A DNA stretch of 59,190 bases, the filler included, from Sluysia triapertura (taxonomy: Eukaryota): assembly GCA_046118255.1 (NCBI GenBank). It is 4 parts of 4 records of this genome, joined end to end, with 100 filler letters (N's around TTAATTAATTAA, not from the genome) between each part and the next. Parts side by side here need not be neighbours in the genome. Positions count along the whole stretch, not along the records: positions 1 to 16,402 come from JBJNIA010204595.1; 3 more parts are not named here. One strand, 5' to 3'. How positions within the stretch are numbered: position 1 is the first letter of the stretch; every line of letters begins with the position of its first letter. The position numbers were made by a program, and so were the translations under genes. Positions 1-59,190 of the stretch are shown here, piece after piece. Below the pieces are notes generated by a model. That model ran no database searches and was not told the DNA's origin. It saw only the letters and a program-made list of their open reading frames with translations.

Positions 1-269
1 AAAATCGTCTGATAAAATCGTTTGGGCCCCTACAATTATATTGGAAATAAAATAAAAATGAAATTATTATCCATTGAGAAATATAATATTGATTTTGGAT
101 TTTCAAAGCAAGAATACAAATCAGATACTTGTTATTTTATAACCGTTATTCCTTTTAAATTCAGTAATAATAAAAAAACGCTTGGTATTTCAATAGAATT
201 TGAAATTGAATCAATATATGTGAGTCAATATAAACATCATTTAAATATAAACTACTTTTAATTAAATCT

Positions 270-645
270 GAAATAATATGTTTGCAGTAGAAAACAGTAA
301 AGTGGTTTTATAAGTTAAAGATGGTCAAAATGCAATTATTGTACGTGAAAATTTATCAGAATGTTTAGGATTTAATATTAATAGATTTGATAAAGAAATA
401 CAGCAAATAACTCTCTTTTACTGAATAAAGCTGTAAATCACACATACATTTGCTTCGTTGGAAGCAAATACTAAAGAACATGAAAATCATAATACAGCTA
501 CTGCAACTATAAAAATCCGATTTATTTACCAATATCATCATCACCTATAAACAATGTAGAAGTCAATATTCGTGATGATTTCGGACAACGAATTTATTTT
601 TCGTACGGAACTAAAACAATTTGTCTATTCATTTACGAAAAATGC
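270..645 (+). pseudogene. Degenerate Maverick/Polinton (adintovirus-type) minor capsid (penton) gene, 3' part
   Basis: 514-627 reads NPIYLPISSSPINNVEVNIRDDFGQRIYFSYGTKTICL, then HLRK after a frameshift. This fits the penton C-terminal pattern P-x-Y-x-P...IEIxIxDxxGxxIxFxxG...LHFR. Upstream ENLSECLGF fits LAxxLGF. Frameshifts and stops present. Confidence 0.75.
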
Positions 646-654
646 AATTATTCA

Positions 655-880
655 TGAAATTATTGAAGCTTATAGACAACCACAAATAGGTAGTGAATTA
701 TCATATTTTATTTGGGAAATAATGGTATTAGGTGGTTAAGGACACTTGGAAGACTAGTTTTTCCTTTAATTAAGAGAGTTGGATGATTTTTAAGTACATC
801 TACAGAAGATGTATTAGTTAACGAAAGACTAGGAGTTGAATCTGGGAAAAAATATTATAAACGGAGTAAAAGAGACTAAA
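655..880 (+). pseudogene. Degenerate small Maverick/adintovirus virion protein gene between penton and major capsid
   Basis: EAYRQPQIGSELSYFI, then after a frameshift GNNGIRWLRTLGRLVFPLIKRVG*. Resembles the Q-x-G...G-x-G...LRxLxRxxxPLxK amphipathic motif of the small core proteins of these elements; position fits. Confidence 0.6.
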
Positions 881-972
881 AATTATTTACCGAAATAATT
901 AAAAATTTACTGGAAGCGGTTAACCTCCTCTAATCAACCAAAAAGGCGAAAAAGAAGTGAATAGAGAATTAT

Positions 973-1640
973 ACAAAAACTGAATTATGTATTTTTGATT
1001 GTCAACTTATACAAAATGCAGCCTTTGAACATATTTATCCTATATATACAATAAATACATAGAGATATAAAATTTAAAATACAAGCATCAGAAACTGATT
1101 ACATTATTATTCATTGAGTTGAAAGTTGCAAAGTCAGATGGTACAGGTGTTCGAGTAACTAGTTACATGTTTCATAGTGTGATTTTATCAGTTAATAATA
1201 CTCAAGCTGAAGATAGAAATTGTAGTTAAGCACATTTTAGAATATTAGAAAATATTCTAAATTATAGTCATGATACTGAAGCTATAACATTAAGTGTTGA
1301 TGGATAAGATTCGAATAAATGTGTTGTTCATTATTATTGGACTTTTTCAATCAACCAAAATATTTGATTCCCGGTATAAATGTTCACTTGAAATTGTGCA
1401 ACAATAAATCAAGTTTTGACTTGCATCTGATTCTGGCACTGGTAGTTATAATGTTGTTTTGACAGTTGCAAAAGCATGTGTAAGATCAGTTAAAGTTGAG
1501 CTGCCAGTCTCAGTCTTAGACATTAATTAGGTCTACAAAAATCAAATGCAATTTATCTGATTCATTAATGAAAAATGTATATATCAAAAAGATAACTTGG
1601 TTTTACTGATTCACGAAATTTGTTTTGGTTACTTTTCAAA
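973..1640 (+). pseudogene. Degenerate Maverick/Polinton major capsid protein (hexon/PY), N-terminal half
   Basis: Fragments in order: TKTELCIFD..IQ..FEHIYPI, IKFKIQASETDYI, LKVAKSDGT, LENILNYSHD, DFFNQPKYLIPGINVHLKLCNNKSSF, AKACVRSVKV. These match the conserved MCP blocks KSELDLF / EYxP / IEFxIxxSxxDYID / IETLLNY / DxFxQxKYLxxGVxxxIKL / VRKVK. Many frameshifts and deletions. Confidence 0.8.
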
Positions 1641-1725
1641 TTACAGATACAATTAATGGATCAAGTTTGAATATAGTTTTATTATTAGTATATTTCAGTA
1701 TATATTAGTGTTAATTTGTCGGCTA

Positions 1726-2105
1726 TTTAGTGGCCAACACTCACAACTCAAAATTTATCAAAACACCACATCCAATATTCACAAGTCAAACTTCACCAAA
1801 ATACAATTTTCAAAACAATCACACTTTTTACTATCGAACTACACCAACACAACTACCATAAACAACACTCGATATCTATAACATATCATCAACTCACACA
1901 CATCAACAATTCGACTAACACTTTTAATCATTCACAGCATAACAAACTTCGACATTTAATTCACAACATTCACTTATAAGATATTCTAACAAACAAGCCA
2001 CAATCACAGCATATCATACACAATTCATGAACATAATAACACCATTTAATAACGGTAACAAGTACCTCAGAAACATAAATCATTTACATTAAAATCCTTA
2101 ATCAA
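1726..2105 (+). repeat. Dispersed LTR-like repeat, family B
   Basis: Colinear with 58807-59190 (e.g. TTTTCAAAA(C/T)AATCACACTTTTTACTAT(C/T)GAACTACACCAAC in both). Starts TTTAGTGGCCAACAC versus TGTAGTGACCAACAC. Confidence 0.85.
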
Positions 2106-4999
2106 CTACATCAAGGTAAATCCACTTCATTTATACATATGTAGCATCAACATCTATTCTTAATAACAATATAATTACGTTAAGATTTATTTTGTAATCG
2201 TCATTCAAAACTAAATTAACTTTGACCTTTCATTAAGCATCTCAAACTATCTTATTCAAGGATCAAATCTTATTTTTAATTACAAAATCTCAATAAATTT
2301 CAATAAGCTTTTCTAACACTCTTCGTTTCAATTACTACTCAACTCATTTCCATTTCATGTAAAAATAAACAATCTAGCTTCAAAAACAATTCATTATCTT
2401 AATATGAAACAACAACGATAACCGAAACGTAACGTGCCTCGTTACCGTTGTTCTTTCACATTGTCTCAATTGTTTTCGTTTTCTTTTTACTTTCCTTCAA
2501 TTTTATTCATCTTTTCATATGTAGAAATAAAAGAAATAGGAAGACTAAGTTCGCGTATAAGTTCAAAGAAGTTTGTGTAGTTAATTTCAATTATTAATAA
2601 TAATAATGATATTCGTTTTATCTCTTAATCGAACAATTATAAAAAACTTAGAAGATTGGGTCCGCCTACGTTAAACGCTTTATCTTAACTGGAAGGACGT
2701 CTACGTAGGATTTAAGATGCTTAAAGTGAAAGTTAAGAATCAGTCTAACAAGAATGATTAACTCCTTCGATAATCTATTATTAACCTCCTTTAATATATA
2801 TTTTTTCTGTTTAATCTTTGTATTACTTTTATTATAATTATGTAATTCAATTAAATGTAATTATATGTAACTCAAAATATTAAAAAATTCCTCGAACGTA
2901 CTTCGTTAAAATTAATTTATTCAAACTATCTCTAACAAATAACTCAAAATTTAAATTCAAAGATGAAAGAATATTAAATTATTTATTACCAAAAATACTC
3001 CAAATAAAAATACAAAATATAATATAAACAATAAATAATTTATAAATAGATTTATAATTTTACGTATATATTGACCCAGAGGGTATCTTTGGGTTGTCTT
3101 AAAAATTTAATTCTGATTTTACGTGGATTTTAAGACCTCTTTTATTAGGGTCGAACAACCTACAGTAAATAAGCTTACTTAAATATTCAAAGAAAAATCG
3201 ATAATTAATTTTCCAGCAATTGAACAATCTAATTTGACTCCACGAATTCGATGATCAAATATTTTTCTCCAAAATTATTTTTCAATTTACCAATTATTCT
3301 CCGATAATTCAACTAGGTATCCGTAATTAACGCTTCTTTCAAAAATTAAATTGATTTGATTTTATTCTTCCAATTCCGCGACTACTTTCATAACATATAC
3401 TAATATTCTCCAAATTAATCTTTTCTTTTGAATCTGTCAGTTAATTTTTTGAATTCCACTAAATATTCTTGTAACGTATTTTCAATCCTGCATCTAATCT
3501 AAAAATCTTCGGCTTAATGATTTTTTACTTTTTATAGCTTACCTTTTATACTATAGCTTATTTCCTTTATTAATTTTTCAAAATAATGTAAATATTAATA
3601 AATTTTAAAGTAATATAAATAAATATTGACAAATTGTAAATAAATATTGACTTAAAATATTGGCTTCCTTTGTAAACTTCCTTGATTTAATTTCCTTTAT
3701 TTATTAATTATTATTATTAAAATAGATAATTTTAGATTTTATAGTTAAACTAAAAAAATTAACTTTTATTATTTAATATTTTTTACTTTTATTATTTACA
3801 AACTTTTTACATGAATATATTTTTAGATTTTATTATTTACAAATTTATTATTTACAAAAGATTTTATTATTTACAGAAACATATACTTTTAATTTCATTC
3901 AATTGATAATTTAATTCTGATTGAGGTTCACGAGAATTTAATGACTATAATGAAACAAAAAATACAGACCATCAAAAATGCAGCATCACAAAAAATTCTA
4001 TATAATATAATAATAATCCTATTTTGGCGAGGGCATATATCTATTTCATATATAGAAAGCTTTAAAATTTGCAAATTTTAATAAAATTATATTTTTAATT
4101 TTAGATTTCGAAACAATGAAATGAACAAGTGTTAAAAACTTTAGGTATAATGTCTTTTAAAATATTTCAAAACTTTAAAACAAACAAATGATACAGATAA
4201 TTTACGAAACTTTTATTCAAAAAACGCGAAAACTGTATAAAATATAAATATTACGTGTAAAAATTTTGCAATTGGACTCAAATTGTCGTTTTCAGAGTTT
4301 GTTGTATTACTTCTACCATACCGAAGTCTCACTTTAAACTATTTTTCAACAAAATAAGTATTATTTCTGAATAAATATTTCAAATATGGCACATAAAAAC
4401 AGATCATCATTTTTATGGTATACCAATATTCCAATTAAAACCGAAATAGCAAGGAAAGTTGTAGCATTAATTATCGTTGTAAAATCAAGTTTCATTTTAT
4501 AGCAAATAATTTTATTAATTTTTGTGGTCTCCATATACATATTAATTTATTATTATTTTATTATATATATTTTATAATTTCAGTTGGATAACAGTCTAGC
4601 GTATTCAATTGTAAGACTTGAAATTTCACATAGAAATCGAAAAATTAGCAGTTGCTCGATGATTTTTCCTTTTACTTTTTTCTTTAATGTATTTAAGGAA
4701 AAGTCAAACAAAAATAAAAATAACAAAAGGCATAACAAAAGGTATACAAAATATAATAGCATACAAACAAAACAAAACAAGGAAGCATATACAACTCAAA
4801 AAGCAGAACGAATAAAATAAGTAATTCTAATTATTTTATCTACTTACGTTTGTAAACAATATATTTCTTATTAAAAATTTATTTTACAATTGATGAGAAT
4901 AGATTATATCATCTATTACTAATAAAAAAACTACAAGTCTGCTGGATATTTAAACAGAAAAAATCAGAATTCAAAATTTAATTACATAATGAATTTTGA

Positions 5000-5780
5000 A
5001 TGTTAATAAATTTTTATGATCATTTTTCAGTAACTGGATTGATTGAAGTAATTTTTGACAAAGAGGTTCATCTTGAATACCAGTTTTAAGTATCTTCACA
5101 TGTGGCTGTAAAAAGGGTGTCTGTGTTACTACAATGCGGAACGAATTGGCTTTTGAAAAACATTTCTTATATCTTGTTTGTCTAACACTTCCTCAGTTTC
5201 TCGTTCTTACTTTCTACTTTCATTGATGTACATAGCTTCACAGATCTCTCTGTAAACATTTTTTGTTCTTGCTCTTCATGATGCTTCTTTTGGTCGTGCA
5301 TTTCTTGGACATAATTTCCTCCAACAATTATACTGTTTGACTGGGATGGCTATGAAGTACATTGTGTAGCACCACTTAAAACTGAATCGATTGGTAGAAA
5401 ATATTCTTGATGTGCACCTCATTGGTTGAATTAGAAGTAACAATAGTATCTTGATTATAAGGGAACCTCAGATTCATCATGATTAAGGGCAAAACTTGCT
5501 AATGAAAAGGATGCAGAAGAATGTATTTGGGTCAGATGTTCCTGGGAGATATTTTGATCCTCTTCTTTTTCGTGATGGTATTTAGTATGTGAAACTCTCA
5601 TTGGATACAAAACTTTTCAAATTGTTTGCATCTGTTAACGTTGAAGAATCATCAATTGGTAATCGGCGAAACATCCATTCCATATCGTGTGGAATTTTGA
5701 CTGATGCTATGATCTAAACATTGTGTGATTAAAAGGTAATAAAACATATTGGAAGCACTTGATCAAGCACTTTATCGACT
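5000..5780 (-). pseudogene. Degenerate coding-like sequence of unknown family, downstream of a family A repeat
   Basis: Locally GC-richer. The minus strand gives broken runs such as IIASVKIPHDMEWMFRRLPIDDSSTL and HQEYFLPIDSVLSGATQC*PSQSNSIIVGGNYVQE. No family recognised. Confidence 0.3.
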
Positions 5781-5879
5781 GTGTAGATTGATTACGATTT
5801 TGTGATTTTTTAGCTTTTAGAAGATTCAATTAAAGCATTTATCGAATTTTTTACATAAATAGTAATAAATACATTGTAA

Positions 5880-6300
5880 TAAAACATAATAATAGTGATA
5901 AAATCTAGAAGGAAAAGTGAATAAGAATAAACATACATACAAATGTACATACATATATACCTATACATGTGCATAAAAACGAGAGAGTGAAAAGGTAAAG
6001 TAATTTTGAAAATAAAAAAATTATAATGGTAACAATTATGAGATTAAAATTATAAAATTATTATACAGTTTAATGTGATAATGTTAATAGAATTAAAATA
6101 ATATAAAATTATTATGAGAATTATTATCGTGATAGTAATTATGATAACAATAAACATAACAAATGATAATTATACACAATGACTACGTTTATGTTTTGAA
6201 TGAATCGAGTAATTTATTTAACATTATGTTTATGTAAGAAATGTTCATTTGTGATGAAATGTGTTTGTGATTTTGATGTGAAAATGTGGAGTTCACTACA
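5880..6300 (-). repeat. Dispersed LTR-like repeat, family A
   Basis: Minus strand starts TGTAGTGAACTCCACATTTTCACATCAAAATCACAAACAC. Homologous to 41820-41935 (same orientation) and ~43650-43980 (inverted). Confidence 0.8.
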
Positions 6301-6679
6301 CCTGTAATAATAATCCTAACGTAATATAATTTTATTTTGCATATGTTTTATAGATTTCATCAGAGAAAACACTCGCAATATACTAAGGTTGTAATACATT
6401 ATCTTTACACGACCATTACTCGAATTTTTAGTTGGACTAGGTTATGTAGTATTAAATTTAAATGAAAACAATTTGGTACGATTATGTTTTGAAACATTAA
6501 TTTTAAATAAAAACAATTTAGTAATGTTATGGATCTTTTACTTTTGAAATCAAAATTGATATAATTTATATAATTAAACCTAAGTTCGTTGCGAAAATTA
6601 TGTTTTAAAATTTTATTTAGGTTTATTATGAACAAATTAAGGAAATCAATTAAGAAGGCATTAACACCTATAATCATTT

Positions 6680-8000
6680 TTATATTTTTATTATAATACA
6701 AAGTTTAAATTTCGTTGTTATATCCTTACGAATGTCATTCGACTTCGCCCAATGTTCCTCATCTGAAATAAAATGAAGGTATAAATTATAGATAAAGTGA
6801 ATGAAAGAAATAATTACGTTATTAGGATACTGCAACACTTGTAAATTAAACGCCATTATATTTTGATCTTTAAACCATGAATAGTCTGTGCAATTAAATT
6901 TATTAAAATTTACTTTGATATTATTTTGGGATGAATAAATTTCTAGTAGAGAAAAAACATCTACTGTAATACGCTTGGGTAATTTTCGCGTAAGTTCTGT
7001 ACAAATATTATACAATTCATGAGTTGTGATATCATCTTCGCCTCTACTAATACTCTACGAATACTCATGCAAATGTTTGTATAATCATCACTAATAACAT
7101 CACTATAATCCACAATTTTATTCAATTTATCTTTTTTGACATTTTATTTATTTGTTTATTTTATAATTTAAAACATTTGGCAAATCTAATTACCCGAGAA
7201 CATCTCTAAAAATTCGATCATTTAATGTAAATATAAAATTAAAAATCCTGTTATCATTGATAAAATGGATGAGATAACTCATCACATGATGAACAGAGTC
7301 ACTACGAACATTTATTTCTTTTTTCGTATTTAACACAAAATAAGGTAAGTGATCACAAAACGTTATTGTCGGTTCATTATGAAAAGACGTAAAATAACTG
7401 AATGAAAATGTAACATGTAGTAGAACATTATCTTGTGATACAAATGTTAAATTATCTTTAATATGAACAGTCATCAAAATGTTAAATGAAATGACGATAT
7501 TCTCTTTATTACAACTGTAGTGCTTCAGAAAATCAATTGAGATAATCATAAATTTATCAACATTATTCGTTTGACTTAATGTAGTATTACTCTTTTTCTC
7601 TTTAAACATATTCTCTATAAGTAATTGAGAATCGAAAAATATAAGATATTTCATTAAAACGCTCACTATTAGCGACTGAACTAGTTCTTTAAAAAATAAT
7701 AAACGCTTACTATATGTATACATTGGATCCAATGATTGAAAACTATTAATTTGTAACAAACTTTTCATCCATTCTAAAACTGGAACTATTCGTCCTGAAA
7801 TGCGTAAAAGGATTGAATAACATCGGTCTTCAGACTCAAAATTGACACATGTGAATTTTGCATATGAATTACTAATTACTAAAATAATTTACCACTATTC
7901 TCAGTTGATACTAAAGATGACTTTATTACGATATCAGATATTTGATAAATAGAATCATGTGTTCCATACAACTTTTTAATTTCATTTACTAGTTGACGAA
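6680..8000 (-). CDS. Orphan gene or pseudogene (192-aa and 111-aa ORFs, possibly spliced)
   Basis: The 7190-7768 frame stays open upstream to ~7885 and ends at a donor-like CTCGG|GTAATT. A phase-compatible TAG acceptor near 7050 joins it to the 6680-7015 frame. No recognisable domain. Confidence 0.35.
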
Positions 8001-8249
8001 CTCAATTCGATTTCAAAATTAAGCTTAGGATTGTACTGTAACTCTTTATTCATTTAGTTTGACTTGGATTGATTCTCTTTTTAATATTCTTGTAGTTTAA
8101 AATTTTTATAATTTTCGTAACAATTAATTATGAAACATTTTTTGATTAGAAATTTGATGATAGATCATTTCTCTTGCTGAATGGCTACCCAACCAAATGA
8201 TCCAAATACACTTTCATATAAGCGCATTTGGTTGGATAACCAATGCAAT

Positions 8250-9151
8250 CAAAGATTAAATTTTACAAATTAACTGAATGTTGAAGTAATTAACTGTGAT
8301 GACTACCATCATCACCAATGACAGAAAAATTGTTAATGTAAAACAAACATGTCATTGTGATGATGGCAGTAACACAGCCGATTTTTTTCGTTTGAATTTT
8401 AATTCATCGATGATATTGATGAATTGTTAATAATAATAATAACACTATTATTATTATTATTTTTGAAAATTTAAAAGTGCATAAATTCTTGCTAAACTTA
8501 AACGATCTTTCTTTCTTTTTCTTCAATACTTCTTAATATATTTTAAATTAAAATAAAATAAAAGTGATAGAATTGAGTGTAATAACAATAATAATAAAAG
8601 AAATGATGTTATAGTTATTATTGTTATTAAACGGCATAAACTGTTGAATTCTTTAAAAACTGGACACAATCTTGCTTTTTTAAATGCTTTAAATTTCTAA
8701 ACATATTTGAACTAAAAATCTTTAAGTAGAGGTTGGTTTAAGTAAATGTGAAAGAGATAAATTATGGTACAACTCTTAGTACACTGTTGATAGTGTGATT
8801 GTTCTCTTTCTATTTTAAGTTGTATTGTCTTTTGTGCTATTAGGGATTATGTGATAAGAACTGATGAATTTAAAATGTTGTAATTGATTCGAAGGTTTGC
8901 GGTGGCTGATTTCGAATGTGATTATAATTTGATTGTTATGAATGTCGAGTAAAATACTTTTGATGGATCTGTTGATGTAAATTGAAGGTATTGGATGTAA
9001 ATGTGTTTTGTATGTTATGAGATTGTGGTATGACTTAATTTTGGCAGATGAACTGTTTTAGTGAGTGTAGAGAAGATAGATATGTGTGGATATTAAAGTG
9101 TTGAAGAAATACTTTTGTAAAATTTAATAATAGTGAAGGTTGACCACCACA
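8250..9151 (-). repeat. Family B-like LTR-like repeat
   Basis: Minus strand begins TGTGGTGGTCAACC (9138-9151), followed by the same A/C-rich tract and later AAT runs. Left boundary approximate. Confidence 0.55.
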
Positions 9152-9704
9152 TAACTAAATATTTTTTGATAAATAAATAAATTCTTTTATTTTTTACCGT
9201 ACTGTTTTTCTGATAATAAATAAATCTTTTTATGATTTCTGTAAATCTAGATAAAATTAATTAATTAATAAACTTTTTATTGTAATTAACTTTTTTCTTA
9301 ATATAAAGTTAAGAGAAATATTTTAAAAATTAATATTTACATTTTTTAAAATTCATTCAATTAAAATGATATTAAAAATTATATTCAAAAATTAAAAGAA
9401 ATGACAAAATAAATTAAAATATTTACATATTAAAAAATTATATTACAAATTGTATCTTTACCTTTCAAAATTGTATATTTACAAGTGTATAATATTGAGT
9501 TTTATTAGTATTTTTAATGATGAAGTATTACGAAGCACGTAAACGTAGTTAACATAAAAATTAGTTATTTTAATTAATTTTTATAATTTAAAGTTAAAGT
9601 TAAATGTGTTCCGATGTCTAAGTTTTAATAAAGTAAGTATCAAATTGATGCTTGTAAAGGTATGTTAATTAAGTTAATTAACAAATGTACTTTAATATTT
9701 TAAC

Positions 9705-9892
9705 AAATAAAACCTTGTAAAGTGTTACTTATTCATATTTGGCATTATTTTGTTTTAATTTAAGCATTTTGTATACTTATCTTACCATTACAGTTCATCA
9801 TAATACCTCGCCCTAATTCTTTAATAATGTTGAACTTATTCTGTTATCCTGAGTCCTTACCCTTACATCTACCTTTATCTTTCACTAATCCC
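9705..9892 (-). repeat. LTR-like repeat, family D
   Basis: Direct repeat of 32935-33126, sharing TACTTATCTTACCAT(T/G)ACAGTTCATCATAATACCT and TTGAACTTATTCTGTTATCCTGAGTC. Confidence 0.85.
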
Positions 9893-10522
9893 AAAAATTG
9901 ACAATAATTACTATAGAATCACTTTAATCTTTCGCATTTTTCCACTTTGTTATGTACAACTTTAAAACTTTTTATTTTATCTAATTACTAATTGAGCGTT
10001 AATACTATAAGTCAAACAAGTCCTCAATTGATAAATCAAAATACAAAAAATTTAATAGCAAATTTATCAAAATTTCAAGATATAAACTTTAACAGATCGA
10101 AAAGAACAATAATAATTTATAGTTAAAACATTGTTAGGGCTTTAATTTTTTTGATAAAGCTTTTAAAAAATGAGTTTAATCATCAGTAAATCTGGCGTGA
10201 AAATTCAGTTAATAAATTGATTCTACCTGTATTTTAAAATTTTAACTCCTACAATTAATAAACAACTTATCGATAACATGGAAAATAAAAATTGAAGTTG
10301 GATTGAATTAATCTACTTATCCGAACAATTGATTGTGAAATATTATTTCTTCATAAATATTGTTGCCTCTAACGAAAAAATGATGAATTTTTGGACAAAG
10401 ATTGAACGCTCGCATCACTATATAATTTTTGTATGACTGACTTGATTAAATTGTATAATTTTTATGTTACTAAATTGTGATTTTAACAAAACTGATACCA
10501 GTAAATATAAGTCATCAGCCAA

Positions 10523-11719
10523 TCAATATGGTGGATTACGCTTAGAGGGCGTATAATTGGAAAGTTTGATCAAGTTGACGTTACGCATGATTTTATATGA
10601 CTCTGAGATTTGACTTATTATATCATAACTTGTTTCTATCTTAAATTTATTATATTTACTTATACCTAGTATTATATTATATCTCACCAAATTTTCTTTA
10701 TACATCCTACATCTTTCGTTTATCAATTTAGTCAATTTTAGTTTCTTGTCTATGTTAACTTTTCGTTTCATCTTTCCAGTAAGTGAAATACTTACTGTCC
10801 TATTATTTAAAAAATACAATGGTGATTTAAAAAGACAAGGATGAAACTGTATTACATAAAAAAAATTTAAAATTCTACGATTTGAAATAATAAAGATAAA
10901 ATTGTTAGTTTTAAATTTTATTTTTAGATATTTGGACTTTCTCCTCCACCAAAATTCTTGTACTTCTCGATTCCAGTTAGAATAATTGGAAACTAAATAA
11001 CAAATTAAATTATACGTAAAACTTGTACTTACAACATCAAAATTTAACTCGAGCTGCGATCGTTCCGTCTGTAATGGATGTGAAGCATGTCTTAAACGTA
11101 CATCATTGTTTCCACGATTTGTTGCCATTGATCTATCAACTAATCTTTCACTAAAAGGATTTATCATTTCTTCTTGATGGATGTATTGCGAAGGACAACT
11201 GATGGATGAATTGCACTTAATTCTAAATTTTATAATCGGATTCATCGAAATAATATTAATGAATTCACAATCTCTCGAGTAAATTACATAGGAAAGGTGA
11301 CTTTTTATATTACGACATAAATCGTATTTTGATTGTTTAATAATCTTTAATGTACTGTAGAAGTCGATCTGGTAATCATCTTCATGGTATTCTTTAGATT
11401 TAGCATACGCATCCTTATCAGTTTTATGAGAATAATGGACATCATCGTTGCATTTTTGATTATATTCTATTATGACAACAACTGAAGGATAATCGAGGTT
11501 AATATTCCTTAGATCCGGTAAGGTACTAAACTCATTGCTTGAAATTACGTTTAATTGCTTTGTAATGGAAGGATTGGTGACGATAATTTGATAATGATTT
11601 CTAGAACACAGCGATACGTAATTCAAATTAGATCTAATTGCTGAATTAGTAGTAATAACAGCTCCAAAAATAAATCTGAAAATTTGTATCAAAGCTTGAC
11701 AAACATAACTCGTAATCAA
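10523..11719 (-). CDS. 398-aa orphan ORF, probably the remnant of a longer gene
   Basis: 1.2 kb stop-free frame in very AT-rich DNA, with a TTG start only. Broken coding-like sequence continues upstream to ~12690. The stop codon falls in a family C repeat motif. Confidence 0.45.
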   Translation of the reverse strand: MITSYVCQALIQIFRFIFGAVITTNSAIRSNLNYVSLCSRNHYQIIVTNPSITKQLNVISSNEFSTLPDLRNINLDYPSVVVIIEYNQKCNDDVHYSHKTDKDAYAKSKEYHEDDYQIDFYSTLKIIKQSKYDLCRNIKSHLSYVIYSRDCEFINIISMNPIIKFRIKCNSSISCPSQYIHQEEMINPFSERLVDRSMATNRGNNDVRLRHASHPLQTERSQLELNFDVVSTSFTYNLICYLVSNYSNWNREVQEFWWRRKSKYLKIKFKTNNFIFIISNRRILNFFYVIQFHPCLFKSPLYFLNNRTVSISLTGKMKRKVNIDKKLKLTKLINERCRMYKENLVRYNIILGISKYNKFKIETSYDIISQISESYKIMRNVNLIKLSNYTPSKRNPPY

Positions 11720-14639
11720 CTTGGGATGCTTTTCGTATTTTACTTTAATGCGTGAACAATAGGAATATGATAAGACTGTGATTGTTTGGCCATGGTTTAG
11801 TGATCTTAAATTCTAAATATTTATAATATTTATCTTCGGAAAGATTTTTGAAAAGATCGATAGTATAGATACTCATAGAGAATTTAGAAATTAAATAAAA
11901 TGAATTATTGGTAGTATCATTTAGTCCGTAAATTCAATGACTGCCTTTTTATAGTTTGTAATGTGAAATATTGTCATTACATTTAAAAACATTTCTTCTG
12001 TAATTTACATAACGTTCAACTGATACCTCCAAAATTTTGTTCATAACTGTTAAATATACTTTTGTAACTCGTTTAATTTACAATATTCATCATTACTGTA
12101 GAGAGAAAAATTTAACGAGTTGTTTACGTAAACACTATATTTAGTATTTTATGGTCTTAGGTAAACATAAAATATAAAGGATTGTTTGTAAAACGACTCT
12201 AACAAATTTGTGCTATTCTACAACTGAAATGATAACTAATAATTTTATACTGGGTATCATAGCAATTAATATTTATTTTTTTGATAAATTTTTCCGGATA
12301 TAATGAAAATATTGGTAAAATAGTCTGAATATAATTTGAAATTTTCTTATTTTATAGACTTTTGTCATACTCTACGAAGTTTAATATAGATTGGTAAGGA
12401 TAATAATGTGTTAAGGAATTACGCATATCTGAATTAACACCATTTTGAAGTTGTTTTTCGAAGAGTATGGAAATAATTTTTTTTATATTTTTTATTGCAA
12501 ACAATTTCTTTTAAATTTGATGTTGCATAAATTCTGAATTCTGTCGAAATACTTTTTAAAATGCTATTAATTTTTGTAATATTTTTATTTGTTAATACAA
12601 GATGACGTTACTTTTGATGTACTCTGTAGTTGCGATGAGTTTATAAGTTGCTTTGTCAAATTAGTTCTGCATGTCATTTAAAAAGTATTGATCTTTCATT
12701 TTAAAATATAGTTTAACCAAAATATATTTTATTATTTTCATAGAACTGTATGTGGTAATAATATGTTAATATAAATTGTATTGAAATTTAACTTGAAATT
12801 GTTACATTTAGACATATTTATTAATAGAATTAATTTATTTAAGTTTGATAACATTAGGAAATTTTGCATTACAAAAAATAACCATATTTAATTATATCAA
12901 TCTTAACTTTATGATTTTACCAAACAAATACAAAAATAAACACTTAATTGATTTATTTTACAAAAATTTTTGATAGCTATATTTAAATTTTTCTGTGGCC
13001 TAATTTTCTGAGCATGCCTCATATATCGAAAATTGAGGTTCTAAAAGAAAATAAATAATATAAACATATAATTCGATTTATATAAGAGTTGGTTAAGCTA
13101 AAATCTAATATTACTTTAAAGTTCTGTTGGTTCCTCCAGTCTAATGGTGAGATGTCGCACTTAATAATAAGGTACTGAACCTACGATAATGATCATTGAG
13201 ATGCGATCTTAAACTAAAAAGATCCCTAATTTCAAAGCTTCGTGACCATAGATACAGTTTCTGCCATATCGGGAACGCTCACCATTTTGCATTCTTCCAC
13301 ACAAGCATACACCATATTTGTAATTTTTGTATTGATGGGCATCAGGTTGTGAATTTTTACTCAAAGATATGTTGTTACTATAGTAACGTTTTAATGGTCG
13401 GTCTTTGTTTTTACTTTTGCCATATTTTTTACTAATATAATTTTATTTGTGATCAGTTACGAGTCGACATCATAGGGACATGTATACTTTTATCTATTTT
13501 CATCACGATATACATTGAAGTATTAGGATGGTGTGGTAAATTTATTTTAACACTGACTAGTTATAGTATGATGATTGGTCGTGATTGGATAGATAGTGAG
13601 GTAATCATTATAGAAGGTAATTTTCATTCGCACACTATGCTGTAAAAATAAATAATGAAAAATAAGACTGTCGATGATTGGGCGTCCGATTAGAGACAAC
13701 ATAAAACATGTGGAAAAATATTTAAAGTAAAGTGATAGAGTAAAGAGATAATTTTAACGTGAGTGCATCAACGTTGGATTTGTGAATCAAAGGATTCTAA
13801 AGTAAGACTAAAAGAAATGCTAAAAGAACTTTGCTAGTGATTCTAATTTATATCTTTAAATAACGAATTAAAAAATATCTGGAGGTAAGTTTTGATATTA
13901 AGAAATTTTGTGAGACTTTAAGATAATGTTATTTGGGTTATTCCTTGAAATGGAATCTTAAAAAGATTTTACGTAATCGGATTTAAATTCCAATTGTTGA
14001 AAACAATTTCTTCTACTGATTTTATAATTACAACTATATAAATTGAACACTAAAACTCGATTTTCATAATTTATTGCGAAACAATTATGAAGCAATAATA
14101 AATCGTATATTACAATGATATTAATTTACGTATTTTAACTCAATAAGAGTTAAAAACTATAAAATCAATTAAGTTCTTAAATGATTTTTCGTGAGATCTA
14201 GTATAAGATCCAAATATTTAATAAAAGATTTTAAGTGTGATTTTGCGTTGATATTATTATTAATATCGTAACTTATAATAAGTAAACTAACGTAACGTGA
14301 AAAAAGGATTTATTTAGAATTCAACAGTAAAATGGTTCCAAAACCGTAGATCATGAATAACAAAATTATGTTAAAGTATTGAGTTATTTTACAAAATTAA
14401 AGTCTATTTATAATTGTTTTAATCTGAAGGTCAGATTAAAACAAAACATTAAAATTTAATTTATTAAAACAAAATATTAAAATTTATTTACTACATTAGT
14501 TTAATTTTTTAATTAACAATTAATATAAAATATAATTTCTTACTTTAGTTCAAATATTCTAAAAATAAATCACAAAAATTCGAATTAAGTTATTAAAAAT
14601 TAAAATTTAATCAAAATTACAAAGTTCATTTTAACAAAC

Positions 14640-15588
14640 AGAAAGAATTTAATTGGACCTGCAATCAAATGAAGTAAACGACGCTTAGTAACTGTCATCA
14701 GTTGATAGTTTATAACAATATAGTGATTTAGTTTAATGCACTGTCAACTGGTGAAAATAATCAATAAAAAGATAATGTATAATAATAATTATAATAGAAT
14801 AATGATAATATAATGAAAATTAAGCACATAAATCCTTTCTTTGTTTATTACACGAACTTTCTATAATTTTATTTACTATTTTCTTAACATATTATGAAAT
14901 AAAATCCTTTAAAACCATAAATGATTTTATCTTTGTTTTCTTATACTTTTCTAGATAAAATTTTGCAATACTAGTTTTGACTCTTGTTTCTTTTGAAAAA
15001 GAATTTGTTGAGTGATTACTAAGATCTGAATTATAGAAAGAGCTGATAAGAGAATGTTGAAAAAAAATTATTGACATAAAAGTATTTAGACAATGTTATT
15101 TTGATTACAACGTCTAAAATGGTTTCAAAGTGTTAATTTAATGTTTTCAGTGATATTAGAGATTGAGTGTTGAGGATTGTTAACTTGAAATATTTTAGAT
15201 TGATTTTAAGATGTATGTTTGATAGTTTGAGATGTAATTGTGAATTAATATTTTAAAAGAGTTTTTAGGTATAGATTGATGGTTTTGAATGTAATTATGA
15301 TTGGGTTGTTGACAGATTATTAATTTAAATGTTTTGAGGTGCGAAAAAATGGTTTCAGTGGATCTGAAGAAATAAAATATGAAAAAGGTTTTGATAGAAA
15401 ATTGGATAAAATGTTATAGAATGTGCTATGTTTTGAATTAATTTTTAATTAATTTTTGAATTAATTTTTTAAATGTATATTTGATGACTTGCGATGTTGT
15501 GAAATTTTATGTATTCTGAAATATTCTGAAGAGTGATTTGTTATATTCTATTGCCATACAATTTCAAATTATTAGGTTGACCACCAGA
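14640..15588 (-). repeat. Family B LTR-like repeat (~1 kb)
   Basis: Starts TCTGGTGGTCAACC on the minus strand. Shares TTTCATAATATGTTAAGAAAATAGTAAATAAAATTA exactly with the inverted copy at 45783-46760. Confidence 0.75.
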
Positions 15589-15871
15589 GCTTTGAAGAAC
15601 ACTTTCTTCCGTGTGTATGAGTTATAAATTGTTTATTTTTGAAAAAATCAAAATTGTATAATAATTTATTTGATGATAATTTGCATTTTCATCCACCGCT
15701 GCATTTTATACTTCATTTTTTGTCGTATATATATTCAATATATCTGTCTAATATTTATAAATAATAAATTATTATAATAATTAAATTAAATAATAATATA
15801 TTAATTTATATTTCGATCATATATATTACAAAGTAAGTACTCAAAAGCGTTTAAAATAAATCATTTACCAT

Positions 15872-16395
15872 ATTATTTCTGAAACAGAAAGAACTTTACC
15901 TGTTTCTTAAATATTTCATAATCTTCCAGAAATTTGATATTCTCTGGTAACTGGTTGTTTATATTTGAAAAATAAACGATATACAACTTATAACCTTGCT
16001 TATTGTCAATGTGGATTCTGTTATTATTTCTCGATGAAATATTCATCTTGGTTTCAAAATTTTTTATTATTTCTAAAGATATTCAGGACTTCCGTAATGT
16101 ACGCATTTTAACTTATTGTTTTGATTTTGAATTCTATTCTTGATTTTATTGGCAACCAATTTAATTTCTTAAAACATCTTCTTCCCACTTAGTCTTGCTG
16201 CTTGATTAATTTTTTCACTTCTCTATATGAAATAGAGCACAATATACCATTGTTAAAATCTATATTGTTATTTATTAATAAATGAACAATTAGTTTAGCT
16301 GTTTCTTTATTAATAAATTTTCGAATATGTAACATTTTATTTATTTGATAATTGATAATATATTATAAGATGTAAAATTTATAATTTATGATATG
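15872..16395 (-). mobile_element. L2/CR1-group LINE, degenerate 3' end of ORF2
   Basis: Reads IRKFINKETAKLIVHLLINNNIDFNNGIL..QAARL..LNWLPIKSRIEFKI..PEYL..NQLPENIK..FKKQVKFFLF across frameshifts. Matches the L2/CR1 post-RT blocks (AKxLVHAL, RLDYCN, NAAARL, LHWLP, WNSLP, FKxxLKTxLF). Confidence 0.85.
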
Positions 16396-16402
16396 CATTT
16401 AA

Positions 16403-16502
16403 NNNNNNNNNNNNNNNNNNNNNNNNNNNNNNNNNNNNNNNNNNNNTTAATTAATTAANNNNNNNNNNNNNNNNNNNNNNNNNNNNNNNNNNNNNNNNNN
16501 NN
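16403..16502. other. Artificial contig join (44 N + TTAATTAATTAA + 44 N)
   Basis: Six-frame-stop linker inside N runs; the identical structure occurs three times. Confidence 0.95.
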
Positions 16503-17052
16503 CAGTTTGAATTTTTTAAAAGAACAATTATTTCTTAAAATGGTTTCATTTTATTTTTTATTTAATATTTTATTATTATTTTTGTTATTATCGGTGATTT
16601 TAAAATATATCAAGCCAAAAAAATCGAAATATAATTGTGCTCGGTAAATATAATAGATTATCTAAGTATAATAAATAAAATATAATGAGTTATATTTAAT
16701 TATTATTATTTTAAGTTATTGTTTAATCATTTTTAAACTGTGGCAGCAAATAAAATTAATATATTATCGTATTTGATAATTCTATTGGTAATTCTAAGAC
16801 ATTTTGGCGGACAAGCGTTTTATTTATATATTATCTTAAATTATTTAATAATAATAATACATTTATTTATTTATTTATTATATATAAATGTAATTCAAGT
16901 AGCAAAAATATGTCTAAAGTTACATATATATAATAAATTAAATATAAATATATATTTATAATTTTCTTTTTTACTGATTAACGAAATTTTCTAAATTTGT
17001 ATTAATTATTTATTAATTCAATAAGTTTTAATTGTTTTAATTTAAATTATAG

Positions 17053-17487
17053 CAGAAATACCACAATTTTTACAAGGCCCCAAATCCGTCGTATATGTAT
17101 CGAATATATATGAAACTATACAATTAGATATTGTCATTCACACATCATATCCTTTATCAGATTACTCTTTACAATTGGTAAGCAGAGTTTCTTCAGCGGT
17201 ACCTTCTAAACTGTCTCGATATCAATTAATAACTATCGTAAATATAACGCGTAATACATCAAGCAATTCTGAACCATTACCAATAGTCAAAAGCAGTTCA
17301 TTACCAACACAACTTAGTCTGTTGAAAGTTTTTAGCAATATAATTTATTATAAAAATAGTAACATAGTATCATACAAAGTGACATTAATTGATTGGAGTC
17401 AGTTAATGCTATTGCAAGCATTACATTTCAAAATTGTTACTATAAATAGTGCTCATGTCAGCACACCTTTCAAAATTAAATTATACA
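17053..17487 (+). CDS. Ig-superfamily receptor, exon A (divergent Cys-less Ig-like domain)
   Basis: TTATAG acceptor, open frame EIPQFLQGPKSVVYV...TPFKIKLY, donor GTTAG at 17488. Phase 1 at both ends; splices in frame to 19270. Confidence 0.7.
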
Positions 17488-19269
17488 GTTAGATTTTAAA
17501 ATATTTATTGTTTTTACTTATTATTAAACTAATAATAATAATTATTATTATTATCATTATTATTTATTACCATTTTGAAAAAAATATATTTCTCTAAATT
17601 TACAATTACCTTTACATTTATGTTTTTATATGCTGTTCGAAATCTGAAATTGTAACTATAAATAGAAATTATTTTGATTTGATCTTGCTGGAATCTTAAA
17701 TAAAGTAAAACAATAAATAATAATAACCGTTATTTTTCTACCCAAGGTTTATGTAATGTAGTATAAAATGTAGTATAAAAATTAACGATATGCATTAATA
17801 CTATTACTAGGTTTTTTCTTAACTTAGTCTTATGAATAAAAGAATGTTTAAAGTGAGTCCACCAACGTACTAGGCTTACCATTTAGGGCTCGCCGTTGGA
17901 TTTAAATTATGATCTGATCACTATATTTTGACAACACGATTTAATTTATTTTGTTATAAGAATCGGTAAAGATAAACTTTCTTAAATTATTTATTAAACA
18001 ATAAATGTTATCTATGAATTTAAGATAAATCCTATTAAAAAGGATTATCACATTAATTATAATGTGAACTTACAAATCCGAGTAAATTTCGGAGAAATTG
18101 TATACACAAACGTATTTTAGGATTTTAAAACTATTTAATTTGCACTTGATTCGATTAAATGAATCTATTATAAACTTAATTCAAAAACAAATATTAAATT
18201 CAAAAAGAATAATTTACAAAATTAATGGCAATGTTCAATAATAATATAATAACACAAAGTAATAATATGCTACAATATTAATTTGACTAAAGTTAATAGA
18301 AAACAATAAATGATTTTAAAATAGGATTTTACACAAGAACCGTGAAATGATTCCGAAAATTTACAAATAATAATTTTCCTACATTTTACAAAAATACGTC
18401 TAAAACTACTGTAAACTTATTAAAAATAAACTAACGAAAAACAGTAAAGTAAGATTTGCCCCAATCCATTTTATCGTCCAAAATTGTGCTTTGTAAATTG
18501 TGACTCCAATATTGATATTCAAAAATTGTGTTTTGTAAAAACCATAATTAGAAAGTTAATACTTAAAAAATTGTGTAACCTTGTCTAATTGAGATTAATT
18601 TATAATAATTTTAATTGTCCTTGAACAATTTTGGACAAACAAAACTTATTTTACTAAAATTAATTTTTTAATTTTTTACTTTAAAATTTACAATATTTTA
18701 TTTAAATATTTAATTTTTAAGGTTTTTACTAAAAATACTTACATTAAATAAATCCAGATAATAATAACAATTAAATCTAGACAATCGATAATAATAACAA
18801 TGTTAAAGATCAAAAATTAACTGTTTATTAATTGTTTAAATAATTTATGTTGTATATTTTATGTATCACTAATCAACATATACAAAATAACACAACATTA
18901 TTATTTTATTATTATTATAATTACAATTATTATGATAAAACATGCTCTAAGTATTTAGTCAAATAATTCATACCATTTTTGTTATTGATATCGATATCAT
19001 AATTTAAAATCTAAAAACAAACTTTTCATTTTCGTCTTGTATAAGTTCTAAAATATAATTATTATGATTTATTACAATTTATTAATTAAATAATTTTGTC
19101 TCAAATTTAAAAACATTAAATAATTATAATAATTATTTAACCTAACTTCTTAAAATTTTATTACAGCATTTTTTCATATTAACATTAAATTACTAAACTC
19201 TGAATTTTATCTAAAACAATAATTAGTAATATTTTGTAATTATTATTTATTACAAATTTTGAATTTTAG

Positions 19270-19590
19270 AATTAAATAAATTTACTGAACGAGGTAATGA
19301 ATATGTCGAATTTGTGATGGGGAATGTAGCACAAATAGTATGCAAACCACCAGATTCAGATCCTAGTCCACCATACATTAGTTTCTTATTTAATGGGAAT
19401 GTTATCGATACAAATTCAAGCAGAACCACCAGATATCGGGTTGTTCATTTTCCACCACATTTCGATAAAGTTGCTTTACTCATACTTAGTGTTACTAAAG
19501 AAGATGTTGGTGAGTACAAGTGCAAAGCAAGTATACTAGGTACAAATTTGGCTTATGAATCTTCAAAAAAAACTTCACTTAGAGTTCAAG
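19270..19590 (+). CDS. Ig-superfamily receptor, exon B (complete Ig domain, iHog/CDON/BOC Ig2-like)
   Basis: TTTTAG acceptor and G|GTAAG donor. GNVAQIVCKPPDSDPSP...LLILSVTKEDVGEYKCKA...LRVQ has both Ig cysteines and the DxGxYxC motif. Confidence 0.9.
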
Positions 19591-19630
19591 GTAAGAAAAA
19601 TATTAAATGTGTTACAATACGGTTTACTTA

Positions 19631-19642
19631 TTATCATCATCA

Positions 19643-19690
<48 letters not shown>
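19631..19690. repeat. (CAT)n(TAT)n microsatellite
   Basis: Directly visible. Similar tracts at 23190-23260, 38470-38730, 39667-39720, 42320-42412 and 52360-52391. Confidence 0.95.
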
Positions 19691-19691
<1 letters not shown>

Positions 19692-22600
19692 ATTCTTAGC
19701 ATATTTCCGTTGTAAACTTTCATCATATAACAGAAAACACATTAACTTTATATATGAAAATAAAGTTAAAAAAATTTTTAAATTGTTTTCTAAGAATTTC
19801 TTTTTTGTATTTTTTACAAACTTTATTGATTTTGTTTTGAAACATTAAAATCGATATTCGTTTTATAATTAAAACGAAATATAACAAAAAAAAGTTACAG
19901 CAAACTTTAAACATTTAAATTAAAGAAATATTGCTTTTTTAAAAATCATATATTAAACCATGTACATTATGATTAGTTTAATCAATTTGCTGTTATTGTA
20001 AATTAAATTGCTTCTGCTAAAAACTAGTGAAACTTCTTTTATTAACGATTAAATCTGTAACATTCACCTGTTATGGTTTTTACCTCTTTGATTACTTTGC
20101 TAAACTTACGTAGCGGATTTCTTAAACTCTTTTTAATATGACTCTTAGTTTCTGGTAACGATTTAAATTTCTTTACTTATATAAATTCTTAATAATAATA
20201 ACTTGACTTTCTTAATAATATTCCAATCTTATGATACTACTTAGATATAATTGAAGGTATAAGCATTTATTAACATAAACTCTTTTTATTGCCTTATTCT
20301 ACAAGTGGTATTTGTACTTTATATTAGATTCACCTTATCTAGAATTGTGAATTCATATATTCGTTGTGGTGGTCTGAAATGGAAATGCTTAATAGGATCT
20401 TTATAATTTAGTTATTTTAACTCCCACTACAATTATAGAGTACTAAATTTATTTAGTTACGTTACACAAACTTTAGTCGATATTAATCCTAAACTTTGAT
20501 CAAATTTTATTCGTAATTATTCAATCTAAAATTTAGCTGTTTTCGACCTTTATTTAGTACGCAAATAACAACAAGCAAAAAAAATAAGAAGAAGAAATTA
20601 TTCCTTTATTACAAAATCTCTCTTATTTTAATTATAATTTATAAATAAAATTTTAATATCGATTTTATCATCTTTTTCGACTAGTGATAATTCTTGTTTT
20701 TGAGCCTTCTTGTCTTCAGATTGATCAATCATTAAAATATTTACGAAAGAATAGTAACTCGATTTGTAGTTTAGCGATTTTCTCGATATTTTTGTGTTTC
20801 TTTTCATACTACTTTTCCATGTAATCGAATTATATCATTTACAAAACTTATAATACTTTTCAATTATAATAGTTCAGACAAATTGAAATTGAAATGATTT
20901 AATTACATACAAATAAAATAATACAGAAACTTTGAAGGTTTAATTATACAGAAAATTATAAATAATTAATTTTATGATATTTCTAAATAATTTTCAAGTT
21001 ATCCAATACAGAGAATTATAATAGTTCAGAAAAATTAATTAAGAATTATTTCTAGTCGAAAATAATGTTATTGATTTTTAATTACATGCTGTTTCTATTT
21101 AATTTCAATTCAATATGATTTTATTCTATTAAAATGCTTTTAAATTTATATTGCATATGATTCGTCTTATATATTCTAAATCATATTTTAAAGATAATTT
21201 TGATCGGATTTTATGTTCTTAAAATTGATTTCATACTACTGTTCTTGATTCTTAATTTAAGATGATCTATTGATTACAATAACAAGGTTTGATGTTTATA
21301 TATTTTAATTTCATATTATCTTTATATAATCTCACTTTAAATTGATTATTTCTACATTTTCACTTGAAATTTAATTATTATTTGTTATTACATTTTGAAT
21401 TTATATTAACAATAAGCAATCCCATTTTAAAATGATACTAAAACATTATAATCTTAATAATCTTTTAACCATTATTTTATTAAAATGAATATGTCTAAAT
21501 ATTATATTTTAACAATTATTTTATTAAAAATGAATTTATTTTATTAAAGTGAAAAATTAGCATTGCCTAAATATTTATTTTACATTAGGACATTATAAGG
21601 ATAAATGCTAATGAAGTTATTATTATGTATTAATCGATGTTACCATAGAAATGACTTAATTAATTTTGATTGGATTTTTGTGAATAGTTACGAATATTTG
21701 TAATGATTGTTGTGATTTGAAATTGTTTAATTTAGATAATAATTTTGGGTTACATAAAATGATGTTTTATAACACTTTTTTATTTTAGATTTCAAAACTT
21801 CTATTCTTAGGTTAATATTCATCGAACCTAGGAAGAAGACTAAATTTAAAAGTTTATAATTAGAAAACGAAAATTCGTAAATACCACAATTTTTATTGAA
21901 CACAAAATTTAAAATTTTTATTGTTTAACAAGTTCATTGTACATATGATACTCTCGATTAGCTACGTTTCGCTATCTAAAAATAAAATAGAAATTAAATT
22001 GTTTTTGGTGTGACAATAAAAAGAGATTACTTTATCATAACCAGTTGTTATATGTTTCCGAAGTTGGTATTCCAATGCATTTGAGTAATTTCGTAAGTCT
22101 GAACAGGTGAATATGTAAGATATATATTCGGTTTTATGATTCATTACTTGATTAACTGCATGTACATACAAACAATTATTTCCGAATTTTGTGCATCTAC
22201 TATTTAGGTCACTACTATATGGGTAAAGTGCTGTTCTAATACATTGATTTGAATATGATAAATTATTGAAATAGTTGAAATTGGATTGACAGTAACTGAT
22301 GGAAAGTACATTAAATTCTTGAACGTATAGCTAAAATGATGACATTTATAAGGATCAGTGTAACGATATAGAGAACGTATTTTCAAATCTTTTTTACATT
22401 TATCTTTGTACTCGATACTTAACTGTGATGCATATATTCGTAGAACTTAAATTAAGTCTGGACTTGTATTCATTGTTGTTATCGTAAAAGGTTTGATAAT
22501 ATTCATGTTTAATACATTATTTTTCTTAATTCGAATATCGATCATAAGCATTCTTTTACATGTAACAGAGTAATTATAAACCTTACCAGTAACTACTAAT

Positions 22601-23215
22601 GCGAACTTTATACTTTGATTCAGATAAATGACTTTAACACACCTATTTATAATACTTTTATTCGAAAATTCAGCCTTTCTTGCATCATCAAAAATTTATC
22701 CTTATTATTTTTCACGTAATTCTGCATGAATTGGTATCATAAAATCATGTTCATTTAAATTTTCATTTGATCTTTTTATTTTTAAAATGGAATAGCATTG
22801 AGAAAATATATTGATAGAGTTGTCAATGCTTAATCTCGTTTTATTGTCGAAACCAAAAGAGTGTGGTTTAGTGGGTGTAAAGAAGATACATTATAGACTA
22901 TGTTTTGGTACATTCTAAAAGATAATTGTGTGATGTTAAAAAGATATGACTTTGGTTATGTTAGTATTAAACAACGTAAGAAAGTGTTTATAATGAATTT
23001 AAAAATGTGAATTGTAGATTTTGAAAGTAAATGTGATTTTTATTGTATTGGAAAGAAAATTGTTAATAAGATGTGTAAAATGTTGGCTCGCCTCTTTTTC
23101 TCTTTGAATTTTTTCCGTTTCTCTTTGATTTTTGTATATTTAATGTTGGAAAAATAAACATATCATTCGAATTTAACAAATTAACACTAATAATAATAAC
23201 AACAACAACAACAAC

Positions 23216-23261
<46 letters not shown>

Positions 23262-24779
23262 TACTTTATAATACATATTTCGCATTTGTTGAATATTTTA
23301 ACAAAGAAAATGAAAATTGAAATCATTCTTGAATATTAATTAATGAATTGATGTTAAATCTGAAAACTACTATTTATCGACACAAGTGATTGTAAGGATA
23401 TCGCAGCTTTCTTAAAGGGATTAATATTTTCTAAAGTTTTACGAAAAATTTATAAGTATATTTATTAATTAATTTAATTAAAATTGTTTTAAAATAATTT
23501 TTTTATCGATACGATAACCTTCCGTATGATATTTGATGATAAATACAATTATGAACGCCAATATAGTGCGAAACACGTCGACGTAGATAACTAAAATTAC
23601 AGTTTTAATTAATTTTCTTTATTTTAAAGTTAAAATCATGTGTATTATAATGAGCGTACATTATAATATTAAATTATTGCTCATTAAATGATAATTCTAA
23701 ATATGTTATTGAAATTGACATATTAACTTGTTATGTATTGTATCAAAAGTTATTATTGAAAATAAGTTTATATTCAATTTCGCATTATCTTAATGTATTA
23801 TTGTCTCCATAAGCATTATTATAACTATAATATTAAATTTTAATTTTATTATTTCGAAAAGATAAGAGTTTGTTTGCCTCAAACTCATATACTTTGGATA
23901 ACTGCCAGATAATATTAAGATTGAAATTCGATGTAAATTAAGGTTCAGATTTGATTAATGAAATTGGTGGTGATTAGCACGTCTTTTCGACATGTACAAT
24001 AATTAAGTCGAATTTTCGACTTCCTTGCAATTACCTAAACATCATATAAGGAAACACATTCTTATATCATTTTACACGGAAAAGGTAATAATAAAAATAA
24101 TTTTCTGTAAGAGGCTGTTTCTTACACTGATTGAATCTTACATTTCTTTAGAAATCTAACTAAATTTTATCTGTAAGCCAACTTATTTGTGGTGAATTAG
24201 TTGAGTATTCTATGGTTTTTCTGAATTCTGAACCTCCGGCAAAATAAAATTTATCAGGTCCTAGTTACAGGAAATGCTTTATATCATAGAGAGGGCGCTA
24301 CTGTAACTACACTTAAGCAAATCTTAATGTAAATTTAACAATAATTATTATTCTCTTTATGTAAATTAAAAGGTCTGTTAGCTTTTAATTTAATTTTATC
24401 AATCTGACCTTAATTTATAATTTTTAATGCTTGTTAAGATAGATTTGAAACTTATCGGTGAATTTAATGATAATGAAAACAAGCCAATTTCAAAAACTTA
24501 AATATATTCAATAACACAAAAAAATATTTATATTATTTAGACAAAATACAAGAAGGAAATCCAAAAGGATCTTTAATTATTTAGTTATAATTTATAAATT
24601 ACAAATTATTCTCCTCTTACATCGGGTTAAAAAATCACGTTAAAAAAGATTTTAAGTACGAGTTTAAGGTTTTTACTTCCAAAACAAATAATCAACAAAA
24701 TCATTGGTACTTCGTAAAGAGAAAATGAAGACTAAATTTGTGAATAAATCGAATTTAGAAATATTAATCAAAACCAAGA

Positions 24780-25025
24780 TGGAGTCCAAAACTGTGATTA
24801 TTTTGTGTGTTTTCTTTATGATTAACTGCAGTTATTTATATAAGCCAACAGCCGATCATAAGCGAGTAGAATTCTAGAAACTTCTTTTCTATTTTTAGTA
24901 CGGAATTTTCTTTTTTAGAAAAGAAGGTATATTTTTAAGAAAATAAGATTTTTTTAGTTTTAAATGAATATTATAAGTTTCTTTGTTGTTTGTAATTTTA
25001 ATAGGATTGTGATGAAAACCTAACG
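24780..25025 (-). repeat. LTR-like repeat, family C
   Basis: AACTGCAGTTATTTATATAAGCCAACAGCCGATC...GATTGTGATGAAAACCTAAC parallels 30500-30764. Confidence 0.6.
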
Positions 25026-26659
25026 AGTACTAACACTTACATGTTGTGTAACTCCAGAGGTTGAGCATCATATTTAGTTATTGAATTATTTTAAGATTGA
25101 TTTACATTAAATTGTAATTAATATAATTAATTAATTTATTTATACTTTATTTTAAAATTTTTATTACTGAAATTGCCTACTTTAATTTTAACTATTCGTC
25201 GGATATGTACTTTCCCTTTTTAAATCACAAAGTCGATATAAATAAATTTTGATAAAATGAAATTTTTTAATTTTTATGATTGTAATGTTAGAATTATTGA
25301 AACTTAAAATTATTTAAACTCATCATAAACTCATTGATTATTTACATTAACTCGCTTTATCTTATTATTTGATAATAAGGTACTTACTCTTTTATTGTCT
25401 TAGAAAATGATTTCTGAAAGTACGTTCGCCTATAGATTTCGATTATACTACCTAAGAAGTCACTAAAACCTTATATATTCTTATAAAATAATGTAAGAAA
25501 TAAACTAAGAATGTATTTAAAAACGCAACAAAATAAAAACGTGATAACAATGCGATTTAATTACACCGAAAATAAAATAAATAATTTATGTAAATATTAA
25601 AATCGCTCTTAATATTTGAATAAACAAATTTTATTAAGATTGTAAAACGATCATTAAAATATCTTAGAAAAGTGAAATGATTTTGAGTCGCAGTTTAACT
25701 CTTTAGTTAAAAAATGGAAAAAAAATTTACAATAATAATAACTTATGTAATTTACAATCACGATTGACATATATTAGAAAAATCTCTAAAGGGATTTGAT
25801 ATTCAGACAACTCTTTTTATACGATTAACACTTCATAAATTTCGAATTGATGAAAAGCTTGAAACAGATTTGATACTCAAAAAGCTTTTTTTGATTAACC
25901 AAAATTATATTATAACAATGACTTTATGCCTGCGAGAAATCTTTGTAGATCATACAACTCAACAAAATTTTTTTATTGTTTGGTTGGCTTATGTATACAT
26001 TTCATCTGCATAAAAAATTATTGTCGTTATCAAGATAATTAATGTAATTATTTTTTAATCATAGAGCAATTCTGACCGAAATAATAATTTTGCTTAATTC
26101 ATAAAGTAATTATTTTAATTTTCATATTTACAATTACAATATTTATGAATAATTACAAAATTATTTTTAATTTTCCAAAAGATATGAACAATTGATTTTT
26201 ATTATTTACAAGACAATGTTAAATTATTATTATTAACTTATTATTTCACTAATGTTTGAAGTGATATGACAAATCAAGATACTTTTAAAATATACTCTGA
26301 AAAGATATAATTATAAATTTAATAAAATATATAAAAATAAATAAGGAAATAAAGAAAAAGAAGTATTCAAAGAATTAAACAAGCTGTATAAAAATGAATG
26401 CCAATCATATGGAAATATCAAATGAAAGGCTAAAGACTTAAAACAAGATTGGCAGATCGATTTAAGAAAAATTACTCTAACTTTTTATAGATAATTGTCG
26501 AATAACGAAAAGAGCTTTATCGACAGAGATAAATATTAAAAAACTAAAAGGCATCCAATATTTTTGTATTTATAATATTCCAATGCATATTGATGGATTA
26601 AAACATTAAAATTTGAAGAAATTACTAAATTTATTACAAAAAACTAATTAAAATAATTA

Positions 26660-26800
26660 AATTCCTTATTAAAACTAGTTTTCAAAAAAGAAAATATTAC
26701 TTTCTAAATAAGAAAACTAAAATTCTAGAAAAAATTCAATAAAATTCTATCAATTTTCATTGGCTGATGGCTAATATATGTACTGGCATCAGTTAAATAC
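26660..26800 (+). repeat. Family C repeat fragment
   Basis: TTTTCATTGGCTGATGGCTAATATATGTACTGGCATCAGTT is the reverse complement of ~30545-30586 with few changes. Confidence 0.7.
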
Positions 26801-27434
26801 AAGGGCAAAAATTAATAATACAAACGTTTGAAAATTTTTAGCCACACAATTTTAGCAAGTTATTTTTTATAAGGCTGTTTATTAATTTAATGAAGGAAAC
26901 ACATAATAAAAATTTAAAAAGTAATAATAAAAATTTTTAATTATAAAATATTTATTTTATCCTTGAATATTTTTAGTATTATCTTTTTAAACAACTAATT
27001 CCTGTGCTATAATAAATCTTATCATTTCACGTGTTAACTAAGAGTAACATATGAAAATTAAGTTGTGCAAAAATAATATCACAATAAGTTGAATTTTTCC
27101 AATAAAAACCATTATTTTAATTATATAAACGCTACCTGCTCAATTTTATTTTACTAGGTTAAGAATTAAGAAAACCATAGCTTTTACTTAATAATACTTA
27201 CTTAATTATTATTACGAAGTTTTTATTCCAGAGTTATGGAACGTCTTTGTAACTTGGTACATAGAACATAATGTTTTTTATTTTTATAAATGTTTTTCTT
27301 AAGATATAAGAAATCTTTTGATGTTAGTTATTTTTTATGTTGTGTCCTCTGTTTAATGAATGTACTTAATTAAATATTCTTTTAAATATGGTGATTGTGT
27401 ATTGTCAGGTGAAAACTTTAAATTTCATTCTTTT

Positions 27435-27484
<50 letters not shown>
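27435..27484. repeat. (CA)n(TA)n microsatellite
   Basis: Directly visible, just upstream of exon C. Confidence 0.95.
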
Positions 27485-27488
<4 letters not shown>

Positions 27489-27528
27489 TGTTTCAAATAA
27501 ATTTGATTATTGTTTATTTACTTGTTAG

Positions 27529-27723
27529 TTCCACAGACAAAATTTCCTGTCAAATTTCGAATGGCTTCACATTTCAGTTTCAATGGAAACGATGAAATCG
27601 ATATCAGTGTCCCAGTAGGTTCAGATCTAGTTCTGTATTGTATATATGAAAGTGCTCCAATTCATGAAGTTACATGGTATAATGCTAATTCAGACGTCAA
27701 ATATATTACTGATCAACAATTTG
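27529..27723 (+). CDS. Ig-superfamily receptor, exon C (first half of next Ig domain)
   Basis: TTGTTAG acceptor in phase with exon B; ISVPVGSDLVLYCIYESAPIHEVTWYN has the B-strand Cys and C-strand Trp; donor GTTAG at 27724. Confidence 0.85.
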
Positions 27724-29794
27724 GTTAGAAATTAAATATATTTTAGAAATTGCTTATTTATTATAATTTAAATAATAATATTGATGATAATAATGAAAAT
27801 AAATTGTATTTTTGAAAATAGATTTAATTATTTAAGATATTGTTTGTAAATTAAATAATTAAAAGTTATATCTTTTTAAAATCATTGGTTAATATTTATT
27901 TTATATATTAAAGAAAACTTATATAATATACAATAAAAAAAGAAAAATTAAATGACATATTTCAGAAGATTTTACATAATTCTGTACTATTTTAATCATA
28001 ATATTCATATGATTAAAAATATTATATTTTATTGAAATAAAATATATACATTTTAAAATTTATATAGTGATTGACTGGATAATTTTTTGTATAACATAGA
28101 TTTTAATATTTTTCATTTCAGCCTTCCCAATTTTAATCATAAACTACAAATTACCATAACTGTTTCATTTTTTCACTAATAAATTTATATCGAGTACGAA
28201 GGCGTATTAATATTTAAATTTCAATTTCAAAACGCTGATATGTTTACATTTTAAATTTTAAATGTCACTGACAATGACATTTGTAGTAACCGTTATGTAT
28301 TTTTAAAATATTGATTGCTTTGATGTTATGATATTACTCAAATTTCTGCACTATTCGTATATAGCACAATAAAAATTATTCAATTATTTATAAAAAAGTA
28401 AATTGACAAAACAAATAAAAAATATATAAATGAAATTCACAATTTTTCTCATTCAAGTGAAGTAAAATTATACAAATTTATTATGACAATCTAGATTAAA
28501 TATTATCAAATAATTGGACCAATTTAATTGTTTTTTTATATTTATAAAAACATTACTAACTATCTAATTACTCATACTTTCTTTTAATTATTTTCTTTAT
28601 GTAAATTTTGTAAGAAAATTAAATTATGAAATTTTCAAATAACAGAAAAATGTTAAAATTATCTTTTTTAACTGTAGTTAGGAGTAATTATATTTAATGA
28701 GATAATAATGGTGTACATAAATCATCACAGATTTAATATATCTTCAAAATTTTGTTAATGTCTTTTAATTATGACTTATTTTGTTTATTCAGTGTAGTAC
28801 AGTAAAATTATCATTAAAATTATAAGTATTATGAAAAGTAATATTTTAAAACTAATTAATAATTATAAATAATTTTTTAATATATCACATACACTGTGTG
28901 TAACATTCCATCAAAAAGTAGTTTAATGCCAAAAAAATTAAATTCTATAAATAAATGTATTTTATAATTTACACCTACTGTTTTCGTGGATGCCATTGAT
29001 TTGATATTTGATATAATTATTTTTAACACAATACCGTAATGGGCAGCTTGCAGATTATCATACGACAAATAAGAATTAAGTAAGATTATTATTTGAAAAA
29101 TGTGGATAAAGAAATTACTAATTAGTGCAAAGCTTGTAAAATCTGTAATTTTTTTAATTAATTACACATATTTTGGTTATGAGATAATTTCAATTATATT
29201 TCATTTCATTCGTATTCATTTAGACGATCTTACTTAGAAAATGTTGTAAAGTTTAGTTTATTTTATAATTAAAGTAGTAGTAATATAAATAATTAAATTC
29301 GGATTATAATAATTCAATCGGATACGTTAAATAGGAATGGAATATTTGATTCGCTCTGACAGGAAATCCCATGTAAACAACTAAAACCAAATAGCGAATC
29401 CTGATTAAGAATCTACATCTTCTTTACTCTCAAAACAGTTTATAACCATTATAATTTTATCTTTGTTCATGGTTTTCTTAAAAATCTGTGAGTAAAGTAA
29501 AGTGTGTAGAATAAATATTAAATTAAAATTGTGAGTTCACCAACATACTGGACTTACCATTTAGGGCCAGCCGTTGAATTTATGAAGTAAAAGTATCAGG
29601 ATTTTAATAAAAAATTTTAGGAAACTTAATGTTTAGTTAGGTATGTTAAATGTCTGGATGTATATATGCTAAATTACAAAATTTATCTAATAATTTAAAC
29701 GAGATTTTTCGAAGATTCTTTGAAATAGGATCGATAATAATCAATTTACGAAGTTAGACTTATAATCTAACAAAATCTCTTTAAGTAACAAATT

Positions 29795-29894
29795 NNNNNN
29801 NNNNNNNNNNNNNNNNNNNNNNNNNNNNNNNNNNNNNNTTAATTAATTAANNNNNNNNNNNNNNNNNNNNNNNNNNNNNNNNNNNNNNNNNNNN
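29795..29894. other. Artificial contig join
   Basis: 44 N + TTAATTAATTAA + 44 N. Confidence 0.95.
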
Positions 29895-29995
29895 TGGATG
29901 TTGAATATGTTTTGATGTGCTTGTGATGAGATAAAATCATGGGTAATGGTTTGGGCCTCACAAAAAATTATCATATTTTAATTTCTTATAGTTGT

Positions 29996-30055
29996 TGTGG
30001 TTTTCTTAAAGCTTAACCTACATCAAAATAAAATTGAGCTGGGTCCGCTTACAAT
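29996..30055 (+). repeat. Family E repeat start (TGTGGTTTTCTTAA...CAAAATAAAATT...TGGGTCCGC)
   Basis: Related starts at 54416, ~24211, ~36618, ~29467, ~17808 and inverted at ~27127-27178. Confidence 0.65.
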
Positions 30056-30499
30056 AAATGTCTTACAACTTATAGTTGGTACTTCTGCAACTTGATAAGT
30101 TAATATTTACTTAAAAAGTACGTTTAGTACGTTCCTAATAAACTTTTAACAAGGGTCTTTACTTTCCTTTCCACAATAAAAGAAAATTCAATGATTTTTT
30201 AATTATATTAATGCAATTGTAAAGATAGAATAAATTAGAACACTAAACAACAAAATCCTCTTGTTTTCTGTATCAAATTTAAGTGGAAAATTTCCCCTCA
30301 GTTTAACGGGGTTCTTATAATATTAGAATTAAAATGAAGTTTACGTGCATTTTAAGATCTTGATTTATAACAAAGCAAAATCACCTTAAAATAAAACAAT
30401 TTATTCTTCTGATGTTAATGTTTCGAATTTCAAGTAGAACTGATAGAATATTAAAATGTTGACCGAATTTAAGATAGAGCTGGTTACTTACAAAATGGC

Positions 30500-30764
30500 A
30501 CTATATTTTGACTAATTAAGATTGTAAAATGGCGATTTTCATTAAACTGATGCTAGTTTATATATTAGCCATCAGCCAATGAAAATCAACGAAATGTTCT
30601 AGAACATTCTAGAAGTTTCTATTTTATATTTAGAAGCGAATTTTCTTTTTTCGAAATTTATTTTCTTTTTTGGAAAATAAACAAATTTTAAGCGTTTTTA
30701 GACATTTATAAATAATTTTAAAGCATTTTATGTGATTTTAAAGGGTCGTGATGACAACCTAACA
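30500..30764 (-). repeat. LTR-like repeat, family C
   Basis: Minus strand starts TGTTAGGTTGTCATCACGACCC; inverted homologue at 36779-37000; a further end at ~57390-57468. Confidence 0.8.
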
Positions 30765-32057
30765 CAATCATGCCTTCCACAATTATGGCATACTACATCT
30801 TCCTCAATATTTGTCTGAGTCTAAAATTATTACTTCCGTTATTGTAATTATTATAGTTGCTAGTGTTTTGCTGAATTTGTTTACTTTACTTATGCAGTGA
30901 ATTCCTTACAATCTTAGTCTTACTTAAGGACTAAATTGTAAGCTGTAATTTAGAAGAACTTATACGGAGGTATAAAATATAATTTATTAATAATCGTTCA
31001 ATAACTTCTTTTTGTGCAGTAAGTATGAAATTGGTATGCGAGTATTTTTTTTGAAATTGAATTTGATATTTTATTCTTCTTTTTCTCTAAATGATTATGA
31101 AATGAGTAATATTTTATTACCGTGTTCCAAAAACGGTGACCTTATCAATCTTTTATAATTTAATTAAGATTTTTAGTGGATTTTACAACCGAGTAAAATC
31201 GATAACTTTACATTTCAAATGTTTATTTAAATGAATAGAAATAGCAAAAATAATTATTAAATGAATGTAAATAAAAATTATACAATTTTATAATATATTT
31301 AATCAACAAATTATAGATTAATATATATAATTTAATTATACAAATTATAGATTAATATATAATCACCAAAACAAAATTTTAATTTTAATTTTCAACTCCT
31401 CTTAAAAAGGGTTGTGAAACTTTAACTAAGATTTTAAGTGGAAAGTTACACTATCTTATAATAAAAAACATAATGCTTAATAAATTAAACTAACGAATAA
31501 AATGATATGAATAATCCGTAAGCTAGAATCCAATAGTGAAAAAGCAAGAAACATGATCACCAAATTTTTCTACGAAGTGTAATTTAATGATATTAAAATT
31601 TTGAATAATTGATCCAAAATTTTCCTCGAAACGTATCTATGCCACTTAATGATCGCAAATTTAAAATTTTAAATAATTGTTATTTGTGTTGTTTTGTGTA
31701 GTGTATTTTGTGCGATTCTAGCATTGTATTTATAGCAAAGGTCCAGTGACTTTGAAGAAATAAAGAAAAACAAAGAATTCGAATTTTAAGAATTTAATTT
31801 AAACTTAATTTGAATTTTTTATAAAGAATTTAATTGTGAATTTTTATAAAATTGTTCTAATTTATAACATTAATTTGTTACAATAATAATAATGACAATA
31901 ATAACAATAACAAAATAATCGATAATAATAATAAAACCAAAAATCAAAAATTATTTTTAGAAATTACAACATTAAAAGACTATAACATTAAATTATTCGT
32001 TGATATTTACAACATTATTTTTAGAAAATTCTAACTAATGATTCTAACACAATAATT

Positions 32058-33126
32058 TTAACTAATAATTTTATTTTTAGAAACCAATTCAAACACACTG
32101 ACATAGTTATTTGGTCTATTTGGACTCTTCTTTCTACTTATAAAGTTATCATTTTCGTTATTTGGACACGTATGTGATAGTCGATTTTCATAATCTCGTG
32201 AACAAACGTTGTTTTGATAGTTTCTTCTTTTTCTTCTTGGATTACAGTAATTATTTCTTCTTGGGCTGAAATTGTCTGTTTCGTCAGCAATTGTTTTCAC
32301 GAAAAATATTTGTATTTCTTTCAAAATTGTTATTATTTAGAGAATTCTGATAATTTTACTTAGGAAATTAACTTCTTAAATTGCATTCTTAAATAATATT
32401 TTATCTCTCTAAAAAATATTATGACATTTTCCTTCGGCTCGAGATCTCTCAATGCCTCTTAATTTCGGAACGACTTTTTTGAATGGTTGATTATCTATTA
32501 AACTGAAGTAAATTCTTAATTCTGGACTTATTCCCATTTTAAATTTATCTATTGAAGTTATATAGTTTTATCTTCAGGGAATTTTGCTCTGGCATTAAAC
32601 TTTTAAGTGCACAAGCAAATTCTGTTTCAGATGGATTTTGTTTCCTAATACTTAACATTTTTTCATAATATTTTCCAATATCATACAAAGAAATTTCCTC
32701 AGTAAATGAGTTAACAAAAGTATTCCAATTTTGTTTTTTGCATTGCCTATTTCCTTATATGATTGAATTTCTACTCCTAGTAAGTAATTTTGGATTTATT
32801 CTGGCAGTTAATTTCTGCTACGCTAGCGTAATTGAAAAAGTTGCAGAGTTTTATCATGAGCAAACATCTTTATTGAGTGATCAAATTAAACAAATTTTAA
32901 TTAAATTAATTAACAAACGTACTTTAATATTGTCACAAATAAAACCCTGCAAATGGTTATTTCTTCGTATTTCACATTATTTTATTTTGATTTAAGTATT
33001 TTATGTACTTATCTTACCATGACAGTTCATCATAATACCTTATCTCAATTTTTTAATATTTGAACTTATTCTGTTATCCTGAGTCTATACCCTTACAACT
33101 ACCTTTATCTTTAACCAATCCCAACA
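32058..33126 (-). mobile_element. LTR retrotransposon 5' remnant: family D LTR plus degenerate gag-like region
   Basis: LTR begins TGTTGGGATT at 33126. Downstream QNWNTFVNSFTEEISLYDIGKYYEKMLSIRKQNPSETEFACALKSL resembles Ty3/gypsy gag capsid (WxxFxxxF...LxxIxQ...EFA), followed by an R/N-rich tail. Confidence 0.55.
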
Positions 33127-34021
33127 GATTCCTGAAGCACTCCATACTTTAAATATGCTTGATTTGACTTAATATTATAAAATAAAACGTATTACCTTCT
33201 TTTAATTAGGATTCAGACCATTTTGCTGCACTAAATGAGACACTTGAAATTTTTTAAAATTTTTGCAAAACAAGATGATAAAGAAAATCCATGCATGGGT
33301 AATATTTTGAATTTTATTTTACATTTAATAAATATTAATATAGTTAAAATAATTTTTTTGATTTTAATACTCATATTTCTAGAGAATCTCTCTTCTTGTT
33401 TTAGATTATAATAATCATAGATATTTTGGAATTCTCCTTTACTATTTTAACTTATAATATTCATATAAGATAAATAATTATATTTAACAATTTTAGCAAG
33501 TTACAGTTGTCACTCCTGATTCATTGATTAAATAATTGCATTGATATTGTAGTTTAACTTTTGCGATTTTATTATTTTTTTGATTTAGTCATTCCTAATT
33601 GATTCTTTAATAATTATTATTGTGTAAATATAAACTCATAATAATTTGTATTTTGATTTCATTGTTGGGATTGTCCAACTGTGAATTAGGAGATGAGTAA
33701 GAGACATAGAATTACAAAATGAAGGAAAAGTTGATACGAAGTGATAGATTGAAATTATAAACATTGTTGGAAAAAGAATTATGAAAATAAAAAAAACATT
33801 TATGATAAGATTAGCAGCTGAAGAATACATTAGAGTTTCAAATACCTATATAAGGTGTCGAGACCTTGTGGAAGCTTGAAATGAACTTGGAAAACCTGTG
33901 AAGGTATTAGAATACCTTCGAGCTTCTGAACTTTGATATCATCTGATACCTTATTAAACTTTAGGCTTTTGAGAAACCGTGATAAACATCTGGGTTCTAC
34001 GATTAACCTTATAGAGTCTTT

Positions 34022-34264
34022 AAAATCTTTAAAATATTTGAGAAATGAAATTGTTGTTATTGGTATTAAGAATAAGTTTAGTATAGTAATAATTAACATG
34101 AACTTGTAAACCTTTAGATCATTTAAGTATTCTTGAAGTATCTATAAGCATTTGAGATTCTTTAGTAATCTTACAAAGTATTTAAAATCTTTGAAATATT
34201 TGAGAAATAAAATCATTGTTATTGGTATTGAAAATAAATCTAGTATAGTAATAATTAACACGAA
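34022..34264. repeat. Tandem ~80-bp duplication (period ~162 bp) within a degenerate short-period repeat
   Basis: AAAATCTTT(A/G)AAATATTTGAGAAAT...GTTATTGGTATT...AGTATAGTAATAATTAACA occurs twice. Confidence 0.8.
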
Positions 34265-36778
34265 GAAGTATAAAAAGTAATCAGAGAGGTGAAGATGAAA
34301 AATCTAGAGCCTCCTGAATGCCTTATAAACTACTAAATAACTGTAAGACCTTAATAAAATCTTTAAAAATAAAATAATATTAAATTTAACAATAGATTAA
34401 TTCATTAAAATCTTAATTAAGTTAATTAAGAAAAGGTACGTTTTTGTGAATAACTTTTGATTGCGGAATACTGTGTTGAATTTGAAACCGTGTATGTATT
34501 TGTTTTAAAAAGACCTTTCGATGAAGGTATGGTTTGACCAAGTTCATGCAAGGAAAGCCTTACTATTGAGCAAAGTCAAATTTTAATTGATTTTTAATTA
34601 TGCAATGTTGATTTTTTTATACTTAGAATGATGAAAGTACAATGAATTGAATATGGAAGAGGAGAATCTAAAATTGAGTTTGAAATGTTTGTAGAGTGTT
34701 TTGTTTGAGAATAAGAAGCTTAAACATTTTCCATTAGAAAATTGGGTGTGACAAACCAAAAATCAATTAAATTCTGAAAACTAAAATTAAATTCATTATT
34801 TTTTATGTGCGTTAACAATAATAATGATTGTTATTTTAATGTGAGAATTAATTTAGGTAAAAATAGACTGAGTAGAGTAAAGGAAAATAATAGATAATCG
34901 TAAGTCAATTTTTTGTGTTTTGTATCTAATAAAATTTGAAAGTCTGTACCATTTAACTGTCAAAGTTATTATTGTCGGATTAATTCTCGAAAAATGTTCC
35001 AGAGATTTGTTAAGAGAATGTTTAATCAAAAATTTGGGAATGATTCGATGATGAGAAAATATAAAAAAGGAATACCAAAAAATTTTACCTCACAACAACA
35101 ACACAACAGTAACAACAACAACAATTATTAATGCATTAATTGTTTTAAGTAATTTTTGAATTTATTTTACAATAAAAAATATTATTTTGGAAATTTTATT
35201 AAATAGTTTTTGTTTTTGTGTTGTTTTTGGGAAATTTATATTTGATTATTATTAAGTAATAATCGTAAATAAAAATTATTATTTTCGTAGTTCTGCGCCA
35301 CCTTTAGTTTCTTGGCATAAGATTGTTATGTCCTTAATACTATTATAAACGTTATTGTTAATTTTGTCATTTTAGTCATTTTTAGTATTGTTTAGTATTT
35401 GATTATTGTGTTGTTATTGATTTGATTTTTAAAACTTGATTTTTGGATAAATAATTATTATTATCAAAGTAAGAGAATTACTGAAAATTTATACTTGATA
35501 TAGTGACCACTTAAATTATTAAGATTCTTTTGAAGATAATTAAAATAATACTGATTTATCATAGCTAATAATTTTCAAAGACGCAACATTATTACTTGGC
35601 AACATTTGCATTACTTTAAAAATTTTGGAAGAAATGTACAAATCTTAGATCACAGGCGAATTAATTATTAAACATTTTGTGATAGTACGTTCAAAAGGTA
35701 AGATTACTCTTGTAAAATTTAACCAAAGCGCACAAATATACGCCTAAGATAATAAAGCATTATAAAAAATAGATCAGATAGTTAGATGTTAATCCACTAA
35801 ATGGCCTGCTAAATATTGTTATGTTGTTGCAAGAGTTCTTAAAGATCCTATTTGAGGATAGATAGACAATCTTCAAAACATGCAAAATAAGCCAAAAGTA
35901 TCTATAGAAAGAAGAAACGCAAAACAATACAAGGAATTTGTTTATTATGAGCATATAGAAGATGTTACGATACATAATGTCTTTTTTGTGTATTGTAATA
36001 AATTATAGATTATAATAGATTATAAAAATAGATTATAAAGTGACCATTGTTACCGTGTTCAGATCAAAGTGAAACTTGTTTCTCAGATATTCAAGGGAAA
36101 AACGGAAACAATAAAATAAGGTCTTTTCATGTCATACATTCACTTTCTGTGTTTTGATTAATTTTAAAATACTTCAATAAAACAAATTGACTTATCAATA
36201 TTTTTCTGTTAGAGACATATCTAAAGATAGTTTTAAATAAAATTTTCATATTTATTATTTTGTTAATTTTAAAGATAATAAATTATAAACTAATTCTAAT
36301 GTTTTTAAAAATTAAATAAAAAGTGATTATCAGATATTAAATAAGAAATATTATATCAAATTTTTAATGAAAGCAAATATTTAAAGTGTTTACTTGTTAT
36401 CAGATTATAAACTTTATTTATCTAATCTATATTTAGAAAACAAGATAAAATATATAAATTATAATTTATAATATATTTGTTTTTATTTTAAAACGGCCGT
36501 TTTTCTGATATGATTAAGTTTTATATATTGCTATTTTGAATTAAATTTTCATTTTCATTTTATTCATATATCATTATTAATAAGATTCAAAGCCGATCGC
36601 TAAAAAATTCATTTGTTTGTAGTTTGTTAATCTGCGGCAAAATAAATATTTAGCAGGGCCCAGTTACAGTAATCGTCGTATAACGTAAATTTGGTGTTTC
36701 TATAATCATAAATCTTCACGTTCACTTTACATTTATTCTTTCACAGCTTAATTGAAATACTTTACTTACTTTACGTAT

Positions 36779-37000
36779 TGTTAGGTTCTTATCACAACCC
36801 TCTAAAATCAAATAAAATGTCTTAAAATTATTTAAAATCACTTTAAAAAGAATTATTTTCCAAAAAGAAATTATTTTTCGAAAAAACAAAAATTCGATTC
36901 TAAAAATAGAATATCAACTTCTAAAATGTTCCAGAATGTTCATCAGTTTAATGAAAATCGTCATTTTATCATCGCCATATTAAAAATTCAGAAAATAGCC
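36779..37000 (+). repeat. LTR-like repeat, family C
   Basis: TGTTAGGTTCTTATCACAACCC..., colinear with the reverse complement of 30500-30764. Confidence 0.8.
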
Positions 37001-37699
37001 ATCTTAAAAATTTAGTGTGTAAAATTTTCAATCGTGCATTCGAATGATTTTCGACTATTTAAAGGAGATTCTTTTCAAATTCCAGGTCATCAGTAAGTTA
37101 TTTTTATAAGGCGATATTAATTTTTATCAATAAGATTAATATCATAAAATAGACTCCCATTTAAATTTCTAAAGAAAGAATAAGGTATCCCGATATAATC
37201 AGGTGAAAAATACAGGCAAACTTACGTTTTATTAAAGGTAAAGACTGGAAAGCAGTTTTAACTTCAACAATTATAATTTATTTGAATTTTACTTCTCTTT
37301 CTTAATCCTCAGAATTTTTGTAATTTGTATTCATTGTTGAATTTTTAATTAATAAAGTTTTGGATTTTTAAAAGTTTGTATTTATTAAGTATTTTTCAAT
37401 ATGTATAATGTAAATTTGTAAAAATTTGATCTATTTTATTAAATAATTAAATAATTATTATATTCAAATTAAAATATTAAAATTACGAAATTAAATAATA
37501 ACACAATTTAAGAAACTAAAATACAAATTTTAAATAAAATTAAGGAAATTAAAATAAAATTTTAAATAAAATATAATAAAGTTTTAAAGAAAATTTATTG
37601 AGAATTTGTTTTATTATATCAAATTGAAAATAAAAGTAAATTTTTTTAACATGGCTTCCTTAAATATAAATTTAAGTGATTAATTTACAAATTTTAGAA

Positions 37700-38406
37700 A
37701 TTAGAAAAGTAAAGAAAATAATCCTAAACAATTTTTAGTTAAAAAAATTTTGTAATTTATTTCGAAGCAGAGAGATTTTATGAAGATGTCTACATCCATG
37801 CCCAAGTAATTTTTATCTAGGATTTATGTATTAATCCTATAGGAGGTCACTAAAATCTGCTTAAATTCTTTTGCTTTGAAAAACCTTGCGAAATATAATT
37901 TTAAAATCTTTGAGCCCCCAAAATAAGGTTGAGCCTTTATTAACTTATAATACTTATTATAATTTGGTTGATTTATGTTCTTTTATATAAGTGTTTTGTA
38001 TAAGCATTTTTAGTAATTTGCATAAACGTGTTTAGTAATATACTTTAAGAATTTTATTTAGTTTTTATTATTAAATTAAAATCATTAGACCTTAATACGG
38101 CTAATGCAATTTCTTAAATCATATATTAGACCTTAAAAAGACGAGTAATTAATTAAAATCTTTGAATTATTTTATACAAGACCTTAAAAATGCGTGTGTG
38201 ATTTATAATATTTATTGAACTAGACCTTAAGAAGGCTAGTGTAAAGATAATATCATAATCTAAAGTAATTAAATTTGTAAAGAGTTAAGAGAGTAAGTTT
38301 TAATTTTAAGTAGTTGTTACTCACTTTAAGTTTAAGTCTAATTTTTAAAATCCTAATAGCACGTCTCCAGAATTGGTATAAAGCGTGTATATTAGGCTAA
38401 TCGACA
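37700..38406 (-). mobile_element. Putative 5' LTR with tRNA-Pro primer-binding site
   Basis: Minus strand: TGTCGA start at 38406, internal tandem repeats, AATAAA near 37936-37941, then TGGGGGCTCA (37911-37920), matching the start of the tRNA-Pro PBS TGGGGGCTC, then MDVDIFIKSL. Confidence 0.5.
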
Positions 38407-39665
38407 CTGAGTTATTTCGTAAGTTGTTAAACTTTTTAAGTAAAACACTTGCATAATTATTATCTTTGTTTCGGGAATCATTATTATCATTATCGTAACA
38501 ATTATTATCACCATTGTCATTATTATTATTATTATGGTTATTATCATTATTATTCTTACTATACCGTCGTCATTGACGTTAGTATTATTATCGTTATTGT
38601 TATTATAGTTATTACAATCATTATCTTTTTCGTTGTTACTACAATTATTATTATCATTATTATTATCAATATAATTATTGTTACTATTATTATAATTTTA
38701 TTATCGTTATTATTATAATTATTATCGTTATAATTTTATTGTTTCAATCACTTTACTTTTTCTCTTTTTGCTTGTATGTGTGTCTCTATGTAATTATGCA
38801 TATATGTTCACACTCCCTTTTATATTTTATTACTTTATCGATATTGTTTATTCACTATCAGTTTTATATGATTATAGTCTGTACTATTTCCACATTCTTG
38901 TTCATCCCTCAAATTAGATCTTATATCAATATTATTCAAACATCTGCAAAAAATTGTATAATTCAGACAAGAATTCGATATAAATATGAAGCAACACTGT
39001 TATTATTATAGTAATACACGGTCGAATATTGGCAAACTTTAGCTATTAAAGTTGTTTATGTTTATTTATTTGAGAATTTTTTTACCTTAATGATGACTAT
39101 AATTCTTGATAAGTTACGTATTTCTATGAAGCAAGAAGCACTATTGACCGATGAAATTTTTTTAAAACCTGAACTGTTGCGTCATAAAAAAACGAAAACT
39201 CTTACAAGCTCATAACAACTTCATTTAAGGAATTAGGAGAATCCAATAAAAAGGCTGCATTTGGTAATCGATTTATATCACAAAAAATAAATCTCAGAAA
39301 AATGCATTAATTACCAAAGCTGCAGAGAATGTTAAGTAAGCAATAACGTTACACATTAATTTCATTTTATATATTGTTTTGTTTTCATTTTTGTTCATTT
39401 ATTTGTTAAATTTAATTAAACCTAATATAATTAGTCCTATTATAAACAATACTTATCAATTGTCATGTGTTCATGTGAAATATTTATGTTTATTTACTGA
39501 TGATTATTATAAATAGATAAAATTATCGAGATTCAAGATATACAGAAATTTTATTCATGTAAAATGGTAACACAATCCACTACAGGTCAGTTGTTTTGAA
39601 TAGAAAGCCTTACACAAGATTAGGCTGGAACATTTGCGGAGCCTGCATCTGCAATTATAAAGTAA

Positions 39666-39707
<42 letters not shown>

Positions 39708-40992
39708 TAATAATAAATAATACAAATTAATTGCCTAAGAGGCATAATTAAAATAATACTTAAATGTATGTTAACTGTTAAATTGGAAAGAAAAATGTTT
39801 GGAAATTTAACAAAATAAATAACTTGTTTAGTTATAAATGTTCTAATGTTACGATAAATAAAAATTTAGTTAATTATGTTAATTTAATTGTTATTAGAAT
39901 TAAAATAAAATTGTAAATAAAAATTTTTAGAAATTTAACAAAGTCCAAACATTTTAAAATAAATACTACTACGCCCTCGCCAAAAAGTGAAAATAGGTGA
40001 AGTAAAATATAAGAAAATAATGATTGATCAGTAATCGATTTTTATCTTCTGTATTAATAAAGTTTGACATGCCGTATCAAAACTCTTGTTTTCTGTGTAA
40101 TCCTCAAAAGAGATACTAATGATTGTAAAAATTAAGACTGACTGGATGCTGAAATTTTAAAACACAATAAGAAAGAGCGTAGCAAACCTAAAAAAATAAA
40201 AATATTGACAAAATTCATAATATCCATGTATTAGTAATCTTATAATTTTTGTTTTTATTTTGCTATTATTATACTAATTATTTATATTAATTTTTAAGTA
40301 TCTTTGGGAAACCTCTGTTTAAAGTGTCTTGAAAATATTTTATTTAAAATATTTTAAAATGCTTTTTGGGAAAGCTGTATTATATTATTTGATTGTTATT
40401 ACTATTTTAACAGTTATATTTTAAGTTGTTTAAAAATTGATTTTTTGAGAAGTTCCACGTCCAAGTTATTGTGAATCACATTTGATTAAGTGACTTTGAG
40501 TTTATAATATTTAAATGGTGAACCAATTTTTTTAATTCAATTTTTTGGAAATTTTTGCCACTTTTGTCAGTTTTGGTTACTAGTATAATATAATATAATT
40601 ATTGAATGTGCAATTTAATTTTGTGGTAATAATATTTGTATAAAAATTTTAGTTTTGTTTGTGCAAATTAACATTTATTGTGTTGAAAAATATATTTGTA
40701 TTATTTTGATAATTTTTATTTATTTATTGTGACTCTGATAAAAGTTTAATTATTGAGATTTATATTTAATTTGAACTTAAGATTAATAATAATTTTGAAT
40801 TTAATTTAATTTGATGAACTTTTCAGCTAGTGCAGTAATGAAAAGATATACAACCGCATGTATATGGAATCTTTAACATCAAAGCAATTATAAACAATAA
40901 AACGTTTAGATTACAAAGAAAAGATTTTCATCACCTTCACAAAAATTATAACTTTAAATACATTTCAAACCTTTGTTTTAAAGAAATTCTTA

Positions 40993-41092
40993 NNNNNNNN
41001 NNNNNNNNNNNNNNNNNNNNNNNNNNNNNNNNNNNNTTAATTAATTAANNNNNNNNNNNNNNNNNNNNNNNNNNNNNNNNNNNNNNNNNNNN
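40993..41092. other. Artificial contig join
   Basis: 44 N + TTAATTAATTAA + 44 N. Confidence 0.95.
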
Positions 41093-41819
41093 TATGTATA
41101 TATTTCATTGATAATATTTTTATTGTTTTAGAGTCTAATCGAGCCGAGATCCAGAGCGACAGAGAGCACCCAAAAGAATTGGTGATACACGAGACCATTG
41201 GCAAAACTATAACTCCATTTAATGTACTAATAAACATTAATTATAACCTTTTTTATAAATTGAAATTTAATAGTGTAAATGTCAATATATTTTTCAATAA
41301 ATTCTCGAACATCTTATTGTTTGATTTTAAACTTGATTCGAATAATAATCTTTGTGAAATTAAAACCTATAAGATTAATAATCAAGGATACTTTGAAGTT
41401 CTCAATATAAAGTTAAGGCTTAACGCGTTAATCAACTATTCTAAGACATAAAATAATAAATTTTCTATTTTTTGATGCCAATTCAATTCAATTAAAAAAT
41501 AACTGCAATCTTGCTATTTTTGCTTTCACAGTTGATAAATTCATGATTCAATTATCCAATAAAGATAAGTATCAATTTTCATATGCTAAACATAAGCGCC
41601 ACCCTATTACCCTTTTCAATACAACGCCCTCAAAGTCAACATTAATCTTCAACTACTATTTAATCAAAAATAAAAACTATAAATCATCTTCAACCCCCAT
41701 ACGAAATACAAACAGGAAAAGAAAGAAAAAAAAGTAATTATGACAATGACAGTTACTACAACAATAATTAAAAAATTAGGACAATAATTATTATTATTGT
41801 GAAAATTATTATAAGAGTA

Positions 41820-41935
41820 ATGTGTTTATTTTTTGAATGTATCGAGTAACTTGTTTAGCAGTTTATTTATGTATGAAATGTTGATTTGTGATAGAATGTG
41901 TTCGATTGTGATGTGGAGATGTGGAGTTCAATACA
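41820..41935 (-). repeat. Family A repeat end
   Basis: TTTTGAATG(T/A)ATCGAGTAA...ATGTGGAGTTCA(A/C)TACA is shared with 6185-6300. Confidence 0.8.
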
Positions 41936-43649
41936 TTGTCAAAATAGTTTTGAATCATAATTCCGATGATCTAATACGAAATAATAGAAATACATATAAA
42001 GCACTCGTTCAGTTATTGATTAATGTACTACTAAACATAAAACTGATAATCTACTTGATATTTATGTTATTATCAATGTTAATCTTAACTAATTTTAATA
42101 ATCTATTATATTACAGCACAATATTGGAGATGTATGGTTATATAACAATAGTCGTGATTTCATACAAAACATACATCGCCGTCGTTATCGTTATCATTTT
42201 CATCATTTTATATACCCTTATTAAACTACTAAGTTAGTTAAAACTGCCAAAATTTTAATTTCCTTCAATTTCTCCTACTAATAATGAACATTCAACTCTC
42301 GACAATACCAGAAGGAACACTTATTACTATTATTATTATTACTATTATTATTATTATCATTATTATTATTATTATCATTATTATTATTATCATTATTATT
42401 ATTATCATTATTGTGTTTTATTATTATCATTTATAGTTTTAAAAATTATAATTTTATTTGTAATTTTTTAAATAATTTATTATCCGCATTCGATTTTGTG
42501 AAATATTTTTATTTAAAAATAAGTGTTACTATTTCTACTATTATTTTAATTATTATGTTTATTTTGATTAATTATTACTTATCTTTACTTTGAAATAATG
42601 AAAAAATATACTGTTATTTAATCGATGCTGTTCATTTTGTTAATGTAATTAAAAGTAATTAATATTATATTTTGTTACCGAAAAGTTGGTTAAAATTTTT
42701 ATTCATTTCTAGAATAATTTATAAGTCTTTATAGATTTACCGATTATTAAAATCACTTTTAGCTGAAAATTTTATTTTGTTTTAATAGGTGTTATGTGGC
42801 ACAAAATTAGAATATTTTGAATTTTTACCACATATGGATGTCGAAAATTTATCGTTTAATTCCTTTTTAGGCCTAGATCATGGTGTTGTTAAAAATTCTT
42901 AAATCAAATCATACTTATGAAATGTCACAAGCTTGTAAAGCAATAAAATTTAATGTCAACATAATATACGCTAATGAAGTGTCAGAAACTTAATGATAAA
43001 TTCATAATTGATGATTTATAAATGAATAATAAATGGAATCCTAGATTTGAATGAAACTGCAGATAATCGTGAAAGTTCAAACGATAATAAGTCTAATAAC
43101 TCGTATCTTAGTAGTGATTATAATTCGGCAACATATGAAAATAGAAATATACCAGATCATTTCAAAACTTATGAACGATTAAACGTTGAATCATTAACGA
43201 TTAACCGCAACTCGAACTTGAAAGATTTGGTGGAATGCTAAAGAACTTATGAATAGTCAAATATGCTGTAATTCGATAATATTATAACTGTCACAAAGTG
43301 AAATTCTGACGTAAAAAATTTTGAGATTCACATATCGATGAACATTAAAACAAATATTCCTAAAGATAACGGAAAGCTTATAATAATTTAGAGGTTTTAA
43401 ATGCTAGTGTTTTTTCTTTTTACCTTAAAGCAAATTAGTTTTAATATTATAGGTCTGTTTACAGTCTACGACTTATGTTCGAAAGAGGATGTAACTGTAA
43501 ATACGACAGTAAAAGAATTTAAACTGTTATTTATCTTAAAGGTCGAAATACAGTTAAGACGTCCAATAACACGACAGAAAAACAAAGTAAATTTTATTCT
43601 AACAAATGTATATAGAAAGGAATTAAGTAGAATGAAAATTTGTCAATAT

Positions 43650-43980
43650 GACTAGTGAATTCTGCATTTTCACATCAAAATCACAAACACATTATATTTC
43701 TCATTGGTTGCATTTATTGTTATCATAATTTCTATCACAATAATTTCATATCGTAACTGTATCAACATTATCACATTAAACTACGTAATATAATTCACAT
43801 AATTGTTATTATAATTTTTTTAGTCGTTAATATTAACTTACCTTTTCTCTTTTTTCTTGTTTGCTTATTTGTGCATATGTATATGTACTTGCACTTTTTC
43901 ATATGTCTATTCTTATGTACTTTTTCTTTTACACTCTTTACCATTATTGTCCTTGTTCTTTTGTTTTATTATTTCTTCTA
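43650..43980 (+). repeat. Family A repeat
   Basis: CATTTTCACATCAAAATCACAAACACATT and AACATTATCACATTAAACT match the reverse complement of 5880-6300. Confidence 0.8.
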
Positions 43981-44235
43981 TCGTCTTCATCTATAGTAAA
44001 TTCAATAATATAATCTCGTAATCGTGCAATTGGTGAGTCAATTCTAACATCAGTGCTCAACCATTACCCAGTCAATCAAGTGTTGCAGTTATACAGTTAC
44101 TTCAAATCGTTTAGGTAACAGATTTTTCGACAAGTTACTACCACAAGTTATCCATGTGGTTCTAACAGAACTTCCAACAGAAAAAGTAATAATACTAATA
44201 CTAATACTAATAAATTCGTAACTCAAAAAATAAAA

Positions 44236-44465
44236 TTAATGGATATTAATTGATTTTATTTAATGAATATCAGTTTATTTTATTTCATCATTTTATAATT
44301 TAATGAATATCAATTTAGTATTTCATTAAAACTAATAGATATCAATTTATTTTTACTACTTTGAAACCAGTGGACATTAATTTATCAATGCATTTTGTAA
44401 TGGATTTCAGCAATTTATTTAATGGATTTTTTAACCAGTTATTTCATTGACTTATGGATATTTTA
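44236..44465 (+). repeat. Irregular array of AATG(G/A)ATATCAATT motifs
   Basis: About eight degenerate copies at roughly 22-40 nt spacing. Confidence 0.65.
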
Positions 44466-45782
44466 CTATAAAGACAATAAAATTTGAAAAAAACATAGTG
44501 GTCAACAAGGTCCATATGATATTACTTTAACTTTGGTGTCGATTCATAAATTATGCACGAATTCTATATCTTTTGATGCGAGTTCTTGGAAAATAATCAA
44601 GCGGCTGTAATTCTTGTTTATTTTATTTGCGATAAATTATTACGTATAGATTCACAATCGACAATATATGAGGAATTTCAACAGCTTTTAACAGTTTATG
44701 TAAAATATCTGTAAACTTTTGTTAAATAATTTTTTCCTCATTTAAGTGAGGTATAATATTTTACTTAAAATCATTTAGTTAAATAAAATCCCTTTTACTA
44801 TTAATGTTATATTTTGAAGTGAAAAAATTTTGTATTTAACTTATATTGTGTTTTTGACTTATTTTTATTTATACTGGCATATGTAAACAATAAATCATTC
44901 ATATTAGTTGCATCTTATTTATAACTTCATTACATTGTAAAATTAGATTCAACTTAAAAGCATAATTGGTAGTTATTCCACATCTTTGTGTAAAAAATAA
45001 GAGTACTATAAGTACAACTATCATTGGCATTATAAGCCTAATTTCTTAAATAATTTCTTAAAGAATCTTCAAATATGGCTTAACTTGATAAGTTAACATA
45101 TATAAAAAATAAAAAAATCCTATAGGTAAGTTATTAGTGAACCGTACACTATAGGTGAATCCCTGATAAAATTAATTTTGCATATAGGTAACGTGGATTT
45201 TAAATAAAAAGCTAGCATAACGAATGAATTCGTATGTACTCTTTGTTTTGTATAAAAATTCTAGGCTATAAAGCCTTAAAATAATTATTATAATTATACT
45301 TGTCATGACATAAAAAATAAAATAAAAGTAATGTCTATAATAATAATAGTAATAGTATGTAAATAATCATAATCATAATATTAGGTGTTAATGCATTGTT
45401 AAGCAAATTAGAGAATACACACGTATTCTTGTATTCAGTTGATTGAGAAGAGTAAGCATGTACTCATTCGTTGGTTGATAAGGAATACTTGTGATTGGAT
45501 CTTTTAAATAGGTATTAAAAATGCATAATTTTATTTTAAATATTTAAGTATGACAAATTTTGTGAAAGACAATTCTATTTGGATTATTTTAATAATTTTG
45601 GCAATTAATTTATTTTCCCTCTCATTTAAACATTTTGTAAGAATTTGTATTTTGATTAAATAACGATTCTGGCCAACAGTTTTGATATATTTGAATTTAA
45701 ACTATTGTTAACAATGTGGCGGAATAAACATTTAATTAGTTAGTTTTAACTAATAGGATTTTCGACTGATTTAAAAGCAAGC

Positions 45783-46760
45783 TGCGGTGACCAACCCAAT
45801 ATCGTAGAGTTTTAATTCAAAAATCCACAACAAAATCACATTCATAATATTTCAAACATTCTAAACTTAAAATTACATAACATCAAATTTACATTTAATA
45901 CCGAAAATCATCAATGATTTACTTAAAAATTAATTCAAAATATTGCAAACTTAATTCAACACAATTCACATAAAATCACATCCCATAACATTTTAACTAT
46001 TCTTACATCTAAACCTTTTCATATTTTATTTTCCTTACTTCGACTAAAACATTATCCTAACTGTCTTAAAAAATTTCTATTTCATACTTTATAATATTAA
46101 AATTACATTCACTTTCAGATTAATAACAAACATTTAAAAGTTCATTAAAAACATTATATTCATAGTTATATAACAGTACAATCATAAGGGCATTTGTTAA
46201 CATTGTATAACTACCTTTTAGAACCGTTGCTATATTTCATTTCTTTTAGATTTACTAAAATCATTTTTAATATCTTAAAACATTTTAATCCACAATCTGT
46301 TAACATCCAAACCACTATCTTATTCACAACTTATAATTCAAAAAGCACAAAGAAGGAAACCATGCATCCACATAATCAACAAAGATAAAAAAACATTATT
46401 TATGATTCTCAAGAATCTCATTTCATAATATGTTAAGAAAATAGTAAATAAAATTAAAAGAAAGATCATGCTTAGAAGATATTAAAGAGGTTTATGTTTT
46501 TATTACTATTTAATTACTATTTAATTATTAATTAAGTATTACTATTTAATTAAGTAATATCAATAATTCAGTATTAAAATTGAATACACAGTTTAATTAA
46601 ACAAGATTGTGTCAATAGTATTTACTGTCAACTGCTGATAGTCAGATAATGGAAGTTTGATTGTGGACATATGTACTTACCGTTTCATTGAGTACAAATA
46701 CGCATTTAGCAATATATAATCATGGGCAGACTTATTTTACCATTTAGTTTATCACTTGAT
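45783..46760 (+). repeat. Family B LTR-like repeat (~1 kb)
   Basis: Starts TGCGGTGACCAACC; inverted homologue of 14640-15588. Right boundary approximate. Confidence 0.75.
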
Positions 46761-46998
46761 TAGCTAGCCAATCAGCAGAGAAATTACAGTTTATTAAATT
46801 AGTAACCCAATCAACATTAACAATATATATTACCTGTAATAACATTTCAATAGTTAAAGTAATTTTAGTTGAATTTGTTGGTATAGAATTTTTAATCATT
46901 TTTTATAAATTTAATTTAATTCAATATTTAAGATCACAGAAATTCATTAATAATATCTTTTTACTGATAAAGAGAAATTAATAATTTATTTAATTCAA

Positions 46999-47280
46999 GT
47001 GGAAGCTGATGCTTTGTACGATTTTGTCTCTAAAGATAGTGATGATATGGTTTTTTTGTTACAAACTGGTTTAGAGCTGAGTATGACCAAAAAGAAGGGT
47101 TAGTACCTTTCAGCTACTTAAAATTAAGGCCAAATTCATGGTATTCATCAAAATGTCCAAGATCATATGCTGACAATTTTCACTGGAAAAATATTTAGAT
47201 GTTATTTATGTTCAACAAAATGGTACTGATATTGCTAGTAAACGTGAAACATGACAAAATGGGTTTAGTTTATCCAAAAA
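46999..47280 (+). pseudogene. GRB2: GRB2/Sem-5/Drk-like pseudogene fragment (N-SH3 plus start of SH2)
   Basis: VEADALYDFVSKDSDDMVF [deletion] NWFRAEYDQKEGLVPFSYLKLRPNSWYSSKCPRSYA [frameshift] LEK..QQNGT..RET*QNGFSLS. Compare GRB2 [67 protein letters not shown]. Start codon is GTG. Confidence 0.8.
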
Positions 47281-47805
47281 TTCTTCATTGTATATGACAT
47301 GCAGTTATGTAAATAGAATTAAAATGTTCAACTTCCAAATAAACAAGAAAATAAAATATAATGAATCCAAGTTTAGAGATTTGGTATACCTAAGTTTTAA
47401 AATGTTAATTGATGATACAAGAAGTAATAGTTCCAAACATAATATGCCTTATGGATCGTGTATAGCATTTAAGAATGTTCATTTCCTTAAATGATAAAGA
47501 TGACAAATTCTTCATCAAATTTATATCTGAACAAAACTTATATCTATCAATTAAATTTAATGTCTAGGCTGAAAAGCTCTTATATAATGAAACATAGATT
47601 GATAAAGATATATGACAATATCTGGAGATTAGATAAAACTATTGTGAACCAATTTATGTTTATGCCTATCAATCTATTAGTAGATGTTGATTTATTTGTC
47701 ATAACAAATAAACTGTGCCCACCACAATAGAAAACTTCAAACATCAATTCTGAAATTATTCGTCTCAATTCAGTATATTCTGGTAACAAATTACAAAGCA
47801 CAAAG

Positions 47806-48054
47806 ATGTCAACTCTAGCAGATTTCAACAAATATTATAAGACGGCCCTATGTCCGTACATAACAACACTAATCGGAGAATGCTCAAGATATGCCACAAG
47901 ATGCAAATATTACCATACAGCTAATGAACTTCAAAAGTTTGGAAATAATTCAACAGATGCTATCCTACATCTCAACAGAATATACAAGCTGTTATCAATT
48001 TTAAGTACTTCTCTAGCACAATATACTTATGTTAGACTTCGTAAAATGGACTGA
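47806..48054 (+). CDS. Small ORF or exon with a single CCCH zinc finger (TTP/Roquin-type lead-in)
   Basis: YKTALCPYITTLIGECSRYATRCKYYHTANELQKF = YKTxL-C-x9-C-x6-C-x3-H-xxxEL. Frame is open from 47731. Confidence 0.65.
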   Translation: MSTLADFNKYYKTALCPYITTLIGECSRYATRCKYYHTANELQKFGNNSTDAILHLNRIYKLLSILSTSLAQYTYVRLRKMD

Positions 48055-48118
48055 CCGGGGATCGAACCCGGGACCTTCTCTGCGCAGTTCGAATGCTCTA
48101 CCACTGAACTATCAGCCC
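48047..48118 (-). tRNA. tRNA-Ala(TGC)-like gene with disrupted anticodon arm (possible pseudo-tRNA)
   Basis: GGGCTGA TA GTTC AGTGGTA GAGC A TTCGA ACTGCGC AGAGA AGGTC CCGGG TTCGATC CCCGG TCAGTCC A, then TTTT. 72 nt, A and B boxes, G3:U70, A73. The anticodon stem pairs at only 2 of 5 positions. Confidence 0.8.
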
Positions 48119-49282
48119 CGTCTAACTATTTTATTTTATTATAGTCAATATACCATCATGACACTTTAGGCATTTTACCCTAACACTTATATGGAACAAT
48201 TCGATATGCTCAATAACAGTCACACAAATCTACAATATGATCGAGTGGTACTGTTCTGATTATAAATTAACCTTATCTTTTTATTTATTTAGTGGAATAT
48301 GTGTGCGAAATAAAAGACATATTCGGGAGATAATCAGTATCAATTCAAAAACTTTTAGTTTAATTAATATAAATAAAGTTAGTTTTTTGTATCACTTATT
48401 ACTTTATTGTAACAAGTCTAAAACATATTATTTAATGAAGATAACAATGAAACTTTATCATAATTTGCAAGTTCATATTTTAATAACAATCTTTAATAAA
48501 GTAAATAAAATTTTAATAACAAATGCTTTCAATTTAATAATTTTTGTGTACAACAAATTAAACTACATTAAACCATCACACAAACTAATATTATTACTTA
48601 AAATTTACAAATAAATTTTTCATGACGGTTTAAAGCGTCAGGTAATCTATAACTAAAATATATCAAATATTTTTAAAGTTTTGACTTAAAACTAATAAAA
48701 TATATGTACACATTTATATATTTGTATATTCTTTGTAATATAAAATAAAGCAGTAAGTAAATAAGTTGTTGGTTTAAAGCAACCTCCAATTATTAAAACT
48801 ATGCGCATATTTTTAATAGATCCTAGTTAATTGGATTTAAAATATAAAGGTTAAATTATATAGTCTGAATCTTGTAAAAATAAGTCCCATTTGTAAATCT
48901 TTTCATGTGAGTTTAAGCATGTCGACAAAATCTTACTTGCCGCCATAGTTTAAAAAAGGTTTCAACTAAATCTTTAATAGTTAATAAAACTTCAATTAGA
49001 ATTAATACAGCGAATTAAGTAGTATTAGCAAAGTTTATAAGTATTCTATTTTACTCAACTTCAAGAATTATATAATATTTATAAGGTCATAAAATTTCTG
49101 TATTTAAGTATTAGACCTCACTTAATCGTTTTATATTTATAATCCTGCATATGGCTGGGACCACAGGTGAATTCTTAAATTATTAAAAGCACTTGTGATT
49201 GTAGGCTTTCATTATGAAACCACATCATATTTTATTAAAATTATTTCTATTGTATTAATAAAATTATTATTATTTTAGCAGA

Positions 49283-49410
49283 NNNNNNNNNNNNNNNNNN
49301 NNNNNNNNNNNNNNNNNNNNNNNNNNNNNNNNNNNNNNNNNNNNNNNNNNNNNNNNNNNNNNNNNNNNNNNNNNNNNNNNNNNNNNNNNNNNNNNNNNNN
49401 NNNNNNNNNN
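49283..49410. other. Assembly gap (128 N, no linker)
   Basis: Plain N run. Confidence 0.95.
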
Positions 49411-50790
49411 AGTATTATTATTATCCTTATTATTATTTACGATGTTAGTTTCATTAAGATTCATTGTAGATTTCAGCATGACAAAAGCAGGCGACTTCAG
49501 CGAGTTAGTCGTAAATTTTTATAGAAACAAAACAGAGATCACCTTTGGTTTAACGTTTATTATTTAATCATTAAAATACCTCTCATTTTTGTTCATTATT
49601 TTATCTTTCATTTTAGGTTATAGAAGATTATTCATTTATTGTTTGCCAAATGAATTGGATATTGTAAAGTGTGTTCTAAATATTATATGAAATATGCTTA
49701 AGTCTGCAGATGATTTGTGGAGTGAACTTGTCTAAAACACTGTGATTGTTGAGTGATATAAATTAAGATGTTTTATTGAATAGTACTGTGGATTTCTTGA
49801 TTGTAATAGTTGTGAGATGTGGAATGAATGAAATGTTATGAAATAATTAAGGCGCAGGCTGTTTAAGTTGGGAATTTTGTTAATAATGTTATTCGTTTAA
49901 AATTTATTATGTGCTGATTTGTAATAAAATCAGATGTAATGAGTTCATTAATTTCATTGCTATTCCTATTTTTTAAATATTATTTGCATTATTAAATTTC
50001 TACTCAACAAATTCGTCGCTACTTTTTTACTTTTACAGTATTAAAAGGTTTTTAAATTTAAACAAATAAAGTACTTGTTTGATTTCGTCTATTTTATGAC
50101 TGATGGCAGATATGATATAACCTAATACACAGACTATAATATAATATATTTATAATATATTATTTTAATATTATAAAATTTGAAATTACTTTACATAGAT
50201 ATAATAATTTTTGAATAATAATTTCAGATTTAAAAGATTAAATTTTAGTTTATTATAATTTGGACACAAGTACTTAGTAAAACAAACTGCGAAAATAAGT
50301 GAAATGCATATCAGATTAATATGAATTAATTTTAATTAAAAATCTCTTATTACAAAATAAGATTAAATATAAATTTAACATGTCTACCTATAACGTGTAA
50401 GAATCAAAATGTTAAAACATATCATTATAAATAAAAGCATTATTTTATCTATTTCAAAACTTAGATAATTAAAAATTAAGTAAAACATATTTTGTTATTT
50501 GGTTATACCATGATGAAAAAATTAAAATTTGACCTACAGATTTAAATGACTATATAGATTATTTAAATAATATTGTTGATACCATGAAATTTGCATGTAT
50601 GAAATTAATTATTTCAGGAAAGTATTTCATACATATTATATTATTCTAATGTTGAGTAATATTAAAGTTTAGTTATGTTTCATTTTTCGTGTCATTTTAG
50701 ATTAATGTACATTTGTAACCAATCATATTAAATGCAATAATTTAATTATGGTATAAAATCATACATAAGTAAATTTAATTAATACTTATA

Positions 50791-51157
50791 ATGACTAAAA
50801 TAGGTAAAGTTCGGAAAAATACAGACATGAATTGTGAACCAATACTTAAGGAAAAGTGTATATTTAACTTGCAATATTTTAAATTGTGTATCGTATGTCT
50901 ATTTTGTGGTGTTTTTTATTATTTGCATATTGATTTTATGCAAGAATCTCATGTAATGTTTTCTCATTTATCAACTTTGGAGCGTGAAATGTATTTTAGA
51001 ACAGAAAATGGATTTTATTATTCGTTTTACAAGCAATTAATAAATTCACCAAATTTACATACATCCTTTAATATATTAATGAATGATAACATAACTGAGT
51101 ACCCAAGTAAAATAAGTGCTTTGCAACGTTTTAATTTGTATCCTGAAATCTTTCTAG
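50791..51157 (+). CDS. dpy-19: DPY-19-family C-mannosyltransferase, exon 1
   Basis: FSHLSTLEREMYFRTENGFYYSFYK..DNITEYP..LQRFNLYPE are DPY19 signatures; donor G|GTAAGT at 51158. Confidence 0.95.
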
Positions 51158-51192
51158 GTAAGTTTTAATTAGTATCAACTGGACCTATTTAG

Positions 51193-51569
51193 CTTACATT
51201 TACCGAATTTTCAAATTAGTATTCGAAGATTTGTTTAAAATGACAACTCAAACTTGTTACAGTATTGAAAGAGGAAGTTTATCATCTGTCGTTAGTTGCG
51301 TTGGATTAGGTGATCCACTTGTATTTTATGTAACTATGGTTTTGGTTTTACATGGAATAATGATGATGTTTTTGGTCATTTTTGGATATCGTTTGGCAGG
51401 TAAACACTTTAGTGGTGCAATAGGGGTTTTTCTATTATTTCTATACAATCATCGAGAATGTACTCGTGTTCAGTGGAGTACTCCATTAAGAGAAAACTTT
51501 TCATTTCCATTTTTGTTATTGCAACAGTTATTATTAATATGCATGCTCAGGAAAAAAGATACCAAAAGT
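51193..51569 (+). CDS. dpy-19: DPY-19-family C-mannosyltransferase, exon 2
   Basis: In frame after a 35-nt intron; SCVGLGDPLVFY..NHRECTRVQWSTPLRENFSFPF; donor GTTAGT at 51570 (phase 0). Confidence 0.95.
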
Positions 51570-52359
51570 GTTAGTTTCTAAATCTTTAAGGAAAGATTGA
51601 TATTAAATATTGTTAATTTTTAATCCAATATTTTATTGAATATTTAGTGTAAGGAAATATCACAAAAAATTAATTGTATGAATAATTCGTTGTAACAATG
51701 TATCAAAACTAAAATTATTTAGTTTACTAAATTCACTTTAAATGTTTTCTATTGTGCAGAATAATTTGAATAATTTTTTTATTTTATTTTTAGTTTGTTA
51801 AAATTTTTACCTGAAATATTCACTTCTTATGTTGCTATGTGCCTTTATATATTTTGAGAAAAATGGTAATGATAGGTTGTTTTTAATTAAAATGCTATAT
51901 TTTCGAAATTCTAATTTCACTAGACAAAACTAGGTACTTCTGATTCCAAATCCCAAAGGTGCTAGTTGATTATAAATGTACATAAATTCATAGTAAACAG
52001 CAGTTAAGGCAAAATAACTGTTTATATTAAAAATTGTAAAAAAAATAAAATTGTTTATATTCATGTGTTAATCGAAATTTTCGGTAGTTAAAAGAATATT
52101 GCTAGTTAAAATAATATAATGGTTTCTAATGTGCATAAGTTTTTTGATCAGAGTTCAAATGGTCGAAATTTGATTCTTGAAGCCGCAGTGAAAGAGAAAA
52201 GGTAAGAAATGTAGATATATTTCTCTACTAAGCTTGAACTATCATCATTTGATTATACCAATAACAATGATTACACTGTCAGGAAACTATAAAGACCTTT
52301 TTTAAATAGTACTTAAAATAGTTTCCTTATAACTAATAAAATGATTAACATAAATTTGA

Positions 52360-52392
<33 letters not shown>

Positions 52393-52396
52393 TCAG

Positions 52397-52721
52397 ATTA
52401 GTTGTACTTTGCGTTGGAGTTTTATTTTGTCTACACTTGGTGCTTTATTGTCATGGCAATTTGCTCAGTTTTGTCTCATTACTCAATCTGTAGCAGTATA
52501 TATCAGTTACCTTATCATATCTAACTTAAAGTTTCACAACACTTCATCACTTGATCCATTGAAATCTGTAATAACTACGGTTTATCGTTCGCTTTTGATT
52601 GCTGACATATTAAATGTATTTCTACAATTAGGCAATTCCTTATTAATTATTGGACCTTTTCGACCATGTTACCTGATTTGTTGGTTACTAGTTGTTTGGG
52701 AGCCAAATGGATTCATTAAAT
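52397..52721 (+). CDS. dpy-19: DPY-19-family C-mannosyltransferase, exon 3
   Basis: TTTCAG acceptor, phase 0; WQFAQFCLITQ and LQLGNSLL motifs; donor GTTAGT at 52722. Later exons were not found in the window. Confidence 0.9.
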
Positions 52722-52879
52722 GTTAGTATTATGTATTGTCACAATAAATTTTTTGCTAGTAAATACATTTTATTTCATAGAACTATTTTTAGTAAAATAT
52801 TTATTGTTATATTCTATTATATTTTTAATGGAAAGGTGAAAAAAAATTTATGATTTCTAATAGGTAGATAAAGCAGAAT

Positions 52880-53841
52880 ATTTCGCATAATATACTCATG
52901 ATTCGCAGGGTGTTACGCATTGCCAGCACGAATATATTCGTGACACTTTCAATATATTATAACGTACAACTTGTGGAACTTGCAAACTTTTTATGGCCAA
53001 AAACATAAATGTAAAAGTGTAAAAACTTGAAAAAAAGCTTGAAAAACATGCTTATTTTTGACAAAATGTGATTTTATCTTGGAATAATAAAACAATAACA
53101 CTCAAAACAGAGGTGGCAAGGTGAATGACTTTATACAATTTAATTGATGAACCATCTTTACATAAAGTTCCATTAAACTAAATTTTCACTTTCCATATTC
53201 TAAATGCCTTTCTATTATATTTCATCAACGAATATTATCGCTTTGCTGGTAAGATCTTTGCTTAGGCAATATATTTGATGGTATTTGATGATTAATTAAT
53301 TTATAAGTAATTTTAAATGTGTAAAAATAAATATCATCTTCAGTCATTCCATAAATAATTCGTCATGCTCGATTTCTGATCATAAAATCTTAAAATGTTG
53401 AATGCACTACTTATGAGGTTCTCTAAGACTAATACTAGTTGGCCCAAATTCATTTTGGTGAAGTTTCTTTAAATAATTATTATTTTGAATATTATTTTTA
53501 TTATCAGAGTCATTTTCTTTAAGTAATTCTAAATTTTCTTATTTGATATCGTTGTAAAATAATCAGTTATTAGTTTATTTGAAAGACGATCATGATTTTG
53601 ACTACAAGAATGGTTGTTTTGAACAAAATCACATCATTACAAAGCTATAGGTTTTGATTTATTACAAAGATAATATTTCGTTTCTTCTTGATGAGTTCAA
53701 TTTAATATTTCCAATTATTTTCTTCGGTTGCAGTAATTATTGTTGACTATTTTGATATGTTGCTAATTTTTCTCATTTAAATGCGATGTTGGATTGCCTA
53801 TTGAATGTTTCAAAATATATCACACTAAAACTACATATTGA
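52880..53841 (+). mobile_element. piggyBac-like remnant
   Basis: 53779-53841 reads KCDVGLPIECFKIYHTKTTY*, matching the piggyBac C-terminal Cys-rich end (CxVxLCxxxCFxxYH). Paired subterminal-type palindromes at ~52886-52900 and CACGAATATATTCGTG at 52927-52942. Whether both parts are one element is uncertain. Confidence 0.55.
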
Positions 53842-55261
53842 ATATATTTTTTGTATTTAACTAATAAATAACCGTAGTCAAATAAAAATAAAAGGCGACA
53901 ATTTTTTTATCCGTTCTTTAAAAAAATCGGTGAAAACAACTTTGAATATTTATCATTTCTGTATCATAGAGTTTTCAATCAGTTCAGAACTTTTTCAAAC
54001 TCAAATTTAAACTGAATTTAATTCAGTTGAATCAGGATTCAAGTAATATTTTATTTAAAATATTAAACAAAGATAATAAATTAATAAAATTGGTTAACAC
54101 TTAATATTATTTTCGAATACGGATATTAATAGTCTTAAATAAAATCTTAATTATACTATATTATAAAAATTGTAAACCATTTACTCAATTCGTTAAACTT
54201 ATAACAACTATTATTCACTTGACAATTATTCAAAATTCGATAAATATTATTAATCTCAAAACAACCATTTTTATTTGAAAACTAACTTTAGTTTTCCTTA
54301 TTTTCAGTTTATTTATAAATTATTCTTTAGAATTCAACTTGTCTCTGATATTAGAGATAGAAATGCTTAATGAAATTCATTTCTATATAATGAAATATAT
54401 ATAAATTTGTTTTGCTGTGGTTTTCTTAACACTTAACCTATGGCAAAATAAAATTGCATTCGGTTGCAGTGAACTTGGGCGTTCCTGTAACTGTAATTTA
54501 ACAAAAAAACTTAATGTGAATGTAGTGGTTCAGTCAATGAATACCTCTACATCACGTAAATCATACAATCAATAACACACAAACGTCATCCCAAAATTAC
54601 ATTATAATATGTTTTGTCTATATCATTCATAACATTACATTATTCATCGTTCTTTCAATAGTATAAAACCACAGATGCCCAACGAGATTTATTTTATTAA
54701 TATTTTAAAACAGAACCTTCAATATAATACTTCTGTCATCCAGTCGTCATTATAACTCAACACTTTCTACTTTTTTATTAAAGTTATGTAATACCTGTAT
54801 AGTTTATCATTGATTTATAGCCAAATATTAATTATGATTAACTATTTCATAGTGAATTTTCAGTTTACATAAGATCTCCGATTTACTTTTTTATTTCCTT
54901 AAACTTTTAATAATCACATTATGTATAGTTTCATTTTATGTGTTTGCTACTTGACTATTATGCACGATACTTTTGACATAGAACATTATATATTATATGC
55001 GAAGAAAATATTAAAAAACATACAAAGTATTTTTATATTTTGGTTTAATTTTTTCGTATATTTTTAAATTTTTTGAAAAACATAATCATATTATTTTGAA
55101 TTTAAGATTTGACTGTTTAGTTGCACTAAATTATTAATAATTTAATTTTAGTAATCAATAATGATTAGTTTTTCTTGAAAATTTAATATGTAATTATTAT
55201 TATTTTGATGAAAAATGTTTTACTATTTATTGCTTTTTAAAGTGTAAACAATTAAATATCG

Positions 55262-55657
55262 ATGGATAATCCTGAAGAAATAGAAACAAAATATGATAAA
55301 GTTACTAAAAGATTTGATGATATGAATCTTAAAGACGATTTACTTTGGCGGATATATGCATATGGTTTTGAAAAGCCTTCGGCTATTCAACAAAGAGCTA
55401 TTGAAGGTCACAAGGTTATAGCACAAGCTCAATCAGGTACTGGCAAAACTGCTATATTTAGTGTTGCTATTTTATAGCGAATCGATGTAACTAAAAATAA
55501 GTTCCAAGCATTAGTTTTAACACCAACGAGAGAGTTAGCAAAGCAAATACATAAAGTAATAGTAGCTCTCGATGACTATAAGGGAGCTAAATCTTATACA
55601 TGCATTGGAGGTACTAGAGTACAAGAAGATGTTGAAATTTTGAACAATGCTTATCAG
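55262..55657 (+). pseudogene. eIF4A: eIF4A DEAD-box helicase pseudogene, N-terminal third
   Basis: [24 protein letters not shown] [four residues missing] [42 protein letters not shown]. In-frame TAG at 55475-55477; homology is lost after ~55657; no introns. Confidence 0.92.
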
Positions 55658-57679
55658 ATGTATAAATCAAATTTTAAGTAAGATGAGATATCGGATGTTT
55701 GAACAATGTTTATCAGGTTTTAATTATCGATGTTCTAAATATTTTCAAACTTCAGACCCATAAATCAAAATGTGAATCCCTTTTTTTGAAATGCGATGAG
55801 CTTGGTTTGAGTGGCGCGGAGAATGCTGTTCCAGCTGTGGTTAGTTAGATAATAAAGAATCCGAACAATGTATTATCTAAAATTCGTGAGGCAAATGATA
55901 ATGAGTATTTACAAAACATGTCGTTATTGATACTAAAGATGTTGATTTTGCATCACCATGTTTAACAGTAAATATAAGTGCTACTTTGAATGAGAACCTA
56001 ACCGAATTAAAAGTTCTAAATATTTGTGATTTATTTTTTTATGTTCTTAATATGATAAGTCAGAGTAGTCGTAAGTACACCGTCCTAGCAGCATAGACAA
56101 TGAACTGGCGAGTATGTTCGTCGTGCCTGTGAAAGGTGCAAATTTAAAAATTGTTTTACAGTCATCAATACAATATTTAACCATTTTTACGAAAAGTTAT
56201 GCTTTGATCAAAAATTTCGTTATAAAACTATGTTTTCATTATGACTGTCGAGTCTACCTTTTTAGTTTTTATAGTTTTATGGTAAAAGGAATCAGAGTAC
56301 ACTTTATTTTACAATGCTTAATAAAGAAAGTGGAGTATGTGATATAAAGATTGATTTAGATGTGTTAAGTTCATTTTTTAAGAAACTAATTTCTGGGTCA
56401 ACCACAGGTAGAGTGATGAAACGTATGATTAGAAATGGTCGTCTGGAATCATGTATTCCCCGAGACATGACCTATGTAGTGACCTGCAGGCACGTTCCTA
56501 CATCACCTTTACCGGGCTCTTGGACAATTTCGTTAGTATAATTACTGTTATGATTGATTTGTTGTTACATATAGATGTAAAAGTGACTTATGAACAAACA
56601 CGTAATACGCCTTTTATGTTTTTAAAATTAATAGAGTTCTTTAGTTATTTATATTGGTTTATTTGTAATCACGATTGTAATGATAAAATTTGTATGTGCC
56701 TTATGCACTCGTTTCCTAATTATAATTATAATTACGTAGATGAAGATAATTTTTATAATAAACATAATATTGTAAATAAATTTAACAATAATATAACATC
56801 ATCTACAATAGTGTAGTTTAACTTTCAATTCCTATTCTTTTGGTTTGTTCAATGCTCGAATGTATTATCCCAATTAATCTAATTCCAAATTTATTTTCAA
56901 TGAATTTTATTGTAATTTTAAAATTTTATTGAAAAAATGTGAAATTAAGTGAACTACAATTAACAACGAAAGAATATAAAATTTATTATAGTACACTATT
57001 CGGTTTGATAATAATATAAAGTATAAGTAGAATGAATATTGTGTAATTAAAACCCTTTCAGGCATTTAATTACTAATCGTTAAATTTTAAATACAATTTA
57101 TACCTCTCATTAAATCGAGGTGGGAAAATCAAATTAAGAAATATTTTAGTTCGGATTTTAATATTTTGATCGCAAGTATCAAAGCATGATCGGAAAATTA
57201 TTCAACTTCCCTTGAAAACTTTAATTGTAATTTTGAAATATTGAATAATAATCTTTAATTTAATTGATTCTCACGTTGCATAAAAATGGGTGTGTTATTA
57301 AATTGTCGTGAATACTGAATACTAAATTGTGTTTGAAATTAGATTGATACTAATGACATGTTAAAGCAATGGAAATTTATTTCTTTTGTAGAATGTGATA
57401 TTTTCTTTTCGAAAATAATTTTTGTATTAAATTTAGTGATTTTAAATGGTTGTGATGATAACTTAACAGTTTTATCATTAATTTATTTTTTTCAATTTTT
57501 TTGAACTCTATTCAAAAGAAATTTTTTGATGAATTTAAACCAAAGATCTTAGATTATTTCGATTATTCGAATACATTAAAGTGAAATTATCAGCAACTCA
57601 ACTATGCATTCGGAGCATTCAGAAAGTTCCGATGAAGATTATGCTGATCCTAATCAAAAGACAATATCAACGAATCAGT

Positions 57680-58560
57680 TGTGGTGGCCAACCTTTTTAC
57701 TCAAAATTTTAAATTATTTCATAATAAAAAATCACATTTCACTAATATTTCACCTTTATTTCTTCAAAAAGTATTAAAACAGGTAAATATAACAAAACAT
57801 TTCAAGTTCATAATTCTTCAACATTAAAATCATCAATAACATCGAAAATCATCAAATTTACATATCAAAGTTACCTCAAAAATATAATCAAAATGGAATT
57901 TCTGTTAATATCTCCAAAGATGCTAATCTCTTTATATTTTCACAATAGCATTTATTTTTATTTCAACCGGAATATCAAATTGTACTATTTTAACGCTTTA
58001 ATGAAATAAGTTCCGAGAAAGAATACTTTTAAAAGATTTATTTTTTAAAGATATATAAAAGTACAAACAAAAGAAGAATATGTTAAAAGATTTATTCATT
58101 TTATTATTTATTTTATTCTTATATTTCAAAGTACATATCACATGAAACATTAGCAGAAACTACACAATGAAAAGAAAATAATTAATATGTTAAAAAGATT
58201 TTTATTTTCAAGAAATATGTTAAGATAAAAGAATTTAAGGATTTGTGTTAAAAGAAAAGAGGAATTTAAAAGATTTTTATGCGTATTTATGTAATTTAAT
58301 TCAATTTTATTTATTATTATTATTCATTTTAATTTTATTCATTATCATTATCATTATTATTAATCATTAATTTCATTATTATCATAATTACTACCATTTT
58401 AATCAACATTTTGGTTTAATTAGTGATCAGTCTTTTTGATTAGTAGCAATATAGTAACTATCATCAGTGACAGGCACTTTTCATATTTGGTGTTAAGTCT
58501 CGATTTTGATTGGTCATCCAATAATAGTTGTTCACCGTCGTTTTTATTTAAATAGTAATA
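57680..58560 (+). repeat. Family B-like LTR-like repeat
   Basis: Starts TGTGGTGGCCAACC; same A/C-rich tract, AATATGTTAAGA block, ATT tract and ACTATCATCAGTGACAG motif as other B copies. Confidence 0.6.
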
Positions 58561-58806
58561 TGAACATGCTCGCAATCTTTTTAATAATGAGATATTCACA
58601 AAATTATTGGTCGATCATTGGCTCATCTAATTGGTCAAAAGCAAAAATTTTGTATAAGGAAAAGTAAACAATTTTGATAATTTTTAAAAAATATAATCTT
58701 TTTTAATCGATTTTATATTCTTTAATCAATGAAAAGTGTAGTTTTCCAAATTTTAAAATGTTTACTAAAGTCAGGCCAAATGATTATGATGAAACTAAGT
58801 TCAATG

Positions 58807-59190
58807 TGTAGTGACCAACACTCATAACTTAAAATTAATCAAAATCCCTTGTTCAATATTCACAAATTAAATTTCACTAAAATTCAATTTTCAAAATAAT
58901 CACACTTTTACTATTGAACTACACCAACGCAAACATAAAATAACATTCGATAATCACAACACCTCATCAACTCACATATATCAATAATTCAACGAACATT
59001 CCAACCCTCCATAGCATAACAAACTCCGACATTTAATCTCGAATAATTCACAACATTCATTCACAAGATATTTCAACAAACAAACCACAATCACAAAATA
59101 AAGTATACAAACTATAAACATAATAGCATTATTCAACAACGCTAACAAATACCTCAGAAACATAGATCATTTACATCAAAACCTTCAATC
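58807..59190 (+). repeat. Family B repeat (runs off the window)
   Basis: Colinear direct repeat of 1726-2105. Confidence 0.85.

Follow-up and report, generated by a model that had tools for sequence, protein, structure and literature searches.

Mavericks, Polintons and adintoviruses have been treated as one group, in which group 1 is uniform in gene content (bioRxiv 10.64898/2026.06.19.733378). According to passages of PMC8097293, the core of vertebrate Mavericks comprises eight genes, among them both capsids and the small genes pz and pw, and most of their copies have been degraded by stops, frameshifts and insertions. Degraded adintovirus copies have also been described in animal germ lines, down to a human relic, and the Beta-class adintoviruses are reported with the accessory genes GasderminX, with a pX-like end, and Cupiennin-like (PMC8502044). 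In the usual Polinton layout the penton lies 'one gene away' from the capsid (PMC4028283), and endonuclease inserts are known in polinton polymerases (PMC11071308). Such elements are already known from flatworms, with which our comparison is by published descriptions: Polintons have been annotated in Schmidtea, in which they are silenced by SMEDWI-2 and piRNAs (PMC8532177), they have expanded in Dugesia (bioRxiv 10.64898/2025.12.11.693146), and Orthopolintovirales insertions have been reported in Rhabditophora (bioRxiv 10.1101/2025.04.19.649669).

We have analysed a window, i.e., the whole stretch of 59,190 nucleotides, which is AT-rich eukaryotic DNA throughout. Near its left end, at 505-1663 on the plus strand, we have found the remains of three genes in succession, namely a penton gene (its end), a small core-protein gene, and a major capsid gene (its first two thirds). 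All are disrupted by stops, frame changes and deletions. We regard this module, with high confidence, as a fragment of a dead Maverick/Polinton virion gene block, likely from a germ-line-integrated element that multiplied and then decayed. The features are the following:

55-504, plus strand: probable middle part of the penton (weak, collinear match; profile columns ~104-297 with cheap gaps)
505-647, plus strand: C-terminus of the penton (single jelly-roll minor capsid), a pseudogene (profile and tblastn)
653-972, plus strand: small gene, broken (profile columns 3-69 of 115 at 653-852; tblastn matches reach 978-999)
973-1663, plus strand: N-terminal two thirds of the major capsid protein (double jelly-roll), a pseudogene (profile columns 4-278 of 407)
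1728-2500 (right end approximate), no strand assigned: G-poor high-copy host repeat, outside the module (second copy, depth jump)

The initial annotation had placed three consecutive broken reading frames on the plus strand at 270-1640 and called them invisible to the ORF track. Each of the three scores above its null maximum in the frameshift-aware profile analysis, where the null was taken from 14 stretches per gene from the rest of the window: 60.4 bits against 17.0 for the penton, 58.3 against 14.5 for the small gene, and 138.0 against 16.6 for the major capsid (151 bits for its path over columns 4-278). The motifs that it quoted are all in place (NPIYLPI at 514-534 and IRDDFG at 568-585 in frame +1, DFFNQPKYLIPGINVHLKL at 1340-1396 in frame +2), and no ORF of at least 100 aa lies inside the module. 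The extent is to be adjusted: a module does lie there, but the match to the capsid continues as far as 1663, and that to the penton is firm only from ~505 onwards. As for decay, the capsid path shows eight frame changes, stops at 1227 and 1524, and 51 of 275 columns missing, while the small gene has one frame change and one stop. No capsid protein is made by the window copy.

To the left of the firm penton match, the cheap-gap penton path reaches position 55, so the gene probably continues past the left edge of the window. When 290-450 is compared alone with the penton profile, the score is 16-16.6 bits, a level that 12 of 200 null stretches reach in one comparison and 4 of 200 in another. The TBP profile gives 18.5 bits on 278-415, i.e., the null level. 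In run X1, 55-504 is multi-copy.

For the search of relatives, frame +2 of 800-1699 was used as the query, with stops read as X. The first search retrieved 10 proteins from 185 candidates, with a best E of 3.7e-12; they form a single family with a capsid fold, and nine have a length of 402-429 aa. Tblastn places these relatives collinearly on 976-1663, from residue 5 to ~276, in several frames. A profile of nine capsids gives 258 matches; among the best 120 of these, none is named beyond 'hypothetical protein', and cluster look-ups for the capsid relatives return MGnify accessions only. Scanning IMG/VR with the capsid alignment gave 61 pattern matches, none of which was confirmed, and scanning metagenomes with the capsid gave 55 loci. 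The penton alignment contains no stretch of sufficient conservation for such a pattern scan. The 353 ORFs of these loci match the window in three blocks, 493-651, 650-999 and 976-1702, with one stray weak match elsewhere; 29 penton-family ORFs match 493-651 by tblastn. Since the loci were fetched for the capsid alone, the neighbouring penton and small gene serve as an independent test. The order of penton, small gene and capsid is kept in 28 of the 29 loci that hold all three families.

We have also considered whether the motifs match merely by chance, the DNA being AT-rich, or whether they remain from a cellular gene. Pfam finds no family in the six frames of 1-1742, which would agree with such an origin, though it equally misses the capsids of intact relatives and a fish Maverick capsid. 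Against this, the three profile scores, obtained separately, exceed their null maxima 3.5- to 8-fold, the order of the genes is conserved, and all 10 matches of the first search belong to the one family with a capsid fold. The matches of the relatives' neighbour ORFs and the null-tested profile scores refute this origin, and its probability is practically negligible. The check that the initial annotation had proposed, in which a missing jelly-roll capsid match or a better cellular match would count against it, was run with frameshift-aware profiles and with models of relatives, and neither outcome appeared.

The structural comparison was made with intact relatives. The capsid of the window is 55% identical to the intact protein P0003, whose predicted model (pLDDT 68, moderate) matches the major capsids of PBCV-1, EhV-201, faustovirus, Sputnik and mavirus at E ~1e-12 to 1e-11. 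Its best match in the viral library is a Cotesia bracovirus protein with 24% identity; we presume that this bracovirus carries a captured Maverick. A sequence search of the PDB with P0003 gave no match. For another clade member (P0146), the look-alikes in the Atlas are PF21738 DJR-like and F54H12.2-like clusters, the latter being the name borne by fish Maverick-type capsids; the commonest taxon of these clusters is Arthropoda, on few records (1-7 per cluster in a second look-up). In addition, the clade profile finds the fish-type capsid P0318 at E 5e-70. By its sequence and by the fold of its intact relative, the window gene derives from a double jelly-roll major capsid of the Maverick family.

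Likewise, the penton model of relative L014 (pLDDT 83) aligns with the mavirus penton at Z 13.2 (rmsd 7.3, 238 residues aligned) and with that of Sputnik at Z 12.9, and Foldseek relates it to the mavirus, Sputnik and adenovirus pentons at E 2e-7. With the fold taken from this intact relative, the module has a single jelly-roll penton one gene upstream of the major capsid. The small gene in between, whose product is ~100-135 aa in relatives, is likely to encode a virion core or accessory protein; it belongs to no Pfam family in the three relatives examined. A second conserved small gene of the relatives, upstream of the integrase, is also without a Pfam match.

The longest relatives carry an A32 ATPase, an rve-chromodomain integrase, the penton, the small gene, the capsid and an adenovirus-type protease, with a B polymerase on the opposite strand that contains an endonuclease VII insert; the gene-family profiles for these genes were built from the same loci. 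In two of them, L004 and L014, a single contig holds the B-polymerase motifs along with the ATPase, the rve-chromo integrase, the penton, the capsid and the protease. The polymerase motifs are found in L004, L007 and L014, and we take them to be those of family B. The L004 integrase matches rve at E 1.3e-12 in addition to a chromodomain. In the relatives the integrase stands directly upstream of the penton, and the equivalent position is beyond the left edge of the window. Pox_A32 is matched at E 4.8e-6 and Peptidase_C5 at E 1e-7. In 16 of the 17 loci checked, the capsid is followed by a positive score of the protease profile, and the remaining locus ends 41 bases past the capsid. Pfam gives no OTU domain in the polymerases of three relatives, and six contigs of relatives, likely to be incomplete, show no convincing terminal inverted repeat.

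Several further genes occur in these loci. A TBP-like gene is present in four of the 10 long loci (L001, L004 at 2420-2866 with Pfam TBP E 5e-18, L014 and L024). The relatives also carry a gene without a Pfam match, which we take to be exonuclease-like. Some intact relatives have two diverged penton genes in tandem (L004 at 5616-7684, L005, and L011 at 1432-3475). A ubiquitin-conjugating enzyme is seen in L004, a RING finger in L001, and a dual-specificity phosphatase in L008. At its start (2-511), contig L008 holds a frame of glycosyl transferase family 4, presumably MraY-like, which may reflect a chimeric join.

In the window itself, polymerase, integrase, ATPase, protease, TBP-like and exonuclease-like genes score at the null level. 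The B polymerase profile reaches at best 22.9 bits over 34 tiles, and no element terminus was found; the window holds a fragment of an element. Weak scores of protease and exonuclease at 1721-1949 were rejected, as they lie inside the repeat. Since the window is without polymerase, integrase, ATPase, protease and terminus, the gene set of the parent is inferred from the relatives, whose capsids are 35-48% identical. This set equals the Maverick core set as described in PMC8097293. Overall, the three homologies, their order and the folds of the relatives, together with the full Maverick gene set that these relatives carry, indicate a fossil Maverick/Polinton virion module, and in this respect the identification of a decayed penton, small gene and double jelly-roll major capsid of Maverick/Polinton (adintovirus) type in the initial annotation is borne out by profiles, order and folds alike.

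For its placement, we have built a FastTree phylogeny of 265 capsids: 120 of 121 near matches and 115 of 146 representatives (both kept by a length of 380-460 aa), 11 locus proteins, 18 hand-picked fish-search matches out of 120, and the window, read with X at its breaks. The window falls inside a clade of 75 tips with support 1.0, which includes eight loci and no fish sequence. Its sister is P0003 (support 0.84), and its tip branch is long, at 0.78 against a median of 0.32. At the level of the capsid, the nearest protein is 55% identical to the window, whereas the loci reach 35-48% and the 18 fish-type capsids 22-28%; the seven nearest capsid proteins come without genomic loci.

Among the known systems, group 1 Maverick-Polintons, or the Beta (Terrapene)-class adintoviruses (Polintoviricetes), are close to the module, with the same F54H12.2-like double jelly-roll capsid and the penton one gene upstream, and the module's relatives carry their pPolB, rve integrase, A32 ATPase and adenovirus-type protease. 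The differences are that the capsid is ~405 aa here and ~435 aa in fish, and that the relatives add the TBP-like and exonuclease-like genes. The assignment to group 1/Beta over group 2 is suggested by sequence comparison with fish anchors only. Compared with the vertebrate Mavericks, the module belongs to another host group and to a separate, well-supported capsid clade, and shows neither ends nor a target duplication. Virophages (mavirus, Sputnik) and Polinton-like viruses have the same capsid and penton folds, but for virophages the likeness is one of fold, at 9-13% identity, whereas Maverick capsids match the module by sequence profile. The module would therefore not be of the virophage or Polinton-like type, whose capsids have little or no sequence similarity to those of Mavericks.

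It had further been proposed that the element belongs to an undescribed clade. The nearest relatives are indeed unnamed, and the fish Mavericks that do have names share only 22-28% identity, but Polintons of flatworms have already been published. With named anchors from fish alone, our tree does not establish the clade as undescribed. No flatworm term occurs in the text of PMC8502044, in one of its supplements, or in the two Maverick papers searched, and a TBP-bearing Maverick clade was met only in a figure legend of PMC8502044; in both respects the clade may still be published. It is possible but doubtful that an undescribed sub-lineage of Mavericks, marked by a short capsid, a TBP-like gene and sometimes two pentons, has in this module its first host-anchored member.

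To the right, the capsid ends 65 bases before the repeat. This repeat has a G content of 2-9 per 100 bases over 1701-2400, and its second copy, at 58809-59190, is 78% identical and has no capsid beside it. At the repeat the summed depth of run X1 rises from less than 900 to 10,000-66,000, and 48 X1 contigs carry different sequence to the left of 1728. Depth falls at 2501-2600, and another short repeat of high copy number follows at 2601-2750. The truncation had been ascribed to a later insertion. The proximity of the capsid end to the repeat fits this, but the missing third is not resumed beyond it: for the last third of the capsid, the score is 12 bits over 1600-4500 and does not exceed 21 bits in any of 80 window tiles. 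As a clean insertion would leave the remainder on the far side, a deletion or rearrangement is also needed.

The module could also be a Maverick-derived fragment that was not multiplied by the Maverick's own integrase: a host element that captures genes may have carried it as cargo, or segmental duplication may have copied it. In favour of this, the adjoining repeat is G-poor, and many X1 copies skip internal parts of the module. However, most copies of the repeat are flanked on the left by other sequence (48 contigs, agreement 0.46), its second copy in the window is without an adjoining capsid, and decayed Mavericks typically show internal deletions as well, as described in PMC8097293. We consider such a passive multiplication improbable, and prefer that of an integrating Maverick.

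The stretch was found in one run only (X1, possibly the window's own source), and no RNA data set is listed with it. When aligned to 1-3000, X1 contigs are identical to the window at 87-1074 (depth 15.7) and 1340-1525 (depth 19.4). As these contigs were assembled separately, the breaks in both intervals come from the run's own sequence and were not introduced by the stitching. At the listed sites of the module, 8 to 57 X1 contigs have another letter, small indel differences exist as well, and some copies omit internal parts. At many listed sites the other depth is nearly all of one letter, which suggests private changes in the window copy. According to X1, where summed depth is not copy number, the genome likely contains tens of decayed and diverged copies of the module, with or without an intact one among them.

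The presence in one run only would also fit a contaminant or an assembly chimera. The window is joined from contigs, with N runs around a TTAATTAATTAA spacer (16403-16502, 29795-29894 and 40993-41092, and a gap at 49283-49410), so that its long-range neighbourhood is uncertain, and adintovirus contigs from contaminants have been documented (PMC8502044). The breaks could likewise be sequencing errors in an intact gene block. On the other hand, many of the breaks are spanned by contigs that were assembled separately and agree with the window letter for letter and without gaps, and multi-codon deletions and a truncation are not base-calling errors. Moreover, the first contig has four repeats in common with other parts of the window. 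Contamination, chimerism or sequencing error is accordingly very improbable as the source of this decayed module.

As to the host, an exon-split gene of the Dpy19 family lies at 50782-52726 on the plus strand (Pfam E 6e-32, 2e-29 and 6e-7), and an exon with an immunoglobulin domain at 19266-19600 on the same strand. Both show the host to be an animal. The animal host that defines adintoviruses is thereby indicated by sequence, through marker genes on other contigs of the window that are joined to the module's contig by the shared repeats. Two frames resembling CCCH zinc fingers lie at 47734-48054 (plus) and 21965-22330 (minus), one of which abuts a tRNA match at 48047-48118 (minus), the sole Rfam match in the window. 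On the first contig, stop-free frames at 10526-11812, 7193-7888 and 6683-7054, all minus, span 429, 232 and 124 aa without a Pfam match.

Based on the relatives and the papers on the family, the parent element would have integrated into the germ line of an ancestor, multiplied and decayed. It may have been copied by a protein-primed B polymerase and inserted by a retroviral-type integrase, and it probably encoded an icosahedral particle with capsid trimers, penton vertices, an A32 packaging ATPase and an adenovirus-type protease. That the element was 'virion-forming', as had been stated, goes too far, since Maverick virions have not been observed according to bioRxiv 10.64898/2026.06.19.733378. 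To judge from X1, the window copy would later have acquired its own substitutions, indels and deletions, and its right end was lost beside the host repeat, either through an insertion accompanied by a deletion or through a rearrangement.

Capsid genes of Mavericks are commonly found in a decayed state in animal genomes and have been published as such, so the fossil itself is ordinary. The value of the module is that of a host anchor for relatives that Pfam misses entirely. If the host is a planarian, it would be a tractable animal in which piRNAs silence Polintons (PMC8532177), and if the clade is in addition uncatalogued, the module would give a host range to many orphan sequences. Should the doubtful proposal of an undescribed sub-lineage be true, a lineage known from unnamed metagenome and run assemblies would be tied to flatworms by a multi-copy germ-line invasion, and these animals would offer an experimental host group for seeking the still unseen Maverick virions.
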